Assembly: GCA_951406725.2 (NCBI GenBank) | Contig: OX597818.1 | Location: forward strand, 60,946,001-61,010,000 | Source of the DNA: Octopus vulgaris | Lineage: Eukaryota | Direction of reading: 5' to 3' | Length of the DNA: 64,000 nucleotides | Shown here: piece after piece, positions 1-64,000 of the stretch | How positions within the stretch are numbered: position 1 is the stretch's first letter | Layout of the letters: every line of letters starts with the position of its first letter | Position numbers and translations under genes: made by a program | The notes under the pieces: model-generated | What the model was told of the DNA's origin: nothing | Database searches by the model: none | What the model saw: only the letters and a program-made list of their open reading frames with translations

Positions 1-521
1 GGTAAATTTTTTTTTAAATCGTTGACTCATCGTAGACATTTTTAGAGAGTTACTTCCCTTATATAATAGCGAAAAAATGCATTAAAATGGAAAAAAAACG
101 ATGGTAAATTTTTTTTTAAATCGTAGACTCATGTAGACGCTTTCTTAGCCATTTCTGTTTTGGTGTCTTCAAGCCATGAAGTCGTTGTTCTAAAAGAACA
201 CTGGTCTCCTTGACAACGCATTACGACGTTGATTTCCTTACACTCCCTTCTCCACAGGTGCAGGTGTGAGCGTGGACGCCAACTCCGCCGCCATCGACAC
301 ACGAAAAATTATGCATTAAAATGGAATAAAAAATGATGTTAAATTATTTTTAAAATCGTAGACTCATCGTAGACGCGCGCTAATATTCAGACGGGCTCGA
401 TATGAATCACGACTATAAGCTACCCGAATTTGGTTAAACTGTACCGCAAAATGTGGGAGTAGTTAGGAATCTAAATCGAAGGGGACAGACACTCACACAA
501 CTACAGTTTTATATATATAGA
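1..521 (-). mobile_element. Non-autonomous Helitron (5' part; mirror of 3637-4274)
   Basis: Reverse complement of the A|TC-starting element at 3637. Confidence 0.75.
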
Positions 522-544
522 TATACATAGCGCAGTAGTGGTGA

Positions 545-905
545 GATATGACAGCAAAGAAAAGCATACATTCACTCTCTGCATGCAATTAGACTCGGAA
601 AGTTCGTGAGGAACCCATTGACCCAATTTGCTGACTTTTCCGATAGCACACAGGTGTCAATGAATGGTTGAATGACCAAATCCAAGCTTCTCTGCTAGTT
701 CCTCAACAGTTACGATGATATTTTGTTCCACCAGGGTTTTCAGGATGTCCTTGTCGAGTTCTACAGATCTTTCAGGATGAGGCTCGTCTTCTAGGCTGTA
801 GTTTATGGCTCAGGATTTCTGGAACCACCATTGACACTGCCTTACGCTTATTGTCCAATCCCCATATACTGCATTAATATTTCTTGTACTTTGCACACAT
901 TTATA
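545..905 (-). pseudogene. Mariner transposase N-terminal fragment (mirror copy)
   Basis: WVPHEL encoded on minus strand at ~600-617; RQCQWWFQK upstream. Confidence 0.85.
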
Positions 906-956
906 TTCTGTTATTCTTTTATATGTTTCAGCCTTGAGGTTGTGGCCATGCTGGAT

Positions 957-992
<36 letters not shown>

Positions 993-1869
993 TATCTGTC
1001 TGTCTGTCTGTATGTATATATGTATATGTATGTGTGTGAACAATAATATTTTCAACAGATGTGTTGCAAATGTATCTGATTGTTCTCAAGCTTCAATACT
1101 GTGTGTGTGTGTGTATGTGTGTGTGTGTATGTATGTATGTATGTATGTATGTATGTATGTGTGTATGTATGTATGTGTGTGTGTATGTATGTGTGTGTGT
1201 ATGTGTGTGTGTATGTGTATGTATGTATGTATGTATGTATGTATGTATGTATGTATGTATGTATGAGTGTATGTTTACTTTATTACTAATTACTCTCTTC
1301 CAAGAACATTTTCACTCACTCTTAGCTCTTAGCTTCCCATACATTTTACTCATGTATCTATCAGCGTCATAGACAGAATACTTTCACTTTAGTCTTGCTC
1401 AAATCACTCTGTCGTTATTTACTTTCATTTTATTCGTTGCCCACTGTGTGTGTGCGTTTGCGTGTGGTGTAAACCAGACTAAGAAAAGCATTTGACACAC
1501 ACACCAGAATGTGAGTTTTCTGTAAATTTTGCTTAATTGGAGTTTAAATTTTAAAAACTGGACCTGGCATGACCCGATGCGTTGTACTCTTAAGAATGCT
1601 AGGTAAATTGTAATTGAAGAAATCCTATATTGTAGATTTGTATAACTCCCAAAGGGAGGGAGATAAAATCTGCCTTTTATAATAAGAGATACATAATATG
1701 TGAAACAATCAGCAATTCACAGTTGGTGCTAGTGCACAGAAACAAATGTTGAACGTAGGCTCGAAACGTCAAAGACATTTCCGTTTTCCCTGAGCGTCAA
1801 ATTAATACACCTTGTTTGTTGTTATCTCAGCAATCTTTTGCTTTTGGCTTCTATACAGTTTTGAGCTAC

Positions 1870-2030
1870 AGGCGCGGGAGTGGCTGTGTGGTAAGTAGCT
1901 TGCTTCCCAACCACATGGTTCCGGGTTCAGTCCCACTGCGTAGCACCTTCGATAGGTGTCTTCTACTATAGCCTCGGGCCGACCAAAGGCTTGTGATTTG
2001 GTAGACGGAAACTGATAGAGTCCAGTCGTA
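1870..2030 (+). mobile_element. tRNA-derived CORE-like SINE (partial)
   Basis: Head gagtggctgtgtggtaag...gggttcagtccc; same family as 12808-13210. Confidence 0.8.
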
Positions 2031-2066
2031 TATGTGTATGTATTTGTGTGTATGTGTGTGTATGTG

Positions 2067-2110
<44 letters not shown>

Positions 2111-2113
<3 letters not shown>

Positions 2114-2429
2114 TTTATACAAATCCACAATTTTTCAGTTAGAGGGCTCGCACTTTCTATGGTCATTCAAAACCGTCCAAGGGTGGTTGTGCACATCTTT
2201 ACATTTCCCCAGTCACCCCGCAAAGCCATTAAAAAAAATCAATAGAAGTGACTTTTTTGTGAATTTTCTATCCAAAACCCAATCAAAATGCCCGAAACTT
2301 GATACGCCAATTGAATGCCAGCTAGCTGTATGTGATTGGTCGGAGATTTGGACAGTATTCGCGAGTATGTGCGCACGCACGCAGCTCTATATGCATGCAC
2401 TAGCACTATGACCCGAGTCATAGTGCTAG
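2111..2429 (+). mobile_element. Helitron-like non-autonomous element with terminal hairpin
   Basis: Starts TC, ends ctagcactatgacccgagtcatagtgCTAG|T; second copy ~5308-5625. Confidence 0.6.
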
Positions 2430-2433
2430 TAAG

Positions 2434-3170
2434 GTATCTCTTATTATAAAAGGCAGATTTTATCTGCCTCCCTTTGGGAGTTATAGAAATCTACAATATA
2501 GGATTTCTTCAATTACAATTTACCTGGCATTTTTGAGAGTACAATGCATCGCGTCATGCCAGGTCCAGTTTTTAAAATTTAAACTCCAATTAAGCAAAAT
2601 TTACAGAAAACTCACATTCTGGTGTGTGTGTCAAATGCTTTTCTTAGTCTGGTTTACACCACACGCAAACGCACACACACAGTGGGCAACGAATAAAATG
2701 AAAGTAAATAACGACAGAGTGATTTGAGCAAGACTAAAGTGAAAGTATTCTGTCTATGACGCTGATAGATACATGAGTAAAATGTATGGGAAGCTAAGAG
2801 CTAAGAGTGAGTGAAAATGTTCTTGGAAGAGAGTAATTAGTAATAAAGTAAACATACACTCATACATACATACATACATACATACATACATACATACATA
2901 CATACATACACACACACACATACACACACACATACATACACACACACATACATACATACACACATACATACATACATACATATACATACATACATACATA
3001 TACATACATACATACATACATATACATACATACATACACACACACACATACACACACACACAGTATTGAAGCTTGAGAACAATCAGATACATTTGCAACA
3101 CATCTGTTGAAAATATTATTGTTCACACACATACATATACATATATACATACAGACAGACAGACAGATAG

Positions 3171-3201
<31 letters not shown>

Positions 3202-4158
3202 ATCCAGCATGGCCACAACATCAAGGCTGAAACATATAAAAGAATAACAGAATATAAATGTGTGCAAAGTACAAGAAATATTAATGCAGTATATGGGGAT
3301 TGGACAATAAGCGTAAGGCAGTGTCAATGGTGGTTCCAGAAATTCCGAGCCATAAACTACAGCCTAGAAGACGAGCCTCATCCTGAAAGATCTGTAGAAC
3401 TCGACAAGGACATCCTGAAAACCCTGGTGGAACAAAATATCATCGTAACTGTTGAGGAACTAGCAGAGAAGCTTGGATTTGGTCATTCAACCATTCATTG
3501 ACACCTGTGTGCTATCGGAAAAGTCAGCAAATTGGGTCAATGGGTTCCTCACGAACTTTCCGAGTCTAATTGCATACAGAGAGTGAATGTATGCTTTTCT
3601 TTGCTGTCATATCTCACCACTACTGCGCTATGTATATCTATATATATATAAAACTGTAGTTGTGTGAGTGTCTGTCCCCTTCGATTTAGATTCCTAACTA
3701 CTCCCACATTTTGCGGTACAGTTTAACCAAATTCGGGTAGCTTATAGTCGTGATTCATATCGAGCCCGTCTGAATATTAGCGCGCGTCTACGATGAGTCT
3801 ACGATTTTAAAAATAATTTAACATCATTTTTTATTCCATTTTAATGCATAATTTTTCGTGTGTCGATGGCAGCGGAGTTGGCGTCCACGCTCACACCTGC
3901 ACCTGTGGGGAAGGGAGTGTAAGGAAATCAACGTCGTAATGCGTTGTCAAGGAGACCAGTGTTCTTTTAGAACAACGACTTCATGGCTTGAAGACACCAA
4001 AACAGAAATGGCTAAGAAAGCGTCTACATGAGTCTACGATTTAAAAAAAAAATTACCATCGTTTTTTTTCCATTTTAATGCATTTTTTCGCTATTATATA
4101 AGGGAAGTAACTCTCTAAAAATGTCTACGATGAGTCAACGATTTTAAAAAAATTTACC
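2434..4158 (+). repeat. Right arm of large inverted duplication
   Basis: gtatctcttattataaaaggcag at 2434 mirrors ...ttttataataagagatac ending 1692; ...aaatttacc at 4158 mirrors base 1. Confidence 0.95.
3250..3612 (+). pseudogene. Mariner (Mos1/Hsmar-type) transposase N-terminal HTH fragment
   Basis: ...WWFQKFR...SLEDEP...VEELAEKLGFGHSTIH*HL...KLGQWVPHEL; WVPHEL linker at 3541-3558; internal stop. Confidence 0.9.
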
Positions 4159-4274
4159 ATCATATTTTTTCCATTTTTAATGCATTTTTTGCTATTTTTT
4201 GGCTATAACTCTCTAAAAATGCTTATATAGTTATTTCCCTTACAAACCCGAGTAACGCCGGGCGATACTGCTAG
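3637..4274 (+). mobile_element. Non-autonomous Helitron
   Basis: A|TC start, subterminal cccg...cggg hairpin, CTAG|T end, no TSD. Confidence 0.85.
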
Positions 4275-4276
4275 TA

Positions 4277-4670
4277 TCTTTATATATAAAAGTCAAGTTG
4301 TGCTGTCTGTCTCCTACGATTTAGATTCCTAACTACTCCCACATTTTGCGGTGCAGTTTAACCAAAACCGTGTATCTTATAGTTGTGATTCATATCGAGC
4401 CCTTCTGGGTATTAGCGCGCGTCTACGATGAGTCTACGATTAAAAAAAAAATTTACCATCAATTTTTGCCATTTTTAATCCATTTTTGGCATATATAAGG
4501 GAAGTAACTCTCTAAAAAATTATTATTAAATCTCAGAACGTAAAAAGCTACAGTAACACACACCTTTGTGGTTAGCCATATTAAGATGGCTATTATACTT
4601 TACATCTCTAAAAAATGCTTATATAGTTATTTCCCTTACAAACCCGAGCAACGCCGGGCGATACTGCTAG
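4277..4670 (+). mobile_element. Non-autonomous Helitron
   Basis: A|TCTTTATATATAAAAG ... cccgagcaacgccgggcgatactgCTAG|T. Confidence 0.85.
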
Positions 4671-4904
4671 TAATTCATATTTATGATTTTTATTTTCATT
4701 AATTTATTTGGTATTTTTTTTATCACTTGCATCTCTTTGAAACTACGAATTGCTCTTTGTCAAGAGAATTCTAAAAATTGAATATAGGTATAAACTAACG
4801 GGACACTAAACGTGATCCAGCAGTATTCTCAGAGTCATTCACCTGATGACGAGCAAGTACACAGCTATTGCTGGATCATATTCATATAATATTTATACAA
4901 TATG

Positions 4905-5272
4905 CATAATATGTGAAACAATCAGCAATTCACAGTTGAGGCTAGTGCACAGAAACAATTGTTGAACGTAGGCTCGAAACGTCAAAGACTTCTCCGTTTT
5001 CCCTGAGCGTCAAATTAATACACCTTGTTTGTTGTTATCTCAGCAGCCTCTGTACAGTTTTGAGCTACAAGCGCAGGAGTGGCTGTGTGGTAAGTAGCTT
5101 GCTTCCCAACCACATGGTTCCGGGTTCAGTCCCACTGCGTAGCACCTTCGGTAAGTGTCTTCTACTATAGCCTCGGGCCGACCAAAGGCTTGTGATTTGG
5201 TAGACGGAAACTGATAGAGTCCAGTCGTATATGTGTATGTATTTGTGTGTATGTGTGTGTATGTGAGCGCGC

Positions 5273-5308
<36 letters not shown>

Positions 5309-5633
5309 CCTTTATACAAATCCACAATTTTTCAGTTAGAGGGCTCGCACTTTCTATGGTCATTCAAAACCGTCCATGGGTGGTCGTGCGCATCTTTACA
5401 TTTCCCCAGTCACCCCTCAAAGCCATTAAAAAAATCAATAGAAGTGACTTTTTTGTGAATTTTCTATCCAAAACCCAATGAAAATGCCTGAAACTTGATA
5501 CGCCAATTGAATGCCAGCTAACTATATGTGATTGGTCGGAGATTTGGACAGTATTCGCGAGTATGTGCGCACGCACGCAGCTCTATATGCATGCACTAGC
5601 ACTATGACCCGGGTCATAGTGCTAGTAAGGTAT
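4905..5633 (+). repeat. Direct duplicate of 1693-2433 (SINE + Helitron-like element)
   Basis: Near-identical sequence. Confidence 0.9.
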
Positions 5634-5634
5634 A

Positions 5635-6015
5635 TCTTTATATATAAAAGTGAAGTTGTGTGTCTGTCTCCTCCGATTTAGATTCCTAACTACTCCCACA
5701 TTTTGCGGTGCAGTTTAACCAAAACCGGGTGATTCATATCGAGCACTTCTGGGTATTAGCGCGCGTCTACGATGAGTCTACAATTTTAAAAAAATATTTA
5801 CCATAAATTTTTCCCATTTTTAATGCATTTTTGGCATATATAAGGGAAGTAACTCTCTAAAAGTTTATTATTAAATCTCAGAACGTAAAAAGTTACAGTA
5901 ACACCCCCTCTTTGTGGTTAGCCATATTAAGATGGCTATTATACTTTACATCTCTAAAAATGCTTATATAGTTATTTCCCTTACAAACCCGAGCAACGCC
6001 GGGCGATACTGCTAG
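5635..6015 (+). mobile_element. Non-autonomous Helitron
   Basis: A|TC ... hairpin ... CTAG|T; same family as 4277-4670. Confidence 0.85.
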
Positions 6016-6039
6016 TTTTACAATATACGTGTTTCTGCG

Positions 6040-6432
6040 TGGGAAAGCGAGAAAGAGAAAAAGTGTGGCGGACTGTTTGCGCATGCGTGTGTACGCGTAT
6101 CAAAATGGAGCAACTTTTTCTTTCGAACATAACTGCGTTTGAGTTAAAGCATTTTATAGCTTTTTTTTTCCTTTCCTTTTTTTTTTTTACATATTTCGTT
6201 ATTAACGTAGAATTGTAAACACAGACCGATAAATGTTAACAGCAGCTTTATGTATTTCTTTGTGAACAAGAAAAGAAAGAACGACCCGACTTGAGTTAGT
6301 TTGAGTTCTACTGAAAATCTTTTTCAGAAAGTGTATACACTTCAGCTCTTTGACAGAAAAAAAATTAGCAATCAAAGACTTCAAAAGCCCGCAAAATATG
6401 TCCGTATCGGCAAATTGTTGTCTGAAGTACGT
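6040..6432 (+). promoter_or_regulatory. Candidate promoter / non-coding first exon
   Basis: Unique, relatively CpG-rich stretch; NRF1-like TGCGCATGCG 6078-6087; YY1-like CAAAATGG 6101; donor-like GAA|GTACGT at 6427 followed by GT-rich tract. Confidence 0.4.
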
Positions 6433-6606
6433 TTTGTGGTTTGTAGTTTTGTTTGTTTTGTGTCTAACGGAGAGTTTTTATAGTTAGGTGTAATTTATGC
6501 TGTATTCTATTTCACGAAATTTTTAATGAGACATTCGACGATTCTGTAACCGGAATACATTTTGTTATTGTAGTATGTAATTTGTATGGTCTATGTTGTA
6601 GCATAG

Positions 6607-7497
6607 GTGGTGAGCTGGCAGAATCGTTAGCACGCCGGACGAAATACTTAGAGGTATTTCGTCTGCCGCTACGTTCTGAGTTCAAATTCCGGTGAGGTCG
6701 ACTTTGCCTTTCATCCTTTCGGGGTCGATTAAATAAGTACCAATTACGCACTGGGGTCGATATAATCGACTTAATCCGTTTGTCTGTCCTTGTTTGACCC
6801 CTCTGTGTTTAGCCCCTTGTAGGTAGTAAAGAAATAGATGTTTCGTCTGCCGTACGTTCTGAGTTCAAATTCCGCCGAGGTCGACTTTGCCTTTCATCCT
6901 TTCGGGGTCGATTAAATAAGTACCAATTACGCACTGGGGTCGATATAATCGACTTAATCCGTTTGTCTGTCCTTGTTTGACCCCTCTGTGTTTAGCCCCT
7001 TGTAGGTAGTAAAGAAATAGATGTTTCGTCTGCCGTACGTTCTGAGTTCAAATTCCGCCGAGGTCGACTTTGCCTTCCATCCTTTCGGGGTCGATAAATT
7101 AAGGACTAGTTATGCACTGGGGTCGATATAATCGACTTAATCCGTTTGTCTGTCCTTGTTTGTCCCCTCTGTGTTTAGCCCTTGTGGGTAGTAAAGAAAT
7201 AGGTGTTTCGTCTGCCGTACGTTCTGAGTTCAAATTCCGCCGAGGTCGACTTTGCTTTCCATCCTTTCGGGATCGATAAATTAAGGACTAGTTACGCACT
7301 GGGGTCGATATAATCGACTTAATCCGTTTGTCTGTCCTTGTTTGTCCCCTCTGTGTTTAGCCTTTGTGGGTAGTAAAGAAATAGGTGTTTCGTCTGCCGC
7401 TACGTTCTGAGTTCAAATTCTGCCGAGGTCGACTTTGCCTTCCATCCTTTCGGGGTCGATAAATTAAGGACTAGTTACGCACTGGGGTCGATATAAT
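6607..7497 (+). mobile_element. Multimeric tRNA-derived SINE: one head plus ~5 tandem ~181-bp units
   Basis: A-box tggcagaatcgtt once; repeated unit tttcgtctgccg...gagttcaaattcc...cctttcatcctttcggggtcga...aaagaaatag. Confidence 0.9.
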
Positions 7498-7626
7498 CCC
7501 GAAGCATTCCTGTTTATAAGCCTCGTCAGAAAACGTTCAAGAAAATGCTAGAAAGTTGCATCACATCCTAACCGGCCGATCGCATGAAACGGTTTTTACT
7601 TCGGTTTCGAATCTGCTACAACATAG

Positions 7627-8040
7627 ACCTATTTCTTTACTACCCACAAGGGGCTAAACGCATAGAGGACAAACAAGGACAGACAAACGGATTAAGTCGA
7701 TTATATCGACCCCAGTGCGTAACTGGTACTTATTTAATCGACCCCGAAAGGATGAAAGGCAAGGTCGACCTCGGCAGAATTTGAACTCAGAACGTAGCGG
7801 TAGACGAAATACCTATTTCTTTACTACCCACAAGGGGCTAAACACAGAGAGGACAAACAAGGACAGACAAACGGATTAAGTAGATTATATCGACCCCAGT
7901 GCGTAAATGGTACTCATTTAATCGACCCCAAAAGGATGAAAGGCAAAGTCGACCTCGGCGGAATTTGAACACAGAACGTAGCGGCAGACGAAATACGGCT
8001 ACGCATTTCGCCCGTCGTGCTAACGTTTCTGCCAGCTCGA
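7627..8040 (-). mobile_element. Dimeric copy of same SINE, opposite strand
   Basis: Reverse complement of the unit twice plus head. Confidence 0.9.
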
Positions 8041-9309
8041 CGGACGAAATGCCGCTAAGGTCTTTGCACAGCACAATAATTTGTCTGCCTTAAAAGTGAT
8101 AGAAATTTTGAAGTTTTGAAATATCGAAAAATACGAAATCACGGCTCAACCTGTGTTGGCAGAGATTCGACACCACGATCTAGGTTTCTTGGAGTCTGAT
8201 GAAATGCATAGAAAAAAATGTAATTTTCTCAGATGCCCTAAGGACGGAAATATTTCTATTGTGTTTGAAGTATTTGCAAAATGGTAAAAGAGCCATAGAA
8301 ACGTTGGAATATAAGAGAATCATTGATACAAAAGTTTAAACTGAAATTCACATCAGAAATACAATGGCGGGTTTTTCTCCACGGAATTCTCTATTGCATA
8401 ATGGTTTACCAACAGAAAACCTTGCATTGCGTGATGACAAGGAATCCTATAGACAGGAACAGGAAAGCAATTTCCGAAATTTTGGAGGATTACGAAAATT
8501 ATTGGCAAAGTTTGAGTTTGTCATGAAAGCACATTTCAGTAATGTGAGGGGTGGGGGAAAACCGTGGAAGAATGGCATATTTCTCTCTGTCAGAGCAAAA
8601 TGAATATATTTAGCTGATGACTTTTACTGTTCACCACAAATTGCTATATAACATTTATTCATAAGGTCAAATATTCTGGCCGCCTTTTTGATTCTTCTCT
8701 TGATAAAGCACGTCGAGAACAATTGCGAAAAACAGTTCGTTTTATGGAAAGTGAGTTTTTAAGAAGAAAAATCTGTATGTAACAGACTCTTTTCTTAGAT
8801 TTATCTGATTAAAACGAAAGGATGCTTAAAACATGATGGAAGTAATTTGGGATGAAGTTATAAAAGAACAAAATGCCATTATAAAACTATCATAGCAGTA
8901 CTGCGACAATGCTATAGTTATGACTGGTTATAAAAATTGTTCGTACGAAGATTATTGATGGAAATTCAAAGTTATTTTGGTAAACTGCAATAATCATGCT
9001 TTCAATTTGGTTGGAATTCGTGCTTCCAGCAAGATTGCAAATTGGTTTCATATTTTTGCACAGGCCAGCATTTTCGGGGGTGTGGGGGTGAAGGTAAGTC
9101 GATTACATCGAGCGCAGTGCTCAACTGATCGGTCCAGAAAGGATTAAAAAGGTAAAGTCGACCTCAGCGGAATTTGAACTCGAAACGTAAAAACTGACGA
9201 AATGCTGCTAAGCATAAGACCTGGCACGCTACTGATTCTATCGTAGCTATTTCTTTTATTTCATTCAATTCAGTATCTTTTTGTCTTCTTTTCCTATTCA
9301 ACTGTCCGT

Positions 9310-9920
9310 GGAGGCGCAATGGCCCAGTGGTTAGGGCAGCAGACTCGCGGTTGTAGGATCGCGGGAGGTCGGTGAGCTGGCAGAATCGTTAGCACGCTGG
9401 GCGAAATGCCTAGCGGTATTTCGTCCGCCGCTACGTTCTGAGTTCAAATTCCACCGAGGTCGAATTTGCCTTTCATCCTTTCGGGGTCGATAAATTAAGT
9501 ACCAGTTACGCACTGGGGTCGATGTAATCGACTTAACCCGTTTGTCTGTCCTTGTTTGTCCTCTCTGTGTGTATCCCCTTGTGGGCAGTAAAGAAATAGG
9601 TTGTAGGATCGCGGTTTCGATTCCCGACCGAACGTTGTGAGTGTTTATTGAGCGAAAACGCCTAAAGCTCCACGAGGTTCCGGCAGCGGGTGGTGGCGAA
9701 CCCTGCTGTACTCTCACCACAACTTCCTCTCACTCTTTCTTCCTGTTTCTGTTGTGCCTGTATTTCAAAGGGCCAGCCTTGTCACACTCTGCGTCACGCT
9801 TAATCTCCCTGAGAACTACGTTATGGGTACATGTGTCTGTGGAGTGCTCATCCAGTTGCACGTTTATTTTACAGATCAACTGGAACCCTCGTCGTCGCAA
9901 CCAACGGAGTGCCACTCAAC
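9310..9920 (+). mobile_element. tRNA(Arg-like)-derived SINE interrupted by a second SINE
   Basis: ggaggcgcaatggcccagtggttagg (A box) ... ggtttcgattccc (B box); insertion 9365-9598. Confidence 0.8.
9365..9598 (+). mobile_element. SINE with 16-bp TSD
   Basis: ggttgtaggatcgcgg at 9349-9364 and 9599-9614. Confidence 0.9.
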
Positions 9921-11079
9921 TGTCTTTCTTTTTTTTGAGAAACGGTCTAACATAACGTTTATATGAGAGTTGATAAAGTAATTGATGGTACGAGAGATAA
10001 GAAAAACGGTGAATGAAATTTTAACTTTCGTTTTCGAGCTGTTGCTCTTCATCAAAGAACCAAGAGATAAAAGAAATAGTGAAGTTGAGCTGATTTACAA
10101 CTAGAGCGACACTGTCACTTTCTCCCACTCCTTACACGTACCCTAGTTGTTAGAATATTTGACTCAAGGTTCTAAGATGATGAGATCAATTCCAGGTCCA
10201 GGCAGCAATTGTGTAATTGAGCGAGGCACTTCGTTTCTCGTTACTTCATTGTACTCAGGTAAAAAGGAGTTCATAGCGATTTCTGGTTCCACTCTGTCTC
10301 TCTGTCTCTCTCTAACTCTCTCTCTCTCTCTCTTCCGCTATTAGCTCCTCCATGTTTCACAGGGTTACGTGTAGAAGACACAAGAATGTTCTGAATTTGA
10401 TGTGACTACACAGGCACCTTTAAGAATTAGCGAAAGTATGGTGCACGTTACCGAACCAGGTTAACATACAGTTTGCCGTCGTAAAACAAGTGAAAGTAAA
10501 TTGCCTTTAAAAAAGTAAAAATTGCGATAGAAAGTCGAAGTAACAACAGGGACAACCCATAATTTTATGCCTACAATGAATATGACAACCGATGTATTGA
10601 AGAACATATATTCAATTTAACACGAAAATCGTCCGGATATTCTATAAAAGGTGAAAGCAATCACATCTACGGAAAACATAACACTGAAGTACGAAATGAG
10701 ATTCATGAATAGATTTTCACGAGCTCTAAATTTATTTCGCCAACCACTACGAAATTTTTGTCCAAAATGTTGAAAGTAAACCGTGTTCAGCATGAAAAAT
10801 TACACCAGTATACGAAGTTTCAAACTGTTTAGTTAAAAAAATAATTATTAAAAAAAGCTGTGAGCCAAATTGAAGAGATCCCGCACATATGTGACGCATA
10901 TGATCCGCAGGTGTATCACGAGATTTCGAAGTAAATCAGAAAATGCCAGGATATTAAATAGCAGAAAAGAAAAAGTCAATATATTTTGTACTCCGCACCA
11001 GTGCATGTCTGTTCCTTAAACTCAGCTGTTTTAAAGCAATTTCAATTCTCGTTTTATTTTTATATGTAAAATATAAAAA

Positions 11080-11351
11080 AAAATAAAATGGCGTCTCGTA
11101 TTACTTTTTAGCGTCTTTCTTCGACGTGCCGTGGATGGGGAAGAAAAAGATATACAAACGAAAACAAGTTAAAAATCGCTGATCTGTGCAGTCAAGAATT
11201 AAATTAAATTTTATTGTTCGTTAACTTAGGATTTAAACAATGTACGTTGTGGTGATAACGCTTTACTCTCTCTCTTTCTTTTCTTCTCTCTCTCTCCCTC
11301 CCTCTCTCTCTCTCCTTCTCTCTCTTTCTCCCCCCTCTCTCTCGTGTGAGT
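11080..11351 (+). promoter_or_regulatory. Candidate alternative promoter / first exon
   Basis: YY1 motif AAAATGGCG 11085-11093, CT-repeat leader, donor-like GTGAGT 11346-11351. Confidence 0.35.
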
Positions 11352-11884
11352 ACGCTTTATATAAATAACCATGTTTTGCCTTGTTTTAAAAAAGATAAAC
11401 AAATATATCCATCGCAAAATCTTAGTTTAACCAAACAATAACATTTAATTACAATTATCGTTTATTTACATTTTGTTTATTTTTTGTTTTTTGCTTTGTT
11501 TTGTTTTTGTTTTTGTTTTTGTTTTTGGATAAAAAACTGAATTTTATATTTAAATCAAAAGAAATAATTGCCAGCCCATCATCATCATCATCATCATCAT
11601 CACTATCACCATCATCATCGTCACTGCTACAAATCCACCACCACCCACCACCACCACCACCACCATTGTGGTTTTATCTTTGTCTTATTGTTATAGTTCT
11701 GTCTGTCAGTCTGTTGTTGTTGTTCTTCTGATTGAATGTGTTGGCAGGAAATAAAAGATTAATGGACTAAAAGCTGTTCTAGTATTATTTAGTTTTTTGT
11801 GTTTTTACATTCTAAAATCCAGGGTCAATGAAATAAGTACCGGTCAAGTACTCTCTGACCTTTGTATCTAAGTCTGAGTGTTCT

Positions 11885-11938
<54 letters not shown>

Positions 11939-11940
11939 CA

Positions 11941-11975
<35 letters not shown>

Positions 11976-11980
11976 GTATA

Positions 11981-12394
11981 CTAGCAGCTAAGCCCGGTTT
12001 CACCCGGTCTGTTTGGATGATATATATGGCTGTGATCGTTTTCGGTTTGGCATAATCTATAACAGCGTTTGTCAACCTTATCATTTCGGGTCCCCTGTTT
12101 TCATTGGAGCCTCCAACTATATGAAAATTTCCTGATCCCACCCCGTCAGAAAACAGCTTCTAAGCAACTGGTTGTTTTAATGGCGGGAGAAAGAGGGAAA
12201 TTCCACTAGAAAAAGTTTTCATCGATTTTCTCGGTAAGTATGGGTGTTAGGAAAAAACTACAAACTGCATTCCAATCTATCCACCCGTCTCCACATGTGT
12301 GCCATTTTTCACGTGAATCCACCCAGCCGTTTGGTTGTGAACCTCAAGACAAAAAAGAATACAACGATCGCCCATGTCCAATTTATATCATAGA
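11981..12394 (-). mobile_element. Non-autonomous Helitron
   Basis: A|CTAG at 11981, ccgg...ccgg hairpin, ...TAGA|T at 12394. Confidence 0.75.
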
Positions 12395-12454
12395 TATGTT
12401 TATGTACGTATATATGTATAATGCCGTCACACTTCATAACCAGCTACTGCAGCA

Positions 12455-12620
12455 GTCTGGGTTTCAGGGGCCCACAGCTTTCTAGTATGATCCCAAAGAG
12501 CTTGAGGGACCTACACCAAGTGGCTGTAGGTGATTTCAAATCAAAACTGGTTCTCTTCCTGTCGAGAGTCCCAGATAAACCTATTTCACAGCAGGAGGCA
12601 CAAATGAGGGCAGTAACATC
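12455..12620 (+). pseudogene. CR1/L2-group LINE ORF2 C-terminal remnant
   Basis: SLGFRGPQL..IPKSLRD...FKSKLVLFLSRVPDKP resembles CR1-group RT C-termini. Confidence 0.6.
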
Positions 12621-12807
12621 AAATTCTCTTATTTCGTCTGTTCTGAGTTCAAATTCCGTCGAGGTCAACTTTGCCTTTCAACTTTGCGGGGTCGATAAAT
12701 TAAGTACCAGTGGCATACTGGGGTCGATCTAATCGACTGGCCCCTTCCCCCAAAATTTCTGGCCTTGTGCCTAGAACAGAAAAGATTATAACTGGCAGAA
12801 ATGTTAG

Positions 12808-13210
12808 CAGGAGTGGCTGTGTGGTAAGTAGCTTGCTAACCAACCACATGGTTCCGGGTTCAGTCCCACTGCGTGGCACCTTGGGCAAGTGTCTTCTACT
12901 ATAGCCTCGGGCCGACCAAAGCCTTGTGAGTGGATTTGGTAGACGGAAACTGAAAGAAGCCCGTCGTATATATGTATATATATATGTATGTGTGTGTATG
13001 TGTTTGTGTGTTTGTGTTTGTACCCCTAGTATTGCTTGACAACCGATGCTGGTGTGTTTATGTCCCCGTTACTTAGCGGTTTGGCAAAAGAGATCGATAG
13101 AATAAGTACTGGGCTTACAAAAGAATAAGTCCCAGGGTCGAGTTGCTCGATTAAAGGCGGTGCTCCAGCATGGCCGCAGTCAAATGACTGAAACAAGTAA
13201 AAGAGTAAAA
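12808..13210 (+). mobile_element. Full-length CORE-like tRNA SINE with internal microsatellite
   Basis: tRNA-like head, caccttgggcaagtg core, tail aaatgactgaaacaagtaaaagag. Confidence 0.85.
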
Positions 13211-14367
13211 AGAGTAAGCCACTTGAAATGATTAGCCGTATTTTGTCTGTCTTTACATTCGGAGTTCAAATTCTGCCGAGGTCGACTTTGCCCTTCAACC
13301 TTTTGGGGTCGATAAATTAAGTACCAGTTGCATACTGAGGTCAATCTAATCGACTGCTCCCTCCTCCACAATTTCGGGCCTTGTGCCTAGAGCAGAAAAG
13401 ATTATAACTGGCAGAAAGGAGTACAAGAATTACAGTTAGGGATGTTTATGCCATTCTTGACCCTTGGTTTGTGACCACCTTTGCGGCCTTTTAAGAGCAT
13501 GGTGGTCATATTCATTCTCACAATCATCATCATCATCATCATTTAATATTCATTTTCCATGTTGGTATAGGTTGGACAGTTTCACTGGAGCTGGTAAGGC
13601 CAGGAGCCACACCAAGCTCTAATTGTCCGTTTTGGCAGGGTCTCTATGGCTGAATGTTCTTCCAAACAACACCCACTTTACAGAATGTTCTGAGTACTTT
13701 CTTCTGTTGGTCTACTCGCTTAGTCAGTGGGGTGGCATCATTTGAAGGCTAAAACAATGTGAAGCTCATTGTGACCAGCGATGTCTAACAACATCTGATA
13801 GCCTGGTCGGTCACGGTGATCACGTTGACATATAAATGACAGGCTTCTTTCAGTTTCCATCTACCAAATCCACTCAAAAGGCTTTGGTCAAACCGAGACT
13901 ATAGTAGAAGACACTTGCCCATTGTGCCATGCAGTGGGACTGAACCCAGAACCATGTGGTTGGTAAGCAAGCTACTTACCACACAGCCACTCCTGCACCT
14001 ATGGTTACCTAAACATTTATTTTTTTTTTGTGGGTAGGTTGTTTGGAGGTCGCTCCTGTGGCTATAACCAACCACCACAGTCCACCTGATGCTGTGGATA
14101 ACAGCATAGGCAATATTTCATGTGTTTGTAGCAGTGGAAGAAACATGGACAGGGAAACAATTACAAGGGGTGGGGGAATCTGTTCAGGGAAGAAAGAAGT
14201 GAGATAGAACTTGGGTGTGTACAGAATATGAGGGATCTGATATTGTCTAAGAGGAGGCTGCAGGAGAAAGAATAGCTCAGAAGAGCAGAGGTGAAAGTAG
14301 TAGATGTTGAACATGCAAAGAGAGGACAAATTGGTGTGTGACCAGAGAAGGAAGACAACATATCTAT

Positions 14368-14596
14368 TTCTTTACTACCCACAAGGGGCTAAACACAGGG
14401 AGGACAAACAATGACAGACAAACGGATTAAGTCGATTACATCGACCCCAGTGCGTAACTGGTACTTAATTTATCGACCCCGAAAGGATGAAAGGCAAAGT
14501 CGACCTCGGCGGAATTTGGAGTCCGAACGTAACGTCAGACGCAATACCGCCAAGCATTTCGCCCGGTGTGCTTACGTTTCTGCCAGCTCGCCACAT
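14368..14596 (-). mobile_element. SINE with ~15-bp TSD
   Basis: agacaacatatctat / agacaacacgtctat flanks. Confidence 0.85.
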
Positions 14597-15101
14597 AGAC
14601 AACACGTCTATGAGCTAGGGGTCGTCAGGGTGGAGTTAGACTGTATCATTAAATAAGATGTATGGCTATTCAGAAGCTCTCTGTCTCATTTGATCTTATG
14701 CTATCGTTTTTAAAGATGGCTGAGAGTTTGTTGAGGTGAAATTTTGTTGCTGTTGTTTATTAGCAAGTCAAATGACTTATAAAAGAAATCTGCCAAAGTC
14801 ACTTGTTGGTGCATTATTTCGTTACAAAGACAAAATCTCTGCGTTACATTTACAAAGGTAACGTGATAAATAAATGAAAAAAAAAACAAAAAAACAAAGA
14901 GAGAAAAATGTATAAGAAAAGAGAAATTATAAAAAAAAAATATAAAGAAGAAAAAATATAAAACCATTCTATGGCGAACGAGATTCTGCTGGAAGGTGAA
15001 AATAATAAGTGAATAACATAACAATGAAGAACCAGAAGAATAGAGATGAAGTCTGAGACTGTATTAGAGATATAGACTTGAACACCACGAAACATAGACA
15101 C

Positions 15102-15430
<329 letters not shown>

Positions 15431-16352
15431 CAATAAAAACACACAGATGACTGTATGTGAAAACAGACTTTAATAGAAAGCTTTTTACAATGCAAAAGAT
15501 GTATAATCTATTAATTCCTAATATTTCGGGTGAAATACCCATCCATAGAGGAAAACATTTAAAGAATTGTGAAAGTAATATGGTGGCTTATTTGCTTCTA
15601 TAGTGATAGTATCTGAAGCAGCAGTATAAGTGGTTGAAGTATTACTAGTGGTAGTCGGAGGAGTAGGATTAGTGATTACTGTGGTAGTAGCAACAACAGA
15701 GTGGTGTTGGTATTCATAGCAACTGAAGCAGTATTAACAGCATAGCAACAATTCCAGTGGCATTAGCAGCAGTAGTTTAATCAGATTATATTAGCCTTAC
15801 ACCTAATTCTGTTTTATTTTGTTGTATAAGAATTGTTTCTTTTATTTGTAGTTTACCTACATTACATTTCGTGGCTAGAATGGTGTAGTAGCCATAACAT
15901 TATTGATGTTCTTTCATTTTATGATGCTTTCAAAGAGATAACATGCATGTATTATTAACTACTGCTTCACATGGATGTGCATTGGTTAGATCATACAGCT
16001 GATGTAGTATTTCACTGAAGTTGGTGCACTATTGGTATATGACAAAGGTATGTAGGTTCTTGCCTACGTCACAAATGTGTTTGTTGGTTAGCAAACATGG
16101 AGTCTGGTCACTGTCGATAACGGAAAGGGAAGGTCACTGTCGATAACGGAAAGGGAAGGTCCCAAGTTAGCTAATTTTATATCGAGTCCTTCCCGATGGA
16201 TGGCCTTGTGGTTAATACTGGTTAGTCTGTCATTGAAATGGTGGAATTTCTGGAAGTAGATCTTCAGTAATTATAGCAGACCAAAGATTCACTGCATCTT
16301 TAGACCAAAGAATATGAACTGGTTTGTCTATTACATAGGAAATTGTTTTTAA

Positions 16353-16558
16353 TCCTTTAGCATTCAGATTAAATTGTATTATAATTCTTATTTATATTGT
16401 TTTGAATTAATTAGGCATTATCTTTGAGATTTTGATGATGTGATTGTATATTTATTAAATGGCGTTGTACCATAGGTGTGAGAGACCAAATCTGGTTTGA
16501 ACATAAAAAAAGGTAGAATATATTTTGGTCAGATTTTGCCAGTTTAAATACTAATGGA
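16353..16558. mobile_element. Degenerate piggyBac-type MITE
   Basis: TTAA flanks; similar to 42783-42982. Confidence 0.55.
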
Positions 16559-16971
16559 TTAAACATTGTTTGATCACATCCTCAGCCTCTTTGTGTGCTG
16601 TTTTTTTTTAATGTTGCAATTTGAAGAGAAGTAAAAAGAAAGAATTTTTAAAATCCAAGTGTCTTCATCAACTGGAAGATATTTTGGTAATGAGTCTCCT
16701 TGAAAACTTTAATGAACTGGTTTGATTATTTTGTTATTTTTTGCTTTTGTTTTTCTAAATGAGTTTATAATTCTGAAGGAGCGAGATGTCTGTTGGTTAT
16801 ATTTTAATTCAGTGCCAAACATGTACAAAAGTAAAGATGTAAGGTTTGTTAGTTCATTTTATGGAAGGAATATGCCTAATATATTCTGTAGCCATTCTCT
16901 GTTCTCGTATTTAGATGCATTCATACTTTAGACCACTGATTTTAGGGGGACCATGAAGGGACGCTGAAGTA

Positions 16972-17492
16972 CCGTAAATCTTCGAGTATAGTCTGCCCTT
17001 GAGTATAATACGTAAAGGATTTTTAGGAGGATGTACCTCTGAAAAGCTTAAACCTTGTGTATAATACGCACCCCTTCTCTAACTTGAGTCATGCGTAATT
17101 AAGCCAGCAGCACCTAGTCAAACAAACACTTCCGTGCATGCGTAATACAATAATGGTGATGTTCTTAACTGTTATATGGGAATGTAAATATGTTTGCAAA
17201 TTGTTTTTGTTACATGTTATTCTGTGTTCTGAATACTTTTATTTTAATAAATGTTGTTTACTGCAAGTTATGGATGATTCTTTTATGACTTCATTGCTTT
17301 CAGGCTTAGCTTAAGGTATTTTTGCACCCAACAACACAACATGTGTCTGAATAAACATTGCCAGACAGCAAATAAAAACTCGGACATTGCTTAGAAGATA
17401 TTTTTTTTCTTAACCTCGTATATAATACGCACTAGGGGTTTTGACCTTTGAATTTTGGGGGAAAAATGCGGATTATATTCGAGGATTTACGG
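16972..17492. mobile_element. Tc1/mariner-superfamily (pogo/Tc2-like) MITE
   Basis: TA|CCGTAAATCTTCGAGTATAGTCTGC ... GCGGATTATATTCGAGGATTTACGG|TA imperfect TIRs with TA TSD. Confidence 0.85.
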
Positions 17493-18082
17493 TATTATGA
17501 AAACAGGGTGACTTGAGACAGTTAAGTTTTAAAATTTCAAGATTTTCAATTTTTCGCCTGCTATCATCCTCTTTTGTCGTTGGCCTCAAAATCCCACATC
17601 ACTTCTACACACTCATTTTCTAATCACATTTGTTGTACAAGTATGATTGGCCGATAGAAAATATGCAGATATAATGGTTGAACGTGCGTGTGCTGTTGGT
17701 ATTTTTTCGTTTCTCATTTGTTTTGTAACCAATTGACCATATGAGTTTATTGTATCCCAGTGAGGTATTGTCTGAATTTCGGGGTTGTGAGTCTATGGGC
17801 AGTATGGTTCATAGTCCGGAAATTATGGAACACACGAATCTATGTTATTTTTTCATGTTGACTATCCTGCATTTTATAGGAGCCCTCGAATCATTGAAAA
17901 AACTGTAAGGGGACCAGCATGTAAAATTTTTTGAATAGTTTGCAAATCATTGCTTTGGATCATTGTCTTTTCTCATGGGATTAAGTTTTCCTTTGTCGGT
18001 TTCATTAACAGGATTGTTATCCATAACGTTAATTTACATTATTTCCATTTGACGGATATTTGTCCTCATCTTGTTTATTCTT

Positions 18083-18125
18083 AACACGTTTCGGCTGATA
18101 TACCCTCCAGCCTTCATCAGGTGTC
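18083..18125 (-). ncRNA. Hammerhead ribozyme-like motif (Penelope-type minimal)
   Basis: GACAC CUGAUGA A GGCUG-loop-CAGCC GAAAC GUGUU; cleavage triplet appears deleted. Confidence 0.6.
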
Positions 18126-18444
18126 TTGGTGAAATTTCAAACCTGGGTTCTCATTCCTAAGGTATTTTTTCAATGTTATGATTATGATTATTATTATTAT
18201 TCAGGTCACTGTTTGGAATCGAACTCAGAATCTTGGGGTTAGTAGTCCACGCTCTTAACCACTACGCCATATGACCGTAGTGTAGTGGTTAAGAGCGCGG
18301 GCCACTAACCTCAAGATTCTGAGTTCGATTCCAAGCAGTAACCTGAATAACAATAACAATAATGATGATAATAATAATTATAATAATAATAATAACATTG
18401 AAAAATACCTTAAGAATGAGAACCCAGATTCGAAATTTCCTAAA

Positions 18445-18490
18445 GACACCTGCTGAAGGCTGGAGGGTATCTCAGCCGAAACGTTCTGTT
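18445..18490 (+). ncRNA. Hammerhead ribozyme-like motif (core substitution)
   Basis: GACAC CUGCUGA A GGCUG-loop-CAGCC GAAAC GUU CUGUU. Confidence 0.55.
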
Positions 18491-18752
18491 AACAACAAAC
18501 AAGATGAGGACAAATATCTGTCAAATGTAAATAACGTAAATGATGTACACAATTCCTCATCTCTTAAATATAGAACCGTATAACGTTAATTATTTTCAAG
18601 TGCATTATTATCGGTGCATGCATGGCTGTGTCATTGTGAAGTTTATTTCCCAATTCCATGATTTTTAGATTCAATCCCATTGCGTACCATTTTGGACAAG
18701 CGTCATCTGCTGCTGACCAAAGCTGACCAAAGCTTGATCAGTGGATTTGCTT

Positions 18753-18787
<35 letters not shown>

Positions 18788-19004
18788 TCCTTATCTTGAT
18801 ATTCTGTGATGGTTGTAGGCAAGCATCACCGATCCTGCAATCAGTGCCATTCTTTTCTCATATTCTGTAAAATACGTCTGGCTACAGGGAAATATTACCT
18901 TTTCTTCAGAGCAGGTGAGAGTTGGTGGTAACAGGTAGGGCATCCAGCCATAGAAAGTCTGCTTCCATAAACTTTGTCTGATGCAGGCAAGCATGGAAAA
19001 GTGA

Positions 19005-19600
19005 GGTGGCGAGCTGGCTGAAACATTAGCATGCTGGACGAAATGCCCGGCGGTATTTCGTCTGCCGCTATGTTCTGAGTTCAAATTCCGCCGAGGTCGA
19101 CTTTGCCTTTCATCATTTCAGGGTCAATTAAATAAGTACCAGATATGCACCGGGGTCGATATAATCGACTTAATCCGTTTGTCTGTCCTTGTTTGTCCTC
19201 TCTGTGTTTAGCCCCTTGTAGGTAGTAAAGAAATAAATATTTCGTCTGCTGTTACGTTCTGAGTTCAAATTCTGCTGAGGTCGACTTTGCCTTTTATCCT
19301 TTCAGGGTCGATTAAATAAGTACCAGTTACGCACTGGGGTCGATATAATCGACTTAATCCGTCTGTCTGTCCTTGTTTGTCCTCTCTGTGTTTAGCCCCT
19401 TGTGGGTAATAAAGAAATTGGTATTTCGTCTGCCGTTACGTTCTGAGTTCAAATTCCGCCGAGGTCGACTTTGCCTTTCATCCTTTCGGGGTCGATTAAA
19501 TAAGTACCAGTTACACACTGGGTCGATGTAATCGACTTAATCTCTCTGTCTGTCCTTGATTGTCCCCTATGTTTTAGCATCTTGTGGGCAATAAAGAAAT
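19005..19600 (+). mobile_element. Trimeric SINE with 16-bp TSD inside an RTE-type tail
   Basis: aagcatggaaaagtga at 18989-19004 and 19601-19616. Confidence 0.9.
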
Positions 19601-20073
19601 AAGCATGGAAAAGTGAACATTCAAATGATGATGATGATGATAATTCTTTGTTTTCTGTTCCACACTTCACAAGTGACTTGAGAACGTGTCTCCTCTTGGA
19701 AATTTTCTTGTTTCGCTTTCTTTCACAAATGGAACTGTTTCCCTTCTGCACTTTTTCTTCAAGAAATATTTTCTTTATGTATTTCACCAGATATGGTATT
19801 TTTTCATTAAAAAAATAAGTCGCATATGTGAGTTTATAGAGGGAAAAAAATCTCATAAAAATATGAGGACAAAATATAAGTTTGTATATATATGTTTCGA
19901 ATATGCAAATGTGTTGGAAATATGGAAGATCAATATATGCAATATTTTAAGGCAAGTCTCACCCCAGAATTAGATTATATTAATGTTGTTTATGGGAAAT
20001 TTTAAAGGTTAGTTCAGAAATGCAACAACGAAAATTGGTTGCATGTAATTTTCTTTCTTCTATTTACTTACAG

Positions 20074-20148
20074 AGAAAATAGATCCGCTGAATCTTACTG
20101 GTAGAATTTAACAACAGTAATTCCATGGCATGTAGTTCAAGAATCCAG
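20074..20148 (+). other. Candidate 75-nt exon (5'UTR-like; ATG at 20125)
   Basis: ttttctttcttctatttacttacag| acceptor; CAG|gttaat donor; stops in all frames, with the ATG frame open only for MACSSRIQ. Confidence 0.4.
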
Positions 20149-20459
20149 GTTAATTATACAATTTAAACGTGGGAAATTCTAGATATTAATTTGCCAAAGT
20201 GTGTGCGAATGTGTGTTTGTGAGAATGTGCATGAAGAATTTTTGGTAATTTCGGTTGTAGGAATGGTGTGGATGATGTACGCCAAGAGTTTTGGATTTTT
20301 TGTGTTGAAGCAAATAATTTATGTTGAAAAGTTAAATGCATGCATAGGTTCGGTCCCACAGTGTGGCACCTTGTGCAAGTGTCTTCTACGATTGCATAGG
20401 GCCGACAAAATCCTTGTGAATGGATTTAGTAGATGGAAACTGAAAGAAGCCGATAGTAT

Positions 20460-21392
20460 ACATTCCACAATTCTCAATCGATTTTCACCAAACTTCACAC
20501 ATAATACTTATTTTCCGAAGATAGTCATTGCACTATAACATTTTGCCTAGAGCTCCTGTGTAAATAGACGAAAATGGACATAGGTTTTTGTATATACGGT
20601 CTTCCGTACTTTTTTAATCGTTTTATGTAATTGAAAGGATTTTGTCTATTTCGACTTCCACCTGCGACACTAATTAAATTGCGTAGGAACCACTGTACGA
20701 GATGATTACCCAATACCAAACAATCGTAATCTCCATATTTAAACTGCATTAAACTTTGGCCAGCTTACCTTTACCTGTTCTGAGTTAATTGAAAGGTAAT
20801 ATTCTCTTCCCTCTCTTCTATTTTTTGATACCTTTGTTTACCTACCAATGTATTGTTTCACTTTAAGGATTCTTATTTAGCCATCCATTATGATATTTCG
20901 ACTGTTGTCCATTGTTTCAATTACGTTTTACCATTATTGTTCTAGCCTTTCTTAAACAATCACATATGATTCGTCCCAAAGAATCAGCTTTTAAATAATA
21001 GTTTTGCTTCCACTGGCGAAAGCTATACCTATCTTTCAGAAAGCTCCATACCAATTTACCGTTATACGTTATTTGCTGTTAGTTTATTCGCAAGCTATGT
21101 GGGAAGACAGAATAAAGGGGCGTTTGTTAGTTTATCTCTCCAAAAAAAATGGGTCCCTTTGCTGTTGAATAAAATAAACACGAGAGGGGGAAGTTTCAAT
21201 TTCTTCAATCAATTTCCTTACACCATTTATGTGGCTGCTTCTGACAAGAAGTTTCGTTTTCATGTAAAACAATTATATTTTGTAGCCATTACCCGTGATC
21301 TACTCCCAAAACACTTCAGTAGCTCTACTTTGCGTCGCTTCAAAACTTACCACCAAAGCAACAAATTGTCCAAAGGATAGGTGCGTTAGCTA

Positions 21393-21393
<1 letters not shown>
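20460..21393 (+). mobile_element. Probable Helitron-like element (5' end uncertain)
   Basis: Ends ggtgcgttagCTAG|T; opposed similar end at 21458. Confidence 0.4.
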
Positions 21394-21459
<66 letters not shown>

Positions 21460-21662
21460 AGCAAACGCACCTGTTTTTCCGATGGCCGGATAACTGAAGA
21501 GATGGTGGTGTGGATTTCCCCCTCGGCATCCGAAACTCAAGTTTTATCTTGGCTACCGAATAATTGTCACATATTATATTTACAGATAAATTCCTTTATT
21601 TACGTAATATTGAGGTCTCTTTCTTCCTTTTGTTATCTTACCGTTTTTACCAATAAAAACCC

Positions 21663-21705
<43 letters not shown>

Positions 21706-21735
21706 AATACATACATACATATAGATATATATTTA

Positions 21736-21776
<41 letters not shown>

Positions 21777-21874
21777 CAATATATACATATATATATATAT
21801 TTATCAATATATACATATATATATATATATTTATCAATATATACATACATATATATATATATATATATTTACCA

Positions 21875-21948
<74 letters not shown>

Positions 21949-21965
21949 TTATCAATATATATATA

Positions 21966-23264
21966 TGTAGCAATATCGTTTCCCTCATTGCTATCTTCAC
22001 TGTTTGAGAAGAGTATTAAGAATGATCTCGTTTGGGATTACAAACATCTTTGGCTAGTTCAACGTTGTTGTAACCACTAACTTGATTGGTTGACATGTGA
22101 CACGAGTGGTCTCTACTACGTTCGCACCGCTGGTTGTCACGTGACGCGATTTGCCTCCGCTTATTTTCGCGCCATTTGTTCCAAGCAACCAATCACAGCT
22201 TCTCATTTCTGAAGTTCGTTTGAGTCACATAAACCTTGTATAAAGAAGTATTCTCAGACATTTTTCGTCTTAGGTTTTTAGTTCTTTTCAGAGCTAAACC
22301 TCTGACCACAGAGCTCGTCTTAGGTTACAGTCCTTTTCAGGGCGGACCTCTGACCACGAAGAGCATACCAACCATGTTCCGGTTCGAAAGGCAGGCGATC
22401 ACCAAGCATAGCTATCCACGAAGATTTAGCTTGTATACAAGATGTTACAGATTCCTCTCATACTGTTAGTGTGAAAATATCACCACGAGAAAGAACGGTT
22501 ACAGGATATCTATAACTAGAGAAAAATAACCAAGCAGAATATATATTGAAGACGCAGCAAAAATCAAGCGACAGACACAACTCATCGCCAAACATCGTCT
22601 CTATCTACTAAGGTTTAATTTGTACACAAGACAACTACAGATTCAACTATAGCGGTTAGGTGAAAATCTCACCACGGGAAAAACGGCTACAGTTAATTCT
22701 GGAAGTATATCCATATCAAGAGAAATATAAAACACAACAAGTGATTCAATTAATCTCAACTACGAGACGCAACATCTTGATATGGAACTCTTACACTCCG
22801 TGTACTTCATAAACGGTAAATCAATTATCTGTCTTGAGTTCTAGTTCTTCTAAGAACTACCTTAAGCCATCTGCTACTACCTGCTGCTCAACTTAGAGAT
22901 GTGCGATTGTCTCTGCTACTACCTGTTGCTACGCTAATCTATACCAACACTGAAAGCCTCTCGAGTAGATTCCAGCACCTTGCCCTATGAACAGTAAACT
23001 AAATGCCATTGTTAATTCTATGTTCAGTACCTTTGGGTATGCTTCACGCCACCCGAACACACAGACACAAAACATGCTAACGCTTACGAACTCTTAAAAT
23101 TTACATGATTGTAAAATATGTAAAATAAATAATATTTATCTACCAACAGAAGACTTGTGTCAATTCACTTATGTCCTATCGTCGTTGTATGTATTTTATG
23201 GCTTTGAATAATTCGTTAAGAGTAGAACCGCGTGCGATCGTATTTCCTACACGATACGACCACA
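21966..23264 (+). mobile_element. Probable solo LTR
   Basis: TGTAGCAATATCGT...ACGATACGACCACA imperfect terminal IR, CCAAT ~22189, TATAAA ~22239, AATAAA ~23124, internal short direct repeats; no clear TSD. Confidence 0.5.
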
Positions 23265-23355
23265 TGTGATCCTATTTCTTATACATATATATATATATAT
23301 ATTTATCAATATATACATACATATATATATATATATTTACCAATATATACATACA

Positions 23356-23390
<35 letters not shown>

Positions 23391-23434
23391 TTACCAATAT
23401 ATATATACATATATATATATATTTACCAATATAT

Positions 23435-23525
<91 letters not shown>

Positions 23526-24329
23526 GCGCTTCTTAGAAACGCACTTCTTCAATTAAATGACATACAACGAAAAAAAAGTTATAAAATGGAAAATATATAC
23601 AAAACAGGCGGAGGTGAACATCATGGATTTTGGGATTTTTTTTTTTTTTTTACAGGAACACACTATATCGATGGCATACATTTGCAGATTCCGAATCTGA
23701 AAAAAAAAAACCCCATTTCAAAACACTTTAATTTCACCTCTTGCCATAGTGCGGTGGGGAGGTTTTTTTTTATTTTTTGGGAAAAATTGAAATTTTACAA
23801 ATGTTTTTATTTCGGAATCATCGTCTCCGTACTTTTCTGTCGTATATCACAATATCATAAAAATGGTTGACGGTAAAGCACGTGCACACCATCTGACATT
23901 AACCCTAACCAACCCTAACTGTAACGCTAACTAACTCTAAAACTCACCCGACGAGTGTACACAGTAAAAAAAAAAAAACTAATCAAAAAACAATCAAGAA
24001 TTTGCAAACGATATTGTCGGGCCCCTCGTATCATTAATAATGCCTGATTGGTAAAAGTAGATAACCACTCCTTGTATCGTCCAACAAGTTTGTTTAAATT
24101 TCAATAGGTGCCTCTTTCTGCTTTATTTTTTAGTATAAAATATCTAAGAATGGATGAATCTTCCTAATTGCTGGGATCTTTGGCACTGTGTAGTGTCGAC
24201 CCGTTCTGGCATTGGTGTAGCTTTCAATGCCTAGATTTGGTCATGATCAGAAAGACCACGGTATTGTTCTGATTTTAACCTGTGTATAGAATGTTTAGCC
24301 GTCGAAAGGGTGTCTCAACATCAGGGTTG

Positions 24330-24893
24330 TGGAGTTGGAAACGGTTGAGGGGTAGTCGGAAACGGTTGAGGGATAGCCGGAGTCGGAAACGGTTGAAGGG
24401 TAGCCGGAGTCGGAAACGGTTGAGGGGTAGCCGGAGTCGGAAACGGTTGAAGGGTAGTCGGAAACGGTTGAGAGGTAGCCGGAAACGGTTGAAGGGTAGT
24501 CGGAAACGGTTGAGGGGTAGTCGGAAACGGTTGAGGGGTAGCCAGAGTCGGAAACGGTTGAAGGGTAGCCGGAGTCGGAAACGGTTGAGGGATAGCCGGA
24601 AACGGTTGAGGGATAGCCGGAAACGGTTGAGGGGTAGCCGGAGTCGGAAACGGTTGAAGGGTAGCCGGATTCGGAAACGGTTGAGGGGTAGCCGGAGTCG
24701 GAAACGGTTGAGGGGTAGCTGGAGTCGGAAATGGTTGAAGGGTAGCCGGAGTCGGAAACGGTTGAAGGGTAACCGGAGCCGGAAACGGTTGAGGGGTAGC
24801 CGGAGCCGGAAACAGTTGAGGGGTAGCCGGAGCCGGAAACGGTTGAGGGGTAGCCGGAGTTGGAAACGGTTGAAGGGTAGCCGGAGTCGGAAA
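24330..24893 (+). repeat. GC-rich minisatellite, 21/27-bp units (cggaaacggttgaggggtagc[cggagt])
   Basis: Direct reading. Confidence 0.95.
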
Positions 24894-25419
24894 CTTATTC
24901 CATTGGTCGCTTTTGCCTAACCACTAAGTTATAGGGGCATAAACACCAACACCACCTGTCAAACAGTGGTGGTGGGTAAACAAACACACACACACACACA
25001 AAGGTACACCATGGCTGTGTGGTAGGAAGTTTACTTCTGGGTTCAGTCCCACTGTGTGATACCTAGGACGAGTGTCTTCTATAGTCTTGGGCTGACCAAA
25101 GCCGAGTGGATTTGGTAGACGGAAACTGAAAGAAGCCTATCACATATATATGTTTATGTGTCTGTGTTTGTCCCCCTACAACATCACTTGACAACCAATG
25201 TTAGTGTGTTTACATCCCCATAACTTAGCAGTTTGGGAAAAGAAACTGATTGAATAAGTACTAGACGTTACAAGGAATAAGTCGATTTCTTTAACTAAAT
25301 GCAGTGCTCTAGCATGGCTGAACCACTAATTTACAAACACACACACACATATATATGTGTATATGTGTGTGTGTGTATATATATATATATATTTATATAT
25401 ATACAAACACACACATATC

Positions 25420-25630
25420 GTCATCATTGTTTAATGTCCATTTTCCATGCTGGCATGGGTTGGACGGTTTGACTGAGGTCTAGAGAGCCAATGGCTGCAC
25501 CAGGCTCCAATCTTGATCTGGCAGAGTTTCTGCAGCTGGATGCCCTTCCTAACGCCAACCACTCCGAGAGTGTAGTGGGTGCTTTTTACGTGCCACTGGC
25601 ACAGGGGCCAGTCAGACGGTCCTGGCATCG
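25420..25630 (-). mobile_element. RTE-type LINE/SINE 3' tail (also ~29693-29783, 35150-35330, 49470-49640, 57025-57285, 57803-58245, 62717-63150 on -; ~50715-51072, 61686-61828, 63775-64000 on +)
   Basis: ggatgcccttcctaacgccaacc motif and (cat)n tail; same tail follows the RTE ORF remnant at 45804. Confidence 0.8.
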
Positions 25631-25688
<58 letters not shown>

Positions 25689-26004
25689 GAATCCAAACAT
25701 GAAAACACAAAGAGAAAACACAACAACGCTAGAACGTTGAACAAGTATAGTGTTATTGGATGCTCAGGAAAGGAAAGAAAAATAAAAAAAAATATATATA
25801 TATATATATAGGAATGAACAATTTTAAATGCTGTTGGATTTTTCTCATAAGGTATTGCAATCTTACATATATACCATTCTGCCTAAAAAATGAATCTACA
25901 AATTCAATATCCCTACATATCTCACATCTGTTTTCTTTCCTCCACCTCACTCTCGATTTTGTATCCCATCTAAATTAATTATTTCTTAACCATCCTCTCA
26001 CACC

Positions 26005-26056
26005 GTCTCCGATGAAGGGATGTAATTAATAAATATCCTGGAAACAGCTGTAAGAC
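26005..26056 (+). ncRNA. Hammerhead ribozyme-like motif in a Penelope-like tail
   Basis: GUCU CCGAUGA AGGGAU...AUCCU G GAAA CAGCUG UA AGAC: stem I GUCU/AGAC, palindromic stem III, GUA site; U-to-C core variant. Confidence 0.65.
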
Positions 26057-27300
26057 CTATAAATGTTCTAATATCTACACAGCTTTGGGTTTTTTATGTC
26101 ATGTAAAATATACTTATATATATATATATAATATTATTAGTGAATTGAAGAAATTGAATTGAATTGGTGAATTCAATAATATTCACTAATAATATTAAAA
26201 TTCAATTATCCGCACCAATGCACGGTTGCAACACCATATGGTTGTACCTCCAACCGTGCTGTCTTCTGCTGTGATTTTTGCTACCAAGGTATCGGTTAAA
26301 CTTTTGATTAATCTGCAACAAGATTATTCATCTTCCTATTTCACAAAATATATATATATATATACATATATACACAATGGGCTTTTTTCAGTTTCCATCT
26401 ACCTAATCCACTCACAAGACCTTGATCAGCTAAAGTGGGACTGAACCTGGAACCATTTGCTTGGGAAATAAGCTTCTAGCCACACAGCCACACCTGCATC
26501 TAAATATTTCCAAATATTCTTTTAAAATTAGGAGATTTCTAGCCCTCATTGATATGCCAGATTTACTGAGTTAATATTCGAACACTTGCTCTTCTCATGC
26601 TAGCTTGGTCATGCATGTAGTTACGATACTGCAACCACGGTTACCAAATTAAACTCACGAGATACTGAAATTGCTTGGATAGAAAATTTAGAATCTCACC
26701 ACAAGAAAATAGCACAATGCAAGTTTAGATTGCCTGAAAGCAGAACTTGAATCACCTTAATATAGTTAGATTCCATGTTGCTTCAAGTAGATAAATGCTG
26801 CTAGATTAAGGTTGAGAGAATATATATAAAATTGGAGCTGTAACGGAGCGGGGGGGATGTAGGTAAATTGGCAATATGAAATAAAGTTGGAGTTCAGCTG
26901 TTGCCAGAGGCAATCCTTCAGTGTTGCCGTTTATAAATTTATGATCCCTAAAAGGTTATATTACACTGAATTTGGGAAATATGCTGCTACTTTGAAATTG
27001 GAAAAAAAAAAAAAAAAAAGAAAAAAAAAACCCCAGAAAAACTATTAGTTTAGAGAAATATATGCACATAAATATATCAGTGTATGTGTGTATAAATATA
27101 TTTATGTATATATGTGTTTGGATGTGAATGTAGATACTGATATGCATGTATATTTGCGTGTGTTTGTATGTACGTATGTATGTATGAATGTATTACAAAT
27201 TTCAACTTCTAATGCCCTTAATAGCAAATAACTGCTTGCTAACCATTTTAATGGTAATGTCAGTATATTTTAGGACAGAACATAATATATATATATGTAG

Positions 27301-27334
<34 letters not shown>

Positions 27335-27338
27335 GTAG

Positions 27339-27370
<32 letters not shown>

Positions 27371-27639
27371 ATATATATATATATATATATGTATGTGTAG
27401 ATATATATATATATATGTATGTATGTGTAGATATATATATATATATATATGTATGTGTAGATATATATATATATATGTGTGTAGATATATATATGTATGT
27501 GTAGATATATATATATATATGTATGTATGTGTAGATATATATATATATGTATGTATGTGTAGATATATATATATATATATGTATGTGTAGATATATATAT
27601 ATATATGTGTGTAGATTTTATATATATATGTATGTGTAG

Positions 27640-27670
<31 letters not shown>

Positions 27671-27679
27671 CGTATATAT

Positions 27680-28072
27680 ACTCTTTTACTTGTTTCAGTC
27701 ATTTGACTGCGGCCATGCTGGAGCACCGCCTTTAGTCGAGCAAATCGACCCCGGGACTTATTCTTTGTAAGCCCAGTACTTATTCTATCGGTCTCTTTTG
27801 CCGAACCGCTAAGTGACGGGGACGTAAACACACCAGCATCGGTTGTCAAGCAATACTAGGGGGACAAACACAAACACACACATATATATATATACGTATA
27901 CATATATACGACAAGCTTCTTTCAGTTTCCATCTACCAAATCCACTCACAAGGCATTGGTCGGCCTGGGGCTATAGCAGAAGACACTTGCCCCAAGATGC
28001 CACGCAGTGGGACTGAACCCGGAACCATGTGGTCAGTTAGCAAGCTACTTACCACACAGCCACTCCTGCGCC
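27680..28072 (-). mobile_element. Full-length CORE-like SINE (others ~25010-25320, 40415-41010, 47307-47710, 54700-55090)
   Basis: Reverse complement of the 12808-13210 family. Confidence 0.85.
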
Positions 28073-28552
28073 TACGTGATATATATATATATATATAACA
28101 TACCTGAATATATCCAGTGATATCAACTTCCTGTATCATTCAGTTTTCATTCACCTTCTCTCGTCTCATTCATCCGTTTATGAAGCATTGGTATGTGTGG
28201 GTGGTTGCATGTGTATTTATATAATTCCATTAAATATTTAGGTTTTTTTGTGTGTGTTTGTTTATGTTGTACGTTGAACCCTCAACACTAATTATGTAAT
28301 ATACACAAAAAAAAAAGAAATAATAAATTTATTTTCAGTACATCTGCAAAATAACAATCCATATAATTCTGATTATAGCTCATTTCCATAAGTTAATTTA
28401 TAAATTATATATATATATTTTTTTTAAATGTTGATGTTGCAAATTTGATCGCTCTTGCAAAACTAATTGCCTAGCAAATTAAAATTGTGTTTTTGTTATT
28501 TTGTTTATTTCCCTGAATTACCATCTTCTTGGTTACATTGTCATATCAACAG

Positions 28553-28569
28553 TGATACACCTGGATCAG
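28553..28569 (+). other. Candidate 17-nt microexon
   Basis: T-rich upstream tract, caacag|TGATACACCTGGATCAG|gtaagg. Confidence 0.3.
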
Positions 28570-28832
28570 GTAAGGCGAGATTTGGGCTTTGCAGACGATT
28601 ACCAGAAACACACCCTGCTGGCTCGGGGTCTTTTAGTTTCGACTTATTTAAGTCATTTCACTGCGGCCATGCTGGGGCACCGCCTTGAAGGACTTTTTGG
28701 TTGAATATATTTTATTTTTGTTTTTGTTTGAAGTCTGGTATTTATTCTGTTGTTCTCTTTTGCTGAACTGCTAAGTTATGAGGGACATAAGCACATCAAC
28801 ACCAGTTGTCAATCAAACTGTCCAACCCATGT

Positions 28833-29195
<363 letters not shown>

Positions 29196-29224
29196 GTATA
29201 TGTATATACATATATATACATACA

Positions 29225-29277
<53 letters not shown>

Positions 29278-29574
29278 GGAGGCATATGGCCTAGTGGTTA
29301 GAGCAGTGGACTTGCAGTCAAGGGATTGTGGGTTCGAATCTCAGACTGGATGATGTGTGTGTTTATGAGTGAAACAGCTAAGCTTCATGCGGTTGCAGCA
29401 GAAGGTAATGGCGAAACTTCTACTGCCTCTTTCTCCACAACTTTCTCTCACCCTTTCCTCCTGCATCTTGCAGCTCACCTGCGATGGACCGGCGTCCCAT
29501 CCAGGTGGGGAACCTATACTCTAAAAAACTGGGAAACTGGCCCTTATGAGCCAGGCATAGCTCGAGAAGGAACA

Positions 29575-29578
<4 letters not shown>
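29278..29578 (+). mobile_element. tRNA-derived SINE with V-domain-like core
   Basis: tggcctagtggttag / gggttcgaatc boxes; cctgcgatggaccggcgtcccatccagg. Confidence 0.7.
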
Positions 29579-29638
<60 letters not shown>

Positions 29639-29826
29639 TGTGTGTGTAGAAAAACTGTTGAATTCAGAGAATCAAGCAGCATTTTACATATATCATCATC
29701 ATCATCATCGTTTAACATCCGTTTTCCATGCTAGCATGGGTTGGACGGTTTGACCGGGGACTGGGAAGCCAGGAGGCTGCACCATGTACTTATGTACGTA
29801 TATATGTATATATATACATACATAAG

Positions 29827-29866
<40 letters not shown>

Positions 29867-29874
29867 TGTACATA

Positions 29875-29913
<39 letters not shown>

Positions 29914-29924
29914 GCATGTACATA

Positions 29925-29961
<37 letters not shown>

Positions 29962-29978
29962 GCATGTACGTATGTATA

Positions 29979-30024
<46 letters not shown>

Positions 30025-30909
30025 CGTATGTATATGTGTGTGTATATATATATATATATATGTGCATGTACGTATGTATATGTGTGTATATATTTATATA
30101 TATATGCATGTACATATGTATATGTGTGTATATATATATATATGCATGTACGTATGTATATGTGTGTATATATATATATATATGCATGTACGTATGTATA
30201 TGTGTGTATATATATATATATGCATGTACGTATGTATGTGTTTATGTAAATATATACAATATTGTACTTATTATTGCTCTCAATTTGGTTTTCCCTTTTA
30301 CTGACCTCGTTGGCTTATCACTCTGCAACAACAAGCAATTATTTTTGGTCTAATTGGGAAATATTTAGCCATATTATATTCGTCTGCCATTCTATCAATC
30401 TTTCCACACACACACACACACACACATGTCGGATATGTACATAAGCAACAACCTCCAGTACAGAATGGAAGAAACTACATAGAAACGACATGCTACATTC
30501 ACAAATAATTCATTATTTTACATAATTAACTACAAAGATTAATTAAACTGATAATAATTACTCTTTTATGGTATATTTTGTAAACACAGTGAAACTTCCC
30601 GCTCCATACATTCCACTCACTCGCACTGCTTGTTACTTTAGTATGCAGCAACCAGCTTCCATACACGCCATTTACCCATGGTGGCACAGCTTCTTCTTAT
30701 TCTCAGGTCTTGGCTTATTCTACTGAGACATTTATGCACATCAACATTAGATATCCATCAGGCCATGCCAGCTTTATTTCTTTATAGTTTTTAAAAAAAA
30801 AAAGTTTTGGTGTTCAACACCCGTTTCTGTCTACCATGCAATGTTGCAGTTGCAACACAGGCGGCATACTACCTGCCCTTCACTCTGAATGGGAAATCCT
30901 TTTGGTGTT

Positions 30910-31077
30910 AAAAGCACTGGCAACGGTGCCATGGAAAAAGCACTGGCAATGGTGCCCCATAAAGTGCATTGGCAATGGTGCCACAGAAAGAGCACTGGCG
31001 ACAGTGCCACAGAAAGAGCGCTGGTGGCACCAAAAAAATCACTGGTGATGGTGCCATGGAAAAAGCACTGGTGATGG
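30910..31077. repeat. Degenerate ~26-bp minisatellite (agcactggcaatggtgccatggaaaa)
   Basis: About six copies by eye. Confidence 0.8.
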
Positions 31078-31701
31078 CTTTATATATTATATAAAGGAAT
31101 AGGGATTTGTAATCCAGGCAAGTACCTTATTAGCACTCTGATATAATCCAGATCTGGCTAACCACATTGAATGATTGGGAACAGAAAGTATTGCTTAAGA
31201 TAGACACTTCACTCAATATTTTACTTCATTGGACTTCAAATAGCATACAGATGACTTGATGTTTTGACTGTATTCTCCGTATGAAATTTCCTGAGAATAA
31301 TAATACCGTACAAAACAAATTTCGAGAATGTATAATTCTCCATTCTTTCTTGTGAAGATACAATGCCCGGTACAGGGTCCACTGGGGACAGTGAATCAAT
31401 GAATTTTCCCCACCACCTTGGCTTGATGGTTAACTCCGCTTCACCTGTAATGCATAACAATTGATTCTACAGCATCTCACCTGAAAGGTATGGAAAGATG
31501 ATGGGTTAAAATAATCAGAGTGGTTCTGAATAAAAAGTCTCATGAATTTCCATCTAAGAAACCCACTTACAAGGTTTTGGTATCTTTTCGTTACAACTCT
31601 AAATCTCATTCTTTCTATTTTCTATTAATTACTTTTATTTGTACTTACCATTCCAATATTCCATGATTAATTGAAATATGTTAAAGCTTACTTACATAGA
31701 C

Positions 31702-31965
31702 GAAATTTGAACTCAGAACGTAACAGCAGACGAAATACCTATTTCTTTACTACCCACAAGGGGCTAAACACAGAGAGGGAAAACAAGGACAGACAAATGG
31801 ATTAAGTCGATTACATCGACCCCAGTGCGTAACTGGTACTTAATTTATCGACCCCCGAAAGGATGAAAGGCACAGTCAACCTCGGCGGAATTTGAACTCA
31901 GAACGTAATGGCAGACGAAACGCATTTCGCCCGACGCGCTAACGTTTCTGCCACCTCACTGCCTT
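31702..31965 (-). mobile_element. SINE with 14-bp TSD
   Basis: ttacttacatagac at 31688-31701 and 31966-31979. Confidence 0.85.
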
Positions 31966-33246
31966 TTACTTACATAGACATTACATACCATTAAGAAAAT
32001 TAACCATTTATTTGGCTGATGATATTCTGTTGACCCTAGTAGAAGACCCCCTTGTGGGATTTGAACTGGGAAATTTGAAGACTCTGACTAAATCCATCAT
32101 GTTATTCTGATAGTGCTCCCCTATTTTAACAGTTTCTACTATTCTGGTGCTGAAGCATGGCCTGGGTGAAAATGGTTAAAATAAAGTAAAGAATAAATGA
32201 GAAAACATACATTATAAATATTATTCTATAGAAAACGAACAATCACCCAGCGTGTGTGAACCTGAACAGAGAGAGAAAGCGTTGCAGAGAGAGAGAGACA
32301 TCTGTTGCTTGAAGAGGTTATATTTTAGCCTCTCATACTTAATAATTCTGAAAACTCTAATTAAAAGTTTTAATGAGACAAGAGATGTATAGATTCGGTA
32401 TCATGTGGTTATAATGCCTAATGCAGGTCTCTAATTAGTACCTTTAGTAAAATGTTTTTAAGAAAAAAAAAATGGAAATTTTTCTTTTTTTTTTTTTTTA
32501 AATGTTACTGAAAATATAATTTTGTGTTATGTTTACTTGTAGTTACGGCTTTAAAGATTTAAGAAACTATCTCGCTGTTGTCTTTTAGCTTTTCTGTAAA
32601 GCATAAATATAAAACCATGTAGTGATCACCAAACGGACTGAAAGCTGCATTTTTTTTTTCTTATTATAACAGCCTCACCAGTCACTAAGAAATGTTTGAA
32701 AGATTTTTCCAGGTTTTATTTTCTCGCATCTGACTGCTAATTAATGCATTGATAGATAAACCTATTCTAATTAATAGTTGAAATGGCTAGCTGCAATCAA
32801 AATGCCTCATTTTTTTTTGTAGTCTGGCAGAATCTAAAACTGCGTTTTATTTTTTAACCCTACGGTGCTTAAATATGGTTAAGAAAAGACTCGGCTGAAG
32901 AATGAACAGACATAATTGCCAAAAATATACTTCAGCTCAATCCGAAAAACAGAAAAACCCAGGTGGTAATATAAGAATCTACCTGTGTTAATGGGAATTA
33001 AAGCAAGCGATTTGGAAAGAAACGGAAAGCTCTTTAGTCTGAATGTCTCCAGCCTAGTCTACCTTTTTTGCAGACTTCCATGCCGGTCATTATGTGGGTG
33101 TGTGTGTGTGTGTGTGTGTGTAACATTAATTCAGGTATGTGTGTGTGTGTGCATATATATGTATACACACATATAGATGTATATTTGTGTGCATGCATAT
33201 ATATGAATGTATACACATGTACATTACACACATCTATATATATGTA

Positions 33247-33300
<54 letters not shown>

Positions 33301-33566
33301 GCATTTGTACATGTATATATATATATATATATATGCATTTGTACATGTATATATATGTACTTGTATATATATATATGTACATGTATATATGTGTGTACAT
33401 ATGTGTACGTATACACACACATATATGTACATATACATATATGGATATATATACGTGTGTGTGTGCGCATGCATATATGTACATACACACACACACATGC
33501 GTGTGCTTGCGTATATATGTATATATGTACATATATGTGCAACCATTAATCCAGACAGGATTTCTC

Positions 33567-33628
<62 letters not shown>

Positions 33629-34231
33629 ATTTTCCTCCTCTTTCCATTTCCATCTCTTTTCTCTCTTCTTTCCTTTTTGTAGAATAGTGTCGGCTTTGAA
33701 ACATCAAAGCTTCTTCCATTTTTTTCTGAGCATCAAACTAACACACCTTGTTCATTGTTCCCTCACCTGTTTGTTTTGTTGTTTTTTGTATTGTATAAAT
33801 GTGTGTGTGTATGTATATTGTATAAATGTGTGTGTGTATGTGTATAAGTGTGGCTGTATGGTTAAGAAGATCGCTTCCCAATCATGTCGGTCAGTCACAC
33901 TGGGCAGTACATTAGATTACTTCTGCTATAGACCTGGGTCAACTAAAACCTTAGGAATGAATTTGGCAGATGGAAACTGAAAGAAGCCTGTTGTGGGTTT
34001 TTGTATGTGTATGCATTTTAGACATCAAATGATGGTTATAAATGCGCACCATCATCGTACAAGCTTGACTGTTTTTCATTTCCAGTATACCATGAAAAAT
34101 AGGTCTTGTAGCCAGAAAATATTGCCATGCTTGGAAACGGATGAAAGCACCCAACTAGAACATCTGCTACAAGAAATTCTAACTCATGCAAGCATTGAAA
34201 AAGTGGATGTTAAAAATTTTATATATATATA

Positions 34232-34991
34232 CTCTTGCGTCAGAAATTAATTAGCACTTCTCAAATTTCTACATTAAATAGGTTAAATCAATTAACCTAT
34301 GAGCTGTTCAAAACGTCTTACGCGATGAGAAAACTTAGTATGGTGTGATTTCGGTCCTTGCGAGGCGCTACCTATATCTATTAAACAAAGGAAGATTTGT
34401 CTGCATCCGCACTCCAAGTTGTTGCACTGCTATGTCAACATCATAAGGCTGTAGACTCTCAAACTGCTCTGCAAACAAAGTTACGTCATTGTTCTGCGCA
34501 ACAGTGAACTCGCAACAAAGCAATAGTTCGAGATATGGCCACTAGGTGACAGCACATACCTTGAGTGAAGAGCAAATCAAGGGTGCTAATTAATTTCTGA
34601 CGGTAATCTCTCTCTATATAAACGGCAGTTTGTCTGTGTGTGTTTCTGTGTGTCTGTTTGGTTGTACCCTCACCCTGACCACGGCTTTCAACCGATTCTG
34701 ATGAAACTTGACACACACATAGCCCAATGTCATAATTCAAAACTAACGCAGCGAAAATTTTGAAAAGTTCCCCCAGTTCTGAAAAAAATCGATAAATTCG
34801 ACATGGGGTCGAGAATTAGAAACACAAACCACAGACTGTCTAGGGGACGCAACTCGACCTTTTTTAACTCAAAAAAATTTTACTATCATTTTGTTTCCAT
34901 TTTTTTGCTATTTTTTGGCTATAACTCTCTAAAAATGCTTTATAGTTATTTCCCTTACAAACCTGAGCAACGCCGGGCGATACTGCTAGTG
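34232..34991. mobile_element. Tc1-like MITE whose right TIR is interrupted by a Helitron
   Basis: cgtcagaaattaattagcac 34238-34257 / gtgctaattaatttctgacg 34583-34602; terminal TG|TA lies after the Helitron. Confidence 0.7.
34607..34989 (+). mobile_element. Non-autonomous Helitron
   Basis: A|TC ... gagcaacgccgggcgatactgCTAG|T. Confidence 0.85.
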
Positions 34992-35110
34992 TATGTATAA
35001 TTGTTGTGGTAATATAAATTTTTTAGTTGGTACATTCTGTACAGATGAAATACCGCTAAGCATTTCCCCCAGTGTACTAATGTTTCTGCTAGCACTCCAC
35101 CCTGATGTAA

Positions 35111-35147
<37 letters not shown>

Positions 35148-35400
35148 TAATCATCATCGTTTAATGTCCGTTTTCCATGCTAGCATGGGTTGGACGGTTC
35201 GAATGGGGTCTGGGAAGCCAGGAGGCTGCACCATTCTCCAGTCTGATCTGGCAGTATTTCTACAGCTTGATGCCTTTCCTAACGCCAACCACTGCATGAA
35301 TGTAGTGGGTGCTTTTTATGTGCCACCTGCTCAGAAATATATATATATATAAAAATAAATATGTTTATATATACATTTATATATGTATCATCATCATTGT

Positions 35401-35459
<59 letters not shown>

Positions 35460-35510
35460 AATACATAAATAAATGGAGTTAAACGCAGGTATTATTCAAA
35501 TTCTTTTACT

Positions 35511-35591
35511 TCTGACACGTTTCGAAGATGTCATTGGTATTATTCCAAAGGCCTAAAATGGTGTAAAGCAATGTAATCTTTTCTTCAGGGA
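35511..35591 (-). ncRNA. Degenerate hammerhead-like motif with long stem II
   Basis: CUGAAGA ... aagau..cauug/caaug..aucuu ... CGAAAC GU GUC; stem I weak. Confidence 0.45.
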
Positions 35592-36109
35592 TCTGAAGAA
35601 ATAAAACTCGTCAATAAGACATTTTAACAGAATATGATGGATATGTAAAGTGATGAACTGAACGCTATTAAGTTTTTTAAAAAAAAACGTTAGAGGATAT
35701 AATGTCAAAGGTAGCCTATAGAAAGTGGAAGGTTAAAGGAAACACAGTTATAGAGTGTGTTTACCAATGTAAATATTGGCATAAACACACCTTTAGTTCA
35801 TATATGTAATATCTACCATAATGTATAATTTAATCATTGATTTTCTTCTTACATTTCACTTCTACCAGATATATCTTGTTCCAAGACTTTAGGGTTTTAT
35901 TCAATTTACATATTTCTCATTTGGTTTCTGATTTATTTTATCCCTACTTCAAAAGTAAAATGTATTTATTATCTGTTTCCAAATAGGAAACATATAAAAG
36001 TAGTGTTACACAAACAGTAACCAAACCGGCTGTAAAAATACATATGTTTATATATGTGTATATTATGCCAAGGAGGCTCCTTAGAGGAAATATGTAGGAT
36101 CTGTTACCT

Positions 36110-36625
36110 AGGTTACCTAATTAGCAATGGAGGTTGTTCTGAAAGTAAATTTGCCAGAATAGGATGGAAGAAGTTTAGAGAGATGTTATGGCTTTGAATG
36201 GAGGACAGATTGTATGATGTTTCTGTGTAAACTGCAATGCTACATGGTAGTGAGTCATGAGCTCTGAATGTAGGAGACAGGCGAAGACTAGAGAGATATG
36301 AAGCTAATATCTTCCTTTGGCCGTGCAAAGTCAGGGTGTTTGTATGACGAGATTCAAATGTATTGAGAGAAAAATTGGGCATAAGAGAAATCAGCTGTTG
36401 CATGCAAAAGAGAAATCTGTGCTGGAATGGTCCAGTGATGTGCATGGAAGAAAGCGACTACATAAAGATATACCAATTGCTAAGAATGTACAGAAATTAT
36501 ACAAGAGGAAAACCCAAGAAGATATAGGTTTAAGCAATGAAGGGTGATCTGAAGACGCTGGACCTTATGGAGAAGATGACAACCAAAATTATTAGCAATT
36601 TGTGGGTTCAAGAAGACCCATTTGT
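36110..36625 (+). pseudogene. RTE-clade LINE RT C-terminal remnant
   Basis: GWKKFRE...RLYD...TAMLHGSES*AL...RRLERYE with stops/frameshifts. Confidence 0.75.
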
Positions 36626-37330
36626 CACAATGTAAATGCAACTCTAAAAGTATTATGCTTATGTCTATACATTAACTGGGCCCTGCATCCAATCCATCTC
36701 TGTCAAACCTTCCTCACCTCTCATCTTCTTAATACCCATCCCTTCATCACTCTCCTTACTACGGCACTGTACAACTGTTGTCATATGAGAATAGGATTTA
36801 CTCATGTTTCCTACTCTTTTGTTGTTACCTCCCCTTGGAACCATGCCTTTTCCAAATTTATCACTCCTTCCCATATCACAGTATCTCTCCTTCCCAATTT
36901 ATTTTCCAGCAATCACTCCTTCCTGTACCTCCAGTCATCTTACTCTCTCCTTCGAGTTTCATCTTAGGACTACTATACCCTTGGTATTTTTCTCAGTGTT
37001 CTGTTGTGACCCAGCTATTCTTTATAACATCATTAAATATACATTGTTCTTAACAACGAAGAGACCCATAAACCACAATCAATCCTTCAATTTTAAACTC
37101 CTCATCCTATCATCACAACATTATTATTTACCCCGTAAATATTATTCCAGAACTTTGTTATAGAACAATTCCATTATCCTTGATACTCTTTGGTGTATAT
37201 AACAAAAGCTATAGTTAAGACAGAGATTCCCACAAAAAGGGATTATACAGGCAACAATGTGGGCAAGCACAGCAGAGGGCCAGAGAGGTGAAGAGGAACA
37301 AAGAGAGACACAGACAACAAGACCTTTTAA

Positions 37331-38054
37331 TCTTTTCATTACTGTACATCTTTTTGAGATGCTCTGTGTTTCTTTCAATTAATTTTAAATATAACAAAGA
37401 ATTTAGTAAAATAACTTAGTTATCATTCAGCAAATGTTAGAAACATAAATTGTGACTAGGGTTTGGTGGAAGATTTTAATTTAAAATTTATGAAAACAAG
37501 ACATTTATACTATAGAGCCAGGGGTGGTTTCAGCCGGGTTGGTAACGAAAGGGTTAAGAATTGTTTCTCTATTATATATTTTAACCCTTTCATTACTGTA
37601 TTTCTGTTGAGAAGCTCTGTCTTTCTTTCAATTAATTTTAAATATAACAAAGAATTTAGTAAAATAACTTAGTTATCATTAAGCTAGAGTTAGGAATATA
37701 AATTGTGACTAAGGTTTGGTGGAAGATTTTAATTCAAAATTTATGAAAAGACATTTGTACTTCAGAGCCAGAGGTGGTTTCAGCCGAGTTGGTAACGAAA
37801 CGGTTATGAATTATTTCTATTATATATTTTAACCCTTTTATTACCATATATCTGTTGAGATGCTCTGTGTTTCTTTCAATTAATTTTAAATATAACAAAG
37901 AATTTAGTAAAATAACTTGGTTATCATTAAGCTAGTGTTAGGAACATAAATTGTGACTCAGGTTTGGTGGAAGATTTTAATTCAGAACTTATGGAAACAA
38001 GACATTTATACTACAGAGCTAGGGTCAGTTTCAGCCGGATCGGTATCAAAAGGG
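37331..38054. mobile_element. Three tandem piggyBac-type MITEs (37331-37553, 37585-37803, 37833-38054)
   Basis: TTAA|CCCTTT...AAAGGG|TTAA ends; solo copy at 61980-62199. Confidence 0.85.
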
Positions 38055-39108
38055 TTAAACAGGCAAGTGCTCTTGGTTGCAGCTTAACCTTGGGTTAAAG
38101 GAATCCTCAACTCCTCACATGAAGCCACCCTTTCAGTTATTAATGTAGCTATGGACTACATTTGCTTCTACCATACCACAAGCCAACACCATGTAATTAT
38201 GTAAATATAGTGACATCACAGTAATGAGTAGATTATCAAATGTCATGCATCACTGGTCAGAATGTGCTTCACATTATTTTAGCTTTCAAATGATGCCACC
38301 CTGCTGGTTAGGTGAGCTGTTCCCGAACACACCATTTTTGAATAACTGTTCATGTGATGCTTCACATGTGGAAATAGCATGTAAGAATATCAATTTGTAG
38401 AATATCTTAAACATCTCTCCTTATGGTGGAAGTCTACATGTAACATGGAGTGAAAACTTCATGTTCAAATATCAGTCCATGTTGTGAAACTTCACTTGTA
38501 GAAACATGTAAGAATAACAGTTGTGATATATGTTTAAATTTCTCCACATGTAGTGGAACTTCACATGTGGCAAAATGATGCATGAACATCACTTGTGAGA
38601 ACATCGAACCTACATATCTCTACATGTGGATGGCATTTCTCATGCGGTAACACAATGCACGAAACACTAAAGGACTACGACATTTGAGAAGAACGTGTAA
38701 GGACACAAGTGGAGACCTGCTATGCAAGCAACACATGTAGCAGCGAGAGCATTCATGGGAACGTTGTATAGCAGCGTCACATGCAAGTGCTTCATACAAT
38801 TATCTTGGCAAGATCTAAGATTAGAGTTTGTGTTACTCTAGTTCTACCTTGTCATAGCTGCTGAGAGCAATATTTCCACAAGGACCATTTCTTTGCAAGC
38901 CAAAGCAAGGAGAAATAACAAAAGAACAGAAATATATATAAAAAAATCAGAAATAACATACAAATGACACATGTGATTATTACTGCGTATAGATAAACAG
39001 TGGGAAGTCAGCTACGTACTGATGAAACAAAAAAAAAAGAGCAGTGTGTGTGTCTGTGTGTGTGAGAGAGAGATTATGTACTTGTGTACAAAAACACACA
39101 TAATATGC

Positions 39109-39160
<52 letters not shown>

Positions 39161-39492
39161 GGGAACATGATTATGTGTATACATATATTTGCATGTATAT
39201 CATCATTGTCATTTAACATCCGTTTTCCATGCTGGCATATATATATATACATACATATGTTCATATATGTGTGTGTGTTTGTTTATTATATATACATATA
39301 TATTTATGTACACATGTGTGTGCTTATCTATCTATCTATCTATATATATACTCACACACATGCATACATATATATATATATATAAGTACATAGGTGTGTG
39401 TTTATTATATATATATATGTGTGTGTATATATATATATATATATATCTATATACACACACATGTGTGTTTATTATATATATACACACACATT

Positions 39493-39529
<37 letters not shown>

Positions 39530-39720
39530 GTACATGTGAGTGTGCTTATATATTTATATATGTATATATATATATGTACATGTGTATGTTTATTATTTAT
39601 ATACACACACACACACATTTGTATATACATATTTATGTACAAATGTGCGTGTGTGTTTATATATATATATATATACACACACACATATTTGTGTATATAT
39701 ATTTATGCACATATTTGCAT

Positions 39721-39763
<43 letters not shown>

Positions 39764-40642
39764 TATACAGATGTGTCTGAATATGTATATATATATATAT
39801 ATATGTACATGTATGTGTACACACATACCTACATATTTGTGTGTGTATATATATTTATACATATAAATATGTGTTTGCGTGTGCATATATTTTACATACA
39901 TACATACATATAATTATATATGAATACATTGGGAGAGAAAAGAGAGAGAGAAAGAAAGAGTTTGGTTGTGTGTGTTTGTGTATGTAATGTATTATTAATG
40001 TTGGTTTCTCATGTAAAAAAAAAAGAAAGAAAAAAAGATAAAAAATATGGCAAGATGTTCGTCTTTTGTTTTGTTTTTTAACAATGGACATTGAGGTATA
40101 TAGTTTGCAAATAACCACAGAAAGTCAAGAAAAAAAGGCCAAACAAAAAAAAAAAAGAAAAACGTAATAAATATTGCAAAACTGTGACGAAAGGATGCAA
40201 AGCAGCAGCAGCAGCAGTAGTAGTAGCAGTAGAAGTCTACAAAATAATATGGGAAGACTGAAGGGAAGCTGGAATAGGTTGATGGAGAAATATCAATCGC
40301 TGGTGACTGGAGTGTCACATTTGGTTAGGGAGATATTTTACTGATGGACCTCAAAAATGCTGAGAACAGCTGTTTGTAGGGGGTCATGTATATTTTAGTG
40401 AGAAGCATATATCTCTTTTGCTCTTTTACTGGTTTCAGTCACTTGACTGTGGCCGTGCTGGAGCACTGCCTTTTAGTTGAGCAAATCGACCCCAGGACTT
40501 ATTCTTTGTAAGCCTAGTACTTATTCTATCAGTCTCCTTTTGCTGAACAACTAAGTTACGGGGATGTAAACGCACCAGCATCGGTTGTCAAGCAATGTTG
40601 GGGGACAAACATATATACATATACATACATATATATACATAT

Positions 40643-40686
<44 letters not shown>

Positions 40687-40772
40687 CATACATATATATA
40701 TATACATACATACACATATATATATACATACATACACATATATATATATATATATATACATACATACACACA

Positions 40773-40830
<58 letters not shown>

Positions 40831-41408
40831 CATACATATATTTATACATACATATACATACATATATATGATGGGCTTCTTTCAGTTTCCGTCTACCAAA
40901 TCCACTCACAAGGCTTTGGTCGGCCCAAGGCTATAGTAGAAGACACTTGCTGAAGGTGCCACGCAGTGGGACTGAACCCGGAACCATGTTGTTCGTAAGA
41001 AAGCTACTTACACGTTTTGTTTTTTTTGTATGTGTCTGTGTGTAGTCTTTTATTTGTTTGGCTCATTTGACTGTGGCCATGATAGAGCACCGCTTTTAGT
41101 TGAACAAATCGACCCCAGGACTTATTCTTTGTAAGCCTAGTGCTTATTCTATGGGTCTCTTTTGCTGAACTGCTAAGTTATGGGGACGTGAACACGCCAA
41201 TATTAGTTGTCAACTGATGGTTGGAGACAAACTCACACACTAACATACACACACACGAACATGAATATACTATACCTACGTGAATTATTTTTAAGTATAC
41301 ATTGTCTGGGAGACTTTTCTTATAGTAGAGGAAATCGCTAAATTTTTTGGCTGCTATTTCTAAAAGTTCGGTGTGTGGTAAAGTAATTTTTTTTTACTCA
41401 ACCCTAAT

Positions 41409-41467
<59 letters not shown>

Positions 41468-42149
41468 AAACAGGCTTCTTTCAGTTTCCATCCACCAAAT
41501 CCACTCACAAGGCTTTTGTTGCCCTGAGGCTATTGTAGAAAACACTTGCCAAAGGTACCACACAATGGGACTGAACACGGAGCCATGTGATTAGTAAGCA
41601 AGTTACTTACCACACAGCCACTCCTGTACCCATGTGCATGTGTACTTTTGTAGAGAAATGAGCATGGTTGAGCCTTGTTCTGTTTTTTTTTTTCTTCTCC
41701 CTTTTGGCAATGCTGCAGATGTTCCACGGAGTTTTAACATCAGAATGATGGAGCTTCCCTTCTGTTTATATAAACGAATAAGCAAATCTTCTCTGGAGTT
41801 GTTCATCTTGCTACAAATGCCGGAAAGTCTGTTTATCATATCAAACATACAAACCGTCTTTCGATACTAATCTGCCCCAAACCATTTGTGGTTTTTGTTT
41901 TGATAGAAACTTCTTTTCAAAATTTCCTGTTAATCTCTGTTCCAAACAGTGGCTTTTAATTTTGGTACAAGACCGGCAGTTTTGAGGGGTGGGGGAAGTT
42001 GACTACACCAGCCATATTGCTGAACTGCTTTTTGTTTTATCAACCCCAAAAGGATGGAAGGCAAATTTCAGGTTTGGCAGCAATTGAACTTGGAACACAA
42101 AAAGCCAGAAAGCCTTCTGCTAAGCATTTTAACCAATGGGATAAGGATT

Positions 42150-42718
42150 TCTAATTTTTTTATTGCCCACAAGGGGCTAAACATAGAGGGGACAAACAAA
42201 GAGATTAAGTCAATTACATCGACCTCAGTGTGTAACTGGTACTTAATTTATTGACCCCGAAACGATGAAAGGCAAAGTCGACCTCAGCGGAATTTGAACT
42301 CAGAACGTAAAGACAGACAGAATACCTTTTCCTTTACTACACAGAAGGGGCTAAACACAGAGGGAACAAACAAGGACAGACAAAGAGATTAAGTTGATTA
42401 CATCGACCCCAATGCGTAACTGGTACTTAATTTATCGACCCCGAAACGTTGAAAGGCAAAGTCGACCTCAGCGGAATTTGAACTCAGAACATAACGGCAG
42501 ACGAAATACCTATTTCTTTACTACCCACAAGAGGCTAAACACAGAGAGGACAGACAAACAGATTAAGTCGATTACATCGACCCCAGTGCATAACTGGTAC
42601 TTAATTTATCGACCCCGAAAGGATGAAAGGCAAAGTCGACCTCGGTGGAATTTGAACTCAGAACATAAAGATGGACAAAATACCACTAAGCATTGTGCCT
42701 GGTGTCAGCTCGCCGCCT
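42150..42718 (-). mobile_element. Trimeric SINE
   Basis: Three reverse-complement units; ggataa(a/g)gatttcta flanks. Confidence 0.8.
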
Positions 42719-42782
42719 TGGATAAAGATTTCTAACAATGGGATAAGGATTTCTGTCAGCTCGCCACCTTACAGAAATTTAA

Positions 42783-42982
42783 CCCTTTAGCATTCAGATT
42801 ATTTTTTCAAACATAATCCTGATTTATTCACATTGTTTTGGATTAATTATGCATTAACTCATTGCCTTGAGATTTTGATTATGTGACTGTTTATTTTTAG
42901 AATAACATTGTAAGGTGTGTGTGAGAGACCTGATCTGGCTAGGATTTTTAGGTCTGATATGGTTGGTTTATATGGCAAAGGG
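42783..42982. mobile_element. piggyBac-type MITE
   Basis: TTAA|CCCTTT ... AAAGGG|TTAA. Confidence 0.75.
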
Positions 42983-43864
42983 TTAACAATGACAGGCAAT
43001 TTTCTAAATTCTTCATTAATTTCAAAAATGTGGTAGCAAAAAGGTTAAAAGCAAAACTAGAACATTAGACAATGTAGTCCGAGCTGCACAATGTTTGATA
43101 AACAAAAATATGGAACTGGCTTTGGCTGGAATATCATTGATCATAGAATAAACATAGAACTATTCAACAAAGACATTTGATAGAATCTTTCTAGAACATT
43201 CTTTATCTCTTGGCAATGGAATGACTCCACCCTCTATTTATGGATTCCAAGAGAATTTGTAGCATATTTGTTTGATCTCGTCTGATATTACTATCTTCCA
43301 TAGTCCTTTAGCCATCATTTCACATTTTATTGCTTTCATTGTGTTCTGTTGTCCAACATCATCATCTTCACCTAACCATGCTGGCATGGGTTGGACGCCC
43401 AAACAGAATTCTCCATTGCCTGCTTTGGTATTGTTTGTGCTGCTGGTCGACTTTGCCTTTCATCCTTTTGGGGTTAATAAATTAAGTACCAGTTACGCAC
43501 TGGGGTCGATGTAATCGACTTAATCCGTTTGTCTGTCCTTGTTTGTCCCCTCTGTGTTTAGCCCCTTCTGTGTAGTACGATTGTTAGCCTAATAACCCAA
43601 ACACTGAATCTTCACAGAATTTGTGTGTGTGTGTGTGTGTGTGTGCATGTTTGTGTCTCCCTGTCTCGATGTCACCTGACAGTTGTAAACAAGTGCCACA
43701 GTGGAGCAAGTGGTGTCTTTCATTTCCAGTCTTCTGTGTAAACATGCCAGTCTGTGGTGGTGGTATCACTTTGCTTGGAGACAGGTATGGCTGGGTGAGA
43801 GGAAAGGCATCCACCTGTAGAAAATCTGCCTTAATGAGTTCCATGCGACCATGGGAATCACCAT

Positions 43865-44630
43865 CATCTTCGTTGTTGTTTAATATCCACTTTCCATGCT
43901 GGCATGGGTTGGATGGTTTGACTGAGAACTGGTAAGCCAGGAGGCTGCACCAGGCTCCAGTCTGATCTGGCAAGGGTTCTACAGCTGGATGCCCTTCCTA
44001 ATGCCAATCACTCTGAGAGTGTAGTGGGTGCTTTCTACATGTCACCGGCATGGAAGCCAGTCAGGTGACACTGGCATCGGCCATGTGTGGATGGTGTCTT
44101 TTATGTGCCAGTTAGGCGGCACTAGCATTGGCTATGCTTGAATGGTGTATTTTACATGCCACCAGCTTGGGTGCCAGTCAGGCAGCACTGGCATCAGCTA
44201 TGCACAATGGCGCTTTTTTATGTGCCACTGGCACAGGTGCCAATCAGGTGGTACTGGCATTGATCACAGTTGAATGATGCTTTTTACATGGCACCGGCAT
44301 GGGTGCCAGTCAGGCGGCACTGGCATCAGTCATGCTTGAATGGTGCATTTTATGTGCCACTGGCACGGGAGCCAGTCAGATGGCACTGGTATCGGTCACA
44401 CTCGAATAGTGCATTTATGTGCCTCCAACATGGGTGCCAATCAGATGGCACTGGCATTGGCCACAGTTGAATGATGCTTTTTACATGGAACCAGCATGGG
44501 TGCCAGTCAGATGGCACTGGTATTGGTCACACTCAAATTGTGCATTTTATGTGCCTCCAACATGGGTGCCAGTCAGATGGTACTGTCATCGGTCACACTT
44601 GAATTGTGCATTTTATATGACACCGAGCAC
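43865..44630 (-). mobile_element. RTE-type tail with expanded ~60-bp tandem array (44040-44630)
   Basis: Repeats of tgccagtcaggcggcactggcatc...gaatggtgc.ttttatg. Confidence 0.8.
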
Positions 44631-45803
44631 ATATAAAAACAATGGTTGTAGTGATGATGGTGATGACAATGATGATAGTGATGCTGATGATAGTCATGAT
44701 GATGATGATTGTGATGGTGGTGGTGATGAATTTTATTTTGCCGTCCCCTTAACTCCCCCTAAATTATTCTTATATCAACAATGCTTTCGTCTCTATGCAT
44801 CTGCAATACAGAGCATCACATCGCACCCAACCTCCAGTATATTGCTATCATTATATTTCGTTATCTCACTATATATTACTATCATTAAATTCTATAATTA
44901 AACACTTCATTATTATTATATTATTAAATATAAAAATAGTGAATTTTATAGCTTTTCATGCCGATATTTTTGTATTCTGTAAATTTTTGGTATTTCTCTA
45001 AATATTCTTAATATACAAGTTAGCCGAACCCACTTGTAAACTAAACAGCAATTTCTATATAATTATAAGTTGTTATCTCTTGGCAAAATGGCAACTTTAA
45101 GCAGATTCTGATGAAAGATAATGGACATGAAGCTGGTTTCTCTCTGATGATGCTTATTTTTTCTGATTCATTCCATGGAAAACATAAATATATCTTAGTG
45201 AAATTAATTTTTTAGTTTTTTTATATATTTTAGTTTTTATGCTAAGCATAGTGTAATGGGAATTTTTCAGTGCCTTCAAAATTATTATTATTATTATTGT
45301 TGTCGTCGTTATAATAATTATCATCATCATCATCATCAGTATATCATATTATTAAGATGGTGATTTTGTAGAATTGTTAGCATGTCAGACTGCATGACAA
45401 GCAGTATTTCTTCTAAGCCATTACATTCCAAGTTCAAATTCCACTGAAGTTAGTTTTGCTTTTCCTCCCTCCCGGTTCGATAAAACAATATAAAAGTTGA
45501 ACATAAGAGTTGATGTAATTGACTTTCCACTTCCCTCTAAAATTGCTGGCCTTGTGCCAAAATTTGAAACCATTATTATTATTATTGTTTTCGTTGTTAT
45601 TATCTCCACCTTAGCGAAGGCGGAAGTATTATTTTCAGTTATGTTTGTTTGTCCATGGACAAAGATATCTCAAGAACCACTAGATGAATTCACATGAAAC
45701 TTTCAGGGATGTTTGGCCTTATGACTGGCACAAACTGATTTGATTTTGGGATCGATCTGGTACCAGACAAGGATTCTGGATTATTTGTTATATTTACGTT
45801 ATA

Positions 45804-46398
45804 CCCAGGAAAACCTGGGACAAGGTGGTGAAGCACGACCTTCGAACTTTAGGTCTCACTGAGGAAATGACTAGAGACCGAGACCTTTGGAAGTATGCTG
45901 TGCATGAGAAGACCCGGCAGGACAAGTGAGTCCATAACCCATGGCCTCTACATGGGATGTAGCCAGTCGATTTATGCATACCTTTCCTTCTTGGGACACA
46001 AAACTCTACTTGTGAAGACCTGTTGAGGCAAGTGAGAATCGAAATCGATCAACATCAATGGAAATTGCAGCTGTGATACCAGTACCGGTGGCATGTAAGA
46101 GAACCATCTGAACGTGGCCGTTGCCAGCACCGCCCCAATTGGTCTCATGCCAGTGGCACGTAAAAAGCACCATCCGAACGTGGCCGTTTGCCAGCCTCGT
46201 CTGGCACCTGTGCAGGTGGCACATAAAAAGCACCCACTACACTCACGGAGTGGTTGGCGTTAGGAAGGGCATCCAGCCATAGAAACATTGCCAGATCAGA
46301 CTGAGCCTGGTGCAGCCTTCTGGCTTTCCAGACCCCAGTTGAACCGTCCAACCCATGCTAGCATGGAAAGCGGATGCTAAACGATTATGATGATGATG
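45804..46398 (+). mobile_element. RTE LINE 3' end with ORF C-terminus
   Basis: PRKTWDKVVKHDLRTLGLTEEMTRDRDLWKYAVHEKTRQDK* (stop 45927-45929), then 3'UTR and (gat)n tail. Confidence 0.85.
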
Positions 46399-46756
46399 AA
46401 GTATTATGATCTTATGTTTACTTTCAAGTTTTTCTCTGATTATCTCCCTTGAAAGCATGCTCATGGTTTCCATGTAACTTATGACTGCATTGCTCTTTCT
46501 AAAGATTTATATTCGCTTCTCTTTTATTAATTTTATTTGCATCTCTATCTTAGAAACTGATGGATAAAGAAATCAAATTACATAAACAAATGGCAGCAAA
46601 ACCGTTCAGAAATTAAATAAAACTAACATATTCAGTAACAATAATTATCCTCGACAATTTTTCGTTTTACCAGTTTCGAAAATATCGCTCCTTTTTAAAA
46701 CCTCTTTGCATTTCTAGCTCTGCCTTGCAGAAAGCTTTACTTCTTGGACTCAAGTG

Positions 46757-46907
46757 TTTTGTGCGCAACGATGTTGTTAAACCTCTGTTAGCAGCACCAT
46801 ATGTCGGTAATTTCCATTTTCTTTCACGCTCAGATAAATTTTTCACTATAGACCTTAATGGTCGTAAAGTCACTATATCTGTGGATAGACTAAAAAGGCC
46901 TTCATAG
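46757..46907 (+). pseudogene. Gypsy/Ty3 integrase C-terminal (GPY/F region) remnant
   Basis: FVRNDVVKPLLAAPYVGNF..LSRSDKFFTIDLNGRKVTISVDRLK matches the typical VFVR.D.....L..PY.GP...VS.DRLK pattern. Confidence 0.8.
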
Positions 46908-48134
46908 AAAAAACTGTCCCTGTTCCCACTGCCGATGACACACACACACACAGTATTACAAACATGGCCCGCACACCCACTTTCACATTCCATGATTACC
47001 ATTGGGATCGATGAGGTACTGGACAAAGATTCTAGATTATTTTTCTGGTTTTTTTCAATTAATTTTTGAGAGTGGTTGGGTTCATATTTATTATTCTCAT
47101 ATGTGAGGGCTGTTTGAATTTATTTCGGATATTCTTATTTTAAAAATAATCTCTGGCTAATCGTCGAGAGGACGTTGGTGTTGCCTTTGGCAGAGGTTTG
47201 CACACTCTGAGTGTTCTTATTATTCTTCTTCCTATTATTATTAGGTGGTGAGCTGGCTGAGTTGTTTGCATGCTGGAAGAAATGCTTAGCAGTATTTTGG
47301 TTGTCTACTATAGCCTCTGACTGACCAAAGCCTTGTGAGTGTATTTGGTAGATGGAAACTGAAAGCCTGTCGTGTGTATATATATATATAATATATATGT
47401 GTATATATATATATTGTGTGTGTGTCTATATATGTGTGTGTGTGTGTCTATATATGTGTGTGTGTATATATATGTGTGTGTGTATATATATATATGTGTG
47501 TGTGTATATGTATGTATATATGTATAGTGTATGTGTGTGTGTTTATCCCCCCACACACCATTGCTTGACAATTGATGTTGATGTGTTTACGTCCCTATAA
47601 CTGAGCAGTTTGGCAAAAGAGATCGGTAGAATAAACCCTGGGGTCAGTTTGTTCGACTAAATGTGGTGCTCCAGCATGGCTGCAGTCAGATGACTGAAAC
47701 AAGTAAAAGAATAAAAAAATGTATTGGGATTTGATTCGTTTGACCCAAATCCTTCAAAGTGGTGCCCCAGCATGGCCACCATCTAAACCTGAAACAGAGG
47801 ATTCTAAACATCCCCAGGAGCACATTTCACCATTTTTGTTTCTATTTCTTGGTTTTCATTCAAATTAATTTTTCCAATCTAGGTTTTTAACGAATAAACG
47901 AATTCCTATCCTTCACTCAACCATTTTCACTTTTCTCTGCAACAAAAACTTACAAGAAAATATTTTTCTCCTGAATGAGAAAAACTGTCTGTTACATTGC
48001 ATTCTTTATCCCTTACACACACATACACACATACATATCTATCTGTCTATCTATCTCTCTCTCTCGCTCTCTCTCTATCTATCTATCTATCTATCTGTCT
48101 GTCTGTCTATCTGTCTAACTATTTATATATATAT

Positions 48135-48180
<46 letters not shown>

Positions 48181-48289
48181 GCAAACACACACATATGCTC
48201 TGGCACACACATATATACTCACACACAGATTGGCAAACATGGTCTGACACACATACTCATACATGCACTTTCTACACTTACACACTCAT

Positions 48290-48326
<37 letters not shown>

Positions 48327-48588
48327 TACTGAGATATGCAGAAACCCATACATGCATACCCCCTCCACGCACACACATATACTCACGCACAGATGCATAA
48401 ACCCCATGCACACACACATACATACATACATACACTTTCTACACACTCACACACACACATACACACAAACATACTGAGTTATGCAGAAACTTATACATGC
48501 ATACCCTCCACACACACACTCTCTCTCTCTCTCTCTTACACACATATATATACTCTAGCATATGCACACGTACATATATATATCTATC

Positions 48589-48658
<70 letters not shown>

Positions 48659-49733
48659 CATAGATATGTAGCATATACATATATACTCTCACACATGCAT
48701 ACATACTCTCATACTCACACACATATATAGGCAGAAAACACATTACATACTACATGCATGTGTACACACTGTCTCTCTCTCTCTCTCTCTCATAGACATA
48801 CACACACACACACACACTCCCTCACACACATTTCAACACTCACCCAATGTACTCCCCCACCCCCCACACCCTGCGCCAGTGATTAATAGACACAGTAAAA
48901 TATCTACCTTCCACATGATTTGAAACTAAAGTTTAGGGTGAATTTCTGTGGATGCGAGCTGTGAAATGTGGCCTGTTCACTTCAGATAACTATTGCTGTT
49001 CAATAACTTATCTATTTTGGCCATACTTCACACACTTCTCACAGTCTCTCCTTCTCTCTCTCCCCACTCCCTCTCTCTCTCTCTCCCTCTCCTCTTCTCT
49101 TCTTCCCTCCCTCCCTCTCTCACGTTCTCTGTATTTACATTACCTACATTTTTCAATGCTGTTTTTCAAAAATCAATACCTGATATATTTAATATGTTCT
49201 ATTACTAATTGTTAATAATTCTTGCAAAGACTGCTACTAGAGTTTTACATTAGGTGCAATGTGTTTTTTTGTTAGTGGTGGTTTTTTTTTTTTACATGAT
49301 GAATAGACGAGTTTTAAAAACACCTCCTTCAGAGCAGACACATTAAATTTATATGATGTGAAGAATGGTGATGGTGTTGAGGATGATGGTGGTGGTGGTG
49401 GTGGTGATGACAACAAAAACGGTGGTCGTGGAAATGGCGGTGGTGGTGATGATGACGATCATCAGCATCATCGTCGTCGTCGTCGTCATCTAATGCCTGT
49501 TTTCCATGCTGGCATGGGTTGGACGGTTTGACAGGAGCTGCTAAGGCTGAGAGCTACACCAGGCGCCAGAGGTTTGCTTTGGCATGGTTTCCACCGCTGG
49601 ATGCCCTTCCTAATTGCCAGCCCACTTTACAGAGTATATGGGGTGCTTTTTTTTTTTTTACATGACACCAGCGCTATTGCTCCTTGTGTGGAAACTGCAC
49701 AGTTGCTTTTCATTTGCTCCAACCCACAAGACT

Positions 49734-49856
49734 AGGGCCTCTCAAACCCGCAAGACAAGGGCCTCTCAAGACAGGGGCCTCTCAAACCTGCAAGACAAGG
49801 GCCTCTCAAACCCGCAATTCAAGGGCCTCTCAAACCCGCAAGACAAGGGCCTCTCA
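49734..49856. repeat. ~24-bp minisatellite (agggcctctcaaacccgcaagaca)
   Basis: About five copies. Confidence 0.85.
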
Positions 49857-51218
49857 GCTGCAAAAAGGGGTGGAACTGAGCGATAAGAGTATGATACAGG
49901 GATAGAGGTAGCCCCTTACTATCAAAGAGATACTTGGCTTTGTGAGTAGAAGGAAGAAGAGGAAGGTGGGAAAGAGAGAAAGAGGGAGTGGAGGATAGTA
50001 GTGATGATGATATAGAGGTTGGCAATGATGACAAACCGGATGACAAGACTGATGGAATGATGATGGTAGCTACTGGGTTGATAATAATAATGACAATGAT
50101 GACGACGATGATGATGACTACTGTGATGATGGTGATGACAATGAACAATAGAAATCTCAATTCTCTGATCTCTTCCCCAGCATCCGTGTCACTTGCTCCA
50201 ACCTTGATCCCCCCATCCCCCACCCCTCACCAAAGATAAAAGGACTCGACCAAAGGCCTCACCTTCCATTTCCTAATTCATCTTTGCTCTCCAGACTACA
50301 AACCATCTCAATTTCAGTTTAAAAGCTGCTGTTGGTCACATGTTGAAGCCAGTGTGATGTTGGTGGTGAGGATGATGATGATGATGATGATGATGATACT
50401 GCTGCTGCTGCTGATGATGATGATGCTGATGATGATGTCACTTGTCTGAACAACAGTAAAACGGACTTCACCCTTTTGTTACTCTGTTGTTGAAATCACT
50501 AGGCTTTTCTTTTTTTTTAATTAATTTTGAAAATAACAAAGAATTTATTGATGTGAATCTATTGTTATTAACCCTTTAACCATTCGACCCAGCCAAATCT
50601 GCTCCAAGTAACCTTCCTGTCTTATGTTCAAACCGGCCAGATCCAGCCTTTCATACCTGTTCTACAATGTCGTTCTAAAAATAAACAATCACATCATCGA
50701 AGCCTGGAGGCTAGCACCATCCGAGCGTGATCATTGCCAGAGTGGCTAACTGGCTTCCGTACCGGTGGCACGTAAAAGGTACCATTCAAGCGTCGCCTTA
50801 CTGGCACTTGTGCCGGTGGTACGGGAAAAAAACATTCGAGCGAGGTCATTGCCAGTACCACCTGACTGGCCCTCATGCCAGTGGCATGTAAAAGCACCCA
50901 CTACACTCTCTGAGTGGTTGACGTTAGGAAGGTCATCCAGCTGTAGAAACTCTGCCAGATCAGATTGTAGCATGGTGCAGCCATCTGGTTCGCCAGACCT
51001 CAGTCAAAATCGTCCAACCCATGCTAGCTTGGAAAGCAGACGTTAAATGATGATGATGATGATGATGATGATAATATTCAATTTTTCTCTTCCAGTCTAA
51101 GAGAGAGGAATTCCATTGTTGCTTGACTCTGAAATTTTTACCTCTGGATTCTTACTCTGGCCGCCATGCTTTTCAATAACTCACCTTCTCTACTGCTAAT
51201 TAACATCAAATAGTTTAA

Positions 51219-51831
51219 CCCTTTAGCATTTAAACAGGCCATATCCAGCCCCAATACTTCATCTGTTTTGTGTTAAAACCAGCCTGATCTGGCCTCTCAC
51301 ACCAACCCTACAATATCATTCTAAAAATATGCAATTACATCATTGAAATCTTAAAGCTACAAGATAATCTTTATATATAAAAGTGAGGTTGTGTGCTGTC
51401 TGTCTCCTACGATTTAGATTCCTAACTACTCCCACATTTTGCAGTGCAGTTTAACCAAAAGCAGGTATCTTATAGTCGTGATTCATATCGAGCCCTTCTG
51501 GGTATTAGCGCACGTCTACGATTTTAAAAATAATTTACCATCATTTTTTTCCATTTTAATGCATTTTTTCGCTATCATATAAGGGAAGTAACTCTCTAAA
51601 AATGTCTAAGATGAGTCAACGATTTAAAAAAAAAATTTACCATAATTTTTTTCCATTTTTAATGCATTTTTTTTTTGCTATTTTTTGGCTATAACTGTCT
51701 AAAAATGCTTATATAGTTATTTCCCTTACAAACCCGAGCAACGCCGGGTGATACTGCTAGTGTCTGATAAATTCAAAACAATGTGAATAAATAAGCTTTA
51801 CATTTGACAGAATAATTTTAATACTAAAGGG
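51219..51831. mobile_element. piggyBac-type MITE containing a nested Helitron
   Basis: TTAA|CCCTTTAG ... CTAAAGGG|TTGA. Confidence 0.75.
51368..51760 (+). mobile_element. Non-autonomous Helitron
   Basis: A|TCTTTATATATAAAAG ... CTAG|T. Confidence 0.85.
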
Positions 51832-52004
51832 TTGAAAGAAACTAGCAACTACAACCAGGGTTCCTTCAACTCTTTTGAAACTAATTTATCTCATGGATGA
51901 TCTTACTGCTAACCTCCTCTGCTGCTGCCTACATTTCTTTGTACCATCTCCTTCCCCTCTGCCAGCCTATCAATTATCTCATGGCACTTCTTTTGTATCC
52001 ATAA

Positions 52005-52391
52005 CTAGCAGTATAGCCCGGTGTTGCTCTGGTTTGTTTCGACCCTTTAGAATTGGAATTTTTGAAAAGTAAAAATTTTGCATTATGTAGCTTGTTATTC
52101 TCTTCAAGTGAACATTTTTCTGGTTGAAATACACCGAAAAATGGCAACACAGCAGTCAAAAAATCGTAAAAAATAGGGGTTTTCATAGAAAAAAAGCATG
52201 TTTGATGTAAATAATTTTGGGTCTCAACATGGTCCGATTTTAATTTTTTCTTCTACAGAAGGAAGAGCACGTCTTCTATCATACTCTCAATTTTGGTCAA
52301 CTTGCACCGCAGGGTCTCAGAGGAGATAGTGTTAGTTGAAGGCTACCAAACCTGCCATACACAGACAACTTCAGCTTTATATATAGAGAGA
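52005..52391 (-). mobile_element. Non-autonomous Helitron
   Basis: A|CTAGcagtatagcccggtgttgctc ... atatagagaGA|T. Confidence 0.8.
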
Positions 52392-52939
52392 TTTACATTC
52401 ACTATACTTTGCACATAACTCGTATCCAATACTTTTTCTGCTTATTGAATTTGGCCACTTCCATGGCAGTGGACTCCTGATTGCAGAGAGAGCTGTAGTG
52501 TTCTCTCTTCTTTCCTGCAAAAACTTTTTGTCGTTGTTAGGTTTGCGTTAATCCTCTCTTTCCATTTTTCAAATATAATAAAGAATTTATTAAAATAGCT
52601 CTCGTTATCAATATAGTGTTTGGAATATAAATTAACAAATTTTGATGGAAGGATGGCTTTAAAACAGGGAATTTGTATCATAGAACCAAAGGGTTGGGAT
52701 CTGCATTGGTTTGTATCAAAAGGTTAGAATCTCTTGATTCTAGGTTTTGTTTAGTGTAAGCATAATTCTATTTCATTTTCCTATTTGTGTAACATATTTC
52801 AGTTCTCGTGTGGTGAGCCTGAACATAAGCTATGGTTTAATAGGTGGCGAAAATAACAGCATAAAAATGCTTTTAAAATCTCTGAAGTATCTGATATTGT
52901 TATCAAATGAAGAAAGATATACATGAGAATAAATTCATG

Positions 52940-53445
52940 ATCCTCGTCATCATCATCCTTGTCATCATCTTCATCCTCATCTTTGTCATCATCTTTGTCA
53001 TCATCTTTGTCATCATCTTTGTCATCATCTTCGTCATCATCTTCGTCATCATCTTCGTCATCATCTTCGTCATCATCTTCGTCATCATCTTCGTCATCAT
53101 CGTAATCATCTTCGTCATCATCCTTGTCATCATCTTCGCCATCATCTTCGTCATCATCTTCATCATCATCTTCATCATCATCTTCGTCATCATCTTCGCC
53201 ATCATCTTCGTCATCATCTTCATCATCATCTTCATCATCATCTTCATCATCATCCTTGTCATCATCTTCGTCATCATCTTCGTCATCATCTTCATCATCA
53301 TCTTCGTCATCATCTTCGTCATCATCATCCTCATCATCTTCTTCATCATCATCCTCATCATCATCATCTTCATCATCATCTTCGTCATCATCATCATCAT
53401 CATCCTCATCATTGTCATCATCCTCATTATGATCGTCATCCATCA
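52940..53445. repeat. (TCA)n-derived 12-bp periodic repeat (tcttcgtcatca)
   Basis: Direct reading. Confidence 0.95.
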
Positions 53446-55489
53446 TTCTCATCCTCGTCCTTGTCATGCTTACTTTTCCATGCTATCATAGCTTGAACAG
53501 TCTATTGAGGAAGATCATCGATGGTCAGGTGCCTTTCCTGTCACCAACCCTCACCTCTTTCAAAATGAAGATAAGATTTTTCCCATGGCTAGACATGTTT
53601 TTTTTTGTTTTTTTCCTAGAATATCAGAAATGAATGACGCTACCTGTATCACTGTGACCATCTCTCATACTGTCAAGACGGAGACATCAAGACACATGCA
53701 TGTTAGTGTGTCTGTCTGTCTGTCTCCTTGCCTTGACATTGTGTAATAGTCGTAAACAAGTGACACTGTCATACAAGCAGTGTCGTAAACAGTTTCCATC
53801 TACCAAATCCACTCACAAAGTTTTGGCCAGCCTGAGGCTACAGTAGAAGGCCTTTGCCCAAGGTGCCATGCAGTGGGACTGAACCAGGAACCATGTGGTT
53901 GGGAAGCAAATTTCTCAAACCCTGCTCCCCACTGCCGTTGCCATGCCTGCCTGCCTACACCTCAACATTGCCTTTCCTAATTATTTGGTGGAAACATATG
54001 TCAGACGGGGAAAAGGAAGATAACGATAATTGCAAATATCTTCCATTTCTCTAAGTTAAAACTCTTGCGAGTAAGCAAAGATCGTTTATTGATAGGAATA
54101 TTTCTAGATAAAGGTAATTTATTAACGATGTTAATTTCTTGATAAACATTTAATGAATCAGAAGAAGCCATTTGGGATGAAGAGCCATGATCTTTTCTTT
54201 TTCTTCTTACTAACGACTCAACCAAATTATTTACTCGTTATATGTTCTGACAAATCAAGAAATATCAATCTAGTTTCTCATCAAATAATGCAACAATAAT
54301 AGATTATAAATAATGAAATCCATTATTTATACAATAGAAGACTAATCTATTGATTTCTGTATGAAACTCGTTAAGGGCAATAAATAATACCGGATGCAGC
54401 TAAATTGGGTGATAATTAATTACGTCTTTTTATGGTCTGAGTTCAAACCTTGATAGAATCTATTTTGCTTTTTCATTTCTCTGAGATTAATAAATTAATC
54501 GTCAGTCAATATCTGGGAGCTAATTTAATTGATCATTTTAATCTTCAGTCACTGGAATGGCTGCGTGGGTGAGAGGTTTGCTGCTCAGTCATGTGGTTTG
54601 GGTTCAACCCCCTGTGTGGGCACCTTGGACAAATGTCCTCTGCTACATCCCACAGGCCATGGGAGTGGAATTGGTAAATGGAAACTGGAAGGTGTCGGAA
54701 TGGCTGTGTGGTAAGTAGCTTGCTTACCAACCACACAGTTCCGGGTTCAGTCCCACTGCATGGAACCTTGGGAAAGTGTCTTCTACTATAGCCTCAGGTC
54801 AACCAAAGCCTTGTGAGTGAATTTGGTAGATGGAAACTGAAAGAAGCCCATCATATATATATATGTATGTGTGTGTATATATGTTTGTGTATCTGTGTTC
54901 GTTCCCCACAACATCACTTGACAACTGATGCCGGTGTGTTTACATCCCTGTAATTTAGTGGTTTGGCAAAAGGGACAGATACAATAAGTACTAGGCTTAC
55001 AAAGAATAAGTCCTGGGGTCGATTTGCTCAACTAAAGATAGTGCTCCAGTATGGCCACAGTCAAACGACTGAAACAAGTTAAAGAAAAGAATACATAACC
55101 ATGTATGGATGGGTATTTGTGTGTGTGTGTCTGTGTATATGCATTTGTGTGTGAGTGTGCGTCTTCATCTGGAGATTGCACAACAGATGTAAATGAGTGT
55201 CACCTTCTTATAAGTGGTGTCACTCATTGCCAGTCTTCTGTGAAATGTTTGGTCAGAGGTAAATATATTCTTTTGAAACGAATGGTGATTGGCAACAGGA
55301 ATATCCCGCTATAGAAAACCTGCTCAACAAATTACATCCGACCTTTTCAAGCAAGGAAGAATTGAGGATGATGACGACAACTCTTCTTTGAAAGAAGAGA
55401 AATAAGGCTGGTTTGGAAGATGAGTGGAGCATGACTGTATGGGGGAAAAAAGACAATGAATTACAGCAGAGAATGGATGGAAATTAAGA

Positions 55490-55817
55490 CAGTTCTATAT
55501 TTAAGAGATGAAGAATTATGTACATTATTTACATTTGACGGATGTTTGATATACCCTCCAGCTTTCATCAGGTGTCTTATTATTGTTATTACTATTGCTA
55601 TTCAGGTCACTGCTTGGAATCAAACTCAGAATCTTGTAGTTAGTAGCGCATGCTCTTAACCACTATGCCATTTGTTAAGAATGCGGGCTACTAACCACAA
55701 GATTCCGAGTTTGGTTCCAAGCAGTGACCTAAATAATAATAATAATAATAATAATATCGAAAAATACCTTAGGGATAAGAACCCAGGTTCGACCTTTCCC
55801 CAAGATACCTGATGAAG
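55490..55817. mobile_element. Second, decayed copy of the fold-back tRNA-head/hammerhead element
   Basis: Same head-to-head layout; right arm ends at CTGATGAAG. Confidence 0.75.
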
Positions 55818-55899
55818 TCAGTTTTGCTAGAGAGATGTCCTTCACGATGGTTACCTCCCTTTCATGAACTTAAATATAATGTATTTTACATCAGTTTAA

Positions 55900-56988
55900 C
55901 CCTTTCGTTACTATATTTCTGACCAAAATACACCCCTTATGTGTTTCAATTAATTTCTAACATAATCATAAATTTAGTCTGGTTTCATTAAACAACTATA
56001 ACTTTTTTATTTATCAATATATTAACGTGATTTTTGGAAGATAATTTAATGAAATGTTCTCAAACAGTTCTATACTATAATTTTTGTCACAAAGTGACTC
56101 TAATTGCAGGTAGATACAGGTAAATTCAACAAAATATAAAATTATTAAAATTTTGTTCAAAGATCGCTATAGAAAATAGGTTATTAGCTAATATTCAATC
56201 GGGTATACAACAAAATTTTACGATAGAATTTATTATTCTGGGTAACTTTCTGATACCCATAATAATATTTATGGCAAAATAGTCTTAATTTCATTTAAGG
56301 TTGTGGGAAACCACTAACTATCCTTTCTTTCGCTTTGTTTACATTTAGCGTAACGGTACGTTTCCGCCGTAATGATTTCAAATAGGCTCATTCGAAAAAG
56401 TAAAAAAAGAAATAGTCTAAGGCTTTACCCTTCTGGGAAAGTCTGTGGCTTGGTCCAGTTTCTTCAGAAAAATCACCGAAAGAAACAGTTTTTAAATTTT
56501 CACTCCATTCAGGTGCCAATTCATTTTCTTTATCGCTGTCGGAGCTCTCGGATTCACTGTTTTCATTTTCGGAAAATGAGACATCAAATTCATTATCAAA
56601 TACCACGTGCTTTTTTTTTTTCAGTCATAGAGTTAGATTTATCAAGGTCTTCAGTAGAAAATCCTTCGAATTCTGACTCGCCGCTTGATATAATGAAATT
56701 CGTATCCATTTTTTGTCAGAATTACAAATTTTGAAAACACAATAGGGACAAATTTCGGAAAAAAATCTCCCAAAATTCACGGAATTAAAATTACACTTCA
56801 ATTATTGTACAAAACTGTAGATGAACTGTTTACGAAGTATAATACGTGTTTTCACGAATGTACTAAAGAGATTTGCTCTGATATTCTCATTTAAATATGA
56901 ATAGGTAAATACGGGCGGGTTTGAGCGGTTTGGTCACATTAACCAAAATTTTTTTCAGGCGGCTTTGGGCGGTTTGGTAACGAAAGGG
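55900..56988 (-). mobile_element. Internally deleted piggyBac element
   Basis: TTAA|CCCTTTCGTTAC ... GTAACGAAAGGG|TTAA; carries transposase N-terminus. Confidence 0.9.
56330..56709 (-). pseudogene. piggyBac transposase N-terminal fragment (frameshifted)
   Basis: MDTNFIISSGESEFEGF, acidic stretch, ALDYFF, ITAETYRYA (ETNRYA-like). Confidence 0.75.
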
Positions 56989-58263
56989 TTAAACTGGTAG
57001 CACACACAAACACACACACATATATCATCATCATTTAACATCTGCTTTCCATGCTGGCATGGGTTGGACAGTTTGACTGAAGGCTGGCAAGTCAGGAGGC
57101 TGCGCCAGGCTCCAATCTGATCTGGCAAAGTTTCTACATTTTGATGCCCTTCCTAATGCCAACCACTCCAAGAATGTAGTGGGTGCTTTATATGTGCCAG
57201 CAGCACAAGGGCCAGTCAGGTGGTACTGGCATCGACCATGCTTGAATGGTCCTTTTTACATGCCACTGGTATGGGAGCCAGTCAGCCTGTCCCTGTATCA
57301 TACTTCAGTGTTCAACTCTTGACATAGTTACTCCCACTTTGAATACTCCCCCTCCCCCACACATACTTAATAATGGGAGTTTTTCCTTTTTCCCCCTATT
57401 CTTTTTCTTCTGCCTTGCAAATTACTTGGCGACCTCACCAGTGTTGGTGACATGAACTAAAAGCCCCCAGTCCATGCTGTAAAGTAGTTGGTGTTATGAA
57501 GGGCATCCAGCCATAGAAACCCTGCCAAAGTTGGCAAAGGAGCCTAGCATACTGGATCCTGTCAAGCTGTCCAACCCATGCTCGCATGGAAAGCAGACAT
57601 TTGATGATGTTGATATAGGATGGCCCACCACACAGCTTCTACAAAGCTTCACTTTCAAGGCATTAATAACCTGTTGAGGCATGTGGCTGTGAACATTTCA
57701 GCACCTCTATTAAACAAATGTGTTGAAGGTGATACTATTCAGAGCACTGAACTAAATGCCCTTGAAATACTTGGTTGTAACCCTTTCAGTTCTGAGTTCA
57801 AATCATCATCATCATCGTTTAACGTCTGCTTTCCATTCTAGCATGGGTTGGGCGATTTGACTGAGGTCTGGCGAACCAGAAGGCTGCACCAGGCTCCAAT
57901 CTTGATTTGGCAGAGTTTCTACAGCTTGATGCCCTTCCTAACGCCAACCACTCAAGAGTGTAGTGGGTGCTTTTACGTGCCACCATGCATGATGGCCAGT
58001 CAGGCGGTACTGGCAAAGGCCATGCTCAAATGGTGCTGTTTATGTGCCACCTGCACAGGAGCCAGTCCAGCGGCACTGGCAACTACCTTGCTCGAGTGTT
58101 TATTCACGTGCCTCCAGCACAAGTGCCAGTAAGGCGCCGCAGGTAATGATCAAGCTTGAACAGTGCTGTTTATGTGCCACTGGCACGGAAGCCAGTTTGT
58201 TGCTCTGGCAACCATCACATTCGGATGGTACTTTTAGCGCTTCACTAGCATGATTTCAAACAG

Positions 58264-58368
58264 AAGTCATGGAGTCAGTAGACAACACCCAGCCACCCCC
58301 TGTGCCAATGTACCCAGTACCAGTGGAGCCACATACTGGCCCCACCATTGGGGAATTGCAGTATTTTG
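58264..58368 (+). CDS. Candidate coding exon of unidentified protein (VMESVDNTQPPPVPMYPVPVEPHTGPTIGELQYF)
   Basis: aaacag| acceptor, G|gtgagg donor, 105 nt, open frame, non-repetitive GC-richer composition. Confidence 0.55.
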
Positions 58369-60349
58369 GTGAGGCAAAAGGTTATTTCAGAATGGAGCAT
58401 ACAGTGGGTACAACTTGCAATAAAGACTTCGTTTTCACTAAGCATTTCTGTCAGTGAAGGTGTGTGGTCTGGTGGTTAGGTGTGTTTCACTCACGATTGC
58501 GAGACTGTGGTTTCAATTCCCAGACTGGTTGTGCATTGCATTCTTGAGCAAGGCACTTCATTTCCTGTAGCTCTAGTCCAGTCAGCTGTAAATAGATAAT
58601 CCTGTGACAGAATAGCCTCCTGATCAGGGGGGAGGTTGGCCTGACTGCCTAGCCAGCAGGGTGGCTTCATCTAAAAGCTAAATTGAAGCAAAGTACATTG
58701 AGACTGGTCGATCATGTGATTTGCATTACGTATGATACACAGATGGCTACTTTAATCTAAATCCACTTCTATTGCATATAATGGATTTTTTTTTTTATAT
58801 TCACCTGGGCAGCTAATTGCAATATCACTGGTTGTTCAGTCACTAATTTCCTTGTTTTGATAGTGACAGATTTTCTCTTAGCATGTGGTTGGCTTTGAGT
58901 ACATGACAAAGCGCAAGAGGTAGAAAGGCATGTCTAGCTTCTCGCTGTGATTTTCATCAGCTGAAATAGTTTGTTTTAAACACAGCATCTCCAAAAGAGA
59001 TGCCATCTCTTGATGAATCCACCAGGAAATATACCTTTTGCAATGTAATAACAATGATACACAAATGACTATCTTTACCTAATCCTGCTTCTCTTGCACA
59101 TACATACATACTTTGTTGTGTTTGGGGAGGGTCATTCTCTTTTAGTGCCTTATAATTTAACTCACTCACTGGTAAAGTTTCCACTCATTTACTTATTCTT
59201 AATTTTTTTTTTCTAAATTTGTTTTGCAAGATTCTTTATGTGAGTTTGTGTGTTGAAGCAGATTTTGTTGCGTCTGGGGAGAGTCACTCTTTTTTAGTGC
59301 CTTATAATTTAACTCACTCACTGGTAAAGTTTCCACTCATTTACTTATTCGTTTTTCCCAAAATGAAATAACCCTGCGACGGAATAGCCTCCTGATCAGG
59401 GTGGGGGTGGGGGTGGGATGACTGACTTGCCAGCAGGGTGGCTTCATCCAAAAGCTAAAATGATGCAAATTGCATTGTGACCAGTGATGTATAGCATCTG
59501 ATACTCTGGTCAATCATGCGATTTGCATTAAGTATGATACACAGATGGTTACTTTAATCTAAATCCACTTCTATTGCTTATAATGTTTGTGCACTCCGAT
59601 GGTCTTATATCATGTCTACAGCTGGATGCCCTTCCTGACGTCAACCACTCCAAGAATGTAGTGGGTGCTTTAACACGCCACCGGCACGAAGGCCAGTCAG
59701 ATGGTACTGGCATCGACCACAGTATCAGTGGTGACTCCGGAACTTGGGCTGTTTGGGCTTAGCCTGAGTATAAATTTGCTAAAGTGAATGTGCATTTGCA
59801 AGCTGATTTAATTTCTGCCAACACTGACTTCAAGTATGCGATCCCTGCTAATAACTCGGGCTCCTTTTGCTGAGCCTAGTTACAGTTCATTTATTTTTGT
59901 TCAGCATCTGGTGGTGTCTTAGAAGTGCCCTGTGTAAAAAAAATATCATTCATAGCTGACATTCTCTTCTATATCGTTCACACGTGCCTGAAGTTACAGC
60001 TGAAGTTGTTATCTACAATTGTAAAAATTAAAAGTAATTCAAATTCAATGTTTTCTTGAAACAATAAATTTCTACAGAGATTAGGGTTTAAACCCCAATC
60101 TATGAAAAGTTACTGTTCTACAATATTCTTAAAGGAAAGAAAATTTATCCAGCAACTCAGGCTGATACAAACAAGCCTGGTAGGTGTAAAAAAAACTACC
60201 TGGCATCTCTTGTCAATAGCACAGGTGACAGTCAGATCGCTGATGTTTGTGCACTTCGCTGGTGTTATTTGATTGGTGTTATTTTGTGCGTCTGTGTATA
60301 AAGTTCAGTTGTGTTCACAGGATTTGCTTTATTTTTACCCTTAACTTAG

Positions 60350-60382
60350 AACTGGAGAAAGACATAGTGCTAGATATAAAAA
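60350..60382 (+). CDS. Candidate 33-nt coding exon ((E)LEKDIVLDIK)
   Basis: tttatttttacccttaacttag| acceptor, |gtaagt donor, phase 1 matches the previous exon. Confidence 0.55.
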
Positions 60383-61022
60383 GTAAGTCATTTGAGGCTA
60401 GAAAGAAAGTGGAAAAACATAAAACTCTTCGAATACGCTGTGATGGGCCAGAGTGATGCTGATGACCTGGAGTCTTCTTATTCTTATGAATTAACTCTGA
60501 AATTGGGACTGATATGATAATAACGGAATTTTTTAGAAATTTCTATCGGCTTGCTTTCGAGACACGTGCTTATAGTGATAAATTATATGGTTATTGACAA
60601 TTTGTCTATTTTCGGCATTAGAAATTTTTTTCATTTTGCCCTTGTTTATAAGTTGTTTATAAATTTAACCTTTAAAAGTATTTTTTGATATGCTGGCCAT
60701 TGATAGAATTTTTTTTGAAAAAATTTATCCTATATTAGATGTATATATATGTGTGTGTGTGTGTATGTATAACCATTGTCATTGTTTTAACATCCACTTT
60801 TCCATGCTTGCATGAGTCGGATGGAGTTTATCAATGCAAATTTTCTGCAGCTGGATTCCCTTCCTTTTACTAATTAATGGATGATAAAAGAACAAGAATT
60901 ATGCAATAACTTCCATTCCCTTACCACTGTTTCTACTATGAGAAGCCATTTAAATGGCAGCGTGGAAGCACTCAGCTCTGAATGCACTGCTGCAAATAGC
61001 AGAAACAACTGTAAGCTAAAAA

Positions 61023-61254
61023 GGTGGTGAGCTGGCAGAAATGATAGCACGCCGGGCAAACTGCTTTGTGGTATTTTGTCCACCGCTGCATTCTGAGTTC
61101 AAATTCCAACCGAGGTCGACTTTGCTTTTCATCCTTTCGGGGTTGATAAATTAAGTACAAGTGACGCACTGGGGTCAATGTAGTCGACTTAATCCGTTTG
61201 TCTGTACTTGTTTGCCCCCTCTGTGTTTAGCCCCTTGTGGGTAGTAAAGAAATA
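61023..61254 (+). mobile_element. Monomeric SINE with degenerate TSD
   Basis: agaaacaactgtaagctaa / agaaacaattgaagctaa flanks. Confidence 0.8.
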
Positions 61255-61979
61255 AGAAACAATTGAAGCTAATGAAAGTGACTACATAATTACTGTTCTT
61301 TTGCCGGACATTAACTGTTATTATGCTGTATATTCACTTGACTTTGGTGGTTCTCAGTAAGGGTTCACAGGATCATTTGTGGGGTCCATATCAGATTTTG
61401 CTTTTGAAGTTTCGGTGCTATAAAATAGTTATACTGCTACAATACACAAATATGTTAACAATTTTTTTAATAGAGTTCCTAATAATTTCTAATTATAAAA
61501 CTATAATAGGGTTTTTTAAACAGTGATTGGCTATGAGGGTCCCTGCGAGTAGAACGGGAATCAAAGAGGTCCCCAAAGAGGAAATGGTTGAGAACCACTG
61601 AGTCATGCTAAATCATAGGTATGTTGAGTTCTGATGACTGCTTCTTGGTATCACTGTGCCTAAGTGAAACCATAATAGCATGTGTGTGGTTGGCGTTAGG
61701 AAGGGCATCCATCTGTAGAAACTTTGCCAGATCAGACTGGAGCCTGGTGCAGCCTTCTGGCTTGCCAGCCCTCAGTCAAACCAACCAACCCATGCCAGCA
61801 AGGAGAGCGAACGTTAAATGATGATGATGTGCGTGTGCTATGTGCTGTGTCCATTTATGGTGGGGCACACACGTTTTGGAAAATCAAAATAGGATTTTGG
61901 ATAAAAAATGTTTAGGCAAACAGCATCATGCTCCTACATCTACTTTGGATGTTGTCTGCAGTTGAATGCTCTTCTTTAA

Positions 61980-62199
61980 CCCTTTCATTACAGTATTTAT
62001 TTTGGGATGCTCTGTGATTCTTTCAATTAATTTAAATATAACAAAGAATTTAATAAAATAACTTAGTTATCATTAAGCTAGTGTTAGGAACATAAATTGT
62101 GACTAAGGTTTGGTGGAAGATTTTAATTCAAAACTTATGAAAACAAGACATTTATACGCAGAGCCAGAGCTAGTTTCAGTCGGGTTGGTATCAAAAGGG
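61980..62199. mobile_element. piggyBac-type MITE
   Basis: TTAA|CCCTTT ... AAAGGG|TTAA; same family as 37331-38054. Confidence 0.85.
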
Positions 62200-64000
62200 T
62201 TAAGCCATTCACTTTGCAGTTTGTACAGGATACTTTTTAACCTGGCCCCACCACCAATGGAGTTGCTATGTAGCTTGCAAGACAAGTGAATAGAGTTAAA
62301 GTATTAGATAAAGGTCCAGAACAGGTTTCTTGCTGAAGGAGAACAACACAGTCACTCACATTGTAGAAGAGAAGGTGGGTGGGGACAGAGTGGAGATGGA
62401 GAAGCATGAAAGCTGTTGAAATGAGGCGTTGAAGTTTACTCTCAAGACACAGGGTGAGTGGCAATAGGAGAATAAGAAATGCAGGTGGGTAGTGGTGGCA
62501 AAAGAGTATGGAACTGTGTGTGTGTGTGTGTATGGGTATATCATATATCATCATTATCATCGATTAACTTCTGTTTTCCATGCTGGCATGGGTTAGACCG
62601 TTTGACAGGAGCTAGCAGGCCAGAGGGCTGCCTCATCTCTTTTGGCATGGTTTCTAGGACTGGATGCCCCTCTCAAATGCCATCCACTTTACACTGTACT
62701 GGGTGCTTTTTATCTATCATCATCATCATCGTTTAACGTCCGTTCTCCATGCTAGCATGGGTTGGACGGTTCGACCGGGGATCTGGGAAGCCAGAAGGCT
62801 GCACCAGGCTCCGGTCTTATCTGGCAATGTTTCTTCAGCTGGATGCCCTTCCTAACGCCAACCACTCCATGAGTGTAGTGGGTGCTTTTTACGTGCCACC
62901 CGCACAGGTGCCAGGCGAGGCTGGCAACGGCCACGGTCGGATTGGTGCATTTTATGTGCCACCGGCACGGAAGCCAGTTGAGGCGGCACTGGCTTCAGCC
63001 ACGATTCAGATGGTGCTTTTTATGTGCCACCGGCACGGAAGCCAGTCGAGGCGGCGCTGGCATCGGCCACGATTCGGATAGTGCTTTTTACGTACCACCA
63101 GTCCAGGGGTCCTGGCATCTGCCGGGTGCCAGTCATAGGATTGGTTCAATTTCGATCCCGAATCCGATTTCGATATCTATGTATATATTTTGTGTGTGTG
63201 CCATACTTGTGTTTGTGCCTCGTGACTTTCCAGTTCAATGTTCTGTTACTTGTCCAAATGTTATTCTCTTATTTCTTCAACTTTGTTGGAATCGCTTCTG
63301 TCTTTGTGGCTGCACACTCATACATCACTTTCGATAAAATAGTAATTAACATATCCAGAATATGTCAATCACAAGACGAGATTAACGACCTAATTAGCAA
63401 ATCGTAAACACCATTTCTAAAGCAGCCCAAGATGGACAGATCTGTAATACATAATCGTGACTCAATGACATGCTTTTGACAGATCAACACTTCATCATTT
63501 TTACATGACAACATATTGCAGACAGCTCTGCAATATATAATATCTAATTGCTGATGTTAGTCAGACAGAACTGAAGTGTAGATTCCATATAATGATGGAA
63601 ATTGACCAGGTTTACAATACACAGTTTCTGCAGATATATTATATCAGTCCTTTAACTCCTAATGTTCCAAACTTAATATTCTCGGATCTGATCTTACCAC
63701 TTCATCACAAGTTTCCCTGGTGTTGTATTGGCCACAGGTAATTTTTAACTGCAAATTCAAAGTAATTTTTCTCCCAGTGCCGGTGGCACGTATAAGAACC
63801 ATCCGAACGTGGCCATTGCCAACTCCGCTTCGACTGGCCTCTGTACCGGTGTCACATAAAAAGCACCAACCAATCGTGGCCATTGCCAGCCTTGCCTGGC
63901 ACCTGTGCTGGTGGCATGTAAAAAGCACCCACTACACTCACGGAGTGGTTGGTGTTAGGAAGGGCATCCAGCTGTAGAAATACTGCCAGATCAGACTGGG

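Follow-up and report, generated by a model that had tools for sequence, protein, structure and literature searches.

What is the imperfect palindrome that occupies positions 18023 to 18591 of a 64-kb stretch of octopus DNA (the window), and how did its two arms come to lie head to head? A sequence-only reading had proposed a Pol III-driven, ribozyme-bearing and non-autonomous element, a SINE/retrozyme hybrid. The analysis of related copies across the 2.8-Gb assembly leads us to a different account. It is rather probable that two terminal repeats of a coding Penelope-like element (PLE) were inserted head to head to give the palindrome, and the tRNA-derived start of the repeat is likely the Pol III promoter of that element.

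The palindrome itself is genuine. The reverse complement of arm 18023-18270 and arm 18271-18591 are identical at 218 of 247 alignment columns, and both arms follow the order read earlier, running outward from a tRNA-like head through (AAT)n and a hammerhead to an AT-rich end or tail. The motif CATATG (18268-73), previously taken as the axis of symmetry, is part of the left head; the arms join at ~18278/18279. While the left arm keeps the full tRNA head, the right arm starts at ~18279-82, and the outer ends are likewise unequal, with an extension of ~35 bp on the right arm only. The proposed 12-bp target-site duplication was recovered as ATAACGTTAATT on both sides, with no third occurrence in the 64-kb window. 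As had been noted for the right arm, T runs of four or more are absent from the sense strand, and the same applies to the left arm. Both hammerheads are indeed decayed: the right one has a CUGCUGA core and a broken first stem-I pair, and the left one lacks 3 nt at the cut site.

A model-based hammerhead check, which the sequence-only reading had called for, gave no support, as the Rfam hammerhead and tRNA models matched neither the window copy nor a better-kept copy at E values up to 10. Rfam scans otherwise returned only hairpin microRNA-type and other sub-threshold matches, and ARAGORN reported zero tRNAs across the 64-kb window. The hammerhead and tRNA motifs thus rest on direct reading of the sequence. 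The A and B boxes of the tRNA-derived heads (Table 1) were assigned against the box consensus.

Table 1. Features of the palindrome, in window coordinates.
Feature	Position	Strand	Remarks
Left target-site duplication, 12 bp	18023..18034	.	last 3 nt overlap the element end
Left arm, pLTR copy without tail	18032..18278	-	complete tRNA 5' end
Left minimal hammerhead	18083..18125	-	3-nt cut-site deletion; predicted inactive
Left tRNA-derived head	18205 to about 18276-18278	-	A box ~18269-18259, B box ~18224-18215
Right arm, pLTR copy with tail	18279..18580	+	~13 nt shorter at the 5' end
Right tRNA-derived head	18279..18345	+	B box 18323-18332
(AAT)n linker	18346..18395	+	length differs among copies
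ATG	18416..18418	+	starts the family's 829-codon frame; frame broken in the window copy
Right minimal hammerhead	18445..18490	+	stem I, core, extra A, stem II, palindromic stem III
Predicted cut of right hammerhead	after 18485	+	core and stem I mutated; PMC4209133
Stretch to first preferred 3' end	18491..18545	+	likely RT start site 1, by analogy with PMC11167929
One-sided PLE tail, ~35 bp	18546..18580	+	continues into the ORF body in full copies
End of one-sided PLE tail	18580	+	likely RT start site 2
Right target-site duplication	18580..18591	.	

A second head-to-head copy of the same repeat is found at 55485-55817 of the window; it is more decayed, has internal deletions, and carries the tail on one arm. 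The window also contains, at 19052-19600, a tandem of three 184-bp copies of a different short repeat, which is abundant and present in many of the fetched loci.

Each arm of the palindrome almost certainly belongs to a decayed PLE of 2.9 kb as its terminal repeat (pLTR). The majority sequence of 57 loci is a 2905-nt unit in which head, (AAT)n, ATG, hammerhead, tail, RT-endonuclease ORF, stop codon and next head follow one another. Its single 829-codon frame begins at the ATG between (AAT)n and the hammerhead, reads through the hammerhead, and stops ~30 nt upstream of the next tRNA head. An endonuclease-like ORF end precedes the head in 4 of 60 loci selected on the repeat, and 26 of 30 loci selected on the ORF end run on into the head-hammerhead-tail unit (five of these 30 have shared flanks on one contig, and two were already in earlier locus sets). 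Directly upstream of the ORF, and in the same direction, loci selected on its 5' part carry the tail (22 of 30), the hammerhead (14 of 30) and the head (5 of 30). The unit thus lies after a PLE stop codon in one set of loci and before the ORF start elsewhere, which does not support a non-autonomous SINE/retrozyme hybrid. Mobilization by PLE machinery, proposed in the same reading, is likely. One ORF-bearing insertion is common to five loci (L152, L156, L157, L167 and L170 of G000:C31), a compared pair having ~4.7 kb in common at 95% identity, and is likely a segmental duplication.

The ORF is poorly preserved in individual copies: the identity of long copies to the majority is mostly 88 to 94%, and most of these copies are broken. 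One natural copy (L187) is nevertheless open for 207 codons from the ATG through the hammerhead, and an 847-aa relative (56% identity over 829 aa) also starts before the hammerhead-coded residues. RT motifs and then a YxGET endonuclease motif occur in the expected order in the family ORF. On a natural fragment, Pfam RVT_1 scored 23.3 bits, below the curated cutoff of 29.6, and GIY-YIG gave no Pfam match on the family's decayed natural fragment; among 18 homologues, PF00078 was detected in 16 and PF01541 in one. A homologue search with an N-terminal fragment returned no matches, which carries little weight. The family has the anatomy of an EN+ PLE, namely an RT-endonuclease ORF, partial-tandem and inverted 5'-truncated pLTRs, a one-sided 30-40-bp tail and a pLTR hammerhead. 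In a tree that contains no named clade reference it stands apart from the genome's other PLEs, and its tentative placement in the Penelope/Poseidon clade follows from anatomy.

The genome's other PLE families, which were found by a Pfam GIY-YIG search and have 781-aa frames and another hammerhead variant, were considered as a partner of the element and rejected because they showed no match to it in 30 + 20 loci. L091-L093, L096, L105 and L110 belong to a separate PLE group, a young one in which many 781-aa frames are open, and some of its copies have, 3' of the ORF, a hammerhead variant whose core is U3-A8 and whose palindromic stem III is 4 nt long. In the P0007 cluster, a ~60% identical relative groups with proteins of the barnacle Amphibalanus amphitrite, which may hint at transfer among marine invertebrates.

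Although decayed in the window, the hammerhead is intact in the family majority, in agreement with its earlier identification as a minimal type-I motif such as PLEs carry. The intact 41-nt motif has 1117 exact occurrences genome-wide, while the reversed control has 0. The majority of 51 arms has all the minimal PLE hammerhead features listed in PMC4209133, and the majority hammerhead is intact and identical across three separately selected sets. Among 72 individual arms, 36 retain an intact core and 17 an intact core and stems. The hammerhead would, by prediction, need either to dimerize or to be assisted by protein in order to be active, and the ends of the insertions would not be set by its cut. 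No RNA read ends at the hammerhead cut were found in three RNA runs, which possibly derive from a different species.

The head of the repeat is tRNA-like, as first read, with T at position 8 in the A box and G at position 53 in the B box, as in tRNA. Its best match is tRNA-Arg among the genome's 35 own tRNA sequences, which represent seven amino-acid types only. Since 22 of 29 head-selected arms extend to the hammerhead, in most cases the head is not a repeat on its own. We consider it quite probable that the head serves as a Pol III start. Two indirect signs, a pile-up of 5' ends and the lack of a TTTT terminator, suggest that Pol III uses it.

In 38 of 103 arms the 5' end lies within 25 nt around the start of the head, and in just 5 it lies further upstream; arms without an inverted neighbor also end there in 14 of 24 cases. 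Exact 20-mer counts are 76 in the 5' part of the ORF, 842 at the endonuclease end, 1013 at the stop codon and 5148 in the head. The counts thus rise 1.2-fold over ~110 nt of the ORF end and then 5.1-fold across the head start, although these ratios are rough because different 20-mers decay differently. The pile-up marks an RNA or cDNA end and not the identity of the polymerase. A small palindrome lies at the head start, where the 5' ends accumulate, and could itself favor template switching there. This coincidence would be expected if the head were a passenger in the same PLE, left by the insertion of a tRNA or SINE long ago, with the ORF expressed by Pol II from the repeat or from host read-through and RT stalling or switching template at the small palindrome. 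We regard this as unlikely. RT would approach a folded tRNA with the 3' side first, whereas it is at the 5' edge that the ends accumulate, also in arms without an inverted neighbor; moreover, the A and B boxes retain tRNA spacing. No A-plus-B-box pair was found between the stop codon and the hammerhead in distant PLEs from metagenome loci, which contain distant relatives only (29 to 48%) and mostly one family, the closest relatives being at 60 to 74%.

Terminator content bears on the same question. T4 runs are absent from the majority sense strand, while 5.1 are expected (P 0.003); P becomes 0.01 to 0.02 when control codon usage is applied and 0.06 when the null is built on dinucleotides, and the test rests on one lineage. 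T3 runs are also fewer than expected (13 versus 24.5). This joint depletion is unlike other PLEs and argues against a passenger head, whereas the marginal T4 result under the dinucleotide null leaves room for one. G4 runs are absent as well (0 versus 2.2 expected, P 0.10). Natural copies contain 24 T4 runs versus 132 expected (ratio 0.18), and distant head-less PLEs contain 100 versus 163 (ratio 0.61), the copies being non-independent in both cases. Two other PLE families of the genome have 8 T4 runs each (6.8 and 5.9 expected), and two short LINE controls have only 0 to 1. In the three RNA runs, possibly of a different species, reads were equal in both directions, 85 to 87% continued into unlike sequence as host read-through does, and neither a start nor an end pile-up was seen. 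Reads of this kind speak neither for nor against Pol III transcripts; their resemblance to host read-through fits a passenger head, as does Kojima's argument that Pol II is obligatory for autonomous elements (PMC10886601).

Could Pol III instead transcribe solo repeats only, as a SINE-like non-autonomous form that uses the protein of Pol II-transcribed full elements? The five-fold excess of head over ORF-end copies would agree with this, SINEs with a Pol III promoter and a hammerhead exist in schistosomes, and internal RT initiation, as in PMC11167929, would render the RNA's 3' end unimportant. We nevertheless find it improbable. In a comparison of 38 short and 47 ORF-linked arms, the two groups have the same majority base in 241 of 242 columns, and no difference at any column survives correction. 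With no diagnostic differences between them, and no diagnostic subfamily found, a separate SINE lineage is not indicated, contrary to what the earlier proposal implied. Transcription of solo repeats would also leave the TTTT-free ORF unexplained, and anole Poseidon requires an RNA that extends to ORF position +172 (PMC11167929), more than most solo repeats would hold. The repeat shares with SINE2 elements a tRNA-derived head with A and B boxes, but no non-coding lineage separate from an autonomous partner was found. Nor do its copies, which are mostly single or in inverted pairs, form the head-to-tail tandem array of short hammerhead monomers that defines a non-LTR retrozyme. The full element's own RNA is likely the simplest source of the short copies.

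The earlier expectation that copies are often palindromic and flanked by duplications was borne out. Following the removal of 5 duplicate loci, clean head-to-head pairs were identified at 44 of 85 loci. Duplications of at least 12 bp accompany 23 of the 44 pairs versus 6 of 150 mismatched controls, although 2 of the 23 matches sit in (TA)n tracts and are possibly due to chance. In 41 of the 44 pairs the tail is on one arm only. In full copies this one-sided tail leads into the ORF body. PLEs are known to leave such traces, namely copies paired back to back, a tail on one side and duplications of 12-13 bp: inverted truncated copies with a one-sided 30-40-bp tail have been described (10.1101/2021.04.23.441226), and pairs of minimal PLE hammerheads on opposite strands, 100 to 700 bp apart, have been reported (PMC4209133).

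Arm reach was compared in 40 one-sided pairs, after L214, whose flank is that of L079, had been removed. The tail-less arm extends further 5' in 20 pairs, the tailed arm in 16, and neither in 4; the tail-less arm is longer by at least 10 nt in 18 pairs and by at least 50 nt in 8. Private variants are held in common at 9% within pairs versus 3.3% between pairs, and 0 of 1000 shuffles reach 9%, which suggests one source RNA or some copying between arms. A simple fold-back of a single cDNA would accommodate the shared variants and the 16 pairs whose tailed arm also reaches further 5', but in 20 of 40 pairs, including the window copy, it is the tail-less arm that extends further 5', and in 18 of 40 each arm has sequence absent from the other, so that we give this origin almost no credence.

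We favor the insertion of two pLTRs of a coding PLE, and its steps can be outlined as follows. Because the terminal repeat starts with a tRNA-type promoter, the element is likely transcribed by Pol III, which would initiate at tRNA position 1 of an upstream repeat, or immediately ahead of it, and could read through 2.9 kb free of TTTT. That Pol III transcribes the whole coding element is plausible, if somewhat short of likely. In the anole Poseidon system, both strands are cut and extended by the protein, reverse transcription begins within the RNA at two positions that flank the tail, and the hammerhead cut is dispensable (PMC11167929). By analogy, the octopus PLE protein would nick both target strands 12 to 13 bp apart, and RT would start inside the RNA at two sites ~35 nt apart. 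Starts at the downstream repeat would give long, ORF-bearing copies, while starts at the upstream repeat would run ~270 nt to the 5' end of the RNA and give the common SINE-sized arms. Two cDNAs, one per nick, would then join end to end and form a palindrome with a single tail. It is tempting to see here an autonomous coding retrotransposon whose 2.9-kb RNA is made by Pol III from a captured tRNA promoter, with terminators purged, cap-less translation and thousands of SINE-looking by-product copies arising through internal RT initiation, a scheme that we put forward tentatively.

Pol III normally makes short non-coding RNAs, and the Pol III promoters of mobile elements have so far been described for short non-coding passengers (SINEs, TRIMp3). 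An uncapped Pol III RNA would need an unusual translation route. If true, a Pol III-run coding PLE would break the Pol II-only rule argued for autonomous elements in PMC10886601, provide a natural example of a Pol III RNA that is translated independently of a cap, and reveal selection against terminators at the level of codons. That a SINE-looking repeat can be the end of a coding element has a bearing on repeat annotation. With a defined start site and two defined RT start sites, the origin of PLE inverted insertions becomes directly testable.

Palindrome, tail, duplication and hammerhead are all known PLE features, and the tRNA-derived head is the new part. A literature search, with Repbase, Dfam and supplements outside its scope, found no tRNA-headed pLTR in a coding PLE, and passages of an octopus repeat annotation (PMC13282606) and of a squid genome report (PMC6962438) make no mention of such a repeat. 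The minimal type-I hammerheads of metazoan PLEs (PMC4209133) share with the octopus motif the extra base between 9 and 10.1, the G10.1-C11.1 pair, the palindromic 15.2-16.2 and the short stem I; at the sequence level, no difference in the motif emerges. In schistosome SINE-like repeats a Pol III promoter is likewise followed by a hammerhead, but these repeats are non-coding and tandem, and the descriptions at hand include no PLE ORF, tail or inverted pairs. Animal non-LTR retrozymes (10.64898/2026.07.22.740005) also consist of hammerhead units related to PLE pLTRs; they form head-to-tail tandem arrays, whereas the octopus copies are dispersed, inverted or single, and the passages considered do not mention a tRNA head.

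The closest parallels in anatomy come from Poseidon_Ac (PAc), a Penelope/Poseidon PLE of the green anole (PMC11167929). Both elements have a single RT and C-terminal endonuclease ORF that starts at the hammerhead, an ATG upstream of the hammerhead cut, an optional tail of 30-40 bp between two RT start sites (likely ones in the octopus PLE) ~110 to 160 nt into the ORF, AT-rich targets and partial tandems. The ATG precedes the cut by ~70 nt in the octopus PLE versus 26 in Poseidon_Ac, for which the passages considered describe no tRNA-derived head. TRIMp3 elements (Cassandra, Helenus and Ajax; PMC10886601) in turn resemble the octopus element in having the Pol III promoter of a small-RNA gene within the terminal repeat. 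The processivity argument made there would not expect Pol III on a coding 2.9-kb PLE: TRIMp3 are short non-coding LTR elements, while the octopus repeat belongs to just such a PLE.
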